64,000 bases of DNA from the IMG/VR virus record IMGVR_UViG_3300021963_000110, positions 4,220-68,219 of that record; one strand, given 5' to 3'. A model generated the notes under the pieces. It was not told where the DNA came from. It saw only the letters and a list, made by a program, of their open reading frames with translations, and did no database searches. Positions 1 to 64,000 of this stretch are shown here, in pieces. How positions within the stretch are numbered: the first letter of the stretch is position 1; each line of letters starts with the position of its first letter. The DNA comes from a virus. Made by a program: the position numbers and the translations under genes.

Positions 1-109
1 CTGCAGGTAAATTATTCGTATCAATATGCGGGAATGCTTGTCTAAAGTTGTCCCCTAAGATAGGATGATCAACTGGTTGCCCGTCTACAATTTTAATATA
101 TAATTCCAT
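1..109 (-). CDS. Partial small protein (MELYIKIVDGQPVDHPILGDNFRQAFPHIDTNNLPA...), fibre-associated/chaperone-like; runs off the window edge
   Basis: Read by hand: ATG at 109-107, GGAG RBS upstream, frame open to base 1; directly follows a Gly-rich adhesin gene. Confidence 0.7.
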   Translation of the reverse strand, partial: MELYIKIVDGQPVDHPILGDNFRQAFPHIDTNNLPA

Positions 110-129
110 TTTATTTTCTCCTTGTACGT

Positions 130-1893
130 TTATACGTTTGCTGTATTTGTTGATGGATACGCCCTATATAGGAATGTAGGATTATATCCTGACCACATTA
201 GTCGAACTGCACCATTTGCACCTGCACCGCCAACATACGATCCACTATTTAGAGTTCCACCGCCGCCGCCACCGCCAAAGCTGCCGCCCAACGCACCGGG
301 CCCGTTGCCACCATTTGTGCCTCCAGAGCCGCCGCCGCCACCATTGAAGGCGGCTCCTGCCGCTCCGTTTGAACCTGCTCCATATATACCTACACCGCCA
401 CCTGCGCTCGCGTATGCGCCGTTGGTACTCGCACCACCTCCACCGCCACCTCCACCTGAGCCTGCGGTTGAATTTACGGAGTAGCCATATGCACCTTGCG
501 ATCCGGTTCCACCGTTTCCGCTATAACCACCAGCACCACCGCCACCTGTACCAGAATAATCACCAGCGTACGCACCACCTGAGCCACCATTGCCACCGCC
601 GCCTGGATAACTAGAAGGGTTAATAGCAATACCGCCGGCGGCCTGAGGGACAACTTGATCTTTGCCAGAGGTGCCACCGGTTGCTCTAATATATGAAGAA
701 TTGTTAAACCAACTAGTACCGCCAGGAGTACTTGGGTTATTAGCAGGAGCACCTGCACCAACATTTATTGAATATGTAGTTCCTGAAGTAACGGCAACGT
801 TATTTACCCAGACAAGGCCACCTCCACCGCCGCCACCGCCGGAATAACGCCCGGGTCCTCCCTGATATCCACCGCCGCCTGCACCTACTGCAAGAACGCT
901 AATGGTTGATACCCCGGCTGGTGCAACCCATGAGTAAGTGCCCGGTATTGTATATTCTGCTTGTCCCGGAGGAGTTATGCTTGTATCATTTATTATTACA
1001 TTTGCATTTGCACGACCATTATCCAATGATATTGTAAAATATTCTGTGCCCTCTGTTAATAGATCTGCATTTGCAGTAAAGGTTAATACTTGGTTATTAG
1101 CTGTTAAATTGCCCGTCATTAAGGGCGAACCATTAAAGTCTACATTACTTACACCGGTAATGGTATATCCAAGCGGCAACTGGCTAAGTGCATTGGTTAC
1201 AAATGTTACCGTGAAACTATTATCTTCATTTACAGATGCAACATTCGCCGTTAACGTATAATATGCAACAGATGTATCATTTATTATTACATTTGCATTT
1301 GCACGACCGTTATCCAATGATATTGTAAAATATTCTACACCGTCAAGTATTAAGTCTGCATTTGCAGTAAATGTTAATACTTGACCATTTGATGTAAAAT
1401 TACCTGTTAGAGAAGGAGATCCAATGAAATCAATACTACTTACACCGCCTGTAATAGTATATCCCAATGGCAATGCGTGAATAGCATTTGTATCAAGTGT
1501 TATATTAAACACATTGCCACCATATTCATTAACAGATGCAACATTTGCTGTTAATGTATAATACGAATCAGATATAGTAACCGGTGCACGAGCTTGACCG
1601 TTATCAAGCGACATTACAAATGTTTCTGCCCCTTCTGTTACCAAATCATCGCTAATAGTATACGTTCTAGTTTCACCATTTGCGGTAAATGTTCCAGTTA
1701 ACGATGCATTACCAATATCGGCAGAACTCACACCTGTAATTGTATAACCAAAAGAACCAGGTTTGTTCGTTGTAAAGGTTATAGTAAATGAATTACCTTC
1801 TACGATATTTGTTACAGCTGTGAATAATCCGCTAACAGCCGGGGTAAGCACCATACTCAATCCCCCGCCAAATGATACGTTTCTTATTTCCAT
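130..1893 (-). CDS. Fibre/adhesin protein: three Calx-beta/Ig-like repeats plus a C-terminal Gly-rich domain
   Basis: Repeats of YYTLTANVASVNE...EYFTISLDNGRANANVIINDTS; Gly-rich domain starts at VLAVGAGGGG and ends GAVRLMW...YPSTNTANV. Confidence 0.75.
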   Translation of the reverse strand: MEIRNVSFGGGLSMVLTPAVSGLFTAVTNIVEGNSFTITFTTNKPGSFGYTITGVSSADIGNASLTGTFTANGETRTYTISDDLVTEGAETFVMSLDNGQARAPVTISDSYYTLTANVASVNEYGGNVFNITLDTNAIHALPLGYTITGGVSSIDFIGSPSLTGNFTSNGQVLTFTANADLILDGVEYFTISLDNGRANANVIINDTSVAYYTLTANVASVNEDNSFTVTFVTNALSQLPLGYTITGVSNVDFNGSPLMTGNLTANNQVLTFTANADLLTEGTEYFTISLDNGRANANVIINDTSITPPGQAEYTIPGTYSWVAPAGVSTISVLAVGAGGGGYQGGPGRYSGGGGGGGGLVWVNNVAVTSGTTYSINVGAGAPANNPSTPGGTSWFNNSSYIRATGGTSGKDQVVPQAAGGIAINPSSYPGGGGNGGSGGAYAGDYSGTGGGGAGGYSGNGGTGSQGAYGYSVNSTAGSGGGGGGGGASTNGAYASAGGGVGIYGAGSNGAAGAAFNGGGGGSGGTNGGNGPGALGGSFGGGGGGGTLNSGSYVGGAGANGAVRLMWSGYNPTFLYRAYPSTNTANV

Positions 1894-1922
1894 TTATTTA
1901 ACCTTTTATTTCTAAATTCTAT

Positions 1923-3035
1923 TTATGCCGGATATCCGAGCAATATGTTTGATGTAAAATATACATTAGCAAATCCAAACATATAATAATTGCCATTAGT
2001 ATCGTCCCACGGCACTTGCCCAGGGCCGTCATTAACTCCATCTTTAAAATTCGCATTTACGTTTGCTACAATATATTCTGTTCCGGCAAGTACTACACGG
2101 CTTACATTAGCTGTTAATGTAAGTGTTTCGGCAAAAGAAACTGACGGAGAATATTGGTAAAAATCAAGCGTGGTTCCTGTTGTCATTGCATTGATAATTA
2201 CATTCTGCTGACTTTGTGTGGGATTATTTTGCGATCCCCCGCCCAAATAATAATTCAATCTACTTGTACTTTCAGTAGACCAATAATTGCTGAAAACAAT
2301 TTGATTATTTGCAGTAAATATATCACTGCCCATATTCCGCCTGCCCCAGTGAACACTAGTAATTCCTATAGTATTACTAGTACCAGCTAATTGATAGTCT
2401 TCTCCCATAAACCATTTATAAGTAACATTCGCGGGTGCTTGCTCAATTTGCACCGGCAATGAAGCTAATACGTTTGTTTTGTAATTGATATTTGCAAATC
2501 CAATCATATATCTTTCGCCGCCTGAACCTGTAACATATTCTCCAGGACCATCATTAACACCATCTAATAAATTAACATTCACATTTGCAATAATATAATC
2601 ATTATTTAGTACACTTAATAATGTTGCATTTTGTGTCAATGTTACTGTTTCTGCAAATCGTGTTGGTAGATAATCATAAAAATCAATTGTAGTTCCAGTA
2701 GTCATTGCATTGACAAATACATTTACTTCAGCATTACTAAGAGTTTTTCTTCCGCCGCTAACAGTTCCGCTTAAATAACCATTCGCTCTACTAGCAACAG
2801 GCGCATAAAATGGGCGCTGAAAAATAATTTGATTATTGCCTGTCCAAATTGGAGTTTCGGGAGTGCTTAAATTTATACGACCCCAAGTAACACTGGACAT
2901 TGTAATATTATTATTTGTTCCAGACCAATCGTCACTTTCTCCCATAAACCATTTATAAGTAACATTATCAGGTACAGGTGATGCGCTTGGAATACTCCAA
3001 TTTCCCGACATTACTATTCCGCCAGATATTTCCAT
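1923..3035 (-). CDS. Hypothetical virion protein built from two tandem ~170-aa domains
   Basis: NVTYKWFMGE, NAMTTGTTxDFY and DGVNDGPG each occur twice. Confidence 0.65.
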   Translation of the reverse strand: MEISGGIVMSGNWSIPSASPVPDNVTYKWFMGESDDWSGTNNNITMSSVTWGRINLSTPETPIWTGNNQIIFQRPFYAPVASRANGYLSGTVSGGRKTLSNAEVNVFVNAMTTGTTIDFYDYLPTRFAETVTLTQNATLLSVLNNDYIIANVNVNLLDGVNDGPGEYVTGSGGERYMIGFANINYKTNVLASLPVQIEQAPANVTYKWFMGEDYQLAGTSNTIGITSVHWGRRNMGSDIFTANNQIVFSNYWSTESTSRLNYYLGGGSQNNPTQSQQNVIINAMTTGTTLDFYQYSPSVSFAETLTLTANVSRVVLAGTEYIVANVNANFKDGVNDGPGQVPWDDTNGNYYMFGFANVYFTSNILLGYPA

Positions 3036-3045
3036 TTATTTTTCC

Positions 3046-3726
3046 TTAGAATGGGTCTAGAGCAGAACTTACAGCTCCACCGTTATTTATTATTGTGCGA
3101 TTATTCTCTGAACTATCTATTAAGAAATTATCGCTATTGAACATAGTATTTAACAATAAATCTGTGCCAGATATTGCTGTTAATTGAGAAGTTGCAGGAG
3201 TGAAGTTTCCAGTATATACTTGAGAACCTTTAACATATCTAAAGTTACTTATATATCCAGTATACCCTTCATTTGACGCAAGAAGTCCTATCCATAATGT
3301 AGTACTACTTGTAGTTGGACCTGTGAATGTGCCTTGACTACTACCATCTAAATAAACTGTCCAAGTATTTGATGCAGATGGTCTTGTTACTGCAACATGG
3401 TGCCATGTATTTGTAGTTATAGTTGGCCCGTTAAAGATGACCGATCCAAACTGAGAAACATTTAAAGTTGTATTTGCAATATAAACAACAATACCGCCCG
3501 TACTACTACCACCGCTTCGTGTATTTAACATAGCATAATTTCCGTCACCGCTTGCAGTTGGATACGCCCACCATTCATATGCGACTGCATCCGTATTTGG
3601 TGCGGTCACAGTTGTAGACAAATACTGAGGAACTGTTCTGTCAAAGAACACACTGCCTGGTTCTGGTGGTGGCGGTTTGTTAAATTGCGCGCCCCCTGTA
3701 ATAGTAACTCCGTTTATTGTAATCAT
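3046..3726 (-). CDS. Single LamG/ConA-like lectin domain protein (start revised to MITINGVT)
   Basis: NTWHHVAVTR...YLDG...GYISNFRYVKG LamG_3-type pattern; the upstream TTG extension in the ORF track overlaps another ORF. Confidence 0.75.
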   Translation of the reverse strand: MITINGVTITGGAQFNKPPPPEPGSVFFDRTVPQYLSTTVTAPNTDAVAYEWWAYPTASGDGNYAMLNTRSGGSSTGGIVVYIANTTLNVSQFGSVIFNGPTITTNTWHHVAVTRPSASNTWTVYLDGSSQGTFTGPTTSSTTLWIGLLASNEGYTGYISNFRYVKGSQVYTGNFTPATSQLTAISGTDLLLNTMFNSDNFLIDSSENNRTIINNGGAVSSALDPF

Positions 3727-3731
3727 TTTAG

Positions 3732-3854
3732 TTAAAAGTTTTGCATCGTTAATGAAGTACTTGTAGCAAGCACAGGCGTACCTACTGCTGGCAATTGATA
3801 GTTGTCTAAAAAGACAACCCCTCCTAAGATTGTGCAATCATATGAATTTATCAT
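3732..3854 (-). CDS. 40-aa ORF (MINSYDCTILGGVVFLDNYQLPAVGTPVLATSTSLTMQNF), possible truncated fibre-gene stub
   Basis: ATGA overlap with the GIY-YIG stop; fills the intergenic gap; N-terminus resembles those of neighbouring fibre genes. Confidence 0.4.
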   Translation of the reverse strand: MINSYDCTILGGVVFLDNYQLPAVGTPVLATSTSLTMQNF

Positions 3855-4261
3855 CTCTGTGTTTCTTTTAAATTCTTGATATGAGTTTTATGCACTCGGC
3901 ATTGCACTTGCCCATTATAATATGCATCTGATTCTAAAACTCGTCTATCCATTTGTTCTCTTGCCTCTAGATAATTGCATAGTCCTTTGTTAGGACATAT
4001 ATGCAGTATCTCTCTTATAAATTTATCCGCGCCGTGTTTTTCTACATCAGCTTTAACTTCATCAGATGAAGACCAATAATCTCTCCAATCTGACTCTACT
4101 TTTAATCTTTTCTTTTTACCCTTAACTACTTTGGTCTTACGAAACCAGAATAGCTTTTTACCTATATACTTGCGCCCCGTGGCAGTATTAGTAATCAAGT
4201 ACACATAACCATATGCATCCTCAGGGATAACTTCTAATTCTTTATTATCGTATAACCACAT
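3851..4261 (-). CDS. Stand-alone GIY-YIG nuclease
   Basis: GYVYLITN...KYIGKK motif, with downstream conserved Glu (YLEAREQ) and YYN. Confidence 0.8.
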   Translation of the reverse strand: MWLYDNKELEVIPEDAYGYVYLITNTATGRKYIGKKLFWFRKTKVVKGKKKRLKVESDWRDYWSSSDEVKADVEKHGADKFIREILHICPNKGLCNYLEAREQMDRRVLESDAYYNGQVQCRVHKTHIKNLKETQR

Positions 4262-4262
4262 C

Positions 4263-4291
4263 TAAATACCAATGTTAAATTAGTATTTATA
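4263..4291 (-). promoter_or_regulatory. T4-type late promoter TATAAATA overlapping an 11-bp hairpin that covers the GIY-YIG translation start region
   Basis: Minus-strand TATAAATA at 4291-4284; stem TAAATACTAAT/ATTGGTATTTA (one G-U pair) at 4289-4263; ATG at 4261. Confidence 0.7.
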
Positions 4292-4622
4292 CGGTCTCCC
4301 AATAGTCGTTTCCATCGGAAAAGTTATCACCCTCATCTCTTGGTGGAACAAAGAAATAATCATCTGGGTTGGTCATTATATCTTCAGCATCCTCTGCAAG
4401 GCCACCACTACCCATAATGCCAGCTTTTTGTAGCATTCTGGATTGTATTGATTTTTTGTATCTGTGTTCCTCAGATTCTTCTCGTGCCATATACTCAGTT
4501 TGTTTTTCTGAGAATACTTTCTTTTGCGCTTCATTCCATTGGCGGGAATTGGCACAAGCCCGAGAACAAAAAGTTCCGGGCTTGCTATGAGCAGTACCAC
4601 ATTTAGGACAAGTCTTCGTCAT
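4287..4622 (-). CDS. Zinc-finger protein (CPKC...FCSRAC) resembling the DNA-binding N-terminus of phage homing endonucleases; no nuclease domain visible
   Basis: CxxC-x10-CSRAC followed by a basic helix and an acidic tail. Confidence 0.55.
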   Translation of the reverse strand: MTKTCPKCGTAHSKPGTFCSRACANSRQWNEAQKKVFSEKQTEYMAREESEEHRYKKSIQSRMLQKAGIMGSGGLAEDAEDIMTNPDDYFFVPPRDEGDNFSDGNDYWETV

Positions 4623-4752
4623 CCTCTTCTTTATCTTCCACCTCTGCTCCGCAGAAAGGGCAGTTGGTTACTGTATAATAATCTTCGTCAAGTGTATGAC
4701 TTATCTTGAAGAGTGCATCGCATTCGACGCATTCGTAGTTTTTTCTTGCCAT
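4603..4752 (-). CDS. 49-aa zinc-ribbon protein (MARKNYECVECDALFKISHTLDEDYYTVTNCPFCGAEVEDKEEDDEDLS)
   Basis: Read by hand (below the ORF-track cutoff); GAGGAG RBS; CxxC...CPFC. Confidence 0.75.
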   Translation of the reverse strand: MARKNYECVECDALFKISHTLDEDYYTVTNCPFCGAEVEDKEEDDEDLS

Positions 4753-5192
4753 TGTGCTCCTCTTTTCTTAGCTTCTGCGTCAAATACTCGCTGACGTAAA
4801 TCAGATGAGCTGAAGAAGTGATCTCGTTTATTGAAGTATAATTCTATTCCTCTTTTCATGCAAATATCTTTGCCCGTATATTCCGTATCTTTATATTCTT
4901 CGCCCAAGATGCGAACATCAATAGGTAAAGCCATGAAGATATCTTCAAGTTCTTTTTCTGTAGAATATACTATAATCTCATCAACATGCTTGCACGCTGA
5001 TACCTGAATCTGTCTTTCAATAATTGATTGGACAGGTTTATTTTTTGTTTCTCTATCAAGTGTTGGATCGACTTGAATCGCTGCAATTAAATAATCGCAT
5101 TGACGCTTTGCTTCTTCCAACATAATTACATGACCCGCATGGAACAGGTCAAATGTAGAACAAGTTACTCCAATTTTCTTATTCGCACTCAT
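4701..5192 (-). CDS. Cytidylyltransferase, glycerol-3-phosphate cytidylyltransferase (TagD)-like
   Basis: STFDLFHAGH HIGH-type motif; RDHFFSSSDLR C-terminal motif. Confidence 0.85.
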   Translation of the reverse strand: MSANKKIGVTCSTFDLFHAGHVIMLEEAKRQCDYLIAAIQVDPTLDRETKNKPVQSIIERQIQVSACKHVDEIIVYSTEKELEDIFMALPIDVRILGEEYKDTEYTGKDICMKRGIELYFNKRDHFFSSSDLRQRVFDAEAKKRGAQWQEKTTNASNAMHSSR

Positions 5193-5656
5193 ATTTTCTC
5201 CACTTCAATGTTACATTTATTTAAAAATTCTATACCTTCAGTATTTCTATAACTATTTCTATAAAATACTTTTTTAATGCCTGCTATATGTATAAGCTTT
5301 GCACAATCAAAACACGGTGCATGGGTAATATACATTGTAGCACCTAACCCCGATTCATTAGATTGTGCTAGTTTGCCGATAGCATTCATTTCTGCATGAA
5401 TAACCTCGGGCTTTGTCTTTGTACTAATAGTAGTTGTAGGATACTCAGGGCCACCCATGTCAATTATATATGTTGAATGTTCTTCAATTATATCTTCACA
5501 AGTATTATTCCAACCAGCAGGAGTACCGTTGTATCCAATAGATATAATTCTATTATCTTTCTCAACAACAGCACCAACCTGTAATCTTTTAGCAGAGGAT
5601 AATTTAGCATAGGTCTCTGCTACAATTATATGAGCATTATCAAATTTATTCGGCAT
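5189..5656 (-). CDS. cd: dCMP deaminase (start revised to MPNKFDNAH)
   Basis: IISIGYNG; HAEMNAI and PCFDC zinc motifs. Confidence 0.9.
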   Translation of the reverse strand: MPNKFDNAHIIVAETYAKLSSAKRLQVGAVVEKDNRIISIGYNGTPAGWNNTCEDIIEEHSTYIIDMGGPEYPTTTISTKTKPEVIHAEMNAIGKLAQSNESGLGATMYITHAPCFDCAKLIHIAGIKKVFYRNSYRNTEGIEFLNKCNIEVEKI

Positions 5657-5825
5657 TCCATTTTCCTTCGGGGCATTTTGTATTAGGCAATAATGTCTTT
5701 GCCCATATAGAGCAACCACATTTATTACATACCTTAGCACCAATTATAGTAGTAAGGTGTTCACATTCATTACAAATATTTCTTCGTCTTTCGACAAAAG
5801 TTATTACTTTTCTATCTTCACCCAT
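5646..5825 (-). CDS. 59-aa Cys-rich protein, DUF6171-like (RRNICNECEH...CNKCGC...KCPEGKW)
   Basis: Read by hand (below cutoff); six Cys in the same pattern as 21746..21949. Confidence 0.75.
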   Translation of the reverse strand: MGEDRKVITFVERRRNICNECEHLTTIIGAKVCNKCGCSIWAKTLLPNTKCPEGKWNAE

Positions 5826-6016
5826 TTTTTACAATAATATTCTGGACGTACTTTAGCGTCCCAAGTTTTACAATACTTTGTGCCAGGTACATAAGCACCG
5901 CAGTTTGCACAATTCTTTTCACCCTTTGCTTTTTCATAAGCTGGTGGCAATTTTGCTGATATTAACGCACCATCAGCATAGTGTCTCGGTGCGATTACTT
6001 CTTTAAATGATTTCAT
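5804..6016 (-). CDS. 70-aa protein with a HiPIP-like 4-Cys domain (start revised to MKSFKE)
   Basis: NCANCGAY...YCKTW...VRPEYYCKKW matches the order of HiPIP Cys ligands; ATGA overlap with the nrdB stop. Confidence 0.55.
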   Translation of the reverse strand: MKSFKEVIAPRHYADGALISAKLPPAYEKAKGEKNCANCGAYVPGTKYCKTWDAKVRPEYYCKKWVKIEK

Positions 6017-7005
6017 TTTTGTTTTGCCCAAACATCTTCCCAGTTACCTGTGTGCGCGGCTTTTGCGTAATCTGTTGCTCTATTCTCAAAGAAGTTTGTG
6101 TGAATAGGAGCGTTAATCATTTCCTCAACCCAAGGTAGCGGATTTCTTTTAACTTTCATAATACCCTTAAGACCAAGGCTAATAAGGCGACGATCAGTAA
6201 TATAGCGGATGTACTGTTTAACGTCATTAGCGTCCAAATTGTCCATAGGCCCCATAGCGAATGCCAGATCAATAAACCGGTCCTCGAGTAAAACCATTTG
6301 TTCAGCAATTGTATACAGTTGGCCTTTGAGGTCATCGTTCCAAATCTCCGGATTTTCTTGTATATATGTTCTGAATAATTTAATCATGGACTCACAATGC
6401 TGAGTCTCATCTACAATAGACCAAGTAACAATTTGTCCCATGCCCTTCATCTTACCATGACGAGGGAAATTCAACAACATAATAAAAGAACTAAACAACT
6501 GCATACCTTCAGTAAATGCTGAGAAGATAGCAATATGCTTTGCTGTATTTTCTTTTGTAGTGTTTTGTTGAGATATATCCAAGACATAGTCATGCTTAGC
6601 TTTCATTTCCTCATAAGCTAAAAACTCATTATACATTGTCTCGGGCAATCCCAATGTCTCAATCAAATGAGAATATGCTGCAATATGCAGAGCTTCGCGT
6701 GCTGCAAAGCCTAATAGCATCATTCGTATTTCTGGCTGAGGAAAATAAGGAAGGTAGTTATTGACATACCCGCCAGCAACATCAATATCACCTTGTGTAA
6801 AGAATCTAAAGATGTGTGTTAAGAATTGTTTTTCTTCAGTCGTTAACTTCTTTTTCCAATCTTTAACATCTTCTACCATTGGTACTTCAGTATGCAACCA
6901 ATGGGATTGCTCATGCTTCAACCATGCGTCATACGCCCACGGGTAATTAAAGGGTTTGAAAGAATCTCGTGTATCTGTAAGATTCGATTTTGTCTTTTTA
7001 ATCAT
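6013..7005 (-). CDS. nrdB: Class I ribonucleotide reductase beta subunit
   Basis: FFTQGDIDV, EALHIAAY, EGMQLFSSF and DETQH di-iron/tyrosyl motifs; NFFE tail. Confidence 0.95.
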   Translation of the reverse strand: MIKKTKSNLTDTRDSFKPFNYPWAYDAWLKHEQSHWLHTEVPMVEDVKDWKKKLTTEEKQFLTHIFRFFTQGDIDVAGGYVNNYLPYFPQPEIRMMLLGFAAREALHIAAYSHLIETLGLPETMYNEFLAYEEMKAKHDYVLDISQQNTTKENTAKHIAIFSAFTEGMQLFSSFIMLLNFPRHGKMKGMGQIVTWSIVDETQHCESMIKLFRTYIQENPEIWNDDLKGQLYTIAEQMVLLEDRFIDLAFAMGPMDNLDANDVKQYIRYITDRRLISLGLKGIMKVKRNPLPWVEEMINAPIHTNFFENRATDYAKAAHTGNWEDVWAKQK

Positions 7006-7246
7006 TGATGAACTCTTCTACTAAGTTTTTAGCTTTTACGCCTACCATCTTATTTAATACTTGACCATTCTCATCAAGTTTAACAAGTGTCGGCACTCCC
7101 CTGATACCATATTTCATTGCTAACGCTTCATTATCATCTATATCAACAACTTCAATAGGTACATTGGAATCAATGCCTTCCATAATACTTGCCAATGCTT
7201 TACATGGTTGGCACCATGATGCTGTAAATCTTATTACTTTATTCAT
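6998..7246 (-). CDS. trxA: Thioredoxin (start revised to MNKVIRF)
   Basis: WCQPC active site; IRGVPT cis-Pro motif; GGAG RBS. Confidence 0.9.
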   Translation of the reverse strand: MNKVIRFTASWCQPCKALASIMEGIDSNVPIEVVDIDDNEALAMKYGIRGVPTLVKLDENGQVLNKMVGVKAKNLVEEFIND

Positions 7247-7260
7247 TTTTTTATTCTCCG

Positions 7261-7584
7261 TTAAATCGAAAATGAAGAGCCACATCCGCAAGTTGATTGC
7301 GCATTTGGATTTGTTATTTTAAATTCAGATCCCTGTAGATCTTCCTTATAATCTATACTTGCACCTTGCAAATACTGCATACTCATTGCATCAATTAAAA
7401 CTTTACAATCGCCCAAAGGCACCTCGAAGTCATCTTCGTTCATTATTTCATCAAAGGTAAATCCATAACTAAACCCAGAACATCCCCCACCCTGCACAAA
7501 TGTTCTTAGTTTTAAATTAGGATTGCCCTCTTCTGCGAAAAGATCTAATATTTTTGCTTTTGCTGATTCTGTTATTGTTATCAT
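7261..7584 (-). CDS. erpA: A-type Fe-S carrier, ErpA-like (start revised to MITITES)
   Basis: [28 protein letters not shown]...TCGCGSSF. Confidence 0.9.
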
Positions 7585-7907
7585 ACTCGAAAACTTTCTC
7601 CGCAACCACAACGGTCACGTTCATTTGGATTTTTAAAATCAAAGCCTTCATTGAGTCCATTTCGAACCCAATCCATTGTTAGTCCATTTAGATACACATC
7701 ATTTTTTTTATTAACAAGAATAACAAAGTCTTGCTGTCCATAATTAATACAGGTATTATCATAATTATAATTATCAACATATTCTAATGTGTATGCAAGT
7801 CCACTGCAACCAGTAGTCTTCACGCCCAATTGAATTCCAACTCCTTTGCCGCGTTTTTGAAGTAGAGTTTTAATTTTCTCGCGTGCTTTTTCAGTAAGCA
7901 AAATCAT
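7581..7907 (-). CDS. iscA: Fe-S cluster assembly protein IscA
   Basis: [21 protein letters not shown]...[23 protein letters not shown]. Confidence 0.92.
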
Positions 7908-8283
7908 GTTTTTTTCTATAATCTTCTACTGCCGCTTTGATTGCATCTTCGGCAAGTATTGAGCAATGTATCTTTACTGGGGGCAATGCTAGTTCTTCGG
8001 CGATTTCGGAGTTTTTGATTGATCCGGCTTCGTCAAGGGTTTTTCCTTTGACCCATTCTGTAATGAGGCTCGAACTCGCAATAGCCGATCCGCAGCCATA
8101 CGTTTTAAATTTTGCATCTGTAATAATACCTGTATCATTGTCAACCTTTATTTGTAGTTTCATTACATCGCCGCAAGCTGGCGCGCCAACCATACCAGTA
8201 CCAATATCATTATCAGTCTTATCAAAAGATCCGACATTCCTGGGATTTTCATAGTGATCGATTACTTTATTTGAGTATGCCAT
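7891..8283 (-). CDS. iscU: Fe-S cluster scaffold IscU
   Basis: DHYENPRNVG, GAPACGDVM, GCGSAIASSS and LPPVKIHC; all three Cys and the HscA-binding LPPVK motif are intact. Confidence 0.96.
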   Translation of the reverse strand: MAYSNKVIDHYENPRNVGSFDKTDNDIGTGMVGAPACGDVMKLQIKVDNDTGIITDAKFKTYGCGSAIASSSLITEWVKGKTLDEAGSIKNSEIAEELALPPVKIHCSILAEDAIKAAVEDYRKKHDFAY

Positions 8284-8285
8284 GG

Positions 8286-10097
8286 TTAACCTTCACATGC
8301 TAAACAAACGTCTTCGGTTGCTAATGCTTTCAAGTCAATCTCTTCCATGACTTGTCGCTCTATTTTCTTTGATATCTTATCTGCCTTACCAATCTTTTCT
8401 GAACGGCAATAGTATAATGTCTTTAAGCCTTGTTTCCACGCTTGAAAGTGAACAGCATGGATATACTTAATATTACTATCGGGTCTAAAGAATAGATTAA
8501 CAGATTGTGCTTGATCTATATACTGTTGTCTATCTGCAGAATGTTGAACAACCCAACGCTGGTCAATTTCCATAGATGTTTTAAATACTTCTTTATCCCA
8601 ATCAGACAACCAAGTTAAATGCTGTACCGATCCATCATTAGCAATAATTGAAGACCAGATATCATTGTAGTCATTTTGTGATACTGTACCACTGTCACTT
8701 GAAAGATGCTTTTCAATAACTCTATTTAACCATTTGTTTTTGTTGAGCATTGAACCCGATAAAGTATCTTGTCTATATGCGTTCGCACGAAGGGGCTCAA
8801 TAGAAGGGGAAGTATTACCCATAATGATAGAAGAAGAAGCGTTTGGAGCAATAGCAAGCATATGAGAGAAGCGGCGTCCAGTACCTGCCGCATCGGGTGC
8901 TTCGCCTCTTTCGGTACCCAATTGAATATTTGCATTATCTAGTTCCTTGCGAATGTGACCGAATATCTTATGGTTCAATCCTGTTGCTGATGCCGATTCC
9001 CATGGGATGCTTTTCTTTTGTAAAAGAGCATGCCAACCGAGAGCACCAATACCAATAGACCGTTCGCGAATAGCAGAATATCGTGCGCGTGATATGCTAT
9101 CAGGAGCATTATCAATGAAATACTGCAAGACGTTATCGAGCATCTCTGCAACGTCCCGAAGAAAAAGTCTGTCATCTTTCCAATCATCGTAATACTCCAA
9201 GTTCAAAGAGGATAAGCAACATACCGCAGTACGATCTTTATCCGTAGGTAAAATAATTTCACTGCACAAATTAGATTGTTTAATACTTAGTCCCAGTTTC
9301 TTTTGGAACTCAGGCATTGCTCTATTGCTACTATCAATAAAATGTAGATAGGGCTCACCTGTTTGCATACGCATATCTAAAATACGTTGCCATAATTCTC
9401 TTGCTGACACTTTATCTCTAACTTCGCCATTGTGAGGATCTTTTAATTCCCATGTGTCATCCATCTCGGGATCAATCATTGCACGTTCAATTAAATGCAT
9501 AAAATCATCAGTGATATTAATACCGTGATGCAAATTCAAACAACGCATATTGGGATCGCCTGTTGGCTTTCTCATCTCTAGAAAAATAAGAATGTCCGGA
9601 TGAGAAATATCAAGATAAGCGGCATAGCTACCACGACGAGTCCTACCTTGTCTATAAGCGAGAGATGATGCGTCATATGTGCGAAGGTGGGGCATGACTC
9701 CAACCGATTTATCATCCGATGAACGTATTCCGATACCAATTCCAACTCCTCCACCCATCATGGATAACCAATTTACTTCGGCCAGACAATCGACCAAACC
9801 TTCTGCACTATCATGTAGATAAGGTAAAAAACATGATATAGGAAGGCCACGCTTACTACGCCCAAAGCTGAGAATAGGAGTAGAATAAGACAACCAATGT
9901 CTACTGCTGTACTCATAAAGTCTTTGCGAATGTTCTCGATTTGACCCGAACGTCTTGGAAACATATGCGAACCTTTCTTGCGGTGAGACCTCATCCTCCT
10001 TCATATAGCTTTCTTTTAATCTTTTAATACCTAGCTCGTCAAATAGACTATCTCTAGAATAGTCGACATTAATCCCATGCACAATTTCTTGCGTCAT
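8286..10097 (-). CDS. nrdA: Class I ribonucleotide reductase alpha subunit, short form without an ATP cone
   Basis: PISCF, SNLCSEI, IAPNASSS, LKTLYY and C-terminal CLACEG. Confidence 0.95.
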   Translation of the reverse strand: MTQEIVHGINVDYSRDSLFDELGIKRLKESYMKEDEVSPQERFAYVSKTFGSNREHSQRLYEYSSRHWLSYSTPILSFGRSKRGLPISCFLPYLHDSAEGLVDCLAEVNWLSMMGGGVGIGIGIRSSDDKSVGVMPHLRTYDASSLAYRQGRTRRGSYAAYLDISHPDILIFLEMRKPTGDPNMRCLNLHHGINITDDFMHLIERAMIDPEMDDTWELKDPHNGEVRDKVSARELWQRILDMRMQTGEPYLHFIDSSNRAMPEFQKKLGLSIKQSNLCSEIILPTDKDRTAVCCLSSLNLEYYDDWKDDRLFLRDVAEMLDNVLQYFIDNAPDSISRARYSAIRERSIGIGALGWHALLQKKSIPWESASATGLNHKIFGHIRKELDNANIQLGTERGEAPDAAGTGRRFSHMLAIAPNASSSIIMGNTSPSIEPLRANAYRQDTLSGSMLNKNKWLNRVIEKHLSSDSGTVSQNDYNDIWSSIIANDGSVQHLTWLSDWDKEVFKTSMEIDQRWVVQHSADRQQYIDQAQSVNLFFRPDSNIKYIHAVHFQAWKQGLKTLYYCRSEKIGKADKISKKIERQVMEEIDLKALATEDVCLACEG

Positions 10098-10118
10098 CTT
10101 TACTCCAATTTTTTTATT

Positions 10119-10307
10119 TTAAACTACTGATAGTGCAGCATTACAAATTTGTACTACATATCTTATTGTTTTTTCATCTCCAGCACATTCTTGTGCTACT
10201 CTAACATCTTTTATTTCTTGTAACAAATAATTTCGTTCCTCAACACTAATGTTTCCTATTTGGCAGGCTTCAACTATTGATTGTATCTCTTGTTCTAATG
10301 GATGCAT
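10119..10307 (-). CDS. Small helical hypothetical protein (start likely MHPLEQ)
   Basis: TAATG overlap with the upstream lipoprotein gene. Confidence 0.6.
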   Translation of the reverse strand: MHPLEQEIQSIVEACQIGNISVEERNYLLQEIKDVRVAQECAGDEKTIRYVVQICNAALSVV

Positions 10308-10669
10308 TATCGATTCTCCCATGCGGTTTTTGTTGCGTTTATTCTTTGTGTCGCTGTCTTTTTGCCTAATTCACAAAAGGTTTTACTTGCACCGCTATTC
10401 ATCTTTATTGCGTGACTATGTAATCCTTTGATATTATCTTTCTGCGGATCATTTCGCCATTCTGTATATTTTGACAAATGCTCTGTATATGCAATTACAT
10501 TTGACCAATTACTTTTTTCACAATCAACTTTATTAATCTCAATATCAGCACTGACTAAATAACCAAACATAATTGGGTCATGTGGTCTTGGCCAATATTT
10601 TTGCAAATTGCTTACAGTACTACATCCTGCAAGCAAAGTAATACTTAATAATACTAATAACTTTTTCAT
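10307..10669 (-). CDS. Lipoprotein of unknown function
   Basis: Signal peptide with LAGC lipobox. Confidence 0.7.
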   Translation of the reverse strand: MKKLLVLLSITLLAGCSTVSNLQKYWPRPHDPIMFGYLVSADIEINKVDCEKSNWSNVIAYTEHLSKYTEWRNDPQKDNIKGLHSHAIKMNSGASKTFCELGKKTATQRINATKTAWENR

Positions 10670-10932
10670 TTTATTCCTTCGTATATTGTTTTTTGTACGT
10701 TATACCATTCTATCCATGCATCCATTTTAACTGCACATTCATAATATGCAGTATAGTTTACAGTAACTATTTTTGCTACATCGCTTAATTTTGCGTCAGG
10801 GCTAAGTTCTTGTAGATTTGGGCATTTTGTCAGTAATACTTTAGGCACTTCTGGAAATTTTGCAACAACAGGAACAGTTGTTGAACATCCCGTTAATGAT
10901 ATGAGCAATAAAAGCATAATGATAGATTTCAT
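10666..10932 (-). CDS. Outer-membrane spanin (Rz1-like lipoprotein)
   Basis: LTGC lipobox; Pro-rich FPEVPKVLLTKCPNL; NYxxYYEC motif; follows an Rz-like gene. Confidence 0.75.
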   Translation of the reverse strand: MKSIIMLLLLISLTGCSTTVPVVAKFPEVPKVLLTKCPNLQELSPDAKLSDVAKIVTVNYTAYYECAVKMDAWIEWYNVQKTIYEGIK

Positions 10933-11375
10933 CTGCGTTCCTTCGCTGCGTCATTGTGCGATATAAAAAATTCCTTAGGAAGTTCACAAATACCGCCAGG
11001 AGCAAATTTAGTATCGTATTTGATAATTTCTCTATCTATGTACTTTATAACTTCTTCGCCTTTTTCGCGAACTACCTTTTGCTTATATACTACCTTTTCC
11101 TGTATCTTAATGTTTTCTTTTTTGCTCTCAACTTCTGCGGCGGCAACTTTTGCTTCTAACTCTTTTACTTTTTCCATCATTGCGGCTTGTATGCCAAGTC
11201 CGCCTTCAAAGTATACACCCATTACAAACAATACAAATCCTACTATTCTAATAGGAATGTAATAATTGCTTATGAATGGTATAACCTTAAGTACCATGCT
11301 GATAATGATAATTAGCAATCCTGCTGCTAAGATAGCATGAAAGAAAGTACTAGGTAATAGAGATAGATACCACAT
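10929..11375 (-). CDS. Inner-membrane spanin (Rz-like)
   Basis: Two N-terminal TM segments, a coiled coil and C-terminal CELP...HNDAA. Confidence 0.7.
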   Translation of the reverse strand: MWYLSLLPSTFFHAILAAGLLIIIISMVLKVIPFISNYYIPIRIVGFVLFVMGVYFEGGLGIQAAMMEKVKELEAKVAAAEVESKKENIKIQEKVVYKQKVVREKGEEVIKYIDREIIKYDTKFAPGGICELPKEFFISHNDAAKERR

Positions 11376-11770
11376 TAAGATTCTAATATTTGTTTAATGT
11401 TTGGCGGTACAAATGTGTCAGGTTTTAATACCTTACCATCTTCCCGTTTGATCAACTTACCATCAACCATCTTAGACATATTAGATCGCGCAACTTCATC
11501 CCATACTGCTTGTTGCGGAATGCCCAATGAATGTTCTAAGCCTTCAATAACCCATTTCAAATCTGCACACGCATCTGCGATTTCAATTATATCGGTTTCA
11601 TTCCACGCGTGCATCAATTCTTTATATTCTTCTACAATTAACTTCATATAAAGTGCTGCTTGCTCAAATCTTTCTGGTGGTAAACCTGTGTGATCTGGAA
11701 CACCGGGTTCACCGTAGACGTTTTGCTCGCCTGCAAGCATAAACTTCTTCACATCATCATTACTGTTCAT
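11375..11770 (-). CDS. MazG-like all-alpha NTP pyrophosphohydrolase
   Basis: EEYKEL...EIADACADL...EVARSNMSK...REDGKVLKP. Confidence 0.85.
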   Translation of the reverse strand: MNSNDDVKKFMLAGEQNVYGEPGVPDHTGLPPERFEQAALYMKLIVEEYKELMHAWNETDIIEIADACADLKWVIEGLEHSLGIPQQAVWDEVARSNMSKMVDGKLIKREDGKVLKPDTFVPPNIKQILES

Positions 11771-12446
11771 TTACTAAATCCTTAGTCATAGGGAAAATTT
11801 CTGTAATCACTTCAGCAATAGCTAGGGCAATTTCAGCGTGTTCTTTCTGAGTTCCATTGCCAGCTCGTAGAACTATATAGTGGATCCAACTTCTCAAGGT
11901 ACCATTCATATAAAGTCTACTAACCGTCAACCCCTCGGGTAGAACTGCACGAGCTTGTTCTTTGGCAATGCCTTTAGCTACTGCCCAAGAATATATATCC
12001 CGGGTTTTATTTATAAGATCGCGCTGTAAATTTTGCCACTGATAAGCAATTTGTCTCTGTTCATCATTCTGTAAATCTATCTCAACAGAATTTTGTCTGT
12101 TTTTAGTATCTTGCAGACGAGCTTCACGAATAACAAAATCTAAATCCTGTGTAGGATCAGCATATCTTTGACTAAACTCCTGAAAAGAAAAACTTCTATG
12201 ACGAAGAATCTGTCGCGCAATATCCCTTGTAGTTTCAATCTCAACGCACGCAGATACCATCTCAAGTGGTGACCAGTGTTGATGTTTAATCAAATACTTA
12301 ATCAACTTCTCAGATGTCTCTGTGTTGTATTGGTTTGCTGGATTCGAAACTCTTGCACAAAATGCTACTAGATCTTGTGCGTCATACAAACCGTCGGACA
12401 CTAACTCTCGTGTCGGTTTGCTATAACTAATTAACTTACATTTCAT
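11760..12446 (-). CDS. thyX: Flavin-dependent thymidylate synthase
   Basis: HWSPLEM; RHRSFSFQEFSQRY (RHRx7S); EQARAVLP. Confidence 0.95.
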   Translation of the reverse strand: MKCKLISYSKPTRELVSDGLYDAQDLVAFCARVSNPANQYNTETSEKLIKYLIKHQHWSPLEMVSACVEIETTRDIARQILRHRSFSFQEFSQRYADPTQDLDFVIREARLQDTKNRQNSVEIDLQNDEQRQIAYQWQNLQRDLINKTRDIYSWAVAKGIAKEQARAVLPEGLTVSRLYMNGTLRSWIHYIVLRAGNGTQKEHAEIALAIAEVITEIFPMTKDLVNEQ

Positions 12447-13463
12447 TTAACACCTCTTCCATGATACGAATTTCATTTTTGCTTCTAGACCATTATATAT
12501 GTTCTTCTTAATTATGTTCAATGGTTCTTTGCCCGTTAACACAATATCATTAATATCTTTTTCTTCTAAAGTCTGCGGCCATACAACAATATTATAATTG
12601 CTATTGATAGCTTTGTCTATAATTTTACAAACTTCTTTGTTTCTAGGTTGGTTGTCAAAAATAACAACTAATCTTTCTTTTGGAATGCCCAATGAATCTA
12701 GTTTACCAAATGCTGTACCTGCAACCGCAATACAATTTGGAATGAATAAACTATCAATAGGACCCTCAACAACATAAACCTTTTTGTTCTTATCCACAAA
12801 ATCTAAACCAAATATAAATGGTTTATCATCATTGATCTTAATAGTAACATATCTTAAAGATTCGCCTCTTAGGGCTCTACAAGTTACACCAACTAATAAA
12901 CCTTTTTCATCATAGAAAGGAATAACCAATCTGGGTTCTTTGGTCTTTAATGTGTCTTTATACTTGTCCGATAATTGTTCTATTTTTCTAATGTCGTCGA
13001 CAAAGTATAACTGTTTAAATTTTTCTCTTGGGATTTTTCTTTTTAAACAAAACTGCACTGCTTCATTATCATCGGGCAATTTATCTAAACGGTCAAGTAA
13101 TTCATCTAATAAATTTTTTGGTTCAAACACAGGCGCAGCCATTTTAAATTTATCTTCAACCTTTTGATGCGGTTTATTTAATGGCAGACCTTCACTATAT
13201 CGTTCCATAGTATATTGATTATACATCAAAGAGTCCATTTGTTTTAAGAATGACCCAAAGTGTAATGATGCATCGCAGTTATGACATTTATAAAACAAAT
13301 CGTTTTTAACGGCATAAAAGTACCCACGCGTTTTATTCTTTTTTGAAGAAGAATCTCCGCAAATGGTACAACGACAGTTATACAGATGGTCGTTCTTTTG
13401 TTTGAACAACGGCAACCGATTACTGATTAATTTTAAGTATTTAAGATCAAGAAATAAAGACAC
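12447..13463 (-). CDS. 61: DNA primase, T4 gp61-like
   Basis: Zn finger CRCTICGDS...CHNC; TOPRIM VVEGPIDSLF and FDNQPRN; KDIND; GTG start with GGAG RBS. Confidence 0.93.
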   Translation of the reverse strand: MSLFLDLKYLKLISNRLPLFKQKNDHLYNCRCTICGDSSSKKNKTRGYFYAVKNDLFYKCHNCDASLHFGSFLKQMDSLMYNQYTMERYSEGLPLNKPHQKVEDKFKMAAPVFEPKNLLDELLDRLDKLPDDNEAVQFCLKRKIPREKFKQLYFVDDIRKIEQLSDKYKDTLKTKEPRLVIPFYDEKGLLVGVTCRALRGESLRYVTIKINDDKPFIFGLDFVDKNKKVYVVEGPIDSLFIPNCIAVAGTAFGKLDSLGIPKERLVVIFDNQPRNKEVCKIIDKAINSNYNIVVWPQTLEEKDINDIVLTGKEPLNIIKKNIYNGLEAKMKFVSWKRC

Positions 13464-13514
13464 AATAAGACTCCAGGAGAGTCTTATTATAATATAAACA
13501 GGCTATAAGGTCAA
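13464..13514 (-). promoter_or_regulatory. Sigma70-type promoter (TTGACC-17 nt-TATAAT) with an overlapping 10-bp hairpin sequestering the primase RBS
   Basis: -35 at 13514-13509, -10 at 13491-13486; AATAAGACTC-TCCTG-GAGTCTTATT at 13488-13464. Confidence 0.75.
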
Positions 13515-13816
13515 TTGAAAAGTGGTTGAATCTTATCAATATGGCCAGCTAGGAAGCCAACTACGGCTAATCCGCCCCATGCCATATATGTCCATTTGTC
13601 TTTTAATTTTTCCATTTGCTCAATCTTATGATTAAGCTCGGCATGCTGAGCGCAAGAAGCATCGTACATCTTATCGAGTTTTGCGCTAAGATCATCGCGC
13701 GTTTTATCCAAACAATCATGCATTTCCTTAACATCGGTTTTTAAGGTATCAATTTTTTCATTAATACCTTCGACCTTAGTCTCAAGTATGCCGATTCTTT
13801 CTTGCGAAGTAGCCAT
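13511..13816 (-). CDS. Coiled-coil protein with a C-terminal TM helix (XhlA/holin-like topology)
   Basis: Heptad pattern followed by WTYMAWGGLAVVGFLAG. Confidence 0.5.
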   Translation of the reverse strand: MATSQERIGILETKVEGINEKIDTLKTDVKEMHDCLDKTRDDLSAKLDKMYDASCAQHAELNHKIEQMEKLKDKWTYMAWGGLAVVGFLAGHIDKIQPLFN

Positions 13817-13819
13817 TTT

Positions 13820-14155
13820 TTATTTTTTCTTTTTAGCTTTTGCAACAGCTGTTTTTGTTTTTGTTGTAGCTTTTTTAACTACAGCAGTTGCGTCAGCCAA
13901 ATTAACTTTGCCGTCATCATTTACATCAAGTGTAGCTTTTGCCTCTTCAACAAATTCTTTAACTTCTTGAGTAACTGTAGGAACAAATGTAGGTGTTACA
14001 GGTGCGGTTGGTGTTGGTTCAGCCGGCGGTACTTCTTCTACAACAGGTTGAGCCTGTTCTGTTTTTACAACAGTTTCAGGAATATCTTTACCTTTTCTCA
14101 AAATAAAATAACCTGCTACTGCAAGAATTGCGACTGCTACGATGATAATTTCCAT
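13820..14155 (-). CDS. Membrane-anchored protein with a Pro/Thr linker and an EF-hand-like loop
   Basis: N-terminal TM; DVNDDGKVNLAD; Lys-rich tail. Confidence 0.6.
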   Translation of the reverse strand: MEIIIVAVAILAVAGYFILRKGKDIPETVVKTEQAQPVVEEVPPAEPTPTAPVTPTFVPTVTQEVKEFVEEAKATLDVNDDGKVNLADATAVVKKATTKTKTAVAKAKKKK

Positions 14156-14703
14156 TATTTTCTCCTAAAAATACTATTTGAATCAACCCATTTTTTCTGA
14201 CGCTTTTTGCTAATCGGCGGTTGATCTGGCGGCAATCCCGCAATCCCCGGAGTTACTGCGGCATTGTTTGCTGCAACTGCTCCCTCGCCCTCTTCAGAAA
14301 ACTGCTTGAATGTGAACATTTTACGATCATTGAGATACTCCTCAACTAATATAAGTTCTTCATTTAAATCAGACTTAACTTTATTTATATATCTTAATTC
14401 CAAGTCAATCGGCTCTTTGCCTTCTTCTAATGATTCTTTTATTAATGCATATGCAGCTGCTAATGAAACAAATTGTTTATTTGCGATTGGCACCTTTTCC
14501 ACAATTTTCTTTAATCTAAATACTAATCTGTGTAAAAGAGTATAAGCATCTCTTTCCTGTACAGTATTTAGATCGCGCATTTTAATTAATTCATTGCCCT
14601 TATCGTCAATGATACCTAACTTGAATGCATCTGTTTTGTTAAATGGCGTTACTAGAAGTTTAAGTATTCTATATGCTATAACTGAATCTACAAATTTTCC
14701 CAT
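14155..14703 (-). CDS. Conserved T4-like phage hypothetical protein
   Basis: YRILKLLVTPF...AFKLGIIDDKG...AYTLLHRLVFRLK pattern recalled from aquatic T4-like phages. Confidence 0.65.
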   Translation of the reverse strand: MGKFVDSVIAYRILKLLVTPFNKTDAFKLGIIDDKGNELIKMRDLNTVQERDAYTLLHRLVFRLKKIVEKVPIANKQFVSLAAAYALIKESLEEGKEPIDLELRYINKVKSDLNEELILVEEYLNDRKMFTFKQFSEEGEGAVAANNAAVTPGIAGLPPDQPPISKKRQKKWVDSNSIFRRK

Positions 14704-14715
14704 TTTATTTCTCTT

Positions 14716-15906
14716 TTATACGTTTGCTGTATTTGTTGATGGGTAATATCTATTAGTGCCCCAAATAATTCTAACGGCGCCTTTAGCACCCCAACCAGTG
14801 GAGTGCGGGAATCCTGCGTACCAAAGAGATCCGCCACCACCGCCACCGAATGCGTATCCAGAGCTTCCTACAGTTTGACCATACCCCTGATTGATACTCG
14901 CTGGAGGTTCTCCGCCTGAACCACCTTGACCAGTCCAGCCGGAGTCAAGATAATTTCCAACGCCGCCAGCACCACTTGCGCCTTCACCGTAGATACCTAC
15001 ACCGCCACCGCCTTTACCTTCATATCTAGTTCTACCGCCAGCACCACCACCGCCACCGTTTCCTGCTAATCCACTAAATGTTTCAGCATTACCACCGTTT
15101 CCGCTATAACCCGCAGCACCACCGCCACCGCCAGTATTAGAATATCCGCCATTGCCGCCGCCTTGACCTATTCGTAAATCGCCGCCGACGCCTTTGCCGC
15201 CCAAGACTTGCGCACCATAACCACCGCCGGCAAGAATTAAATTCGGTCCAAATGAACTATATCCTCCAGAAGCACCAATTGCGGTATTACTTTGTCCTGC
15301 TTGCCCGACAATCACCGTATAATTTTGGCCTCCAGTTGTTGTAACATTTCCCCATGACAATGCGCCGCCACCACCACCTGTAGAACCACCGCAACCACCA
15401 CCACCAACCGCTACAACGCTGACAGAAGTAAATCCAAACGGCGCCACAAATGTGTATGTACCTGGAATGGTATATTCTTGTTGACCAGGTGGGGTTTGAC
15501 TTGTATCATTTATAACGATTGAAGAAGATATTCCAGCAAGAGAACTTAATGTTCTACTTGGATCAGTATATACTGCAATAACAAAAGATTCCGTTATGGG
15601 TTCAGTTGTTATATCTGAGATCAGAGTTATTCCTGTTGCAGTACCAGCGTTTTTAGATATAGAAATAGTGCCTGTAGGTATAGTATTGGATGCAAAGTCA
15701 ATATTACTAGCATTGGTAGGTTCTACTGCCCAATAAAGAGTTGTTGATCCGGTTGGCACATATTGTGCAAATACACTGAATGATATACTGTTGCCTTCAT
15801 TTACACTGTATGCAGATGGAGTAACCGAACAGGTAATCCTAGGTGATCCGGTGGAAGCAACTGTTATTGGGCCTGCAAATGATATGTCTTGAAAAAACAA
15901 TGACAT
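14716..15906 (-). CDS. Fibre/adhesin protein: Calx-beta-like domain plus Gly-rich domain; paralogue of 130..1893
   Basis: INDTSQTPPGQQEYTIPGTY...VVAVGGGG...GAVRIIWG...YPSTNTANV. Confidence 0.75.
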   Translation of the reverse strand: MSLFFQDISFAGPITVASTGSPRITCSVTPSAYSVNEGNSISFSVFAQYVPTGSTTLYWAVEPTNASNIDFASNTIPTGTISISKNAGTATGITLISDITTEPITESFVIAVYTDPSRTLSSLAGISSSIVINDTSQTPPGQQEYTIPGTYTFVAPFGFTSVSVVAVGGGGCGGSTGGGGGALSWGNVTTTGGQNYTVIVGQAGQSNTAIGASGGYSSFGPNLILAGGGYGAQVLGGKGVGGDLRIGQGGGNGGYSNTGGGGGAAGYSGNGGNAETFSGLAGNGGGGGAGGRTRYEGKGGGGVGIYGEGASGAGGVGNYLDSGWTGQGGSGGEPPASINQGYGQTVGSSGYAFGGGGGGSLWYAGFPHSTGWGAKGAVRIIWGTNRYYPSTNTANV

Positions 15907-15907
15907 T

Positions 15908-16297
15908 CTATACCTTTCTTAATATCTCTATTATATTATTATCTAAAGGTATTTCTGAATCTATCAGAATAAGATCTTTAGATATAATTATTTTTTCCGG
16001 CATATAATTTAAAAATACTAAAAATGTTTTTAACTGAGGCCAAAACTTTTGATCTATCTTATAGAACAACATCTTTGTGGCCGCCTCAACTCCAAACAAA
16101 TTGTTTAGTACAATTATATGATTTAAAATTAATCTTTCCTTTAATTCTTTACCACTATGATACTTACCAAGAAGTCGTTTAACATATTTAAACCTCTTAA
16201 TATCATCTAAGAATTCCGCCATACCTTTACAGTATGGGTTATCATAGTATTTCATAGCATACATTATAAAGTTTTCTTCAGTCAATTCAAATGTCAT
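15908..16297 (-). CDS. Conserved T4-like phage hypothetical protein
   Basis: ELTEENFIMYAMKYYDNP...KRFKYVKRLL...ERLILNHII pattern recalled from cyanophage-like myoviruses. Confidence 0.7.
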   Translation of the reverse strand: MTFELTEENFIMYAMKYYDNPYCKGMAEFLDDIKRFKYVKRLLGKYHSGKELKERLILNHIIVLNNLFGVEAATKMLFYKIDQKFWPQLKTFLVFLNYMPEKIIISKDLILIDSEIPLDNNIIEILRKV

Positions 16298-16309
16298 ATT
16301 TTTATTTTA

Positions 16310-17356
16310 TTATAGATACACTGTATCATTACCTGCTGTTGCATCGGAAACATTAGTTGACGGGAAAGCTCTATTAAATCCCCAAACTATTCGAACTGCT
16401 CCAGGTCCACCGCGACCTGCAATCATATTAGAAGCAGGAGTTTGCGTTGATGAATAATAGTAACCTCCGCCACCACCGCCGTACAGTCCACCATTATTTC
16501 GTATAGAATTAGAAGGGTTTATACTTGTTACTACATATGAATTGCCATTATATAGTTGCGGTATACCTACATTGTAGCTTCCACCGCCACCGTTGCGAGC
16601 AGTTAATGTGCCACCTGCTCCGTCTCTACCAAGACCGTAAACATTTACACCGCCACCCCCGGCTCCTTCAACATTAGCAGCAGGTCCGCGTTTCCAAATA
16701 CTACTGCCGCCACCTCCCCCGCCGCCACCTGTCACGGCAGCGTTTCCTGCTACGTTGCTGGCATATAAATTTACAACACTTGCATCTCCGCCATTTTGCG
16801 TATATCCTGCAGCTCCACCTCCAGCAAGAATACTTGGCTCGGCCCCACTCGGGCTCACGCCTGAATTTCCACCCAGCGCTCCCCCATCATATGTGCCTGC
16901 AGGATATCCTCTACCATTGGTGCCGCCTGCATAAAGTTGATTATATCCGCCAGCTGCAATAGTGGATACACCACTTACAGTAACAGAAGAATTTGGGGCT
17001 CGCATGGTAATTATTCCATCTCCAAATATTCTGGTTTGAGAATTACCAACTACAACTGTAACAGTTTGTCCAGGAGTTACTGGTACATTATTTCTATATG
17101 CAAGACCACCACCTTTTCCGCCTAGAGCAGCATCTGTACCACTAAGTTGTACATACCCAGCTTCTCCCCCACCAATTACAACATAAGATATTGAGTATAC
17201 ATTTGATGGTACTATAAAACTATACGTTGTGTTTCCGCTAATACTAGCATTTCCCGGATAAAACGCATTACCTCTTGGCACAGTACCAAGTGTAGGATTA
17301 AATTTGACATTGCCTGAAAAGGTCATGCCGCGGCCGGAAAATGTAAATGTTCCCAT
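16310..17356 (-). CDS. Gly-rich adhesin-like virion protein
   Basis: VVIGGG...GGGLAYRNN...GAVRIVWG. Confidence 0.7.
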   Translation of the reverse strand: MGTFTFSGRGMTFSGNVKFNPTLGTVPRGNAFYPGNASISGNTTYSFIVPSNVYSISYVVIGGGEAGYVQLSGTDAALGGKGGGLAYRNNVPVTPGQTVTVVVGNSQTRIFGDGIITMRAPNSSVTVSGVSTIAAGGYNQLYAGGTNGRGYPAGTYDGGALGGNSGVSPSGAEPSILAGGGAAGYTQNGGDASVVNLYASNVAGNAAVTGGGGGGGGSSIWKRGPAANVEGAGGGGVNVYGLGRDGAGGTLTARNGGGGSYNVGIPQLYNGNSYVVTSINPSNSIRNNGGLYGGGGGGYYYSSTQTPASNMIAGRGGPGAVRIVWGFNRAFPSTNVSDATAGNDTVYL

Positions 17357-17796
17357 TATACTACGCTAGCTGTTCCGCCAATCATAAACCATTTATGATT
17401 TGAATACATTAGTGTAGCAGTGTCGCCTACATTAGCAAAACGAACATTTGCACCATTGGCAACATTATAACCTAACGAATAAGAACCACCTGCCGATACA
17501 GTAGTTAATATAATTTTGATTTGACCATTGGCTCCGTTAGGAATTGAAATGTCTGCAGGCGTGCCGCCAATATTAAGATATGTCGTAGGCGTAGTTATAC
17601 TTACAACACCTGCAGAAGATAATGTCTGCGGTGTGCCTGTTATCTTAACATTGCCCTGTAGATTTGGATCAGTTAAATCTGCAAGAAAATTAGCAACCGT
17701 GATGCTTTTACTTGTATTTGATTGTACAAGATAAAGCAAATCATTTGGATTTGTTGCTGTTGCTGCAACCAGGTCTGAGATTTTTTGTTTTGCCAT
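17356..17796 (-). CDS. Small virion structural protein, paralogue of the N-terminal domain of 57810..62312
   Basis: KISDL...DLLYLVQ...DPNLQGN...GQIKII...GDTATLMYS.KW shared with the 1500-aa protein. Confidence 0.65.
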   Translation of the reverse strand: MAKQKISDLVAATATNPNDLLYLVQSNTSKSITVANFLADLTDPNLQGNVKITGTPQTLSSAGVVSITTPTTYLNIGGTPADISIPNGANGQIKIILTTVSAGGSYSLGYNVANGANVRFANVGDTATLMYSNHKWFMIGGTASVV

Positions 17797-17818
17797 TTTG
17801 GTATTAAGTTGTTTTGTT

Positions 17819-17826
17819 TATTTATT
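17819..17826 (-). promoter_or_regulatory. Putative late promoter (AATAAATA)
   Basis: NATAAATA about 22 nt upstream of the 17796 start. Confidence 0.4.
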
Positions 17827-18181
17827 CAGGCAAGACTAGCTCAACCCATGCAAGAGTAGGCTCATCCCAACGATATAATTTACCGTCATTTGGATACGCA
17901 ACAGGCGCTTCCCATAAACATTTATCCTCATTTAATACCCATGAATCAAATCCTTTAGGCGGAATAAATGCATCTCTTGCTGCATCATACGTATATCCAA
18001 TGCCTGCATAATTTTTACGCAAAGGAGTCCCGCCTTGTGTATGTACTCCGCCGTGAGTATTATATGATGTTTGAATCCATGTTGCAGGGTCTCCAAACAG
18101 ACCAGTGTTAATTACATCCTGTTCTGCTACAATAACTTGTGCAACAATATTATTTCCATCGATTTGTGCAAAATGTGCCAT
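17822..18181 (-). CDS. Small fibre-associated protein (MAHFAQ family), chaperone-like
   Basis: RKNYAGIGYTYD..RDAFIPPK...WVLNE..C.WEAPV.YP.DGK.Y.WDE; follows a Gly-rich gene. Confidence 0.7.
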   Translation of the reverse strand: MAHFAQIDGNNIVAQVIVAEQDVINTGLFGDPATWIQTSYNTHGGVHTQGGTPLRKNYAGIGYTYDAARDAFIPPKGFDSWVLNEDKCLWEAPVAYPNDGKLYRWDEPTLAWVELVLPE

Positions 18182-18193
18182 TATATTTTCTCC

Positions 18194-19951
18194 TTAAAAA
18201 ATGATTGATCCTGATTGCCAGAATCTATAAATTCTATATCCGCCTGTTACTATAACATTCGGCGAACCTGTTGTTGAAGTTGCTGCATCATATGTATCTG
18301 GGTAACGAATAATAACAACACCGGAACCACCTGCTCCTGCGGGATTTGAGAGATCGGATACACCACCGCCACCGCCGCCCACGTTTACATTACCAGAATT
18401 GCCAGGTCCGGTTACTTTGCCTGCCCCACCTCCACCTGCACCTCCAGCGCCTCCGCTATTGCCAACACCTCCGCCACCGCCGGCATAGGTTACACTTGTA
18501 CCTGTTATTGAATTGGCAATACCAGCACCACCCGGGCCGCCTACTGTGCCGCTTGGAGCATTTCCACCAACTGCTCCCGCACCGCCACCGCCTGCACCGG
18601 CAGCATTGCCATCTTGTGCCCACGGAGTTCCTCCAGCATATCCTTGAGGGGGCGAAGTGGGCGGAGTATTGCCTGCGCCACCTGCTCTTTGTTGCCCGCT
18701 ACCACCGCCACCGCCACCGCCACCTGAACCGCCAGGAGAACCATTTGTGGTTGCACCGCCATTATAATAACCACCGCCACCGCCTCCGTTTGCTATAACG
18801 GTCATTGCTGCAACGATTGAAGAGTTGCCGCCCGTTACACCTTGATTGTAACCTGTTATTGCAGTACCGCCTGCGCCTACTGTGACTAAAATATTACTAC
18901 TAGGAGCAATTACAAGATTTGCGCCAGATACATAACCACCTGCTCCGCCGCCGCCACCGTAAATGCCTCCGCCTCCGCCACCACCAGCAACTACTAAATA
19001 TTCTACCAACGATGGTTTTGTTGAAGTAGTCACATTCAATGATCCTGATTGCCAGAATCTATAAATGATATTGCCTCCAGATATAGTTACATTTGGAGAA
19101 CCTGTTGTTGCAGCAGCCGGATATGTCATTGGGTAACTAATAAAGAATACACCTGAACCACCTTGTCCTGCGCCTGATGAACTGCTATAATTGCCACCAC
19201 CTCCACCACCACCTAAATTAGTAGCGCCTGCAGTTCCTGCTCCATTGCCACCTCCACCGGTACCGCCACCCCCAAGTCCGCCCGCAGGAGATGAACCAGT
19301 AGTTCCGCCTCCACCTCCACCGGCATAAGCAACATTGGAACCAGATATTGTAGAATTTGCTCCTCGGCCGCCTACACCTATACCAACTGTTCCATTTGTG
19401 CCAGCTGCGCTTGCGCCACCGCCACCGCCACCATTGTCATATGAGGAATTGTCAGATGCACCATTGCCGCCAGCAAAACCTTGTCCCGGATATGCTGATC
19501 CACCAGCATTGCCTTTTGAGTTTGCACCGCCGCCTGAGCCACCCGATTTACCTACAAATGCTCCGCTAGATTGAGGGTATGATGCTGAACCATTCCAGCT
19601 ACCACCACCGCCACCACCTACGGATAAGACAATATTTGCACCGCCTACGGGTTGTATATAAGTGTTTCCGCCATTGCCGCCAGAAACACCTGAACTACCG
19701 GTTGTTCCACCTGCGCCAACTAAAATAGAATATGTTGTTCCGATTGCAAGTGCTGTAGTATTTGTTAGATAACCACCGCCACCACCGCCACCACCCCAAA
19801 CAGATCCACCTCCACCACCGCCACCGGCAACTGATAGATATGAAATTGCAAGCTGTAAAGATGGGTCAGTTGGAAATGTAGTTGGCCAAAGGTTTAACCC
19901 GGCAAACTCATTTACCTTATTTAGCGTTAGAATGTCGTTGTATATTGCCAT
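18194..19951 (-). CDS. Adhesin-like protein with two tandem Gly-rich domains
   Basis: Two units of YLxVAGGGGGG...GGSGVxII.YP...YRFWQSGS. Confidence 0.75.
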   Translation of the reverse strand: MAIYNDILTLNKVNEFAGLNLWPTTFPTDPSLQLAISYLSVAGGGGGGGSVWGGGGGGGGYLTNTTALAIGTTYSILVGAGGTTGSSGVSGGNGGNTYIQPVGGANIVLSVGGGGGGSWNGSASYPQSSGAFVGKSGGSGGGANSKGNAGGSAYPGQGFAGGNGASDNSSYDNGGGGGGASAAGTNGTVGIGVGGRGANSTISGSNVAYAGGGGGGTTGSSPAGGLGGGGTGGGGNGAGTAGATNLGGGGGGGNYSSSSGAGQGGSGVFFISYPMTYPAAATTGSPNVTISGGNIIYRFWQSGSLNVTTSTKPSLVEYLVVAGGGGGGGIYGGGGGAGGYVSGANLVIAPSSNILVTVGAGGTAITGYNQGVTGGNSSIVAAMTVIANGGGGGGYYNGGATTNGSPGGSGGGGGGGGSGQQRAGGAGNTPPTSPPQGYAGGTPWAQDGNAAGAGGGGAGAVGGNAPSGTVGGPGGAGIANSITGTSVTYAGGGGGVGNSGGAGGAGGGGAGKVTGPGNSGNVNVGGGGGGVSDLSNPAGAGGSGVVIIRYPDTYDAATSTTGSPNVIVTGGYRIYRFWQSGSIIF

Positions 19952-19958
19952 TGTACTC

Positions 19959-20420
19959 TTAGATTAATATCCAATCGTTAGTATCTTTATCCCATTCATA
20001 TAAATTACCATCCATTGGATATGGTTTATTCGCAACATCGATACTTAGTTCTTCTAATTTTTTACGTCTTTCCCAATACTCAGGATGAACATCGTTAATA
20101 AAATATGGACGTGATGTTTCTGGTACTATGTCAGATACATCGCCATCTACATCTCGTATAGCAAAAACACAGTACCAAGCTACATTGTCTGTTATTGCTT
20201 TAAATTTATGAGGCTTTTCTTTTTTAATAACAATGAATGTGGGCGCAGTAAAAGTTCTAGGAGGATTGCCTTCTACTTCAACTTCTACTGTGCCGCTAAC
20301 CAATAAACTCACATGATCAAACAAATGATAATGACCTGATGTTTCATCACCTGCATTCTGTAATTCATTTTGTCTTACCCATATGTTGCCAAAATAACCC
20401 AAGTCATGTCGTTTTCTCAT
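19959..20420 (-). CDS. Cupin-fold protein with a C-terminal fibre-chaperone-like motif (start revised to MRKRHDLG)
   Basis: GHYHLFDH...KPHKF metal-ligand pattern; tail PYPMDGNLYEWDKDTNDW. Confidence 0.7.
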   Translation of the reverse strand: MRKRHDLGYFGNIWVRQNELQNAGDETSGHYHLFDHVSLLVSGTVEVEVEGNPPRTFTAPTFIVIKKEKPHKFKAITDNVAWYCVFAIRDVDGDVSDIVPETSRPYFINDVHPEYWERRKKLEELSIDVANKPYPMDGNLYEWDKDTNDWILI

Positions 20421-20422
20421 AT

Positions 20423-20812
20423 TTATCCTAAAATTGCAACATTGGGCATTTCCACCCAATCTTTAATATCTTCATCCCATGCATAAAATTTACCATCTGT
20501 TCCATTATATTTTGACGGAACAGGTGGTTCCCACCTGCAAGTATTTTCATTTAAAATCCAACTAGGATATAACTTAGGTGGAATAAATGCATCTCTGCCT
20601 TCATCATATGTATAACCTATACCTGCAGTGTTTTTTCTAAATCTTTGAGTAAAACTAGATTGTACCCATTTTTTGCTATTCGGCCATAGTGTTTTACAAA
20701 ACTCTATTCCTTTTTGTTCGCTTTCAACGCCATCAACAATGATATCAGAATTGTTTATCGCTACAATTTGAATTACAACATTGCTCTCGTCAACTTCTGC
20801 AAAATTTGCCAT
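20423..20812 (-). CDS. Small fibre-associated protein (MANFAE), paralogue of 17822..18181
   Basis: FRKNTAGIGYTYDEGRDAFIPPKLYPSWILNENTCRWEPPVP. Confidence 0.7.
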   Translation of the reverse strand: MANFAEVDESNVVIQIVAINNSDIIVDGVESEQKGIEFCKTLWPNSKKWVQSSFTQRFRKNTAGIGYTYDEGRDAFIPPKLYPSWILNENTCRWEPPVPSKYNGTDGKFYAWDEDIKDWVEMPNVAILG

Positions 20813-20823
20813 CTATAATCCTT

Positions 20824-21762
20824 TCACGCAAGAGTTGTAAAGGTGCCGCTACCGGTAAATATGTGCAGATACCATCCTGGTCTTGTTGTAGTATCTATTG
20901 TGCCACCTGTAGCTTTTGCTCTAGATGATTGATATGCAATAATTACAATACCACTACCACCAAAACCTTTTACCGCATTACCGTCACCATTGTGCAGGTC
21001 CGACCCTCCACCGCCACCTCCGCCAGAATTTTGTACACCAGGATTACCCCATGAACCAGATGCACCATATGCTGCACCATATGGACCATATCCGCCGGCA
21101 CCGCCACCGCCGGCACCACCAACACCACCTGAGCCTGCACCGTTTAATAATCCACCGCCACCGCCACCGCCAGCAAACCAGCCGCCGGTTACTATACCAT
21201 TGGGTTGACCTCCAGATGCTCCTCCAGTAACAACTGCGAATTCTGTATATCGCAAACCTGCGCCTCCAGCCCCACCTGCATTGCCCGATGAATTACTACC
21301 AGCAGCGCCTGCACCGCCACCACCGCCACCTGCACTATTGTTACCGCCGCCTGCAGGCGTACCGCCAGCAAAACCTTGTCCTGATATACCGGCTTGTGCC
21401 GCACCACCGGAACCACCCGTCGAATTAAATTTACCGCCACCTACTGCTATAAGATTAACGGTTCCCCCCACTACTGAACTATTAGATCCGTTAGACCCAG
21501 CACCAGTAGCACCTGCAACAGTAACAGTATATGCAGTACTTTTCGTCAATTCTATAGGTGCACCGTTTGGAGTCTTTGGTGTAGAATTATCGCCATAATA
21601 TAATAAACCACCTGCACCACCGCCGCCTGTACGATGGTCTCCGCCCGAACCACCCGCAGCAACAATTAACATTTCATATGTATCAGGAGGAATAAACCAA
21701 GAACCTTCTATAGATAATTGGTAAACTTTACTTAAATTAAAAATATTATTGTATACTGCCAT
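20824..21762 (-). CDS. Gly-rich adhesin-like protein
   Basis: LIVAAGGSGG...GGSGIVIIAY...HIFTGSGTFT. Confidence 0.75.
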   Translation of the reverse strand: MAVYNNIFNLSKVYQLSIEGSWFIPPDTYEMLIVAAGGSGGDHRTGGGGAGGLLYYGDNSTPKTPNGAPIELTKSTAYTVTVAGATGAGSNGSNSSVVGGTVNLIAVGGGKFNSTGGSGGAAQAGISGQGFAGGTPAGGGNNSAGGGGGGAGAAGSNSSGNAGGAGGAGLRYTEFAVVTGGASGGQPNGIVTGGWFAGGGGGGGLLNGAGSGGVGGAGGGGAGGYGPYGAAYGASGSWGNPGVQNSGGGGGGGSDLHNGDGNAVKGFGGSGIVIIAYQSSRAKATGGTIDTTTRPGWYLHIFTGSGTFTTLA

Positions 21763-21949
21763 TTTTATTTTCTATAGTAATTCTATCCCATAAATCTATT
21801 GGACATTTTTTATAAGGCAATTTTGTTTTAACTGGCATAAAGCAATTGCATTTATTGCAAAATTTTAGAGTAGTAAAATTCTCACAACCTTCACAAATTT
21901 TATATCTGTACTGTTGTACTTCTTCAGATACAAATAAATTATCTAACAT
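21746..21949 (-). CDS. Cys-rich DUF6171-like small protein
   Basis: RYKICEGC...CNKCNCFMPVKTKL...CPIDLW. Confidence 0.7.
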   Translation of the reverse strand: MLDNLFVSEEVQQYRYKICEGCENFTTLKFCNKCNCFMPVKTKLPYKKCPIDLWDRITIENKNGSIQ

Positions 21950-23207
21950 AAATTTCTACTCTTGCAGATCGGTTAATACCTGTAGTATCTTGGCAGCAAG
22001 AAATTCTATCTCCTGCAGAATAATTTCCCCAAGCACTATCCATACCTATACCACCTGATACGTCACTTGAACCTGTTGCACCACCGCTCGCAAGTGTAGC
22101 GGGCGTGGCATAATTGCCTTCACCATTCTCATTCCATCCAAATCCCCATCTAACTTTAGCGGCGTTAGAGCCACTGTATGATAATCCTTCATTTTTAAAG
22201 TTAAATCCATAAAAATTAACATCGGCTTGGCTAGAAAACACTCCATTTGCCCAATTAGATGAAGATTTAGCGAGACCAATAAATTTTCCACCATAATTGC
22301 CTGCGGTGTTAACTGTGCCGGTATTAAATGTACCTGCAGTATTAAAGAAACTTATGGGAGTTATTCTCGTGCCATCATTAAAATTATTTTGCAACCATGA
22401 CCAGCAACTATATGGGTTAGTTCCAAGGCCGCCCCCATTAGTTGTAATGTCTGGCCATAATGCCATTATATCTTTAGCTGCAAAATAATTCATAGTATCA
22501 AATTTTGCATCTTGATTCGTTCTGTCAGTATATGTAGGATTTAACGTATTATTTGTTGTCCAATAATTTGCAGAATAATTAAAGGTCGTACCTGTAGTAG
22601 CCTTCATTGCCATCATCCATCCGCCACCATTTGCAGATGAATTCATTAAACAGTATACTTGAGTGGGTCCAACCGTTGGTAAATTGATCCAATACAGGCC
22701 ATCTGTATTTGTGCCCGTCAATGATTTAATTGACTCAGCGGATAAAGCTGCTCTTGCCGCTGAAGAACCATCTGCGGATAAAGTAGCAATTGTGGATGTT
22801 GATACTGGTATAACAGGACTAATTAAAATATTACTTGTACTAATAATATTGGGGCCTGTAATAGAATCTGTTCTTAATTGAAATGTTGATATTTTAGAAT
22901 TAGCATTTATATCAATTGAATTTCGTTTTGTAAATTTTATAATGCCTGTGGAATCTACATACAATTGACCGGATAAAGAATTATCATCAAAATCTGCTCT
23001 TGTAAGCGCATTAGGAGAATTTACAGGACTTAGTGTGTAATAAAGAAACTGATTTTGATATTGCTTTTGCGTATCAATTGTAAATTCAATTACTTTTGAG
23101 TCCTGTGTCACGGTTACTATAGGTGTAGCATTTGCCCAGGCATTTTGATTTTGCCTGATCTTTACGTCATTTAACGTAAAAATACCTACTGTATTTGTAT
23201 CAGCCAT
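21939..23207 (-). CDS. Fibre protein with a C-terminal fibrinogen-like domain
   Basis: DGLYWINLP...QVYCLMN...GGGWMMAMK (YCxM...GGGW). Confidence 0.7.
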   Translation of the reverse strand: MADTNTVGIFTLNDVKIRQNQNAWANATPIVTVTQDSKVIEFTIDTQKQYQNQFLYYTLSPVNSPNALTRADFDDNSLSGQLYVDSTGIIKFTKRNSIDINANSKISTFQLRTDSITGPNIISTSNILISPVIPVSTSTIATLSADGSSAARAALSAESIKSLTGTNTDGLYWINLPTVGPTQVYCLMNSSANGGGWMMAMKATTGTTFNYSANYWTTNNTLNPTYTDRTNQDAKFDTMNYFAAKDIMALWPDITTNGGGLGTNPYSCWSWLQNNFNDGTRITPISFFNTAGTFNTGTVNTAGNYGGKFIGLAKSSSNWANGVFSSQADVNFYGFNFKNEGLSYSGSNAAKVRWGFGWNENGEGNYATPATLASGGATGSSDVSGGIGMDSAWGNYSAGDRISCCQDTTGINRSARVEIYVR

Positions 23208-23208
23208 T

Positions 23209-24063
23209 TTAAGAAATTACTCTACCTGAAACAAAAGCGGAAATTGTATTTGCAAATGATGTATATGCAACCAAACGATCATTTGCATCTAAGCGTTTTA
23301 CATTCTCACAAATTTCTACCACACAATTCGTAGGAATAATTAGTGTGTAAACAAAATATGCCTTAGGAGAACCTGTTGCGTTTGCCCAGTACATTGTTGT
23401 TGCTACATTTGCTGTACCAGTATTAACTAAACGAATTGATTCAATAACTGTAGGCGCACCCGTTGAAACATAAACATTTGTGTTTGATAATGTCAACAAT
23501 GCTGCATTGCTAACATATGCATTGCTAGCAATTCTTTCAAATGTGATTGTAGCATTTAAACTAGTTGTTCCGCCGCATTTTAATTTTAAAATTTCACCTG
23601 GTCTAAAGACTTGTGGCTTCTTTAAAAGCTCTAAAGATAATCTATACGGAATAGGTATCTCGTTACAGTGATTTATTTCTTGATTAGTTACGGTAACAAT
23701 GTTACTGGATACGTTAACATTAAGTGCCCCTGCATTATCCATATTTGTAACTAATATTGAATCTACAAGATAACTAAAACCGGGGGTAGAAGGAAACACT
23801 ATAGCATTTGCCATAGATGTTGTTACTGTATATGCCGCAACATTTGAAACTGCGCCAGAAAACAATCCGCTGGTAACTACGCCGCCGGGTGTATATTTGC
23901 CGGTAGCACTGTCCCAAATAAGTCCCTGCCCTGCAGTAGGAGCGGTAGTACTGTTATCAATAATCAATGATGTAAAATTAACATTACTTGCATTAACTGA
24001 AGCAACACTGCCTTCAGAACTTGCAATAGGATTAATTAGTCTTGGATTAATTCTCGTGGTCAT
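23209..24063 (-). CDS. Virion protein with two tandem ~110-aa adaptor-like domains
   Basis: SILVTN...IPYRLSLELLKKP...TITFE and IESIRLVN...VEICENVKRL; paralogue of 33598..34752. Confidence 0.65.
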   Translation of the reverse strand: MTTRINPRLINPIASSEGSVASVNASNVNFTSLIIDNSTTAPTAGQGLIWDSATGKYTPGGVVTSGLFSGAVSNVAAYTVTTSMANAIVFPSTPGFSYLVDSILVTNMDNAGALNVNVSSNIVTVTNQEINHCNEIPIPYRLSLELLKKPQVFRPGEILKLKCGGTTSLNATITFERIASNAYVSNAALLTLSNTNVYVSTGAPTVIESIRLVNTGTANVATTMYWANATGSPKAYFVYTLIIPTNCVVEICENVKRLDANDRLVAYTSFANTISAFVSGRVIS

Positions 24064-24091
24064 TTACAGATGCCTTTTGTTTTTCTAATAT

Positions 24092-24099
24092 TATTTATA
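24092..24099 (-). promoter_or_regulatory. T4-type late promoter TATAAATA
   Basis: Exact consensus 28 nt upstream of the 24063 start. Confidence 0.6.
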
Positions 24100-24490
24100 T
24101 GTCAAGCTTTAATTGTTTTTCCCAATAATTATCTCTGCAACCTCTAGCAGATCTAGGATCATGCTGCTCGCCGTAAATATCTTCTATTACTTCACCATCT
24201 AAATTTCGCAATGCAAAAACACAGTAATAAATTACATCGTCTTCCAAAGCTACAATTTGATGTTTTAATTCTTTTTTAATTACTATAAATGTGGGAGCAA
24301 CAAACTCTTTTGGTTCTTCGCCCTCGACACTTACCAACACACTACCTTTAACAAGCATTGTAACATGGTCAAAGTAATGACGATGCCCATCTTGCGCCTC
24401 ACCTTTTTTATCAAGTCTATTTTGTCGTATCCAAATATTACCAAAATAACCAAGATCAGTATGCTTATTGTTTATAATTGGTTCTGTCAT
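24095..24490 (-). CDS. Cupin-fold protein, paralogue of 19959..20420
   Basis: DLGYFGNIWIRQN...GHRHYFDH...APTFIVIKK..KH...YCVFALR. Confidence 0.7.
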   Translation of the reverse strand: MTEPIINNKHTDLGYFGNIWIRQNRLDKKGEAQDGHRHYFDHVTMLVKGSVLVSVEGEEPKEFVAPTFIVIKKELKHQIVALEDDVIYYCVFALRNLDGEVIEDIYGEQHDPRSARGCRDNYWEKQLKLDI

Positions 24491-24491
24491 T

Positions 24492-27400
24492 TTATCTTAC
24501 CTGTAGCATTCCAATTGAGGGTGTAAAGTTTGCGGTGTAACGAACATTGCCCTTAGTTACTCGAACATCATCGAGGTATCCATAAAAGAATTCAGACGGA
24601 CCCGAAGTATAATATCCGCCAACAAATTGAATTGCTTCTGTTAAATTGTAACTAGTTGAAGTACCAGCAACATTGCCATTTAAATACAGAGTTTGTGTTG
24701 ATCCGTTGTTACTGCCAACCCAAGCAACGTGTGTCCAAGTATTTGCTGCAGGGATAGCTGCAGTTATGCCGTTGCCACCAAGTGCGCCCGCAGCAAAATT
24801 GCCGGCACTAAATCTAATACAGAATGTGCCGCCACCGAAGCCTCCACTTGTAGATGTTACTATTCTACGATATCCATCTGTTTGTATAGGATACATCCAA
24901 AATTCTACAGTTGCGTTGGCGCCACCTATAACTTCTTGCGTGCTTGAAGCAATTTGTAAATAGTCACCTGATCCATCAAAGAATAAACTACTACCTGGGT
25001 TTCTTCTGAATGGATTAAATGTTCTAACTGCAGTTTGGCCTGTAACAGTAATAGCAAAATTATTTGTAGAATTATCTCTAAATCTATTTGACTGACAAGT
25101 TAATAACGATGTGCCGGATACTGCTGTTAGTGGCTCGGTTGGAGGTGTAAATGCTGCAGTATAAAGTGCTGTGCCTTTTACTACTCGGAAATTACTAATA
25201 TTGCCTAATAAAAATCCGCCTACCCCTGCACCTAAACATCCTAAGAACATTCCGTTACTGGCTCCAGCTGTAAATGATGAGGAAGTTGTATATGTACTGC
25301 CACTTTGTACACCATTCACAAATAACTTCATGGAAGAACCAGCGCGAGTTAGCGCAACATGATTCCATTGACTATTAGCTACCGGTATTGTGCCAGTAAT
25401 AACAACACCAGTATTAGGAATTTGTATGCACAAACTTGATGTAATCCCGCTGCCATCATAAAACATTGCGTCTAGGTAGAAAGCGGATCCTGATCCAAAA
25501 GACCAAAGTCTACGACCGTATGGATCTAATGAAATTGTAGATGTATTAACCCAACACTCTATTGTAAAATCTGCGTCAAAACTTAAAGCGGAAGAAGCCG
25601 GAACACTTAAATAATCTCCAGCACCATCAAAGTAATTACTGTAATAAGAACCTGAGTATGCAGTCTCAAATCCCAACTTAGCATCGCCTACAGATTCAGC
25701 ATCAATATACATCGTAGCATCTTTAATTGCGCCATCTGTAAAATTCAGCATTGCTGCAGTATTTGCAACTGAGAATGTTGTGTTTACATTAGTTGTATTT
25801 GAGTATATTAAAGAATTGCCACTTAGAGTCAGAGGTAAAGATGGAGGTGTAAAATTGCCAGTATAAACTGCATTTCTAACAAATCTAAAATCGGAAACAT
25901 ATCCACTAAAGTAATACGCGTATGTGCCAGGATTGCCGCCAACGTATATAGTAGTAGGCGCATCTACCCACGATACAGTTCCCGATCCCCCGGCAATACC
26001 ATTAATATATAAGGTAGTTGTGCTTCCACTTTTTACCAAAGCAATATGTTGCCAACGATATAATGTTGATGGAATTGAAGTACTTATGGGACTACTAGTT
26101 CCAAACTGATTTAAAATAAAAGCATTATTTCCTGGTAGTACACCATAAGTAGCTCCAGAAGATGGAATAAAGGTCATATATCTAGCACTTTGGCTTAGAT
26201 CGGAAAAACTGTAATACCATGCTTCAATTGTCCAATTACCAATAGATAAATTATAAATAGCACTTTGCGGACTACCAATATAATCGCCATTACTGTCAAA
26301 ATACGCAGATCCACCTGTAATTTCCGGACTTACATTGGCAGTGCGACCAAATGGTGAGAACGTTTGAGCTACAACTGTTCCTGTAATAGTTTGTGATATT
26401 TTATTAATACTTGTATCTGCAAGATTATAAGAATTTAATCCAAGATAAGAAACATTAGCTGAAGTAATTGCAGTAACATTTGCACCTGCAGTAACAGTTG
26501 TTGTTAACGGTACAGTTGAAGGAGTAAAGTTTCCTGTATAAACAGCTGCACCTTTAACAACTCTAAAGTTGGACATATTGCCAACTAATTCAGTAGTAGA
26601 ATATCCAGGTGAATCGCCTACAGTACTTAATGATAAAGTATTTGTAGATCCAAAGTCTTGACTACCTGTATAAGGTGTGCCAGATAGAACACCATTGATG
26701 TATATTCTTGTAACACCTGTTTGTCTTACAACTGCGATATGTCCCCAAGTTCTTTGAGGTATGCCCGCAGCACTAATAACTGTTGTGGTTCCAATATAAA
26801 GAATAGTATCCGTTGCAGATATAGACATTAAAGGTTTTGTCTGACCCGATCCGCCACCTCCAACTCTAAAGTCCCATGGATATGAATAAGAATCATCTGC
26901 AGAGAAATACCAGAATTCTACAGTATAATCTCCAGTACCAAATCCAAATGCGGTACTTGACGCAGTGATAATATAAGCGGATCCATCAAAATATCCAGAC
27001 CAATTTGAACCGTATGGGCTGAATGTACCTGAATAAGGATTGCCGGCACGAGTAATTAATTGCCTAAAATTACTCTTATCTAAGAACGCATTGTTGTTAT
27101 GCGGTTGCGAAGTCTGCAATAATGACAATGAAGTATTTGCAGATGGGAATGTTGTGTTTACATTAGCTGTAACTGCATATTGTGACGTAGATCCTGCAAT
27201 AGATACCGGTGCAGTCGGCGGAGTAAAATTGCCGGTATATACTACGGTGCCTTTAGTTAATCGGAAGTCGCTCATATACCCATAAACAGGCAGACCTCCT
27301 AAACCATTTCCAATTTGCAAAGCAGCAGAGTTGTTAGAATAAACCCCGGTAGTTCCAGATGCAACAGACACGCCATTTACATAGATTGTAGTAGTTGTCC

Positions 27401-28571
27401 CGTTGTACGTATATGCAATATGATACCATGTATTGGTTGTAATAACGCCCGAAGCACTAACAATCTCATTTGTACCCTGAATGCCGAGACCAATTCTACC
27501 ATTGGAATAATTATAAAAGTTTGTATATCCTGAACCACCAGTACTTGCGTATGTTTGATTAGTGGCAGACATAGATGTATGATACACCCAAAATTCAATT
27601 GTGTAACTGCCAAACGTTGACCAATTAATAGCGTATGTACTATTTAAATAATCGCCGGTACCATCCATGTATGTTGAACCATATGTTGTGTAACTTGCGG
27701 GCAATTCAAATGGATCCGCAGGATCAATTCTAGTATCACCATTTTTAGTAATAGTAAAATTGTTTGTTGATCTATCTACAAATCTATTATCTTGGCAAGT
27801 TAACAGTTGTGTACCTGATACTGCTGTCAATGGTGTTGTACTCGGAGTAAAGTTACTTGTATATAACGCAGTACCTTTAACAACTCTTAAATTAGATAGA
27901 TAACCATTTATGTAGTCGCCCGGAGTAGACCACGCTCCAATATACAATGAACTTGAAACATCATTGATTGTTGGGTATGAGAATGTTGCGCCAGCTTGAG
28001 TCCCGTTAATAAACATATAGCCAGTAGTACCACTTTTTACGACAGCAATGTGTACCCAATTATTTAGAGGAGAATTTTGATTTCTTGCTGTCTTTTGTTC
28101 GCCGGCCCCGTTATGGTAAAAGAAACACCATCCTAAGCTGGTGTCATAATTAATACCCCAGTAAGAAGATGAGCCACCGTATTGATTTATAATATTATTA
28201 TATTGGCCTGGCAAAGATGATGCATAAAACCAAAATTCAATAGTATAATCTGTATTCATTACCCAACCAGCGTTATCAGGCAATGTTAAATAATCTCCGC
28301 TGCCATCAAAGTATGCGCTATAATATCCAGGTGTATATGGATTAAAGTTGCTGGCTCTAGCATCGCCGACAACTGTTACGTTTAAATTATTTAAACTATT
28401 GTCAGCATTAAATGGCAAGTAATCTGTTTCACCTGTTAGCAATAACGAGTTGAATCTAAATGCAGGATCAGAAACATATGTAGGTATTGCGTATTCAACC
28501 GTGGCGTATGTGCCACGTAACATTCCTACATACGTTCTATTTGTGGTATAAAGACCTTTTGTTGTTGCCAT
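24492..28571 (-). CDS. Multi-LamG/ConA lectin fibre protein (about 6 domains)
   Basis: Repeated S.YFDG.GDYL...TIEFW...W.HIA.V...GY.S.FR..KG.A.YT.NFTP. Confidence 0.85.
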   Translation of the reverse strand: MATTKGLYTTNRTYVGMLRGTYATVEYAIPTYVSDPAFRFNSLLLTGETDYLPFNADNSLNNLNVTVVGDARASNFNPYTPGYYSAYFDGSGDYLTLPDNAGWVMNTDYTIEFWFYASSLPGQYNNIINQYGGSSSYWGINYDTSLGWCFFYHNGAGEQKTARNQNSPLNNWVHIAVVKSGTTGYMFINGTQAGATFSYPTINDVSSSLYIGAWSTPGDYINGYLSNLRVVKGTALYTSNFTPSTTPLTAVSGTQLLTCQDNRFVDRSTNNFTITKNGDTRIDPADPFELPASYTTYGSTYMDGTGDYLNSTYAINWSTFGSYTIEFWVYHTSMSATNQTYASTGGSGYTNFYNYSNGRIGLGIQGTNEIVSASGVITTNTWYHIAYTYNGTTTTIYVNGVSVASGTTGVYSNNSAALQIGNGLGGLPVYGYMSDFRLTKGTVVYTGNFTPPTAPVSIAGSTSQYAVTANVNTTFPSANTSLSLLQTSQPHNNNAFLDKSNFRQLITRAGNPYSGTFSPYGSNWSGYFDGSAYIITASSTAFGFGTGDYTVEFWYFSADDSYSYPWDFRVGGGGSGQTKPLMSISATDTILYIGTTTVISAAGIPQRTWGHIAVVRQTGVTRIYINGVLSGTPYTGSQDFGSTNTLSLSTVGDSPGYSTTELVGNMSNFRVVKGAAVYTGNFTPSTVPLTTTVTAGANVTAITSANVSYLGLNSYNLADTSINKISQTITGTVVAQTFSPFGRTANVSPEITGGSAYFDSNGDYIGSPQSAIYNLSIGNWTIEAWYYSFSDLSQSARYMTFIPSSGATYGVLPGNNAFILNQFGTSSPISTSIPSTLYRWQHIALVKSGSTTTLYINGIAGGSGTVSWVDAPTTIYVGGNPGTYAYYFSGYVSDFRFVRNAVYTGNFTPPSLPLTLSGNSLIYSNTTNVNTTFSVANTAAMLNFTDGAIKDATMYIDAESVGDAKLGFETAYSGSYYSNYFDGAGDYLSVPASSALSFDADFTIECWVNTSTISLDPYGRRLWSFGSGSAFYLDAMFYDGSGITSSLCIQIPNTGVVITGTIPVANSQWNHVALTRAGSSMKLFVNGVQSGSTYTTSSSFTAGASNGMFLGCLGAGVGGFLLGNISNFRVVKGTALYTAAFTPPTEPLTAVSGTSLLTCQSNRFRDNSTNNFAITVTGQTAVRTFNPFRRNPGSSLFFDGSGDYLQIASSTQEVIGGANATVEFWMYPIQTDGYRRIVTSTSGGFGGGTFCIRFSAGNFAAGALGGNGITAAIPAANTWTHVAWVGSNNGSTQTLYLNGNVAGTSTSYNLTEAIQFVGGYYTSGPSEFFYGYLDDVRVTKGNVRYTANFTPSIGMLQVR

Positions 28572-28575
28572 TTTA

Positions 28576-31500
28576 TTATCTTGTAGGTAATACAGCGATT
28601 GCTGGTGTAAAGTTTGCAGTATATCTTGCGTTAGCTGTTATTCGCACATCATCCATGTAACCAAAATATCCGTTTCCTCCAGTACTATCAGAACCAAGTC
28701 TTAACGGACCGTTACCAATAACTGCGGATGTAACATATGTATTAGGCAAAACGTTTCCGTTATAATAACCTCTAATATTTGCATTTGCTCTAACAACCGC
28801 AATATGTGTCCAAGTATTTGGAAGAATAACGGGACCTGATAATGTTAAATTAGCATTAGTAGCACCAAATAGATTAAGAACCAATGTGCCATTTACCGTG
28901 ATTATATTTAATCTTCCTGCTGCCTCAGAACCAATTGTCATTGGATAATATGTGCCAGATGAAGTATATGGGTTGAGCCACATCTCTGCGGTAAAGTCGC
29001 TTGTGCCTAAAATTAATGCATTGGATACCAATGTAATATTACCATAATCACCTGTACCGTCAAAGAACATAGACGATCCGCCGAATTTACTGCTAACAGA
29101 TGATACTTTTAGGTCAGCAGTTGTTTCCATATTATTTCGCATAGTATAATCTTTAATTGCAGCATCAGTAAAGTTTAACATTACTGTTGTGTTGCCATAT
29201 ACTTGCAATGGTCGCTGCGAAGGAACAAACGGACCTTTATATAATGCTGCACCATTTGTAAATCTAATATCGGACATGTATCCCATTAATTCATAATCAG
29301 AATTAATTCCCTGGTCTTTACTACCTATTCTAGGAGCGGTTGCACCTGGGCTAATTGCGCCTGTGCCATAACTTGCATTATAGTAATCTCTTGCGCCGTT
29401 TACATACCCCGTTAACACACTACCGTTTCTTTCAAAAGCAATATGTGTCCATGTATTTAAGGGAATTGTAGTTGATCCGGTATAATTTGTGCCTGTATAA
29501 AAATTTACTCTATATGTACCAGAAGTAACACCCAAATTAAATATCCATGCTGCAGCAGTGGCTCCATTTGCCCTTGCATCAATGATTGTCCAAGTTCCGC
29601 CATTCTGTTTTGTCGGATACACCCATGCTTCAACCGTAAAGTCTCCAACTAGATCGTACAATGTACTTGATGGCAAAGTTAACCAATCCGATATAGAATC
29701 AAAATATACAGAACCACCAAATGTGTTAGCTGTGTAATCTATTAATGTGGGCGAATTAAATCCGAACGGATTTGCCATAATCGGTTTAGCATCTCCTGTT
29801 ACAGTAACCGCAAAATTATTTGTACTGTTGTCAACTATTGTTACCGCATTACAAGCCAATACAGATGTATTTGCGATAGCGGTTAGTGGTGCAGTTGGGG
29901 GCGTAAATGTAGTGGTGTAGACGGCTGTGCCTTTAACAATACGCAGATTGGAGATATATCCAGTAGTATAACCTGTTAAATCTCCTCTGGCACCAAAATA
30001 CATCGTAGATGCAGAGCCTAAAGTTCCACTTAAAGTACGAGATGCGTTATTAACACCATTAATGTATAATGTTGACGTTGTTCCGTTACGCACCCAAGCT
30101 ATGTGTGTCCATGTATTGGTTGGCGCAGATCCCGTACCTATAGGAAAATCGGTACCAGACATATATACGCTTATATTTCCACTTTGTCGTTGAAATAAAT
30201 ATGAATTATTGGTATCCCCGCTAATAGCACTGTATCCATCGGTTGTTGGGTAGAACCAAAATTCAAATGTAAAGTCTCCTGGAAATGAGTTGGCTCCAGC
30301 CGACACAGTTAAATAATCGCCATTGCCATCAAAAGATACACTATATGATGTAGGAGTAGGTTGTGTGTATGCAGGTGAGAATGGAGTCTCTGTACTAACA
30401 GTCACAGAGCCTGCTCGACTTAAAGTATAGTTATTAGGGCTTAAATCAATTAAACGATTTGTGCAAGAAGTTAATAACTGAGTATTTGTAATAGGCAGCA
30501 AAGGAGAGGTTGGGGGACTAAATGTTGAAGTATATAATGCGGTACCTTTTAGTACTCGTAAATTTGAAATAAAACCAAAAGTATTATATACCGTGCCTAA
30601 CCCGCCAAAATAATTCGCATATATTGTAGATGAATCAGTTATTGCGGAAGAGAATGCTTTCTCCACACCATCAACATATACCTTTACGACATTACTTGAA
30701 CGAACCAACGCAACGTGTTGCCATTTATTAAATGTTAGTGCAGGTGCGCTTGTTGTAAGTTGCCCATACCCCGGAGTATAGTAACCTATCTGACCAGTTG
30801 AATTATAATAGAATTGGAAGTATCCGCCATTTGTATTAGTTGCAACTAACATAGAATACCCGCTACCAGATGCACCGGTTGGATATAACCACATTTCTAT
30901 AGTATAATTTGCATCTAAAGTAACACCACCTGTGCCAGATGATTGAGCAGATATGTACAATGAATTTCCGTTTGCTACACCAAAATAATTTGACCACGAT
31001 CCCTTATAAGGTGTAACAGTTCCTTGATTCGCGTTACCATTTCTAGTAATTAAATGTCTATAATTACTTTTATCTAAGAATGTTGTATTGTTATGCGGTT
31101 GATTGTTTTGCATAGTCAACATCAAAACATTAGTAGTTGCAAATGTAGTATTCACATTAGCAGTACTTCTATAAGGCAACGATGAAGCAATTGGTAATAC
31201 TGGAGCAACAGGTGGAGTAAAGTTACCAGTATAAACGGCTGCAGAAGACATTCTGACATCTGACAGATAACCACCAAATGATGTAGCTGATGCACTTAAT
31301 ACGCCAGATCCATTATAATAATTTCCAAAACTATAATTAACAGATAACGCCGCACGGGTAGCTGAAGATGTGCCTGTTGCGGTTGAAACACCATTTACAT
31401 ATAAAGTAAATGCGGAACCCGATCTAACTACAGCAACATGATGCCAACTATTTGCAATAGATGTCGCTGAACTAGTTAAAAAATCTGATGCCTCAGATTG

Positions 31501-32616
31501 CGCGCCAAACGACATTGCAAACTGTCCACTGGAATTTAAACTAAGAAGGAACCCGCCATTGCCAGTAGTTTGTAACCATTGACCAAATATTGGCTGAAAA
31601 GCATTTACAACTAAAGGATACACCCACATCTCTATAGTAAAATCACTTGTAAGAATACTGGGTGCATTTTGATATGGGATAGTTACAAAATCACCTGTAC
31701 CATCCATGTATGTTGAACCGTAAGTAGAATAACTTACATTAGGTGTGAAAGGATTTGCTGATACGATTTTAGTATCACCATTTTTAGTAATAGTAAAATT
31801 ATTTGTAGAATTGTCTATAAATCTATTTGACTGGCAGGTTAATAAACTTGTTCCAGAGATAGCAGTTAAGGGTGCTGTACTTGGGGTAAAGTTACTTGTA
31901 TATAACGCAGTACCTTTAACAAATCGAAAATTACTAATATAACCAGTAAAGAAATATCCCGCAGTTTGATTTGCCGCAATTCTTTTTGTTGTTACTGTAG
32001 TAGTTAAATTCTGTGTTTGTGATGTTTTTGTTTGGTCTAACACACCATTTACAAAAGTATAAGTAGTGGTTCCAGTTCTGACAAAAGCGACATGATTCCA
32101 AGTGTTCACTGCCATTGCAATAGTGCCTGTCGATACTGTTGGTGAACTAGCTACTTCCGCTAAATAGCAATCCAATTTGTTAGTATTTTGGCGTAACTCC
32201 ATTATGCTACCTGCACTGTGTACCTTAAATATAGGCGCTTCTGATGCCGCAACTTGGGTTGGGTATATCCATGCTTCAATAGTAAAATCACCCGTACCAA
32301 CTACAAAAGCGGCATTATCTGGAATTTGTAAATAATCTCCTGTGCCGTCAAAGTATGCACTATAATATCCGGGTTCGTATGGGTTAAAATTAGAGGCTTT
32401 AGTGTCGCCTACAATATTTAAATTTAATTTATTTGTACTAATGTCTGAGTTAAACGGATAGCTTATACTTGTTCCGGTTGCAACAAATTTTGTCAAGTAA
32501 TATAACGAGTCAATCGGTGTAATGATTGGATCGCCATACCCATATACAGGCCAAACTTCTGCCAAGCGAAGTTGATATACATCGTTTACTACAAATATGC
32601 CGTCAAAATAACTCAT
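28576..32616 (-). CDS. Multi-LamG/ConA lectin fibre protein (about 6 domains)
   Basis: Same LamG repeat pattern. Confidence 0.85.
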   Translation of the reverse strand: MSYFDGIFVVNDVYQLRLAEVWPVYGYGDPIITPIDSLYYLTKFVATGTSISYPFNSDISTNKLNLNIVGDTKASNFNPYEPGYYSAYFDGTGDYLQIPDNAAFVVGTGDFTIEAWIYPTQVAASEAPIFKVHSAGSIMELRQNTNKLDCYLAEVASSPTVSTGTIAMAVNTWNHVAFVRTGTTTYTFVNGVLDQTKTSQTQNLTTTVTTKRIAANQTAGYFFTGYISNFRFVKGTALYTSNFTPSTAPLTAISGTSLLTCQSNRFIDNSTNNFTITKNGDTKIVSANPFTPNVSYSTYGSTYMDGTGDFVTIPYQNAPSILTSDFTIEMWVYPLVVNAFQPIFGQWLQTTGNGGFLLSLNSSGQFAMSFGAQSEASDFLTSSATSIANSWHHVAVVRSGSAFTLYVNGVSTATGTSSATRAALSVNYSFGNYYNGSGVLSASATSFGGYLSDVRMSSAAVYTGNFTPPVAPVLPIASSLPYRSTANVNTTFATTNVLMLTMQNNQPHNNTTFLDKSNYRHLITRNGNANQGTVTPYKGSWSNYFGVANGNSLYISAQSSGTGGVTLDANYTIEMWLYPTGASGSGYSMLVATNTNGGYFQFYYNSTGQIGYYTPGYGQLTTSAPALTFNKWQHVALVRSSNVVKVYVDGVEKAFSSAITDSSTIYANYFGGLGTVYNTFGFISNLRVLKGTALYTSTFSPPTSPLLPITNTQLLTSCTNRLIDLSPNNYTLSRAGSVTVSTETPFSPAYTQPTPTSYSVSFDGNGDYLTVSAGANSFPGDFTFEFWFYPTTDGYSAISGDTNNSYLFQRQSGNISVYMSGTDFPIGTGSAPTNTWTHIAWVRNGTTSTLYINGVNNASRTLSGTLGSASTMYFGARGDLTGYTTGYISNLRIVKGTAVYTTTFTPPTAPLTAIANTSVLACNAVTIVDNSTNNFAVTVTGDAKPIMANPFGFNSPTLIDYTANTFGGSVYFDSISDWLTLPSSTLYDLVGDFTVEAWVYPTKQNGGTWTIIDARANGATAAAWIFNLGVTSGTYRVNFYTGTNYTGSTTIPLNTWTHIAFERNGSVLTGYVNGARDYYNASYGTGAISPGATAPRIGSKDQGINSDYELMGYMSDIRFTNGAALYKGPFVPSQRPLQVYGNTTVMLNFTDAAIKDYTMRNNMETTADLKVSSVSSKFGGSSMFFDGTGDYGNITLVSNALILGTSDFTAEMWLNPYTSSGTYYPMTIGSEAAGRLNIITVNGTLVLNLFGATNANLTLSGPVILPNTWTHIAVVRANANIRGYYNGNVLPNTYVTSAVIGNGPLRLGSDSTGGNGYFGYMDDVRITANARYTANFTPAIAVLPTR

Positions 32617-32631
32617 TTGATTCCGTTATTG

Positions 32632-33582
32632 TTAGAATGTGATTGTGCCTGATTGCCAGAATCTATAAATTCTATATCCACCAGAAACAGTTACGTTAGG
32701 TGACCCGGTAGTTGTAGCTGCAGGTGCTCCATCCGAATATCTTAAAATTACAACACCGGAACCACCAGCACCACCGCTGCCACCATATGAGCCGCCGCCA
32801 CCACCACCGCCAGTATATGAAGTACCCGCAGTTGCTTCAACGGAACCTTGAGCTGCACCATTGCCGCCACCCCCAACACCGCCAAATCCAATTGTGCCGT
32901 TTGTATAAACACCGCCTGCGCCACCTCCAGCATATGCTACATTGGAACCAGATATTGTGGTATAAATTCCTGGACCACCATTAGCACCCATTGTACCATT
33001 AGATTTACCCGCCATACCTACGCCTGCCGCACCTCCACCGCCACCATGAGAATAACTAGGTGTACCTGAAGTACCATCGCCGCCTTTGCCGCCAGAGAAT
33101 CCAAAACCGCCAAATGATGTGTTTGCTTGTTGTGCTGCGCCACCAAGTCCACCAGTTGTGGAATCTGAATTTCCGCCGCCACCTCCAGATCCACCGGGAT
33201 TGCCTACATTACCAGTATAAGGTGCTCCAAAACGAGTTGCGCCGCCGCCACCGCCTAAAGATAATTTAAGATTTCCGGTTGCGACTGTACTTATGTATGA
33301 GTTTGAACCGTTTAATCCATTTATGCCGCTATCCGATGTTGTCGCGGCAGCACCACCTGCACCCACCCCAATCGTATATACGACAGAAGGAGTGTATGAA
33401 ATAGTTGAAAGAATAAGACCGCCCGCGCCTCCACCGCCGCCAAACGATCCACCACCTCCACCGCCACCAACAACTAATACATCTACAACTCCGGCGTAGG
33501 CAGACGTTACCCACATATCATTTAGTAGGTAATCGTAAACGTCTGTTATTATAAAAACGCCTGTTGTGTTACTTGCTGCCAT
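32632..33582 (-). CDS. Gly-rich adhesin-like protein
   Basis: VDVLVVGGGGGGG...GGSGVVILRY...YRIYRFWQSGTITF. Confidence 0.75.
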   Translation of the reverse strand: MAASNTTGVFIITDVYDYLLNDMWVTSAYAGVVDVLVVGGGGGGGSFGGGGGAGGLILSTISYTPSVVYTIGVGAGGAAATTSDSGINGLNGSNSYISTVATGNLKLSLGGGGGATRFGAPYTGNVGNPGGSGGGGGNSDSTTGGLGGAAQQANTSFGGFGFSGGKGGDGTSGTPSYSHGGGGGAAGVGMAGKSNGTMGANGGPGIYTTISGSNVAYAGGGAGGVYTNGTIGFGGVGGGGNGAAQGSVEATAGTSYTGGGGGGGSYGGSGGAGGSGVVILRYSDGAPAATTTGSPNVTVSGGYRIYRFWQSGTITF

Positions 33583-33597
33583 AATTTAACCCTTCGA

Positions 33598-34752
33598 TTA
33601 AACTGCTTTTGCGGCAACAAAAATAGCTATAGCGTTTGCAGCATTTGTGTATGCTTGTATCTTATGCCCTGAAGCAATACGTCTTGGTTTCTCGCATAAT
33701 TCAATTGTAGCGCCAATTGGTACTAACAACGTATATGCCATATAACCTTGTATTACATTTGATGAGTCTGTAATTGTAACTGTGACCGGGACATTTCCTA
33801 AATTGTTAGTGCTACTTAACATAACACTTTCAATAATAGATGCACCTGTTGCAGTAAATACATCTACATTTGCGGATGCAGCTGTAATGTTTGCGCTTAT
33901 ACCTGTGTATGTACCTGAAGAAATTTCCTCATATACAATTGTAGCATGGACATTATTGTTAACACCTAAGTCTTGTATAAGGCCTTGCATGGTTAATCTA
34001 TCACCAACATTAACAACTTTTGGTTTCTTTAATGCTTCAAATGAACTTCTGTACGGTAAAGGAATATTCCAAAGTAAAGGTGCGCCTGAAATTGCTGCAC
34101 TTACAGAAACATTTGTATTACCTGCAGAGTTAATATTCGTAACATAAACACTATGTAAAATTGATTTTGCAGTAAACACTACGGCATTAGCCAATGTATT
34201 TGTTGCTAAATAATTTATAGAGTTTGTAATGGATGTATTAAACAATCCACTACCACCACCTGAACCTGCACCAATAACCGTGGAATTTGCACCAGGGATA
34301 AAAATAATATTTTCTGTAGCAGTAATCGTTAAATTACCTGTGGCACCCACTGTCGATGCAGCGTTGCCTGTAGTAAAATATGAACCAGCATATATATTAG
34401 CAGGAGTTATTATGCTACCATTACTAGGTATTAAAATAATATTGTCTGTAGCAGTAACTGTTAAATTACCTGTAGCACCTAGCTGGGATGAGGCATTGCC
34501 TGTAGTATAATATGCAGTTGCAATTACATTAGCAGGAATTACTACGTTACCGTTAACAGCAGTTAATCCTGCCGCGACGGCAACAACCGCACTTGCCGGG
34601 TTAACTTCGGTCCAAGTTACAGTTGTACCAGAATTTGCTAATAACTTATACCACTTATTAGTCGACGGGTTGTACCACTCATCCCCCAAGTTTCCTGACA
34701 ATGGGGGTTGAGTTGTAGATACCGTATGTTTAAAATTAGTTTTGCTGCTCAT
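33598..34752 (-). CDS. Virion protein: N-terminal GDEWY motif, two short repeats, two tandem adaptor-like domains
   Basis: GDEWYNPSTNKWY; 2x Y[YF]TTGNAxSxxGATGNLTxTATxNII; paralogue of 23209..24063. Confidence 0.65.
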   Translation of the reverse strand: MSSKTNFKHTVSTTQPPLSGNLGDEWYNPSTNKWYKLLANSGTTVTWTEVNPASAVVAVAAGLTAVNGNVVIPANVIATAYYTTGNASSQLGATGNLTVTATDNIILIPSNGSIITPANIYAGSYFTTGNAASTVGATGNLTITATENIIFIPGANSTVIGAGSGGGSGLFNTSITNSINYLATNTLANAVVFTAKSILHSVYVTNINSAGNTNVSVSAAISGAPLLWNIPLPYRSSFEALKKPKVVNVGDRLTMQGLIQDLGVNNNVHATIVYEEISSGTYTGISANITAASANVDVFTATGASIIESVMLSSTNNLGNVPVTVTITDSSNVIQGYMAYTLLVPIGATIELCEKPRRIASGHKIQAYTNAANAIAIFVAAKAV

Positions 34753-34771
34753 CGCGCAACCTTATATTAGA

Positions 34772-37700
34772 TTAAGCTTGAGCCTCTGTCCATGACATAC
34801 GACAATTAATATTAGCGCTGATTGGTCCAATATTTTGAGCAACAACTGTTACCATATCTGGGCCGTTAGGATAAATATCAACATTCGATAATGTAGATGA
34901 TCCGCCGCTTAAAATACTTGTACCTAAGTCACGAACCAAGTTCAAATCTTGCTGTGTTGTATTAAACTGTGCCGCAATACCTGTTGTATTCAAGTAGAAA
35001 CCATAAATAACTTCTCCACCTTCTATTCTTGTAGCAGCAGAGTGGTTAATATATTGTGCCAAACTAGATCCACCGACTGTTTGCCAATTAGGAGTTCCAG
35101 GAGAAACAATACCGTTCAATACCAAACTAACAAGAACAGAACCATTAGAGAACAAGTCAATTTGTCGTAAAACCATCTGCATACGATTTACAATTTCTCT
35201 TACACCTAATGCACCAGGAACACCATTACTTACGCTAGGTGCAACGCGGAAACTTTGAATAGCGAATCTTTGACCTGCTGGAACTGTTACACCGTTTTGT
35301 GTACCTTGCGTAAACACGAATGATTTATCATCATCAAATCTACCGTCCATGATAACAGAAGTACCCCAGTGTGAAAGTGCCGGTGCATAGAATGGACCGT
35401 GATGCTCAACAATAATAGGTGTCGTTGCAGAATATGTCCACGTCTGCGCTGTCAACGCCATTGGAGAGAACACGCCTGTGGTTGCGCCGGATGCAAATGC
35501 AGCCTGTGACAATGTAACTGAAGAGTTTGTTACAATGTTAGAAATAAATGCGTTTTCAGGTACACCTGGAATAGTAACATACATACTAACTTGTAAATTA
35601 GATGTATCAGTAACTCCTACCACTGGGCTATTAGCCGTTGTTGTAACTGCCAAATTTGTTTGACCAGCTTTGCCTCTAGTGCAACCAGTGAATGTATTTG
35701 CAGAAATACCTGTGTAATTTATATATTCATATTGATTCGCGGTTCTAATTACTGCTGTACCTGCGGGAGGGAATCCAGATGTATCTGCAACATTGATAAT
35801 CGTATCAGACTGACCAATTGAAGAAGTAACAGTTGTTACTTTTGGAATTGAAGTAGTTTCGTATCTTGCTGGCAAATTACCAGAACGCATATATGCTTCA
35901 TAGTTTACGTTGTTATTAATTAACTTATGGCAATAAACGATATCACCGTTTCCGCCTCTCATACCCCAACGAATAAAGCCTGCACCGTACCATGAATAAT
36001 CCATGTAGAACATCTGCATCTTTGTTAGATCGATCGTCATTCCAGAAGGACCCGTACCGTCTAACTTATCTAAGTTCCACTGACTTTGTGGGATTTTTGT
36101 GTCAACTGTTTTACTTACAATTGCATTTGTAATTGCAACTGTACCACGATATGAAGGAGTAATCGTCATAGATGTATCAGATGCAATACTATCTACACGA
36201 TATGGCATACCTTTAATAACAATAGAATCGCCAGGTGTTAATTGTTTTGAGAACAATGTAGAAACACCATTATTTACTACACCTGTTACTGTTTCGCTAC
36301 CTGGACTGATTGAGCAGAAACCAGATAATTGATATGTTGAAGATCTCTTAACCGCATATAATGTTTGACCATCATATTCGAAGAAGATACCGTTTTGGTG
36401 ATCAAAAATACCAATACGATTAGATGCACCATACCATGAGCTTACTGACAAATAATATTGTCCGCTTGCAGTAGTTTTTGAAGGAGTGGATAATGCAGTA
36501 TATTTAAATACGTATGGATTGATAACTTCTGTTACAGTGAATGTTCCATTGTATGCAGTTTCGTTTGCACCTGTTACAGTAACACCTGTGCCTGGAGACA
36601 TATTGTGTTGACCTTTACAAGTAACTGTTACAGTTGTACCAGAACTTGTAATTTGATCTACATTTAAACTTGGCTCTAAAATTGAACCTGTACTAACTTG
36701 AATACCTTTACCAGATTGATAACGGAAATATCTACGTGTTTGTCTGATAAATTGTTGATTATGACTCTGTGAGTTTGTACTGAAAATAACACCGCCGTCA
36801 AACGCTCTATGGTAGCCCATACCAGTAGGTCTTACATATAAGTTACCGCCGGTAATTGCACCGCTTGGTGTAGCATTGGCAACAAAGCTGAATACTGTGT
36901 TATTAGAAACTGTAGAAACAGTCCATGAACCGTTTGGTGCATTTGTACCTGTAGATAATACAAAAGCAATTTCATTACCAATTAACAATCCATGTGGAAT
37001 AGATGTTGTCATTGTTATGATATTACCATTGTAGTTAACATTGGCAACACCAATAATAGCATTACTGAAAATATTAGCTGAGAATGCAGTTGTTACGTTA
37101 GCTGTAAAGATATTAGGTGCATTACCGTAATATTCTTGTTTACCCTGATATTCAATTGTGTTTGCTGCTAAATTAACATAGTCTACAACATACAATCCAT
37201 CCGCGCCTGCAAATGTTGTATCTTGAATAAAGAATGGTGAACCTTGAACAGGTGGAATTGAAGGGAATACGTTAGCAATATAAACTCTACTGTTAGGAGT
37301 ACGAGCAAATACGTTAGATACATTCAATGGACGTGATACGTCATAATAGGCAAATGGTCTATTATTCATCATTGAAATAGATTCCCACTTTGTAGCCTGT
37401 TGACCATATTCAAAGTCGGTATCAATTAACGCTTGTGGTTGAGATGTTCTAAACTTGTTAACAGGATCCATGTATTCCTGTGATGGCATGAACGATTCAT
37501 TAGTCTCTTCTACAATGATACTAAGTTTATCAGTACTACTATGTCCACCGGTATTATAATTTAATATAATTGTTGTTGTTTGTTGACCGGTAACTGCTGC
37601 AGCTGAAGTGGTATAACTTGCTGCACCCAATGAAGGATCGCTGAAATTGTATATAACAGTTCCACGAGTTACGTTAGTAATCAACAACAATTGCTCTTGA

Positions 37701-37780
37701 CGAACATATTTGTTATTGATAACTATTGTTTTTGTTGACGGTGTGAAGGTATAACCTTCAGCGATTACATGCTTAGCCAT
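34772..37780 (-). CDS. Large virion structural protein of T4-like aquatic myoviruses
   Basis: LLLITNVT...IYNFSDP; PQALIDTDFEYG; RQTRRYFRYQSGKG; WYGAGFIRWG; ends SWTEAQA. Confidence 0.7.
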   Translation of the reverse strand: MAKHVIAEGYTFTPSTKTIVINNKYVRQEQLLLITNVTRGTVIYNFSDPSLGAASYTTSAAAVTGQQTTTIILNYNTGGHSSTDKLSIIVEETNESFMPSQEYMDPVNKFRTSQPQALIDTDFEYGQQATKWESISMMNNRPFAYYDVSRPLNVSNVFARTPNSRVYIANVFPSIPPVQGSPFFIQDTTFAGADGLYVVDYVNLAANTIEYQGKQEYYGNAPNIFTANVTTAFSANIFSNAIIGVANVNYNGNIITMTTSIPHGLLIGNEIAFVLSTGTNAPNGSWTVSTVSNNTVFSFVANATPSGAITGGNLYVRPTGMGYHRAFDGGVIFSTNSQSHNQQFIRQTRRYFRYQSGKGIQVSTGSILEPSLNVDQITSSGTTVTVTCKGQHNMSPGTGVTVTGANETAYNGTFTVTEVINPYVFKYTALSTPSKTTASGQYYLSVSSWYGASNRIGIFDHQNGIFFEYDGQTLYAVKRSSTYQLSGFCSISPGSETVTGVVNNGVSTLFSKQLTPGDSIVIKGMPYRVDSIASDTSMTITPSYRGTVAITNAIVSKTVDTKIPQSQWNLDKLDGTGPSGMTIDLTKMQMFYMDYSWYGAGFIRWGMRGGNGDIVYCHKLINNNVNYEAYMRSGNLPARYETTSIPKVTTVTSSIGQSDTIINVADTSGFPPAGTAVIRTANQYEYINYTGISANTFTGCTRGKAGQTNLAVTTTANSPVVGVTDTSNLQVSMYVTIPGVPENAFISNIVTNSSVTLSQAAFASGATTGVFSPMALTAQTWTYSATTPIIVEHHGPFYAPALSHWGTSVIMDGRFDDDKSFVFTQGTQNGVTVPAGQRFAIQSFRVAPSVSNGVPGALGVREIVNRMQMVLRQIDLFSNGSVLVSLVLNGIVSPGTPNWQTVGGSSLAQYINHSAATRIEGGEVIYGFYLNTTGIAAQFNTTQQDLNLVRDLGTSILSGGSSTLSNVDIYPNGPDMVTVVAQNIGPISANINCRMSWTEAQA

Positions 37781-37784
37781 TTAT

Positions 37785-38237
37785 TTAATCTCCTAATGCG
37801 ATCGTTGTCGCAGAATATGGGTATTTTCTTCTCTGTACAGTTGCGTTATTACTTATAATTGTAACTACCGCTTGATCACCTGTGTCAGGCGGGTTATAAA
37901 TTGTGATGTTACTGCCTCTTAATCTAAATCCTTTAAACGAATCATATTCCGTAAACCAAGGAAAAGTCTGAGTCGTAACATATGGTGCTAGGTATTGTCC
38001 TGCAACTGATACTTGTAAATTTCTTGAATCTGCTATAGTATTTATATAGTCTTGTTCAACCATAATTGTGAAGTTTGTGGTCAAACCATCAAACCTATTA
38101 CTAATATCGTTGCATACTATAGGATAACCTTCACCGAATGGTTGGAATGATGTAATGCCGCCAGATGCAGTAACAACATAGCTATTCGCCACATTGTTTG
38201 AACTAATCAAACTAGCATCTATTTTAAGCAAAGCCAT
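37785..38237 (-). CDS. Virion structural protein
   Basis: NDISNRFDGLTTNF baseplate/fibre-type motif; hydrophobic C-terminus YPYSATTIALGD. Confidence 0.6.
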   Translation of the reverse strand: MALLKIDASLISSNNVANSYVVTASGGITSFQPFGEGYPIVCNDISNRFDGLTTNFTIMVEQDYINTIADSRNLQVSVAGQYLAPYVTTQTFPWFTEYDSFKGFRLRGSNITIYNPPDTGDQAVVTIISNNATVQRRKYPYSATTIALGD

Positions 38238-38254
38238 CTAATGTCCTTTTCTAT

Positions 38255-38262
38255 TATTTATT
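38255..38262 (-). promoter_or_regulatory. Putative late promoter (AATAAATA)
   Basis: NATAAATA in the intergenic gap upstream of 38237. Confidence 0.4.
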
Positions 38263-38277
38263 ATTTGTGAATTCTAC

Positions 38278-41200
38278 TCATCTTAAAGGAAATGTGCTAG
38301 TTGCAGGGGTAAAATTGCCGGTATAACGGGCATTTCCTTTTGTAAAGCGTAGATCATCTAAGTATCCTACAAGATACGCCGGAGTTGTCAACACACCAAC
38401 TGCAGCGCCAGATTGAGTAAATCCTATACCACTTTGCGTAGAAGCATTTGTTGTAACTACTACACCATTTACAAATAGTCTAACTGTTCCAGAAGCTCTT
38501 GTAGCTGCTACGTGATACCACGTTCCGGCTGTAGGCGACCAAGTGTAGGAAACCGCATATGTGCCAGATCCATGCTGAGAAGATTTTAATGCCCCTGATT
38601 CATAACCAAACCAAAATGGGCCGTTTGCGCTTGAGATATTATTTGTAGTTTGCCAAAACGCACATGTCTGCACCGTACTAAAATTTACCCAACATTCTAT
38701 TGTATAGTCTTCAGTTGCACCAATTGCATATAGAGGATTTGAAGGGAAACTTAAATAATCACCTGTACCATCAAAGTACATGGCAGATCCGCCAAACTTA
38801 CTATTAGCAGTTGTTATCTTTGAATCGCCCAATGTTTCCATAACTCCAGACATAGATAAATCTTTTATTGCTGCATCTGTAAAGTTTAACAATGCCATAG
38901 TATTTGCGACTGAGAATGTTGTATTTACATTCGCTGTACTTGTATACGATGCGGCCGAACCATTTACTAATAACGGTGCGATTGGAGGTGTGAAGTTTCC
39001 TGCATATACTGCGGTACCCTTAACAAGTCTAACATCGGAGATATATCCATTAAGATATATTGGATTTGATGCATACCCATATCTACCAATCAATACCGGA
39101 ACTCCGCTGATAAAAAATTGTCTTGATTCTGAAGCGCTTCCTCCTGCTAGAGTCAATCTAACACCATTCACATACGCATATAATGTATTAGATGCTCGTA
39201 CAAATGCAATATGATACCATTGATTAGTTTTGAACGCATACGACCATGACGGGTAATTTGGCGATGAGGTTGCGCTAATAGCAAATGCAAGCTCTGTCGG
39301 AGTCATATAAAAATAATCAGATGATGCCCCATTGTCGGATCCAAATATCATACCAGTTACAGATAAAGGATACACCCATGCTTCAATTGTAAAATCTCCT
39401 GTTAAACAATTATGCGAATCTGAATTTGCTATTGATACATAATCGCCTGAGCCATCTAAATATATAGACCCCCCATATGTCTCCGGTGTATAATAATTAT
39501 TAGTTGCGCTCGGGGCAAAAGGAGAGAATCGTTGTACACTAACATCGCCATTCTTTGTAATAGTAAAATTATTTGTAGAGGTATCAATAAATCTATTTGA
39601 CTGACAAGTTAATAACGATGTGCCGGATACTGCTGTTAGTGGCTCGGTTGGAGGTGTAAATGCTGCAGTATAAAGTGCTGTGCCTTTAACAATCCGGAAG
39701 TTTGAAATGTACCCAGTTAAGAAAAAATCAGCACTTCTTGTTCCAATTGTATAAGTTCCAGAAGTGTAATTTATTGTCGACGGTATGGTGCCAGCAGAAC
39801 CTTGCAAAACACCGTTAATAAAAAATCTCCTTGTTGTTCCACTTCCTTCGTATGAAATAGCAACGTGAGTCCAAATATTTGCTGATAAAATTCCAATATT
39901 ATGCCAAGCAGTGCCGTCCCACCATTGAAGTTGATTATTAGTTGTATTAGCTCCTATTCCTATTCCATAACCGGAATAAGGGTTTAACTCATTATATCCT
40001 CTAAAAATAAATGCGGATGACCCGACAGCAGGTATTACAAATGGGTTAACCCAAAATTCAATTGTAAATGCTGTAGTATTATTTAACTGTATCGCTGGTG
40101 CAGAAGCAATAGATAAATAATCCCCAGTACCATCAAAGTAATTACTCCAATTCGCGCCATACGGAGTAAACGTGCCTTGCGTCGCATTACCATAACGTGT
40201 AACCAAACTCTTAAAATTACTTCTATCCAAGAATGTAGAGTTATTGTGCGGTTGATTATTTTGCAGGGTTAGTAAACTTGTACCAGACACAGCAGTCAAC
40301 GGTGTTGTACTTGGTGTAAAATTACTTGTATATAACGCAGTATCGTTAACTATTCTAAAATTACTAATATATCCAATAAAATAATGTTCATATCCAGAAA
40401 ACTTTGCTGCCGCGCCGATATTTAAAGTACTAGATGCCGCTGAACCGCCGGTATAAGCATCAATAGTCAATGTTTGTGATGCCCCATTTACAAACAAATA
40501 GTTACTTGATCCATTACGAACTACGGCAACATGATACCAAGTATTTAATGAAAATGTATATGAGCATCTCATGTAGTTACTGTTACTACCCATAACACTA
40601 AAATAAAGAATATTACTGGTTTGGTCTATAAAAAATTCCCAACCTTGACCGACTGTAGCAGGGCCGAATACAGCAATTGCCCCTTGCTTGTTACCACCCG
40701 AATCAGTAGCAAATGACCCTGTTATGTTTATCCATGCTTCAATAGTGAATGTACCTCCTGCAACATTAAACGCAGAATTATAAGGCACAGATAAATAATC
40801 CCCAGTACCATCAAAGTATCCACTACCGTATGTACTATAACTACTTACAGGTGAAAATGGATTTGCTACTGTTACTTTAGTATCTGCGTTTACAGTAATT
40901 GTAAAGTTATTTGTAGAGTTATCTATAAATCTATTTGACTGGCAGATTAATAATTGTGTACCCGATACTGCTGTTAGAGGAGACGTAGGAATTGTAATAG
41001 AAGATGAGGTTGGATCATATATTGAAGATCCCTTGGATATTCTTAGGTTTGAAATATATCCTATTAAGTATCCGCTATTAGTAGCTTGACGACCTATATT
41101 AAAAGAGTTCGTACTTGAAAAATTATTAGTTACTGTCGCAGTCGCCACTCTAACACCATTTAAGAACATAGATGCGGTTGTCCCGTTCCTACAAACAGCT

Positions 41201-41790
41201 ATGTGATTCCATCTACCTGCAGTTGATGCTACACTTGATGTAAGAAATGCTGTGCTCCATCCATATACTGTTGGGTAATATGTAGATGCTGATATTTGTA
41301 TTTCAAATTGAGCGTCTCCATATAAAGGGGCCGATCCATTTTGAACACTATTACTAATTAACGCTGCAAATGCAATTGTTGGTTGATAATACCACATCTC
41401 AACACAGAAATCACCTGTATCAAAAGCAAGATTAGATGAAGATGGAATTGATAAATAATCCCCGGTGCCGTCAAAATATGCGCTATAATATCCAGGTGTG
41501 TACGGATTAAAGTTTGTCGCTTTTGCATCAGCTAAAACTGATATATTAAACTTATTTGTACTAGCATCGGCATTAAATGGAGTTGCGGTTGTATCTGCAT
41601 TTATTAATAACGAGTTGTAACTAAAGAATGGATCAGTTACATAAACAGGAATTTTTATAGTAGTATCTGGCCATGCAGCAGCTTTAACTGCTTGTATATG
41701 GATATTTTTATTATAGATGCCGGAAGCAATTGTAGCGTTTGCAACAATTTTTCTAGATGTGATTAATCCGCCATAGTATCTTTTTACCAT
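38278..41790 (-). CDS. Multi-LamG/ConA lectin fibre protein (about 5 domains)
   Basis: LamG repeat pattern. Confidence 0.85.
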   Translation of the reverse strand: MVKRYYGGLITSRKIVANATIASGIYNKNIHIQAVKAAAWPDTTIKIPVYVTDPFFSYNSLLINADTTATPFNADASTNKFNISVLADAKATNFNPYTPGYYSAYFDGTGDYLSIPSSSNLAFDTGDFCVEMWYYQPTIAFAALISNSVQNGSAPLYGDAQFEIQISASTYYPTVYGWSTAFLTSSVASTAGRWNHIAVCRNGTTASMFLNGVRVATATVTNNFSSTNSFNIGRQATNSGYLIGYISNLRISKGSSIYDPTSSSITIPTSPLTAVSGTQLLICQSNRFIDNSTNNFTITVNADTKVTVANPFSPVSSYSTYGSGYFDGTGDYLSVPYNSAFNVAGGTFTIEAWINITGSFATDSGGNKQGAIAVFGPATVGQGWEFFIDQTSNILYFSVMGSNSNYMRCSYTFSLNTWYHVAVVRNGSSNYLFVNGASQTLTIDAYTGGSAASSTLNIGAAAKFSGYEHYFIGYISNFRIVNDTALYTSNFTPSTTPLTAVSGTSLLTLQNNQPHNNSTFLDRSNFKSLVTRYGNATQGTFTPYGANWSNYFDGTGDYLSIASAPAIQLNNTTAFTIEFWVNPFVIPAVGSSAFIFRGYNELNPYSGYGIGIGANTTNNQLQWWDGTAWHNIGILSANIWTHVAISYEGSGTTRRFFINGVLQGSAGTIPSTINYTSGTYTIGTRSADFFLTGYISNFRIVKGTALYTAAFTPPTEPLTAVSGTSLLTCQSNRFIDTSTNNFTITKNGDVSVQRFSPFAPSATNNYYTPETYGGSIYLDGSGDYVSIANSDSHNCLTGDFTIEAWVYPLSVTGMIFGSDNGASSDYFYMTPTELAFAISATSSPNYPSWSYAFKTNQWYHIAFVRASNTLYAYVNGVRLTLAGGSASESRQFFISGVPVLIGRYGYASNPIYLNGYISDVRLVKGTAVYAGNFTPPIAPLLVNGSAASYTSTANVNTTFSVANTMALLNFTDAAIKDLSMSGVMETLGDSKITTANSKFGGSAMYFDGTGDYLSFPSNPLYAIGATEDYTIECWVNFSTVQTCAFWQTTNNISSANGPFWFGYESGALKSSQHGSGTYAVSYTWSPTAGTWYHVAATRASGTVRLFVNGVVVTTNASTQSGIGFTQSGAAVGVLTTPAYLVGYLDDLRFTKGNARYTGNFTPATSTFPLR

Positions 41791-41802
41791 TACAACCCTT
41801 AA

Positions 41803-42717
41803 TTAAAATTGGATACTACCAGATTGCCAGAATCTATAAATTCTGTAACCACCGGATACAGTTACGTTAGGCGAGCCTGTTGTATTTGCAGATGCAAATG
41901 TATCAGGATAACGAATTATTACAACACCTGAACCTCCAGCTCCGCCTGTACCTGAAACCTGCCAACCTCGTGTGCCGCCGCCACCACCTGTATTTACGTT
42001 GCCAGCAGCACCAACAGTCACACCTTCAGATCCAATACCACCTCCACCTAGACCACCAAGCCCTGCAGGGTTTGTACCACCTCCCCCTCCGCCACCACCA
42101 GCATAATATGTAGCTGTACCAGTAATAGATGATTGTAATCCAATGCCGCCGTCCGTACCGTTATTGGTAGAATTATCTACACCCTGCGCCCCTGCACCGC
42201 CGCCGCCAGCACCACCATATGCTGAAGTATTACCACCTCGATTCCCTTGCCCGGCAGTGGCCGCACCGCCAGTACCGCCACTCAGGTGACCTCCACCGCC
42301 GCCTGACCCGCCAGCAAGGCCGTTTACTGTACCGGTATAATATCCACCTGCGCCGCCGCCTATTGAAACTATACCAGAAAACGAAGAATTACTTCCGTTG
42401 GTGCCACGCGCTTCATATGAGCCTGTGCCACCTGCACCAACTGTTACTAATATATTTGCTCCGGGAGTTACTGCATATCCGGTGTCTGTTCTATATCCGC
42501 CTGCACCGCCTCCACCAATTGTACCGGATCCGCCTCCTGCAACTACTAAATATTCTACTGAGGTTGCAGCAGGTGCTACAAAAATAGGGACTGAAGGCCA
42601 AGTATTACTTACTTTATTTTGTGCTACATCCACAGATGACCACATTCCAGATGCAGATAACGATGATACGCCGGCTTGCGTTGAAGACATTAAACCGCCG
42701 TAAAATCTTTTAACCAT
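41803..42717 (-). CDS. Gly-rich adhesin-like protein
   Basis: VEYLVVAGGGSG...GGSGVVIIRYP...YRFWQSGSIQF. Confidence 0.75.
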   Translation of the reverse strand: MVKRFYGGLMSSTQAGVSSLSASGMWSSVDVAQNKVSNTWPSVPIFVAPAATSVEYLVVAGGGSGTIGGGGAGGYRTDTGYAVTPGANILVTVGAGGTGSYEARGTNGSNSSFSGIVSIGGGAGGYYTGTVNGLAGGSGGGGGHLSGGTGGAATAGQGNRGGNTSAYGGAGGGGAGAQGVDNSTNNGTDGGIGLQSSITGTATYYAGGGGGGGGTNPAGLGGLGGGGIGSEGVTVGAAGNVNTGGGGGTRGWQVSGTGGAGGSGVVIIRYPDTFASANTTGSPNVTVSGGYRIYRFWQSGSIQF

Positions 42718-42718
42718 A

Positions 42719-43093
42719 TTAACTGATATCTTCGTAACTTGCTGTTACAACTAACAAACCGCCAGCACTAGCAATCGCACCAATACTTGTGTTCTCTTCC
42801 ATGTAATAAGGAGAACCTTTATCAATTACGTTTAGTGTAGAACCTGCAGGTACTGTTATGTTTCCGACAATAGGAAATGCTGTTCCGCTTAAACTTGCGG
42901 CAGTATGATAATTGATTGAAATGTTTGCCGCTACAGATGTATTAGAATTTGCGACGTTCAATGTGTTAAGTTTAAGACACTTACCTGAACTAGATGCATT
43001 ATTTAATACTGAAAATGCTGCCGTATTAGATAACGCAACACCTGTTGTCCTGCCATATATTATCGATGCCCCGATTAAATTAGGTGCTGCCAT
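42719..43093 (-). CDS. Single-domain adaptor-like virion protein (MAAPN family)
   Basis: N.SSSGK.L...VAN...ITVPAGSTLNVIDK...YMEE...SYEDIS; paralogue of 48371..48730. Confidence 0.7.
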   Translation of the reverse strand: MAAPNLIGASIIYGRTTGVALSNTAAFSVLNNASSSGKCLKLNTLNVANSNTSVAANISINYHTAASLSGTAFPIVGNITVPAGSTLNVIDKGSPYYMEENTSIGAIASAGGLLVVTASYEDIS

Positions 43094-43094
43094 T

Positions 43095-43244
43095 TTATCC
43101 TCCGAAAATTATTGAGTAACCAAACGCGGCCGCGCCGGTTGCGACATTTGCCCAGACAAGATTGTTTGATACAACAGCAATAACTTGATTATTACTACTA
43201 CCAGCTGTACTTATTTGACTTAGATCTATTTGACGCAATGCCAT
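43095..43244 (-). CDS. 49-aa mini-fibre protein (MALRQIDLSQISTAGSSNNQVIAVVSNNLVWANVATGAAAFGYSIIFGG)
   Basis: Read by hand; AAGGA RBS; fills the gap exactly; hydrophobic C-terminus like that of the 2911-aa protein. Confidence 0.75.
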   Translation of the reverse strand: MALRQIDLSQISTAGSSNNQVIAVVSNNLVWANVATGAAAFGYSIIFGG

Positions 43245-43259
43245 TTGTTATCCTTTTGA

Positions 43260-43508
43260 TTATTTATTGTCGTTATTCAAACGGCTTTGGCAATGGACAC
43301 AGAGGTGAACCCACTCTTTGTTATCATGATTCCATTTCCATTTTGAATACGTTGTTTCTGTTGGCTTTGGATCTCTTATGATCCATTCCCAGTTTAACCA
43401 TACAACTTCTTTACCTTCGGGACAATCTGGTTTATCAGGTGTTTCTACCCAACCTTCTGTGCCGTCTGTTGCTTCTTGCGGTATTGATCCGTTTTTAGTA
43501 TATAACAT
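43260..43508 (-). CDS. Small Trp-rich fibre-associated protein
   Basis: DGTEGWVETPDKP.CPEGKEVVWLNWEW.IRDPKP...WKWNHD..EW. Confidence 0.6.
   Translation of the reverse strand: MLYTKNGSIPQEATDGTEGWVETPDKPDCPEGKEVVWLNWEWIIRDPKPTETTYSKWKWNHDNKEWVHLCVHCQSRLNNDNK
43261..43268 (-). promoter_or_regulatory. Putative late promoter (AATAAATA)
   Basis: NATAAATA 16 nt upstream of the 49-aa ORF. Confidence 0.4.
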
Positions 43509-43517
43509 TATTATTCC

Positions 43518-45965
43518 TTATATGCCAGCATATGCTCTTGTTGGCACAGTAAAATTCGTAGTGTATCGTGCGTAACCTTTTGTAACACGAACATCGTCAA
43601 GATATCCTTGATAAAATTGACTATATCCTGATATGCCACCCACCCATAGTGCAGCAGTTGCGGTTATATTAAATCCAGTTGTAGAACCAGTTAATGCCTG
43701 CGATTGTCCATTAAAATATATTTTAGAAGTGCCTGAGTTTAAAACACAAGCAACGTGTGTCCAAGTATTTAATGGTAATGTGTTGGATGTATATCCCGCA
43801 TTACAAAATCCTATTACTCCGCTTGAATAATATACGTCAACAAATGCAGAACCAACTGCACCGTTGTTTACAATTCTAGCAACTGCCGGTGCGCTTGTAG
43901 GATATGCCCAAAATTCTACAGTACAATTTGCGCCTAGAGCCCAATCCGGACTTGCCTGTGCTGCAATATAGTCTCCTGTACCGTCAAAGTACATTGCAGT
44001 TCCGCCAAAAACAGATTGAGTAGATGATACTTTAGAATCACCTGCTGTCTCAAAATCACTAATCATTGTACCATCATATATACCTGCATTTGTAAAATTA
44101 CATAATAGCCCTGTATTAGCTGCGGCAAATGTAGTGTTTACGTTAGCCGTACTTGTATATGGTGCAGATGAACCGCTTGTTAATACCGGTGCAGATGGCG
44201 GAGTAAAGTTGCCTGTATATACTGCGGAACCTTTAACAATACGCAAGTTAGAGATATATCCTGTTACATAAGCAGATCCATTGCCATAAGAACACAACTT
44301 TAGTGTTGAACTTGCAGGATCGCTAACAGTAACTCCTGTTAAATTGGCAGTAGTTCCTCCTGCGACTCCATTTACATATGTTGTAAGTGTATTGCCATTT
44401 CTTACGCATGCCACATGATTCCATGAATATGTTCTGAATGCAGTAGAAGAGGAAATATATTGAGTAGCACCTTGAAGTACGCTAAACTGCATAGTAGTTG
44501 CGTCTACTTGATATAGTTCCCACGCAAAATTTGTGTTAGTAGATTGTCCGTTTGAATAATTTAAAACGGTACCGGAAGATCCTGTTATATAAACCCAAAG
44601 ATCTATTGTAAAATCTCCTGCCCCAAAAGCAAACCCCGCATTGTTAGGTATTGTTAACCAATCTCCTGCACCATCAAAGTATGCAGAACCCCCGAATGTC
44701 GTAGTAGAATACGGAGATGATAATGTCAGTGGACTAAACTTCTTAACAGTTACATCGCCATTTCGTGTAAATGTAAAGTTGCTGGGGCCGTTGTCTTTAA
44801 AACTACCTGATTGACAACATAGAATTTTTGTATTTGTAACCGCAGTTAATGGTGTTGTACTTGGTGTAAATGTTGTGGTATATAAGCAACTGCCGGAACC
44901 ATTTACAACTCTAACATTACTAATATAACCCGTAAATACATTATATAGACCCCCATCTGCAAGTTGGCCTGCAATCATTGTTGTTGGTGCCTGACTTGTC
45001 TGTAGATTCAAACTTGTGGAATAACTTACTGTTGTAGCATCCAGCACACCATTAATGAAAGAACGTATAACATTACTTGCGTCACGAGTAATTGCAACGT
45101 GTGACCATTTATGTGTGGGGACGCCACTTGTTGAGGCATAAATTTCTGGATATGTATTATATACCCCTGCTGATGCAGCAAGACCTAATACCCCTGTAGA
45201 TTTTATATAGAACTGATATCCAGAATTTTGGCCAATGTTCCAATTTGAATTAGTTATAATTTGATTAGCAGTATTTAATACCGTGGGATATACCCATGCT
45301 TCAATTGTAAACTCACCGGTTGCAATATCTGCTCTACCACTTGATACTAGATAATCCCCTGACCCGTCAAAGTACCAAGACCAATTATTTGCGTAAGGGC
45401 TAAATGCACCCTGTGTTGCGTTGCCGTTACGAGTTATTGTAAGATTGTTTGTAGATGAATCTAAAAACGTATTGTTTTGTGCGTTGTTTGTCCCATCACC
45501 GTTTAACAATAACACGGTATATGGGAACTGTGCATCAGATGGGAATGAGGTATCGTTAATTGTAACATTTGCAGTTTGACCTGCAGCAGTCATTTGTATA
45601 ATCTCAGTTCCTTCTAAAGTAACGTCTGCCGATGCATTAAACGAAACTGTGCCAGAGCCATTGGATATAACAAAATTACCTGTTAGAATGTTATTTGCAG
45701 AGTCAGCAGTTGTTACATTTGTACCGGATAAGGTGTAAGGTATAACTGTGCCGTTAGGAATGCCCGTTGTTGTTAATGTGAAGTTAACAGATGCACCCTC
45801 ATTTACAGTACCGGCTGAAGATGAAAGAGTAAACGTAGGTGGGACTTGCCATGTACCTTTTTTCTGTAAGGTATATGCCTCTTTACCTGTCCATATGCCG
45901 GATGCACTTGTGTTAGATGCAGTGGCATAATTTCCTATTACTGATCCTCTTTGTCTTAGTCCCAT
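43518..45965 (-). CDS. Calx-beta-like domain plus three LamG domains, fibre protein
   Basis: LamG pattern; N-terminal ~190 aa closely paralogous to 45972..48371. Confidence 0.85.
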   Translation of the reverse strand: MGLRQRGSVIGNYATASNTSASGIWTGKEAYTLQKKGTWQVPPTFTLSSSAGTVNEGASVNFTLTTTGIPNGTVIPYTLSGTNVTTADSANNILTGNFVISNGSGTVSFNASADVTLEGTEIIQMTAAGQTANVTINDTSFPSDAQFPYTVLLLNGDGTNNAQNNTFLDSSTNNLTITRNGNATQGAFSPYANNWSWYFDGSGDYLVSSGRADIATGEFTIEAWVYPTVLNTANQIITNSNWNIGQNSGYQFYIKSTGVLGLAASAGVYNTYPEIYASTSGVPTHKWSHVAITRDASNVIRSFINGVLDATTVSYSTSLNLQTSQAPTTMIAGQLADGGLYNVFTGYISNVRVVNGSGSCLYTTTFTPSTTPLTAVTNTKILCCQSGSFKDNGPSNFTFTRNGDVTVKKFSPLTLSSPYSTTTFGGSAYFDGAGDWLTIPNNAGFAFGAGDFTIDLWVYITGSSGTVLNYSNGQSTNTNFAWELYQVDATTMQFSVLQGATQYISSSTAFRTYSWNHVACVRNGNTLTTYVNGVAGGTTANLTGVTVSDPASSTLKLCSYGNGSAYVTGYISNLRIVKGSAVYTGNFTPPSAPVLTSGSSAPYTSTANVNTTFAAANTGLLCNFTNAGIYDGTMISDFETAGDSKVSSTQSVFGGTAMYFDGTGDYIAAQASPDWALGANCTVEFWAYPTSAPAVARIVNNGAVGSAFVDVYYSSGVIGFCNAGYTSNTLPLNTWTHVACVLNSGTSKIYFNGQSQALTGSTTGFNITATAALWVGGISGYSQFYQGYLDDVRVTKGYARYTTNFTVPTRAYAGI

Positions 45966-45971
45966 TTTATT

Positions 45972-48371
45972 TTAATAACCTGGTAATGTTATTGTTGGCG
46001 GCGTAAAGTTTGAAGTGTATCTTGCGTAGCCGTTTGTGATACGAAGGTCATCCATATAACCATACCAAGGATAATCAGTAGTTGTATTAAATCTACCGAT
46101 AAACAAAGAGCTACCGGAACTTAAAAAAGACGCAGATTGCGATCCATTGGTCATTGACAACGCAGTTCCATTTATATAAAACACAACATTGTTGCTACTA
46201 CGAACTACTGCAATATGATACCATATATTTTGCGAAAAGGTATAAGTCGCGGAAGCGCGAGTAGCCGTAGAACCACCAAACTGTGCTTCTAACCCAGAAG
46301 AATTAAGAGATATGTATCCTTGACTTCCACCGTCGGAAATAATCATTCTGTAATTTGTTTGTGCTGCAGTTAAATAAAACCAACCCTCAATTGTAAAATC
46401 TGCACTTGCACCAATTGACCAATTCTTGGGACTATATAACCAATCACCTGTACCATCAAAGTACATAGCAGATCCGCCGAATTTAGATTGCGCTGTAGAT
46501 ATTTTTGAATCTGCAACTGTTTCCATGTTATTCATCATTGCATTATCAATGATACCTGCATTTGTAAAATTACATAATAACGATGTCCCTGATATAGCAG
46601 TTACTGGCGCAGTCGGAGGAGTAAATGCAGAAGTATATACTGCAGAACCATTAACCAATCTCAAATTAGAAATCCAACCGGTAATATAATTGCCTAACCC
46701 ACTACCAGATTTATATACGCCTATGGCCGGATAATAAGTTGCATTAGATGCACTGAAAGTAGCAGTTCCAGATATTGTTAGTGATTGCGACACACCATTT
46801 ACATAAATTGAAAATGTAGATCCGTTATATGTGACAGCAAAATGATTCCATGCATTTACATTCCATGCAGCGCCAGTATAAAATCTATAAAAATTTCCAG
46901 ATGAACCTCTATAAATTTGTACATCTATATTTCGTGATGCACCGTTTGATAAAGAAATATTAATACCAACAGAAACCGAGTCAGCATCAGTACTAAAAAT
47001 TACTTGGGCAGATGTTGAACTAGTATAAAACCAAGATTCAATTGTCCAAGGAGCAGTGCAAGTATGAAGAAAATTAGCAGAGTTTGGGGGCAATTCTAAG
47101 TAATCGCCGGTGCCATCAAAGTATGCGGAGCCCCCGTATATACTTGGACTATACGCAGATGTTGGTGAGAATGGCGAGAATCTTTGAACCGATACATCAC
47201 CTGCAGGGGTAATTACAGCTGCGGTGGAACTATTGTCTTTAAAGCTATTGGATTGACAAGTAAGCAAACCTGTGCCAGCAATAGCAGTTAAGGGTGTAGT
47301 TTCGGGGGTAAAAGCAGAGGTATATACTGCTGAATTTTGAACTAATCGTAAATTAGAAATATAGCCCGTAAATGGTGAATTTCCTCCATCCACAGTACCA
47401 ATATAAAGAGTGCTTGAATCGTCACCCATAGTAAATGAAGCAGTTGTTGTAACTTGAGATACACCATTGACCCAAATAGTAAATACATTGGATGCATTTC
47501 GTGTAACAGCAACATGATGCCATTGGTTAGGTTCAAACGTATTAGTAGTTGTTAAGGTCACTTCCCATGCTGCATTATTTGTATCACCTGCGTAGAAAGA
47601 AAATTTCTTGGATGTGATATTGCCATATGAAAGCCAAAAGCCCCTGGCAGTCACTACTGCACGTCTGCCAATAATTACACCGTTGTCTGTCCTAGGATAT
47701 ACCCAAGCTTCTATAGTAAACGGATTAGCTGCTAGATACGTTGTTGCGGCTGACGGTAATGATAAGTAATCTCCAGTACCATCAAAATAGTTAGACCAAT
47801 TACTACCATACGGAGTAAATGAACCTTGCGTTGTATTACCATTACGGGTTATTGTAAAATTATTTGTAGATGAATCTAAGAATGTATTGTTTTGAGTATT
47901 ATTTGTACCATCGCCGTTTAATAATAAAGTTGTATAGTTAAATTGCGAATCTCCTCCACGGGAAGTATCATTAATTGTAACATTTGCAGATGCACCGCCT
48001 GCAGTTATAGTTAATGTTTCTGCACCTTCAAGTGTCAAGTCTGCATTTGCTGCAAATGATATAGTATTTGAATTATTCTGTATTACGAAATTGCCTGATA
48101 TATTACCATCGCTCGAAGTTACATTTGCACCAGTTATAACGTAAGGAACAACTGCACCATTTGGAATACCGGTAGTTGTCAAAGTAACAGTAATGGATGC
48201 ACCCTCATTAACTGTAGCTGCGCTAGGAGTTAATGTAAATGTAGGTGCAATTTGCCAAATACCATCTTGTTGTAATGCCGCAACTTCTTGCGATGTCCAC
48301 ATTCCCGTGGCGGAAGTACTTGAAGAAGTAATCGGTTCACCAATAACGGAACCGGTTATTCTTAGAGCCAT
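45972..48371 (-). CDS. Calx-beta-like domain plus three LamG domains, fibre protein
   Basis: LamG pattern. Confidence 0.85.
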   Translation of the reverse strand: MALRITGSVIGEPITSSSTSATGMWTSQEVAALQQDGIWQIAPTFTLTPSAATVNEGASITVTLTTTGIPNGAVVPYVITGANVTSSDGNISGNFVIQNNSNTISFAANADLTLEGAETLTITAGGASANVTINDTSRGGDSQFNYTTLLLNGDGTNNTQNNTFLDSSTNNFTITRNGNTTQGSFTPYGSNWSNYFDGTGDYLSLPSAATTYLAANPFTIEAWVYPRTDNGVIIGRRAVVTARGFWLSYGNITSKKFSFYAGDTNNAAWEVTLTTTNTFEPNQWHHVAVTRNASNVFTIWVNGVSQVTTTASFTMGDDSSTLYIGTVDGGNSPFTGYISNLRLVQNSAVYTSAFTPETTPLTAIAGTGLLTCQSNSFKDNSSTAAVITPAGDVSVQRFSPFSPTSAYSPSIYGGSAYFDGTGDYLELPPNSANFLHTCTAPWTIESWFYTSSTSAQVIFSTDADSVSVGINISLSNGASRNIDVQIYRGSSGNFYRFYTGAAWNVNAWNHFAVTYNGSTFSIYVNGVSQSLTISGTATFSASNATYYPAIGVYKSGSGLGNYITGWISNLRLVNGSAVYTSAFTPPTAPVTAISGTSLLCNFTNAGIIDNAMMNNMETVADSKISTAQSKFGGSAMYFDGTGDWLYSPKNWSIGASADFTIEGWFYLTAAQTNYRMIISDGGSQGYISLNSSGLEAQFGGSTATRASATYTFSQNIWYHIAVVRSSNNVVFYINGTALSMTNGSQSASFLSSGSSLFIGRFNTTTDYPWYGYMDDLRITNGYARYTSNFTPPTITLPGY

Positions 48372-48730
48372 TAGAAGATTTCCTCATATGCGACTGTTGC
48401 CCAAGCTTGGTGATTTCCCGATGCTTGAATGCGTAAATCGTCGCCCTCTTCTAAGAATAATAGATTTTCTTTACCCAGAATAATAACAGTAGACTTAACT
48501 GGAATTGTAATATTAGCAACAATATAATTTGTTATACCGTTTCGAACAACGCCTACTGTTACGTTGGGGGAAATTACTCCATCTACGCCAGCCAATGATA
48601 AATTAACAACCCTTAAAGATTTTCCACTTGAACTTGGGTTCTGTACCACATTAGCAAACGTCGTTGTTACATTCGCATATGCAGTTTTGCCCTGCATAGA
48701 CGTTGCGACGAATACATTTGGATTTGCCAT
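48371..48730 (-). CDS. Single-domain adaptor-like virion protein (MANPN family)
   Basis: NPSSSGKSLRV...ITIPVKST..ILGK...LEEGDDLR...AYEEIF. Confidence 0.7.
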   Translation of the reverse strand: MANPNVFVATSMQGKTAYANVTTTFANVVQNPSSSGKSLRVVNLSLAGVDGVISPNVTVGVVRNGITNYIVANITIPVKSTVIILGKENLLFLEEGDDLRIQASGNHQAWATVAYEEIF

Positions 48731-48742
48731 TCTTCTTTACCT

Positions 48743-51700
48743 TTAATAAAATATTCTTGAAAACGCGTAAGCTGATGATCTAATAATTTGTCTGACCAAT
48801 GTGTCATTTGACAACACCGTTGGCAATACTGCGGTTACCATTGCCTGTGTTAGATTTGCATTAAATGCCTCTGCGCCAAAGAACTTAACTTCAACCAATG
48901 AACCTACAGCTGGAACCGATGTACCAAATGATAATGTGTTACCCGATACTGTGTAGTTTAAATCTGGAATCTGTGTAACACCGTCGATGTTAACAATAAT
49001 GTTTCTTGCTAAAAGAACATTTGAACCAAGATCTAAATTAGCACTGCCGCCAGCATATGTTCTGCTATTGCTTATGTATGCAGTTGTATATTGTGCGCCT
49101 GCAAGAGCAACTGCCTCTTGACCAAAGAATCTAATTTCAATATTAGAACCTTCAGGTGGCGCTGGTATCATTGTTATCGTTGTATTGTTGACTGTGTAGT
49201 CAACTGTTGGTCTTTGAATTAGACCATCCAACGCAACCATAATACTTTGTGCTTGCGTTACATTTGCACCCATCATATATGCAGCTTGACCTGCAACTGT
49301 TGGGATTGTTACGCTACTTGATACAACTGCAACATTAGGAGATAATGCAGAGTAACCATAATACTTAACTTCAATTAACGCATTTGCTGTAGTATTTGCA
49401 CTGAACTGTAAACCTTGGCCACCATTCAATGTGTAATCTGTTGTTGGCGCTTGAACCAAACCGTTAATAGAAACAATTATTGAATTAGCATTATTAACTG
49501 GGCTTGCTAATGTATAATTCTGATTGCCGCCGGTTAACTGCTGAGAGCTGCTAACGGTTAATTGAGTGGCACCTGCTTCACCTGAAGAAATTCTACCATT
49601 GGCTTCAATTGTAATATTGTTACCTGCAATCAATGCAGAAACAACTCTTGTATTTGTGAAATACAGATTGCCGGCGGTCTCAATTACATTAGCAGTATAT
49701 AAATTATTCCATACATTAGATGTAATAGTGTTAGCAGTTATTGTATCAGATGTACTAATACCGGAAGTTACATTTCCTGCTAATACTGTATCTGTTACGT
49801 TAATGCCGCGAATAATTAAACCATTCGCAATCAAATTACCTGCTACTGTAGCAGTCCCGGTTATTACTAAGTTAGCAAATGTCACCGATGCGTTAGGTGA
49901 TACATTTTGTCCAATTGAAATAACACCAGTAGTATTACTATAAAGTATACCTGTACCAGATGACAACGCTGCAAATACTCTTGCATTCGTGTAATACAGA
50001 TTACCGGGTGTTTCAATTACATTAGCAGAATATAGGCCAACCCAAGAATTTGCTGAAATTGTATCACTAGAAATTGCAAGATTTCCTGCAGAACTTCTGA
50101 CTTCCAATCCGCCATTTGCATTTTCAGATAATGAAATATTACCTAGACGAAGCGTTGATCCGGATAACCATAAGTCTTTAAATCTGCGATTAGGTGAACC
50201 TAAATCGTAAACACTATCTTCTAAAGGAACAATATTAGTACTTAAGTTTGCAAATATTTGTGTTACATTGGCATAAACACGAGCATTTGTAAAGAATAAA
50301 TTGTCGGTTTCAATTATATTTGATGTGTATAATCCTGTCCAGGTGGATGCAATAATAATATTAGTACTAATTAAATTAGCACCAGTAATAAATCCACCAG
50401 ATGTTGTGCCTACAATAGCATTTGCATAAACAGTATCAGCTTGAATGTTACCTGTATATGTTGGCAACAATGAGATTACATTAGAGTAAACTCTAGAATT
50501 TGTGTAATATAAGTTTGTTAACTCTGCAACATTAGCTGTTGTCAAATCAACAACATTTGCCTTTGTTTCCAACAACGGTGTTACATAGCTTAAAACACGA
50601 GCATTAGTATAATATAAGTTACTTGCTGCTTCTGCAACATTAGCTGTGTTTAAACCAATAACTGTATTTGCATAAACAATTCCACCCAATGATGCGGAAA
50701 TAACACCATTACCATCAATTGAAATACCGGAACCTGCTAATGTTGGCAATAATGCAATAACATTAGATTGTACTCTGGAATTTGTATAATACAAAATATC
50801 AGAAGTTTCAATAACATTAGTTGTGTATAATCCAGTCCATATTGAAGAAACAATAATGTTGGTGCTAATTAAATTAGCGCCTGTAATGAATCCACCAGAT
50901 GTTGTACCTACAATAGCATTTGCGTAAACAGTATCTGCTTTTACGTTGCCAGTATATTCTGGTAATAACTGAATAATGTTAGAATAAACTCTAGCATTTG
51001 TATAAAATAAGTTTGTCAACTCTGCAACATTAGCAGTTGTTAAGTCTACTACATTTGCTTTTGCGTTTAATAATGGAGTTACATTACTTAAAACGCGAGC
51101 ATTCGTGTAATATAAGTTGCTTTCGGATTCTGAAACATTTGAAGTATTCAATCCAACAATAGTATTAGCAGTAACTATGCCACCTAATGATGCAGAAATA
51201 ACACCGTTTGCGTCAATTACGATACCTGTTCCAGCTAATGTTGGTAACAAGGCAATAACATTAGATTGTACTCTAGAATTTGTATAGTACAAATTGTCAG
51301 GTGTTTCAATAACATTAGCAGTATAAAGACCTGTCCAGGTGGATGCAATAATAATATTAGTGCTAATTAAATTTGCACCAGTAATAAATCCACCAGATGC
51401 CGTACCTATTAATGTGTTTGCGTATAATATATCTGCTTGTATATTACCTGTATATGTAGGTAAGAATGAAGTTATATTTGATGCAACTCTTGCATTTGTA
51501 TAATATAGATTATTTCCTTCTGGCAAATTAGTTGTAGAAAGATTACTAATCGATAACACTGCATTTGCAATGTTCGCAGTTTGTGCAAAAATTGCGGAAT
51601 TTGCCGCGTCTGCAACTTGTGCAAATGTTGCAGTTCCTATAGTAACACCTAAATTTTCAACGAAAGTTTTTGTTACTCTATTATCAATTGCTAAATTAGC

Positions 51701-54700
51701 TCTTACATTACTATAATATAAGTTTGCACCTTCTGCAATATCACTTGTAGTAATTGTACTTACAGATTTCTGTATAACAATACTTCCAACCATTCCACTA
51801 TGAATAGAACATTGGTACACATAGGTGTTACCTGCTAAACTATATGGTATTTTCCAAAATAATCTACCAGATACTTTTCCTTGAGCGGATGAACCTGTTG
51901 AGATAGTTCCATCATTAGCAACATGAGTTAACCCAGTATCATAATTAGAACCGCCCGCTGAAACACGGATCATGAATGGGTGGCCTGGGCTATTAAGACC
52001 AAATGCTATAGTTTCACCGGCTCTTACATCTAGAGCAGGATTATTTCCAGTATATTGATCTATACTATAGTACAACCCAGGAGAAGTAACCAATAGTTCT
52101 GTTACCGCAGGAATAACATTTAATATTGCTCTTGCATTAGTATAATATAAATTACTTGCCGACTCAATTACGTTAGCAGTATTTAATCCTGTAACAGAAC
52201 CTGCAGAAGTTGTTGCTGAAATTTGACCATTTGCCGCAATATTAATTCCTGAGCCGGCTAATGTTGGTAGCAACGTAACTACATTAGATCTAACTCTATC
52301 ATTAGAATAATATAAGTTATTGCCTTCATCTAAATTGCTTGTAGTAAAGTTACTGATACTAGAAACAAATCCCGTTACATTACCAACAACATTACCTTCA
52401 AATGTTGTAGCTACAACATTCGCTAAACGGAATGAACTATCTGCAGTGTTAATAGTGCCTGCGCCGGGCTCAACGGTGTAATCATCAAAGAACTTATATT
52501 TCTTATCGGATGCATCTCTGAATAGACCAGAATGTTTTTCAGTTCCATCATTGTAATGTCCTATAAAACCTAGGTCTAATGCATCAGATGGGTTATTATA
52601 ACCTAATTGAATTAACGGATCGTTTACAATTAATGTATTTGAATAAAATCCAACTAAGTTGCCAAGAACATTTAAGTTGCCAGTAATGGTCATTTCATTG
52701 AATGTCACATTAGCATGAGTAGCAACATTCTGGCCAATTGAAATAATACCGGTAATATCATCATATGTAACACCGGTACCTGCGGATATTGCAGTTCTTG
52801 CACGAGCATTTGTATAATACAGATTACTGTCAGATTCGATAACATTAGCTGTATTTAAACCTGTAACAGATCCTGCGGAAGTTGTTGCAGAAATTTGACC
52901 ATTTGCTGCAATACTAATTCCAGATCCAGCTAATGTTGGCAATAGTTCAATAGTATTGGCTTGTACTCGAGCATTGGTATAATATAAATTATTTACAGAT
53001 TCAATTACGTTAGCAGTTGTTAAATCAACAATATTTGCTTTGTCATTTAATAAACCAATTACATTGGCATAAACTCTAGCATTTGTGTAATATAAATTAT
53101 TTACAGATTCAAGTACGTTAGCAGTTGTTAAATCGATTACATTGGCTTTTTCGTTTAATAAACCAATTACATTAGAGTAAACTCTTGCATTTGTAAAATA
53201 CAAATTGCTTGCAGATTCAATTACGTTAGCTGTATAAAGACCTACCCAAACATTAGCGGTAATCCTGTTAACACTAATATCGTTATTGGAGAATAATTCA
53301 TATCCATTGATAACCAACGTATTAGTTACTAACGTATTTGTACTAATTAAATCTGCGCCAGTGATACGTCCTGTGCCGCCAGAAGTAATTATATTACCTA
53401 CTTGTAAATTGCCGGTATATGTTGGCAATAATGCTAATACATTTGCATAAACTCTAGCATTAGTATAATATAAATTAGATGCCGACTCTGCAACATTTGC
53501 AGTATTCAATCCAATAATGGAAGTTGCAAAAACACTAGGAGCGGCCGTTGTTATTGTTGCAGAAATTTGACCGTTTGCTGCAATAACAATATTATTACCC
53601 GCCAATGTTGGCAATAATTCTAATACATTTGCATAAACTCTATTATTAGTATAATATAAATTACTGCCTTCAGAAATATTTGAAGTAGTTAAATTAGCAA
53701 CTACGTTTGCTGTAACAATACCTGTTAGCGTAGAACTAATAACACCCGAGCCAGAAATCGATATACCTGTACCAGGAGTAAATGCGTTAATCGCTCTAGT
53801 ATTGGTAAAGAATACATTACCTGCAGATTCAATTACATTTGCTGTGTATAAATTAGTCCAAACATTTGCAGTAATTCTATTAACAACGATGTCATTGTTA
53901 GAAAATAATTCGTAACCATTAATAACCAACGTATTAGTTACTAACGTATTTGTACTAATAAATTCTGCACCGGTGATTCTACCAGAACCACCTGAAGTAA
54001 TTATGTTACCAACTTGCAAATTACCAGTATATGTTGGCAACAACGCCAATACATTAGCGTAAACTCTTGCATTAGTATAATATAGATTGCTTGCAGATTC
54101 TGTAACATTAGCTGTATTTAAACCTGCAATAGAACCAACAGCGGTCGTAGATGAAATCTGACCATTTGCTGCAATTGCAATACCTGTTCCTGCTAATGTT
54201 GGCAACAACGCCAATACATTAGAGTAAACTCTTGCATTTGTAAAATACAAATTGCTTGCAGATTCAATTACATTTGCGGTGTATAAATTAGTCCAAACAT
54301 TAGCAGTAATTCTATTAACACTAATATCGTTATTGGAGAATAATTCATATCCGTTTATAACCAACGTATTAGTTACTAATACATTTGTAGTTATATTGCC
54401 AGTAACTGTTAAATTACTTAAAGTTCCAACTGAGGTTGCGCTTGCGGTTGAAGAAATTTGACCGTTTGCTGCAATACTAATACCTGAACCAGCTAATGTT
54501 GGTAACAGGGCAATTACGTTAGATCTAACTCTATTATTAGTATAATATAGATTGCTTGCAGATTCAATTACATTTGCGGTGTATAAATTAGTCCAAATGT
54601 TGGCAGTAACTCTCGTAACAGTAATATCATTGTTAGAGAAGAATTCTGAACCATTAATAATTAATGTATTTGCTACAACTGAATTCACTCGAACATTAGT

Positions 54701-57478
54701 CGCGTTAATATTTGTTACAGATTCGGTACCATTAACAATTTCTTGGCCGTTTATAATCAATCCGTTTGATGTTAAGAAACCATTTACTCGCAAATTACCA
54801 TTAATAGTTGTCTTATTATTAACTATTAATGTATCAGCCGGGGCCAATATAATATTTGAATCGGATGCAATTGTTGGGATACCTGCGCTAGCAACTGAAA
54901 TTGCGTTAGCATATATGACATCTCTTACAGACAAATTGCCTTGTATAGAAATGTTCCCAGTCAATGTAGTAATATTTGCAACGGCTGCTGAAACATCTGC
55001 GGATATTCTACCGTTTGCTGCAATAGAAATTCCTGTGCCAGCTAATGTTGGCAATAATGCAATAACATTAGATCTTACTCTATCATTAGAATAGAATAAA
55101 TTGCCTGTAGATTCAACTATGTTTCCTGTATAAAGGTTTGTCCAAACATTTGCAGTAATTCTATTAACAACGATGTCATTGTTAGAGAACAATTCATAAC
55201 CATTTATAATTATTGTGTTGGTTACTAATGTGTTTGTACTAATAAATTCTGCACCGGTGATTCTACCAGAACCGCCTGAAGTAATTATATTCCCTACTTG
55301 TAAATTGCCCGTATATGTTGGCAATAATGCCAATACATTAGCGTAAACTCTTGCATTAGTATAATATAGATTTGTGCCTTCTGATAAATTAGAAGTAGTT
55401 AAATTACTTAGGCTTAATACTAAGTTAGCAATATTTGATCTTTCAGCAAACGCCGAAGATGTACCACCGGTAACTGCAGAAATTTGGCCGTTTGCTGCAA
55501 TAGAAATTCCTGTACCTGCTAATGTTGGCAATAATGCAATAACATTGGAGTAAACTCTTGCATTTGTAAAATACAAATTACTTGCAGATTCTACGACATT
55601 CGCAGTTGTTAAATCTGTTACGTTGGCTTTTGTGTTTAAAAGACTTATAACATTGGCATAAACACGAGCATTAGTATAATATAGATTTGTGCCTTCAGCT
55701 AAATTACTTGTTGTAAAGTTACTGATAGATAGTACAGTATTAGCAACATTTGCAGAACTTGCAAATATAGCTGTTACACCCAATGCATCAATAAAGGGTT
55801 TATTGACACGAGTATCAATTGCTAAATTTGCTCTAGTATTACTGTAATATAGATTTATACCTTCAACTAAATTAGTTGTTGTAAAATTATCGATTCTGCT
55901 TACAAAACCAGTTAGATTACCTACAAATCCGGCAAACACAGTAGTTGCTTGAATATTTGCCAAACGGAATGTTGGATGAGATGTATCTAAATATACATTT
56001 GCATCTGGTTCTGGAGCATAATTATCAAATACTTTAAATCTTCCATCTGTATGGTCTCTGAAGAAACCAGCATGATGATATGTTCCATCGTTATAATTAA
56101 ATGTAATACCTAAATCTGGATTAGATGTTGTTGATCCCTGATTTAAATAAATCATATTGTCCGAAATGGACAAATTGTTTGAGCTATATGTGGTTACATT
56201 TCCATATACATTTAACGGTCCGTATATAGAAACTCCGGCAAATGATACTGAAGCATTTGGTGCAACATTTTGACCAATTGCAATTACACCGGTTGTTTGA
56301 TTATAACTAACGCCTGTACCTTCAGATAATGCAGATTTAACTCTTGCATTTGTGTAATATAAATTACCATCAGTTTCTATTACGTTTGCAGTATAAATAC
56401 CATTCCATATATTAGCAGTAACCGTATTTGCACGAAGACCTGTAATAGATAAAGAATTATCTGGGCTTGAGGACAATACAGTATTGCCCAAGTTAATTGT
56501 AAAGCCTGAAAGATAAAGGTCTTTAAACTTTCGAGTGGGTGAACCTAAGTTATAAACTTCATCCGCTGCTGGGATAATATTACTATCTAAATTTAGTAAT
56601 CTGTTTGTTACGTTTGCATATACACGATTATCGGTATAATATAAATTACCAGATGTTTCAATAACATTAGCAGTGTATAAATTTAACCAATTTACTGCAG
56701 AAATATTGTTTGCACTAATTAAATTAGCACCAGTAATAGAACCGCCTGAACCTGTACCAACAATAACATTACCAGCAGCTACATTGCCAGTATATGTGGG
56801 TAATGCGGCAACTATATTAGAATGAACTCTTGCATTCGTATAATATAGATTGCTTGCCGATTCTGCAACATTTGCAGTTGTAAGATCAACAATATTGGCT
56901 TTGGCGTTTAATAAACCAATTACATTAGAGTAAACTCTTGCATTAGTATAATATAGATTTACACCTTCTGCTAAATTAGAAGTAGTTAAATTGCCTAAAC
57001 TTATTACTAGGTTAGCAATATTTGATCTTTCAGCAAAGACCGCAGTATTTGATGTTTCAGCAAATACCGCATTATTTGCAATGAGAGAACCTTGCACAAT
57101 AGTTAAAACAGTATTTGCTACATTTGCTAACTCAGTAGATGATACAGTAATTACATTTGGAACCCATTTTGTACCATTCCAAACTAATCCGTATCCCAAT
57201 ACAGGTGTAACTGTTGAAGTATCAACATCAAGCAATTCATTAATACTATTTAAATCAATATTAGCTTTTGTTGTGGATATTAAATTTGCAACTCTTTGTT
57301 CTGTTACCGGAACAATCCAAGTTCTAAGCCCGTTAACATTGGAAGCAAGAACATACCCGTTACCCGCAGGCAACCCTAAGTCTGGTTCTGTTTCAGATAA
57401 CTTTATAAATTCATAACGACTAGCGCTTACATTAGCGCTAGGTATCTTTTTTACTCTACCCGATATTAGTTTAGTCAT
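48743..57478 (-). CDS. Giant 2911-aa repetitive tail-fibre shaft protein
   Basis: About 30 copies of TANVxE...NLY[YF]TNARV; cupredoxin-like insert; three C-terminal V.I[ND]G..Q.P..DYT domains. Confidence 0.8.
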   Translation of the reverse strand: MTKLISGRVKKIPSANVSASRYEFIKLSETEPDLGLPAGNGYVLASNVNGLRTWIVPVTEQRVANLISTTKANIDLNSINELLDVDTSTVTPVLGYGLVWNGTKWVPNVITVSSTELANVANTVLTIVQGSLIANNAVFAETSNTAVFAERSNIANLVISLGNLTTSNLAEGVNLYYTNARVYSNVIGLLNAKANIVDLTTANVAESASNLYYTNARVHSNIVAALPTYTGNVAAGNVIVGTGSGGSITGANLISANNISAVNWLNLYTANVIETSGNLYYTDNRVYANVTNRLLNLDSNIIPAADEVYNLGSPTRKFKDLYLSGFTINLGNTVLSSSPDNSLSITGLRANTVTANIWNGIYTANVIETDGNLYYTNARVKSALSEGTGVSYNQTTGVIAIGQNVAPNASVSFAGVSIYGPLNVYGNVTTYSSNNLSISDNMIYLNQGSTTSNPDLGITFNYNDGTYHHAGFFRDHTDGRFKVFDNYAPEPDANVYLDTSHPTFRLANIQATTVFAGFVGNLTGFVSRIDNFTTTNLVEGINLYYSNTRANLAIDTRVNKPFIDALGVTAIFASSANVANTVLSISNFTTSNLAEGTNLYYTNARVYANVISLLNTKANVTDLTTANVVESASNLYFTNARVYSNVIALLPTLAGTGISIAANGQISAVTGGTSSAFAERSNIANLVLSLSNLTTSNLSEGTNLYYTNARVYANVLALLPTYTGNLQVGNIITSGGSGRITGAEFISTNTLVTNTIIINGYELFSNNDIVVNRITANVWTNLYTGNIVESTGNLFYSNDRVRSNVIALLPTLAGTGISIAANGRISADVSAAVANITTLTGNISIQGNLSVRDVIYANAISVASAGIPTIASDSNIILAPADTLIVNNKTTINGNLRVNGFLTSNGLIINGQEIVNGTESVTNINATNVRVNSVVANTLIINGSEFFSNNDITVTRVTANIWTNLYTANVIESASNLYYTNNRVRSNVIALLPTLAGSGISIAANGQISSTASATSVGTLSNLTVTGNITTNVLVTNTLVINGYELFSNNDISVNRITANVWTNLYTANVIESASNLYFTNARVYSNVLALLPTLAGTGIAIAANGQISSTTAVGSIAGLNTANVTESASNLYYTNARVYANVLALLPTYTGNLQVGNIITSGGSGRITGAEFISTNTLVTNTLVINGYELFSNNDIVVNRITANVWTNLYTANVIESAGNVFFTNTRAINAFTPGTGISISGSGVISSTLTGIVTANVVANLTTSNISEGSNLYYTNNRVYANVLELLPTLAGNNIVIAANGQISATITTAAPSVFATSIIGLNTANVAESASNLYYTNARVYANVLALLPTYTGNLQVGNIITSGGTGRITGADLISTNTLVTNTLVINGYELFSNNDISVNRITANVWVGLYTANVIESASNLYFTNARVYSNVIGLLNEKANVIDLTTANVLESVNNLYYTNARVYANVIGLLNDKANIVDLTTANVIESVNNLYYTNARVQANTIELLPTLAGSGISIAANGQISATTSAGSVTGLNTANVIESDSNLYYTNARARTAISAGTGVTYDDITGIISIGQNVATHANVTFNEMTITGNLNVLGNLVGFYSNTLIVNDPLIQLGYNNPSDALDLGFIGHYNDGTEKHSGLFRDASDKKYKFFDDYTVEPGAGTINTADSSFRLANVVATTFEGNVVGNVTGFVSSISNFTTSNLDEGNNLYYSNDRVRSNVVTLLPTLAGSGINIAANGQISATTSAGSVTGLNTANVIESASNLYYTNARAILNVIPAVTELLVTSPGLYYSIDQYTGNNPALDVRAGETIAFGLNSPGHPFMIRVSAGGSNYDTGLTHVANDGTISTGSSAQGKVSGRLFWKIPYSLAGNTYVYQCSIHSGMVGSIVIQKSVSTITTSDIAEGANLYYSNVRANLAIDNRVTKTFVENLGVTIGTATFAQVADAANSAIFAQTANIANAVLSISNLSTTNLPEGNNLYYTNARVASNITSFLPTYTGNIQADILYANTLIGTASGGFITGANLISTNIIIASTWTGLYTANVIETPDNLYYTNSRVQSNVIALLPTLAGTGIVIDANGVISASLGGIVTANTIVGLNTSNVSESESNLYYTNARVLSNVTPLLNAKANVVDLTTANVAELTNLFYTNARVYSNIIQLLPEYTGNVKADTVYANAIVGTTSGGFITGANLISTNIIVSSIWTGLYTTNVIETSDILYYTNSRVQSNVIALLPTLAGSGISIDGNGVISASLGGIVYANTVIGLNTANVAEAASNLYYTNARVLSYVTPLLETKANVVDLTTANVAELTNLYYTNSRVYSNVISLLPTYTGNIQADTVYANAIVGTTSGGFITGANLISTNIIIASTWTGLYTSNIIETDNLFFTNARVYANVTQIFANLSTNIVPLEDSVYDLGSPNRRFKDLWLSGSTLRLGNISLSENANGGLEVRSSAGNLAISSDTISANSWVGLYSANVIETPGNLYYTNARVFAALSSGTGILYSNTTGVISIGQNVSPNASVTFANLVITGTATVAGNLIANGLIIRGINVTDTVLAGNVTSGISTSDTITANTITSNVWNNLYTANVIETAGNLYFTNTRVVSALIAGNNITIEANGRISSGEAGATQLTVSSSQQLTGGNQNYTLASPVNNANSIIVSINGLVQAPTTDYTLNGGQGLQFSANTTANALIEVKYYGYSALSPNVAVVSSSVTIPTVAGQAAYMMGANVTQAQSIMVALDGLIQRPTVDYTVNNTTITMIPAPPEGSNIEIRFFGQEAVALAGAQYTTAYISNSRTYAGGSANLDLGSNVLLARNIIVNIDGVTQIPDLNYTVSGNTLSFGTSVPAVGSLVEVKFFGAEAFNANLTQAMVTAVLPTVLSNDTLVRQIIRSSAYAFSRIFY
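50280..56960. repeat. Intragenic dispersed repeats encoding NLYYTNARV units and longer duplicated blocks
   Basis: For example about 53860-54090 vs about 55140-55370 and about 50330-50405 vs about 51330-51400 are near-identical DNA. Confidence 0.8.
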
Positions 57479-57806
57479 TTGCTGTTTCTAGTAAACTCAT
57501 AACTAATTTTAACGCTGTATTTGCGCCCGCTTGACCCACAATTTTTTGTCCTGTTTCTAATACTAGTTTGCCAGTTAAAATACTAGCAGAATCTTTTGTT
57601 GGAATTTCAAAATCTTTGCACAATTCAACTAAATGGTTTCCTACTGTGCTATGAAAAAATGTAGTATTGGCTGTCGCCTCTGTTATATTTGTTACCTGCA
57701 ATGAAAGGACAATTGAAGTTTTTAGAGCAGGCGCAGTATATATTACATTTGAATTTGTTGTAAGATTTGCTGTTATTGTTTTAAATACGTTTAATGCGGT
57801 TGCCAT
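57471..57806 (-). CDS. Single-domain adaptor-like virion protein
   Basis: IYTAP...SIVLSLQVTN...IPTKDSASILTGKLVLETGQ...MSLLETAN. Confidence 0.7.
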   Translation of the reverse strand: MATALNVFKTITANLTTNSNVIYTAPALKTSIVLSLQVTNITEATANTTFFHSTVGNHLVELCKDFEIPTKDSASILTGKLVLETGQKIVGQAGANTALKLVMSLLETAND

Positions 57807-57809
57807 TTA

Positions 57810-60800
57810 TTATCCTTCGATTGCTAGCATGTATGGTGTCATAACAGCAAACAATGCTTTATTGAATGTTCTGCCTGTAATTGTACCGTCAACTCTATTT
57901 ATAACCAATCCTGTGCCGATTCTAAAATCGCCCAATTGGTCTGTACTTGTGAAGTAAACCTTACCTCCGCGCAATTCTTTAACTTCATTTTCCTGTATTG
58001 GCACACCCCCTAAATACGGTAATGCTGTTGCAATAGTAGTGCCCGATCCTACATATTCAAATGTATGACCGCTGGATGAAATATAACTTCCTTGATGGAA
58101 AGAAACTCTAGAATTTGCTAATATATTTTCATTTATTGTTTCTAAAACTGTAACTACACTAGTATTGCTTATTAAATTCGTTGCGGACTGCACTGTGTAG
58201 AATGTCCCCGAACCATTACTAATATTTGCCCAATTTTGATTTACAAATTCTAATACCTCAGCTTTAATAAAATCTTTATTAGCTAATACCAACTTTGTAG
58301 CATTAATTATATTAGTATTTGAACTAGGAGTAAATGTTATTGGTTGTTTTTCAGACGCAACATTTGGACCAAAGGTAACAATGTTTGCAATCAATCTAAC
58401 ATCATCTAATAATAAGTTTGCTTCTGCAATTGTTGCATAAGATGCTGCTGTTGTATTTTGTACTACTGTATTTTGATATACGTTAGCAATAACATTGCCT
58501 CGTATAATTTTATCAACTAGACCGCCAATGAAATAATATGCAGCGCCCGTCTGAACAATTTGATCGTTGATTTGCGTATCAGTTGCGTCATATTGGTAAT
58601 AATATGTTCCAGCAGTAACAGTCTGTCTATTGCCGCCGTGTCTCAAATCAAAGGTCACACTTTCTAAAATATATCCAACGTCGCGAGAACATTTTATTTG
58701 AGCATTAGCCGGGTCTAAGAACATTGCGGCATTAGCAAAGAATCCTGGATATGCGTTTTCAATGTATCCAATGGTTTCAGCTGCAATAAATGCCTTATTA
58801 TCTATAATGTTGTTTGCAGCATTTGTAACGTTTACATTTGTATTTGCAGGATATTGATTTGGAACAATTATATCTGTTACACCTACTGTACCATTTGCAA
58901 TAATATCCGTTAACAATGTTTTAAGAGTTGCAATAACCGCGCCTTCTGTCGCTGTACCAGTAGGTCCGTTTATAGGGGTTTCTGTTCCCTGATATGTTGC
59001 ACCTAACGCAACACCTGTAGCTGCATCATATGCCAAATCAAGAGCAAAATTAATTGCTTCAATCGTTTCTGGAGATTGATTTGGGATTGCAGATGTAACT
59101 TGTGACCAATATTGCAATCCTGCAAATGTTGATTGTGTGTTGCTGTTGTAAGCTAAATCAAATGCCAAAGAATCTACAATTAAACCTGTATCTCTAGCAC
59201 ATTTAGCTTGATTATAATTTGCAAATAATACAGAATCTCCGTAATTTGGTTTTATATTCAAATTACTTATAGTTATTTCGTTTGTAGCCTCAGTTGTTCC
59301 TGTTTGAACTTTTCCAAAATATAGTGGTTCACTAACACCATCAGCCCATAATCCATAGTTGCCGAATGATGCGTTAGAATTTGTAACAGAACAGAAGCCG
59401 CCTGACTCGCATAAAATAGCAATATGGCAGCAAATTGTAAACACCGATACTAACTGAGTGTACCCTTTGTTTAGCATATGTATGCCGATTCCACCCTCGT
59501 TCGTTTGTGTATATGCGTCACACACCATAGAACGCAACCCCGTAACATAACGGCCATCTACACGCATACCTGTTCCAGTAGTTGTGATAGAAGAACAGTT
59601 CTGAATATACGGGCTTGTTACAATAGTTCCAGCAGATCCGTTTGGATTATATGAGAATACGGCTGATGGAGATAAATGATCTCTGAATGTAATACCTGTT
59701 ACATAACAAGCATTCTCAACATAGAACATATCAACGGTTGGCTGGGATGGTCTAATTGTAGTTGTTCTTAAATTGTCGCCAACTAACGCAACACGTCTTG
59801 GAATTGTTACAGGTTGATTGTATAGTCTGTAATCTCCACTCTTTACAAATACTGTTGTCCATGCAGTTGCTGCAGCTAAGGCAACGTGAATATTGGCAAA
59901 CGCATTGCCAAATGATCTACCATCATTTGCATCATTTCCATTACCTGCAACATATAAAACGTTTGCTGCAAAATTAGATGTGAGTGCTCTTAATTCAGAA
60001 ACAGTCGGCTGCATTGCTGCAGTAACTCTGGCATTTGTAAAGTATAAATTTGTACCTTCATCAAGATTTGATGTTGTATAATTCGGTACGTTTTCCAACA
60101 AATTAGCAGTCAATGTGCCTGTTGGAGATGTGATTGGTTTATTTGTAGCGTTTGCAGTAAATATAATTGTGTTACTTGCATCTGTAACTACAATAGTATT
60201 AGATGTTTGGCTAATAGATCCTGAGTTCGAGAATCTAATTGAGCTACCATACAACCATAAATCACGGAATGGTTTGTCGTTTGAACCAATATCAAATTGG
60301 TTACCGACTGTTGGTAAAATATTACCAGTAATTGTTAAATTCTTATTAACATCAAAACTATCTGTTGCTGTTTTATAAACTATGTTAGCATTAACATATG
60401 CAACGGAGATACCTGCATCGTCAACCATTAATAGATTGGATGCGCCGTTCGCTAATAAAATGTTTCTATCTTCAACTGTAACAGTCGTAGTATTTAAAGT
60501 TACTACTTCGCCCTGGACAGTTAAGTTGCCACCAACTATTAAGTTGTTTAATGAGGCATCTTGATTCTGTATTGCAGCAAGTGCTCTTGCATTTGTAAAA
60601 TATAAATTACCTGTGCGCTCAACTACGTTAGATGTTGTTAAATCTGATATATTGGCCTTGGCAGCTAATAAAGGAGTAACATAACCTAACACACGAGCAT
60701 TTGTATAGTATAAGTTACTTAAAGATTCTGCAACATTCGCAGTATTTAATCCTACCAACGAACCAATAGATACACCACCGGTATTTGCAGAAATTCTACC

Positions 60801-62312
60801 ATTAGCTTCAATTGTAATATTATTACCTGCTAATGATGGCAACAATGCAATAATATTAGACTGGACTCTTGCATTTGTAAAATACAAATTACTTGCAGAT
60901 TCAACAACATTTGCAGTATAAATGCCTATCCAAGTATTAGAAGCAATTACATTTGAAGTAACTGATCTAACACGAATGTTTGCGCCTGTTTCTGTTGCAA
61001 ACACTACATCGCCATTAATCACCATGCCATTTGCATACAGTATACGCTTAACAAATACGTTGCCTTCTACTGTAAAATCTCCAGCAACATTTGATAATAA
61101 TGTAATATTTGCAGAAATTTTACCGTTAGCGTCAATCTCAATTCCTTGGCCTGCTAATGTTGGCAATAATGCAATAACATTCGATTGAACTCTATTATTT
61201 GTGTAATATAAATTTAACGAACCTTCATTAACCGCATTCGTGTTACCTGTAAAACCAACTGTACCTATTAAAGCAGCAAGTGATGTTGCATTTGCTTTGA
61301 TCGTTCCGTTTGCAGTATCATAAATGATAGATGTATCGCCAGCAGTTATTGCTGCTCTTGCTCTTGCATTTGTGAAATATAATTTACTACCTTCTGCTAC
61401 ATCATCAGATGTGCCAGAAAATGTTGTAACCAATCCTGGATTAGAACCAACTAGAATCCAGCCGTTACTTGAATACATCAAGAATGCAGAATCACCAGAT
61501 TTTTTCAGTTCAATTGCAAGATTGTTTTGTAAATTGCTCGATAAAACGAATCTACCACCTTGAGTCTGAACCAAGTTAATAACTTTTAATTGGCCGTCAG
61601 CGCCTCTAGGCAAATCTAAATATACGCGCCCACCCGTATCTGTGGGTACATCTGGAACATTGAATATAATGTTCGCACCTGCAGTACCAGGAGTTCCGTT
61701 AATGGTAACATTTGAAGTATAATTAACACCTAATGTGTTTGTACCATCTATAGATGTAGACAGTCCAAATATATTGCCTGTATTTGTAGCATCACTTACA
61801 TCAAATATGTAAGTAGCACCTTTAATTAAGGATAAGCTAGTTGGGAATGGTCTCAATCCTAATGGGCCAACCCAATCTTCAGGAGGGTATGAATAAGTTG
61901 CACCTGAGGCGCCTGATAGATATATTTTATCATTTTTATATCTAACATAGATTGTCTTTGTAATGGGTGTGCCATTAGCAAAAGTTAAGCCGCGTCCAGA
62001 TGCAGATACACCTGTAGTAAATAAGTAAATAGTCGCAGGTAGAACTGACCCGTTAGCAATAGCATTAGCGTCCGCAGAAACACCACCATACAAATCTGTA
62101 CGAGTAGTTGTTATGCTGACTGTGCCAGTGGTATTCAATACCTGGACGTTGCCGCCCAGAATAATATTACCGGCTAATGTAGGATCTGAGATGGATGCAA
62201 ACAATGTGCCTGCATCCACATTCAAACTAGTATCGTTTTGTACTAGATATAATAAATCATCCTTGTTTACTACATTAGCCTTAACTAACTGCGATATTTT
62301 TAAATCTGCCAT
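57810..62312 (-). CDS. 1500-aa fibre protein with NLYFTNAR repeats and a pectin-lyase-like beta-helix region
   Basis: LYVAGNGNDANDG...VKSGDY...VGDNLRTT...SPYIQNCSSIT; KCARDTGLIVD/KCSRDVGYILE helical repeats. Confidence 0.75.
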   Translation of the reverse strand: MADLKISQLVKANVVNKDDLLYLVQNDTSLNVDAGTLFASISDPTLAGNIILGGNVQVLNTTGTVSITTTRTDLYGGVSADANAIANGSVLPATIYLFTTGVSASGRGLTFANGTPITKTIYVRYKNDKIYLSGASGATYSYPPEDWVGPLGLRPFPTSLSLIKGATYIFDVSDATNTGNIFGLSTSIDGTNTLGVNYTSNVTINGTPGTAGANIIFNVPDVPTDTGGRVYLDLPRGADGQLKVINLVQTQGGRFVLSSNLQNNLAIELKKSGDSAFLMYSSNGWILVGSNPGLVTTFSGTSDDVAEGSKLYFTNARARAAITAGDTSIIYDTANGTIKANATSLAALIGTVGFTGNTNAVNEGSLNLYYTNNRVQSNVIALLPTLAGQGIEIDANGKISANITLLSNVAGDFTVEGNVFVKRILYANGMVINGDVVFATETGANIRVRSVTSNVIASNTWIGIYTANVVESASNLYFTNARVQSNIIALLPSLAGNNITIEANGRISANTGGVSIGSLVGLNTANVAESLSNLYYTNARVLGYVTPLLAAKANISDLTTSNVVERTGNLYFTNARALAAIQNQDASLNNLIVGGNLTVQGEVVTLNTTTVTVEDRNILLANGASNLLMVDDAGISVAYVNANIVYKTATDSFDVNKNLTITGNILPTVGNQFDIGSNDKPFRDLWLYGSSIRFSNSGSISQTSNTIVVTDASNTIIFTANATNKPITSPTGTLTANLLENVPNYTTSNLDEGTNLYFTNARVTAAMQPTVSELRALTSNFAANVLYVAGNGNDANDGRSFGNAFANIHVALAAATAWTTVFVKSGDYRLYNQPVTIPRRVALVGDNLRTTTIRPSQPTVDMFYVENACYVTGITFRDHLSPSAVFSYNPNGSAGTIVTSPYIQNCSSITTTGTGMRVDGRYVTGLRSMVCDAYTQTNEGGIGIHMLNKGYTQLVSVFTICCHIAILCESGGFCSVTNSNASFGNYGLWADGVSEPLYFGKVQTGTTEATNEITISNLNIKPNYGDSVLFANYNQAKCARDTGLIVDSLAFDLAYNSNTQSTFAGLQYWSQVTSAIPNQSPETIEAINFALDLAYDAATGVALGATYQGTETPINGPTGTATEGAVIATLKTLLTDIIANGTVGVTDIIVPNQYPANTNVNVTNAANNIIDNKAFIAAETIGYIENAYPGFFANAAMFLDPANAQIKCSRDVGYILESVTFDLRHGGNRQTVTAGTYYYQYDATDTQINDQIVQTGAAYYFIGGLVDKIIRGNVIANVYQNTVVQNTTAASYATIAEANLLLDDVRLIANIVTFGPNVASEKQPITFTPSSNTNIINATKLVLANKDFIKAEVLEFVNQNWANISNGSGTFYTVQSATNLISNTSVVTVLETINENILANSRVSFHQGSYISSSGHTFEYVGSGTTIATALPYLGGVPIQENEVKELRGGKVYFTSTDQLGDFRIGTGLVINRVDGTITGRTFNKALFAVMTPYMLAIEG

Positions 62313-62364
62313 TAAAACACCAAAAGGTTATTAATTAATTGTACATCATAACCAAATTAACATT

Positions 62365-62910
62365 TTAAGACTGTTGTATTATCGAATCGTCGTTCGCATC
62401 ACCCTGTAATGTGCCTGTTGCATTAGCATTGAAGTTTTTAGACATTGCTACTAACAACTCAGCTTTGTGACGTGTTGCGCCTTGTGTGTTAGTATATGTT
62501 TTGTAATACAACCAACCTGGGCCTACGATACCATTAGCTTTATTGCCTGGAACATTTGCTTCAACACGGTCAACACCATATACAGTACCTTTGTTAACTG
62601 TATTTGCGCCTTTGCCAATTGAAGCATTTGCGCCCCAACCTGTTGTGCGAATCCACTTTGGATCTTCTTGAATTGCAATATTAGCTGCACCAACGTTTGC
62701 ACCAATAAATGCTGCATCCAATGTGATTGTATTAGATGAAACTATAGTTTGAATTCTATAGTCCACGTTTGCGATTACTAACGAATAACCTTCTTGGAAT
62801 CCGTTTGCAGCAGTAACTACTTGTGCGCTAGTAACAACGGTGCTGCTACCATTGTTTGCTCTTGCTGTAGCAGATACTTCTCTTCTATCTATTTTTCCCC
62901 ATGCTGACAT
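62365..62910 (-). CDS. Conserved T4-like virion protein
   Basis: MSAWGKID...VYGVD..EA...PGWLYYKTYTNTQGATRHKAELLVAM. Confidence 0.65.
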   Translation of the reverse strand: MSAWGKIDRREVSATARANNGSSTVVTSAQVVTAANGFQEGYSLVIANVDYRIQTIVSSNTITLDAAFIGANVGAANIAIQEDPKWIRTTGWGANASIGKGANTVNKGTVYGVDRVEANVPGNKANGIVGPGWLYYKTYTNTQGATRHKAELLVAMSKNFNANATGTLQGDANDDSIIQQS

Positions 62911-62930
62911 TTTTGTCTCCCTATTTTTAT

Positions 62931-62938
62931 TATTTATA
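62931..62938 (-). promoter_or_regulatory. T4-type late promoter TATAAATA
   Basis: Exact consensus 20 nt upstream of ATG 62910, with GGGAG RBS. Confidence 0.65.
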
Positions 62939-62965
62939 ATAGCAAATCAAATTGCTTATTACTCT

Positions 62966-64000
62966 TTATTTTTTTACGGTTACGCTTGGCATGGATTCCA
63001 CGCGGCGCGCCGTTCCATGGTGAATATATTTTTTACGTCCACCTTCTTGATCAGTCACAACATACTCAGCATAAGGTTGTCCGTTTTTAGTACTAAATTT
63101 ATCATTCGATACTGTGTTGCCCGCCTTGCGGTGTGCATCAATTTTATCTTCAAGTTCCATTCTAGTGAATGCTTCAATAATAACTTCTTCATAATTCTCT
63201 GCAAATGCTTGTTCTGCAATTGCAACGATTTCTTTTTGCATTGATTCTTCATCTGTTCTAACAATTGATTGAACAGCTCTTAAGAAGTCGCCAAATGTAG
63301 GGTTATCAGTAATTTCAATTGTAAAGTCGTTATGCTTAACAATAGTTTCTGAAATGCCTTCATCCATAGAATGTTGGCCAGATGGTTTCAATCCTGCTGC
63401 TCTATATTTCATTTCAGCTTTATTGCTTGCTTTGCCAGCAAGGTTATATCGCTTATCTGCTTTTGCATCATCTCCATCGCGAGTAGCATCATTAGCATCA
63501 CGTACTGCAGCATGTTTTACTTTGGTTAATGTACCAATTGATAATTCTGTAACTTGTTCAAAAGAGGCGTTGATTGTGCCGCGAGGACCACGATCATCTT
63601 TGATTCCTGCAGCTTTCATTGCAGCTGCTCTATCGCCATAAGTTTTAATATCAGGTGCATGCTTTGCGATTGCTTTTTTAACTGTAGGAGAAGCACTACT
63701 CCTTGCAATCTGATTCATTGTTACTTTACCAGCATGACCTACATCACCGGGCATGCCTTCTTCAATTTCTTCTTCCTCTTTAACTGTTTTTGCTTTTTTG
63801 CCAGCACGAAGCTTTGCAAAATCTTTTCCATCAATCTTTTCATCATCAACCACATCTAATACTTGTTGGTTAGGATGTAATTGCTTTTCTTCAATTGTAT
63901 CACCTTCGGGTGTAGCATGCTCGTGCATCTTAGCTTTTTTAACTTTAACGGCTTCTGTTTGAATTTTGCGAACTTGGCCGTCAGCAAATTTAACATTGTA
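62966..64000 (-). CDS. Charged, probable internal head protein; 5'-truncated by the window
   Basis: Frame stays open from 63928 to 64000; IEE/VTE/MDE/ISE potential prohead-protease sites; DVVDDEKIDGKDF EF-hand-like loop. Confidence 0.55.
   Translation of the reverse strand, partial: YNVKFADGQVRKIQTEAVKVKKAKMHEHATPEGDTIEEKQLHPNQQVLDVVDDEKIDGKDFAKLRAGKKAKTVKEEEEIEEGMPGDVGHAGKVTMNQIARSSASPTVKKAIAKHAPDIKTYGDRAAAMKAAGIKDDRGPRGTINASFEQVTELSIGTLTKVKHAAVRDANDATRDGDDAKADKRYNLAGKASNKAEMKYRAAGLKPSGQHSMDEGISETIVKHNDFTIEITDNPTFGDFLRAVQSIVRTDEESMQKEIVAIAEQAFAENYEEVIIEAFTRMELEDKIDAHRKAGNTVSNDKFSTKNGQPYAEYVVTDQEGGRKKYIHHGTARRVESMPSVTVKK

Follow-up and report, generated by a model that had tools for sequence, protein, structure and literature searches.

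Why a phage should carry three genes of iron–sulfur (Fe-S) cluster assembly between the two genes of its class I ribonucleotide reductase (RNR) is the question raised by the locus described here. The DNA analysed (the window) comprises 64,000 nt, positions 4,220 to 68,219 of the IMG/VR record IMGVR_UViG_3300021963_000110. The baseplate and tail-fibre genes of this virus record confirm that the carrier is a phage, namely an uncultured, myovirus-like freshwater phage with a genome of some 160–220 kb, about 35% of which is contained in the record. Judging from protein similarity, its host is probably a Comamonadaceae/Burkholderiales bacterium. The initial annotation described a packed Fe-S and thioredoxin module that relies on host IscS and HscA and redirects iron or clusters toward NrdB metallation or toward other Fe-S clients.

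The open reading frames, the family scans and the reading of the junctions confirmed the order nrdA-iscU-iscA-erpA-trx-nrdB, all on the minus strand (Table 1), but the string does not end at nrdB, as it is continued by a HiPIP-like ORF. Only 2 nt separate the nrdA stop from the iscU ATG, the iscA start lies within the end of iscU (17 nt overlap), and the stop of iscA and the start of erpA (ATG at 7584) are found in a common ATGA. Between the erpA stop and the trx ATG lies a 14 nt spacer containing GGAG, 8 nt are common to trx and nrdB, and nrdB and the HiPIP-like ORF again have their stop and start in a common ATGA. The cassette and the RNR genes are probably co-transcribed and translationally coupled. 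Contigs of the RNA library X15 were almost identical to erpA, nrdB, nrdA and the HiPIP-like gene; it should be noted that DNA carry-over is possible there and that contigs cannot show a transcript. The iscA-type protein passed the cut-off of the subfamily TIGR00049 and stayed under that of TIGR02011 (127.7 bits, cut-off 150.6). Next in the string is the 59-aa DUF6171-like ORF, and 14 loci (the window, L004, L164–L170, L172, L174, L181, L186 and L188) have it after nrdB or after the HiPIP-like gene.

Table 1. Features of the nrdA–nrdB region; positions are those of the window.
Feature	Position	Strand	Evidence
nrdA, RNR alpha, 603 aa	8286-10097	-	NF006577, 743 bits (cut-off 620)
iscU, Fe-S scaffold, 130 aa	7891-8283	-	TIGR01999, 225 bits (cut-off 192); phrog_8429, NifU-like AMG
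iscA-type A-type carrier, 108 aa	7581-7907	-	TIGR00049, 97.9 bits (cut-off 58.8)
erpA-type A-type carrier, 107 aa	7261-7584	-	NF010147, 163 bits (cut-off 117)
Optional cassette iscU-iscA-erpA, ~1,037 bp	7250..8285		Alignment to empty sites and contig joints
trx, small thioredoxin, WCQPC, 82 aa	6998-7246	-	Pfam Thioredoxin, 59 bits; phrog_22
nrdB, RNR beta, 330 aa	6013-7005	-	NF007186, 443 bits (cut-off 237)
HiPIP-like four-Cys ORF, 70 aa	5804-6016	-	Four invariant Cys; HiPIP/PioC profile and fold matches
Cys-rich ORF, DUF6171-like, 59 aa	5646..5825	-	PF19668, E 1.1e-4 (below cut-off); phrog_13558, E 2.6e-11

Were the assembly chimeric, or the DNA bacterial and wrongly binned as viral, the Fe-S genes would not be phage genes, and bacterial isc operons do occur among "phage" iscU records, for example on the contigs of "Acinetobacter phage MD-2021a". 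For this locus, such an artefact is already contradicted, and we give it a negligible chance. Phage genes flank the cassette on either side across the 2 nt and 14 nt spacers, the GC content and GC3 of the cassette are phage-like, and the canonical isc operon partners are missing. The same gene order recurs on L004/L287, L288 and L291, of which L004, L288 and L291 come from other metagenomes. Moreover, two DNA runs of different studies covered 30 of 30 bins, with 0 differences within the cassette in pieces of up to 413 nt. The locus is therefore not chimeric.

Motif reading upheld the claim that all Cys ligands and LPPVK are intact. The IscU of the window has C-G-D, GCGS and LPPVKxHC, and both A-type carriers have GC[SAG]G and the C-terminal CxC, with three Cys in the IscA-type protein. 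Among phage copies, the motifs are kept in all 94 of IscU, all 81 of the IscA type and 26 of the 28 of the ErpA type. The dN/dS values of the cassette genes (0.02–0.18 in six pairwise comparisons) indicate that the Fe-S genes are under strong purifying selection, not relaxed. In the comparison with L004, the dS of the cassette (0.06–0.30) was below that of nrdA (0.46) and nrdB (0.79), and trx was mosaic.

In the NrdA survey, the seven closest relatives (L164–L170; NrdA 95–96% and NrdB 95–98% identical to those of the window) have nrdA-trx-nrdB with a clean gap and no cassette. The limits of the cassette were determined from the alignment with two of them, L164 and L166, where the empty site lies between the end of nrdA and the beginning of trx. 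Empty-site variants are also present in the same samples, since contig joints omitting 1,036–1,049 nt were found in three of four runs (7248 or 7249 to 8286 in X1 and X17, 7236 to 8286 in X3). As trx is present in relatives without the cassette, it belongs to the RNR operon, where it is the probable RNR reductant, and lies outside the insert; of the module first proposed, the iscU-iscA-erpA insert stands and trx does not. We thus consider it likely that iscU-iscA-erpA is an optional auxiliary cassette for Fe-S cluster biogenesis.

The window IscU is 83–89% identical to Comamonadaceae/Burkholderiales IscU; the best 80 bacterial IscU matches belong to this group and all lie in iscRSUA-hscBA-fdx operons. 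The window ErpA is 68–72% identical to the ErpA of five Comamonadaceae-type genomes. In the carrier tree, the IscA and ErpA clades separate with a support of 100 and the carriers of the window fall one in each, so the phage does hold, as had been proposed, a scaffold plus two carriers, and these are of different A-type classes. Phage IscA forms one group (42 rows, SH-aLRT 90) within Burkholderiales IscA, with the window IscA inside it, and a single phage IscU clade is compatible with the data (p-AU 0.79). That erpA is unlinked from isc was also confirmed for the likely donor clade: none of 80 bacterial isc loci has it within 5 kb, and in five of five genomes the gene is found on a different contig or at a distance of more than 1 Mb. 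In the host isc operon, iscU and iscA are neighbours, and their joint entry into the phage gene pool from such an operon is the most likely course. The ErpA-type carrier appears to have been added to them separately, from a source that the carrier tree does not pin to one donor. Compared with the bacterial operon (iscR-iscS-iscU-iscA-hscB-hscA-fdx), the phage genes keep the iscU-iscA order, all ligands and LPPVK, but the cassette is devoid of the regulator, desulfurase, chaperones and ferredoxin, erpA is joined to the same string, and the genes are set among those of nucleotide metabolism at a GC of 0.34–0.40, as against about 0.58–0.60 in bacterial isc (median of bacterial iscU 0.58).

As already stated in the initial annotation, no homologues of iscS, hscB, hscA or fdx were found in the window (tblastn, E ≤ 1e-5), and a search of the whole 68-kb record extended this, giving no match to Aminotran_5. 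In the viral loci L003–L083 and L164–L242, the same tblastn threshold revealed no iscS, hscBA or fdx except for a weak iscS-like match (25%) in L035. Because the phage loci are without these genes, it is fair to infer that the cassette relies on host IscS and HscBA. Such loci, which are also without iscR, imply that the phage proteins have to work with the machinery of the host, and they might do so mainly to divert the sulfur flux of host IscS or the cluster pool, or to change the cluster loading of the regulator IscR, thereby reprogramming host iron and Fe-S homeostasis or oxidative-stress handling instead of supplying particular clients. A redox-stress theme is indeed suggested by 22 of the 80 viral iscU loci, where iscU is directly preceded by a gene for an Fe/Mn superoxide dismutase. 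Nevertheless, we regard host manipulation of this kind as improbable, as the ligand and chaperone-docking motifs are all kept, which fits working scaffolds and carriers, not decoys, and as neither IscR nor IscS is singled out as a target by the sequence data. This reading overlaps with our preferred one, an optional supply of Fe-S clusters.

The RNR of the window had been labelled as class Ia with a di-iron cofactor, which is not established by our data. NrdA has only the Pfam domains Ribonuc_red_lgC and lgN, and the Pfam and family scans gave no ATP-cone match in it. The closest solved structures are 6dqw (E 3e-100) and 6dqx (E 1e-90), the latter being the class Id NrdA of A. ureae (PMC8350387); the protein is thus similar to class Id RNR (NrdAi/NrdBi, Mn2) in being short, without an ATP-cone and nearest to class Id alpha structures. 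In NrdB, residues D73, E104, H107, Y111, E166, E200 and H203 are invariant across 26 relatives. The Asp as the first ligand (D73) with Tyr at +7 (Y80) matches the signature of NrdBk, an uncharacterised sister of class Id, and the Glu and Trp typical of class Id NrdBi are absent, as these are described in the accessible part of PMC6754362, which gives no characterised cofactor for this subclass. The solved structure closest to NrdB is 9dws (E 4e-101), for which we found no paper.

The ORF after nrdB belongs to a family of 43 members with four invariant Cys. Like HiPIP (PF01355) and PioC, it has the spacing C-x2-C-x9-C-x12-C with aromatic residues adjoining the last Cys, and its profile and fold matches are almost only HiPIPs: HiPIP or PioC account for 10 of the 13 profile matches with E ≤ 1 in PDB (best 4.9e-4) and for ranks 1–16 among the Foldseek matches listed for the AF2 model (pLDDT 85; best E 0.018). 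It differs from HiPIP in that the window protein has no Pfam match and no obvious signal peptide (judged by eye), in the conserved N-terminal Y-x-D-G..LP..Y segment and in its phage RNR-operon context; some family members are repeats in large proteins, such as P0004 with 17 stretches in 1,435 aa. From its sequence and model, the protein is possibly a [4Fe-4S] client of the cassette.

In E. coli, the [2Fe-2S] ferredoxin YfaE, encoded downstream of nrdB in the nrdAB-yfaE operon, maintains the NrdB cofactor. The window likewise has a gene for a small Fe-S-type protein immediately after nrdB, but this protein is HiPIP-like (four Cys, [4Fe-4S] type, with an expected high potential), unlike a plant-type ferredoxin, and the RNR belongs to another subclass. 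The cassette could then serve the RNR itself, building or maintaining the metallo-radical cofactor of NrdB: ErpA and IscA would mature the HiPIP-like protein as an electron donor for cofactor assembly or re-activation, or the carriers would give iron to NrdB directly. The survey of nrdA–nrdB intervals did find recurrent placement of Fe-S genes. Of 80 viral iscU loci, 14 have them between nrdA and nrdB, and 11 of these 14 show a second RNR type, with an ATP-cone NrdA (780 aa) and an NrdB of 366 aa. Among 80 loci with the RNR lineage of the window, 25 have Fe-S genes at or near the RNR. In 36 of 54 loci, nrdB is immediately followed by the HiPIP-like gene, Fe-S genes are also present in 12 of the 30 HiPIP-like loci having at least 3 kb of upstream sequence, and of the four NrdA-survey loci in which all three Fe-S genes stand between nrdA and nrdB, three have the HiPIP-like gene (the window, L004 and L174, but not L192). 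In L329 and L330, it is found directly after erpA. Still, we consider a cassette dedicated to the RNR rather unlikely. The nearest relatives run the same RNR without it, 6 of the 30 loci combine the HiPIP-like gene and nrdB without Fe-S genes, 12 HiPIP-like loci have no RNR gene nearby, and the family profile matches only 1 of 80 iscU loci. An RNR gene is present within 3.5 kb of iscU in 23 of 80 viral loci and in none of the other 57, and in the relatives G311 and G312 a carrier gene lies far from the RNR. Meanwhile, the nrdA–nrdB gap (3 to 2,935 nt across 76 loci) is a general cargo slot filled by unrelated genes (sugar mutase, nuclease, desaturase and more). The proposal of a module aimed at NrdB metallation is therefore not supported.

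Other candidate clients belong to the radical-SAM family. No radical-SAM or Cas4-type client was found in the window's record, which represents ~35% of the genome. Among complete or near-complete genomes, the iscU-bearing G308, G309 and G315 have 19, 14 and 6 Radical_SAM matches, compared with 1 and 0 in the near-complete relatives G310 and G311, which have no iscU at the RNR locus; this contrast rests on five non-independent genomes. Phage enzymes of the radical-SAM type are the likely clients, perhaps together with the HiPIP-like protein. Taken together, the cassette is best explained, with good though not full confidence, as an optional Fe-S supply module dependent on host IscS/HscBA in an early-expressed cargo slot. 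Host IscS, ferredoxin and HscBA would load [2Fe-2S] clusters onto the phage IscU, and both carriers would hand [2Fe-2S] or [4Fe-4S] clusters to apo-proteins, namely phage-encoded Fe-S enzymes, host respiratory enzymes and possibly the HiPIP-like protein. Fe-S supply would thus be raised or protected during infection, and the position in an early nucleotide-metabolism operon would be due mostly to the slot, a hyperplastic site for cargo genes that are expressed early, more than to a service to NrdB.

Auxiliary genes for IscU, A-type carriers and ErpA have already been published for phages. In the accessible parts of the reports, IscU and A-type carriers are described in marine T4-like environmental viral genomes (Nishimura 2017, PMC5332604), iscU and erpA in HMO-2011-type phages (PMC9038755), and iscU/nifU and erpA in lake viruses (PMC13760526). 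As here, these genes occur without iscS and hscBA, are patchy among close relatives and of proteobacterial origin, and co-occur with virus-encoded radical-SAM genes; those parts of the three reports make no mention of RNR linkage. The present case differs in combining the scaffold and both carrier classes in one cassette of a class I RNR operon, in its freshwater phages with Burkholderiales-like donors, and in that co-occurring relatives have or lack the cassette at a single, exactly defined site. The apparent novelty lies in Fe-S genes being placed repeatedly within or next to the class I RNR operons of two unrelated RNR types, and this recurrence may point to more than a cargo slot.

Judging from its sequence, the nrdA–nrdB locus holds a functional-looking, host-derived and optional cassette for Fe-S biogenesis. 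The three genes of this cassette, iscU, an iscA-type gene and an erpA-type gene, form a packed string together with nrdA, trx and nrdB. The initial annotation had described this string as having all its ligands intact, and the spacers and overlaps, the family scans and the motifs agree with that description. Every gene of the region lies on the minus strand. The spacer between nrdA and iscU is 2 nt long, iscU runs 17 nt into iscA, which shares an ATGA with erpA, trx is preceded by a 14-nt spacer with GGAG, and trx overlaps nrdB by 8 nt. The string runs on past nrdB with the HiPIP-like ORF and then a short Cys-rich ORF. The latter is conserved in 14 loci, where it comes after nrdB or after the HiPIP-like gene.

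Features of the RNR region of the window, with the matches that identify them
Feature	Position	Strand	Evidence
nrdA	8286-10097	-	NCBIfam equivalog cut-off exceeded
iscU	7891-8283	-	TIGR01999, 225.4 bits vs equivalog cut-off 192.4; Pfam NifU_N (PF01592), 187 bits
IscA-type carrier	7581-7907	-	TIGR00049 subfamily model, 97.9 vs 58.8
ErpA-type carrier	7261-7584	-	NF010147, 163 bits vs equivalog cut-off 117
trx, small thioredoxin	6998-7246	-	PF00085, 59 bits vs gathering 23.5; WCQPC (CxxC site)
nrdB	6013-7005	-	NCBIfam equivalog cut-off exceeded
HiPIP-like ORF, 70 aa, four Cys	5804-6016	-	start in ATGA overlap with nrdB stop
Cys-rich ORF, 59 aa, CxxC...CxxCxC...C	5646-5825	-	DUF6171-like, E 1.1e-4 (below cut-off); phrog_13558
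SegE-like GIY-YIG homing endonuclease gene	3851-4261	-	PF19835, E 1.3e-37

The IscA-type product had earlier been named a plain IscA. It scored 127.7 bits against TIGR02011 (IscA equivalog, A-type carrier class II), which falls short of the cut-off of 150.6, and of the A-type-carrier models it passes the subfamily one only. The thioredoxin stays below the TrxA equivalog cut-offs. The IscU of the window has the motifs C-G-D, GCGS and LPPVKxHC; we take the three Cys, the Asp and the His to be the cluster ligands and LPPVK to be the HscA-docking motif. The ligand motifs and LPPVKxHC of IscU recur in every phage copy (94 of 94), the three-Cys motifs of the IscA-type carrier likewise in 81 of 81, and those of the ErpA type in 26 of 28. 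With dN/dS values of 0.02–0.18 in six pairwise comparisons and the ligand motifs kept, none of the three cassette genes showed relaxed selection.

A consensus scan found 31 promoter-like sites in the window vs 40.3 in shuffles, and no convincing promoter inside nrdA..nrdB on the minus strand; there was no convincing internal terminator in the string either, and no tRNA gene in the window. From the gene overlaps, we infer that the string is probably co-transcribed. Contigs of the RNA library X15, one of the public runs, differ from the HiPIP-like gene and the end of nrdB at 1 position in 270 nt, from nrdB at 0 in 151, from erpA at 3 in 158 and from nrdA at 0 in 151, but DNA carry-over is possible, and these near-identical contigs do not demonstrate a transcript. 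Parts of the stretch are left uncovered by the RNA contigs of X15 and X17, gaps that carry no weight, and the RNA-library runs X16 and X18–X20 contained small shares of the sampled words. In a viral-fraction metatranscriptome of Lake Baikal, HesB/IscA/SufA-family proteins were among the most numerous of the cofactor category (PMC9611531).

The source record (68,219 bp, 35% complete according to CheckV, most of it taken up by the window) carries baseplate, tail-fibre and primase genes. The gene order of the window recurs on contigs of other metagenomes (viral loci L004/L287, L288 and L291), and 20 of the 24 listed public runs contained the stretch or part of it. In four runs, each from a different study, 75–81% of the sampled words were present, two DNA runs of different studies covered all 30 bins, and pieces of 404 and 413 nt from two DNA runs span the iscA/iscU overlap with no differences. 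The cassette has a GC content of 0.34–0.40 (GC3 0.20–0.32), vs 0.38 for the phage and a median of 0.58 for bacterial iscU (n = 80). A chimeric contig or assembly artefact is ruled out by the order on other contigs, the junction-spanning pieces, the run coverage and the phage-like GC. Host-like genes on a bona fide phage genome, with phage genes on both sides, the Fe-S genes are phage auxiliary metabolic genes.

The NrdA survey covered the best 80 of at least 598 viral stretches (L004 and L164–L242; 79–96% identical). The seven closest matches listed (L164–L170; NrdA 95–96%) have the order nrdA-trx-nrdB with no Fe-S genes, and among these best 80 loci the order of the window was found in L004 only. 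The DNA alignment showed that in the empty form trx starts within a few bases of the nrdA stop, while the filled form has iscU-iscA-erpA and nothing else, about 1,037 bp, between the nrdA stop and the trx start; no flanking repeat was visible at the cassette borders. Thioredoxin had been counted as part of the Fe-S module. Since the cassette-less relatives keep trx between nrdA and nrdB and differ by the three Fe-S genes only, trx is a resident of the RNR operon and stands outside the module. In the public runs X3, X1 and X17 we found contig joints leading from 7236, 7248 or 7249 to 8286, with 1,036–1,049 nt skipped, beside filled-form contigs in the same runs, so that filled and empty forms occur side by side in these samples. 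As the joints were found at a likeness threshold of 90%, they come from relatives and not from the genome of the window.

The comparison of the window with L004, its cassette-bearing relative, gave dS values of 0.06–0.30 for the cassette, 0.46 for nrdA and 0.79 for nrdB. IscA and ErpA are 99% identical between the two, while the thioredoxin of the window is closer to that of the cassette-less L164 (91% identity) than to that of L004 (74%). The region is a mosaic, as expected of recombination within a phage population. The SegE-like GIY-YIG gene lies 1.7 kb beyond nrdB, and its endonuclease may promote local mosaicism.

The space between nrdA and nrdB also takes other cargo. In the 76 loci with both genes, the gap was shorter than 30 nt in 7, 30–400 nt in 12, 400–1,200 nt in 25 and longer than 1,200 nt (up to 2,935) in 32. 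Besides trx and Fe-S genes, it holds genes for a GATase-like protein, a UDP-galactopyranose mutase, a staphylococcal-nuclease homologue, a metallophosphatase, a fatty-acid desaturase, an Asp/Arg-hydroxylase-like protein and unknowns. Fe-S genes were present at or near the RNR genes in 25 of the best 80 of at least 598 NrdA stretches: all three between nrdA and nrdB in 3, iscU and erpA between them in 1, iscU and erpA just behind nrdB in 10, iscU at a cut contig end in 1, iscA alone about 3 kb downstream in 8 and erpA alone downstream in 2. The remaining 55 had none, although L218, counted among them, ends inside an iscU-like start. Among the near-complete relatives, G311 and G312 have a carrier gene far from the RNR genes, and G310, G313 and G314 have no carrier gene. 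In G311 (the complete 159.7-kb record of locus L231), an A-type carrier gene lies across the direct terminal repeat and the RNR locus is free of Fe-S genes.

The best 80 bacterial IscU matches are 83–89% identical and belong to freshwater Comamonadaceae and other Burkholderiales, with Hydrogenophaga, Limnohabitans, Rhodoferax and Hylemonella among the genera. Each of the 80 belongs to an iscR-iscS-iscU-iscA-hscB-hscA-fdx operon, in some cases truncated by the end of the contig. The initial statement that erpA is normally unlinked from the isc operon in bacteria holds for these: erpA was within 5 kb of isc in 0 of the 80, and in five such genomes the ErpA gene, whose product is 68–72% identical to the phage protein, was located on a different contig or at a distance of over 1 Mb. 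The best ErpA match in a class-wide sample was 69%.

The A-type carrier tree had 116 rows, thinned from 165 IscA-type (90% identity) and 62 ErpA-type (95%) sequences. It split IscA from ErpA with a starred support of 100, and the carriers of the window fell into the IscA and the ErpA (class I) clades, respectively. A branch with an SH-aLRT of 90 sets apart all 42 phage IscA rows inside the Burkholderiales IscA, with a long-branched Acinetobacter row as their neighbour. Meanwhile, the phage ErpA rows sit unresolved at the base of the ErpA clade. For IscU, thinning at 96% reduced 175 rows to 72, and L003 and the duplicates L248–L252 were left out. No branch of this tree was supported (0 starred) and a single phage clade was not rejected (p-AU 0.79), so that on how often iscU was captured the tree is silent, except that one phage clade is compatible with it. 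The simplest history would be that the iscU-iscA pair was captured once and erpA separately, with spread and reshuffling among phages afterwards.

The IscU survey covered the best 80 of at least 598 viral stretches, which are 87–97% identical at the protein level and whose neighbouring genes were clustered. An A-type carrier follows iscU in most of these best 80 loci. Among the same best 80 of at least 598, an RNR gene lies on the same strand no more than 3.5 kb away in 23 cases and is absent from that range in 57, and in 14 iscU stands between nrdA and nrdB; it should be noted that the iscU loci are phylogenetically non-independent and many are cut by contig ends. Three of the 14 (L004, L060 and L079) have the RNR type of the window. 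The other 11 have an NrdA of 780 aa with an ATP-cone, 22–25% identical where tblastn saw a match, and an NrdB of 366 aa. With iscU between the genes in 14 of 80 loci and two RNR types involved, the association with class I RNR genes recurs and extends over two unrelated operons. We conclude that RNR linkage of viral iscU is recurrent but not the rule.

Frequent neighbours of iscU in the best 80 of at least 598 loci were genes for a PD-(D/E)XK nuclease (24), UvdE (22) and glutaredoxin (19). A Fe/Mn superoxide dismutase gene lies directly upstream of iscU in 22 of the 80 viral iscU loci (e.g., L008:5416-5985), often in the string DAHP synthase - unknown - WYL_2 - UvdE - SOD - iscU - iscA. The window contains no iscS, in agreement with the first reading, and the search of its whole 68,219-bp record returned no IscS. 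The viral loci L003–L083 and L164–L242 had none except one weak tblastn match, 25% identical, just upstream of iscU (L035:4906-5550). A search of the longer virus records with Aminotran_5 gave a weak match in G309 (24.5 bits, over the cut-off) and another in G308 that stayed below the cut-off, neither of which we read as IscS.

Megablast of the locus against GenBank phages gave no match. A protein search with IscU found 17 phage records, among which Phage C48C1 is the sole clear isolate or complete phage genome; its IscU is 75% identical to that of the window and is not encoded beside an RNR. The remaining records are for the most part short, unannotated or of the SufU type (29–35% identical). 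An Acinetobacter contig (H1) was rejected as a phage iscU locus, its content being a bacterial isc operon. The entry CAKLQH020000011.1 (L002), named 'Acinetobacter phage MD-2021a', contains a full bacterial isc operon flanked by ppiD, hupB and mfd and looks like bacterial DNA filed as phage. No isolate-phage NrdA in the collection is more than 61% identical; the best named one is from an Alcaligenes phage (60%), and pelagiphages reach up to 54%.

The RNR itself had been labelled class Ia with a di-iron cofactor. The Asp/Glu/His/Glu/Glu/His ligands and the radical Tyr of NrdB are present as that label implies, but this set is not unique to class Ia. NrdA, at 603 aa, has no match to the N-terminal ATP-cone that the E. 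coli type carries and scored 97.9 bits against NF006578 (class 1a alpha), far below the cut-off of 813. The best solved relative of NrdB is 9dws (E 4e-101), for which a literature search found no describing paper, followed by class Ic structures at about 1e-43, which we take to be proteins of Chlamydia, the class Id 6cwo at 1e-33 and E. coli class Ia at only about 4e-12. The best solved relatives of NrdA are 6dqw and 6dqx, the latter being the class Id NrdA of Actinobacillus ureae (PMC8350387). In 26 relatives, chosen for spread from the 76-plus available, NrdB residues D73, E104, H107, Y111, E166, E200 and H203 show no variation. In class Id NrdBi, the first metal ligand is Glu and a Trp follows seven residues later, and its sister NrdBk, stated in 2019 to be uncharacterised, has Asp and Tyr at those sites (PMC6754362). 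The NrdB of the window has D73 and Y80, which fits the NrdBk signature; class Id NrdBi was rejected, as the Glu/Trp signature is absent. The lack of an ATP-cone, the weak E. coli class Ia match and the NrdBk signature therefore leave the premise of a class Ia, di-iron enzyme unproven. An RNR phylogeny paper (eLife/bioRxiv) mentions IscU only as the fold resembled by a C-terminal domain of class II RNRs, which is irrelevant to this locus.

A candidate client of the cassette is encoded directly after nrdB. In a phmmer search of the PDB with the 70-aa ORF product, two HiPIPs ranked first (E 0.032 and 0.36), the better match aligning all four Cys. HMMER found 105 relatives at E<=1e-3 among 1.84 billion representatives, and the four Cys are invariant in the alignment of 42 short relatives and the window protein. 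The family profile matched 13 PDB sequences at E<=1, of which 10 are HiPIP or PioC (best 4.9e-4). Pfam HIPIP (PF01355) did not match the window protein and gave weak matches in 7 of 43 family members (best E 0.0014). The AF2 model had a pLDDT of 85, and the listed Foldseek ranks 1–16 were all HiPIP or PioC (best E 0.018, TM 0.50–0.55). We conclude that the product is HiPIP-like, not a proven HiPIP. Large proteins of the family carry the domain many times, e.g., 17 matched stretches in P0004, a relative of 1,435 aa.

The HiPIP-like gene mostly follows nrdB: in 54 viral loci, it stands directly after nrdB in 36, near nrdB in 4 and directly after erpA in 2 (L329 and L330), and 12 loci contain no RNR gene. 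Of the 30 HiPIP-like loci whose contigs reach at least 3 kb upstream, 12 had Fe-S genes and 18 had none. The profile matched 4 of 159 loci (L004, L164, L174 and L186) and 1 of the best 80 of at least 598 iscU loci. In L329:597-1465 and L330:1432-2300, iscA, erpA and the HiPIP-like gene are adjacent with no nrdB between them, and 7 nt separate the end of erpA from the match. These results indicate that the HiPIP-like protein can be a client in this lineage and is not the general reason for phage iscU. A predicted complex with NrdB scored 0.00 and, being made without controls, bears neither way on binding.

Radical-SAM and Cas4 proteins had also been proposed as clients. Radical_SAM matches numbered 19, 14 and 6 in the iscU-bearing records G308, G309 and G315 and 9 in the partial G307, vs 1 and 0 in G310 and G311, near-complete relatives with no iscU at the RNR locus, a contrast of five non-independent genomes. 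This agrees with the published link between the Fe-S scaffolds of viruses and the radical-SAM and Cas4 genes that viruses encode (Nishimura 2017, PMC5332604). The record of the window, 35% complete, gave no Radical_SAM match, and a search of 5 records for the Cas4 family found nothing. G308 (L042, 347 kb, terminal repeats) and G309 (L068, 342 kb) are jumbo phage records with iscU-iscA, and G307 (L066) is a 175-kb iscU-iscA record. G315, the 222-kb record of L323 rated 100% complete, has the order nrdA-iscU-iscA-x-erpA-nrdB-HiPIP-like; five Radical_SAM-like ORFs, two of them over the Pfam cut-off, cluster near one of its genome ends (G315:C1:300-12700).

The central idea of the initial annotation, that the Fe-S cassette serves NrdB, is a minority reading that we consider unlikely. 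The recurrence of Fe-S genes in two RNR operon types and the coupling of the HiPIP-like gene to nrdB speak for it, but sister phages live without the cassette, the slot is promiscuous in its cargo and many iscU loci lie away from RNR. We give little credence to a wider version, namely that class I RNR operons of freshwater phages repeatedly took up Fe-S assembly genes because the RNR cofactor is assembled or maintained in the infected cell by way of phage-encoded Fe-S proteins. In this lineage, the protein would be a HiPIP-like [4Fe-4S] electron carrier of the cytosol, which phage ErpA and IscA would mature and which would be translated with NrdB.

The cassette is a known kind of phage auxiliary gene; what looks new is its recurring position in RNR operons. 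Among 16 marine viral genomes, 14 had a carrier and 6 had IscU (PMC5332604), iscU and erpA occur in HMO-2011-type phages (PMC9038755), and iscU/nifU and erpA in lake viruses (PMC13760526). A full-text search, with supplements outside its reach, found no published mention of RNR linkage of phage Fe-S genes. Lists of auxiliary genes commonly include phage genes for Fe-S assembly, but in the accessible parts of the cited papers their clients are only proposed and their functions stand without tests. Near-identical phages with and without the exact cassette in the same waters are a natural experiment; effects of the cassette on fitness when iron is limiting or under oxidative stress are therefore measurable or readable from time series. 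The recurring linkage of Fe-S genes to two unrelated class I RNR operons and to the nrdB-coupled HiPIP-like gene offers a concrete and cheap hypothesis of an Fe-S protein serving an RNR subclass. If true, this would be a new RNR accessory system, in a part like that of YfaE or NrdI, for the NrdBk-like subclass, for which the literature accessible to us gave no characterised cofactor. If the link is only positional, the locus would be a well-defined hyperplastic cargo slot in a large family of uncultured freshwater phages.
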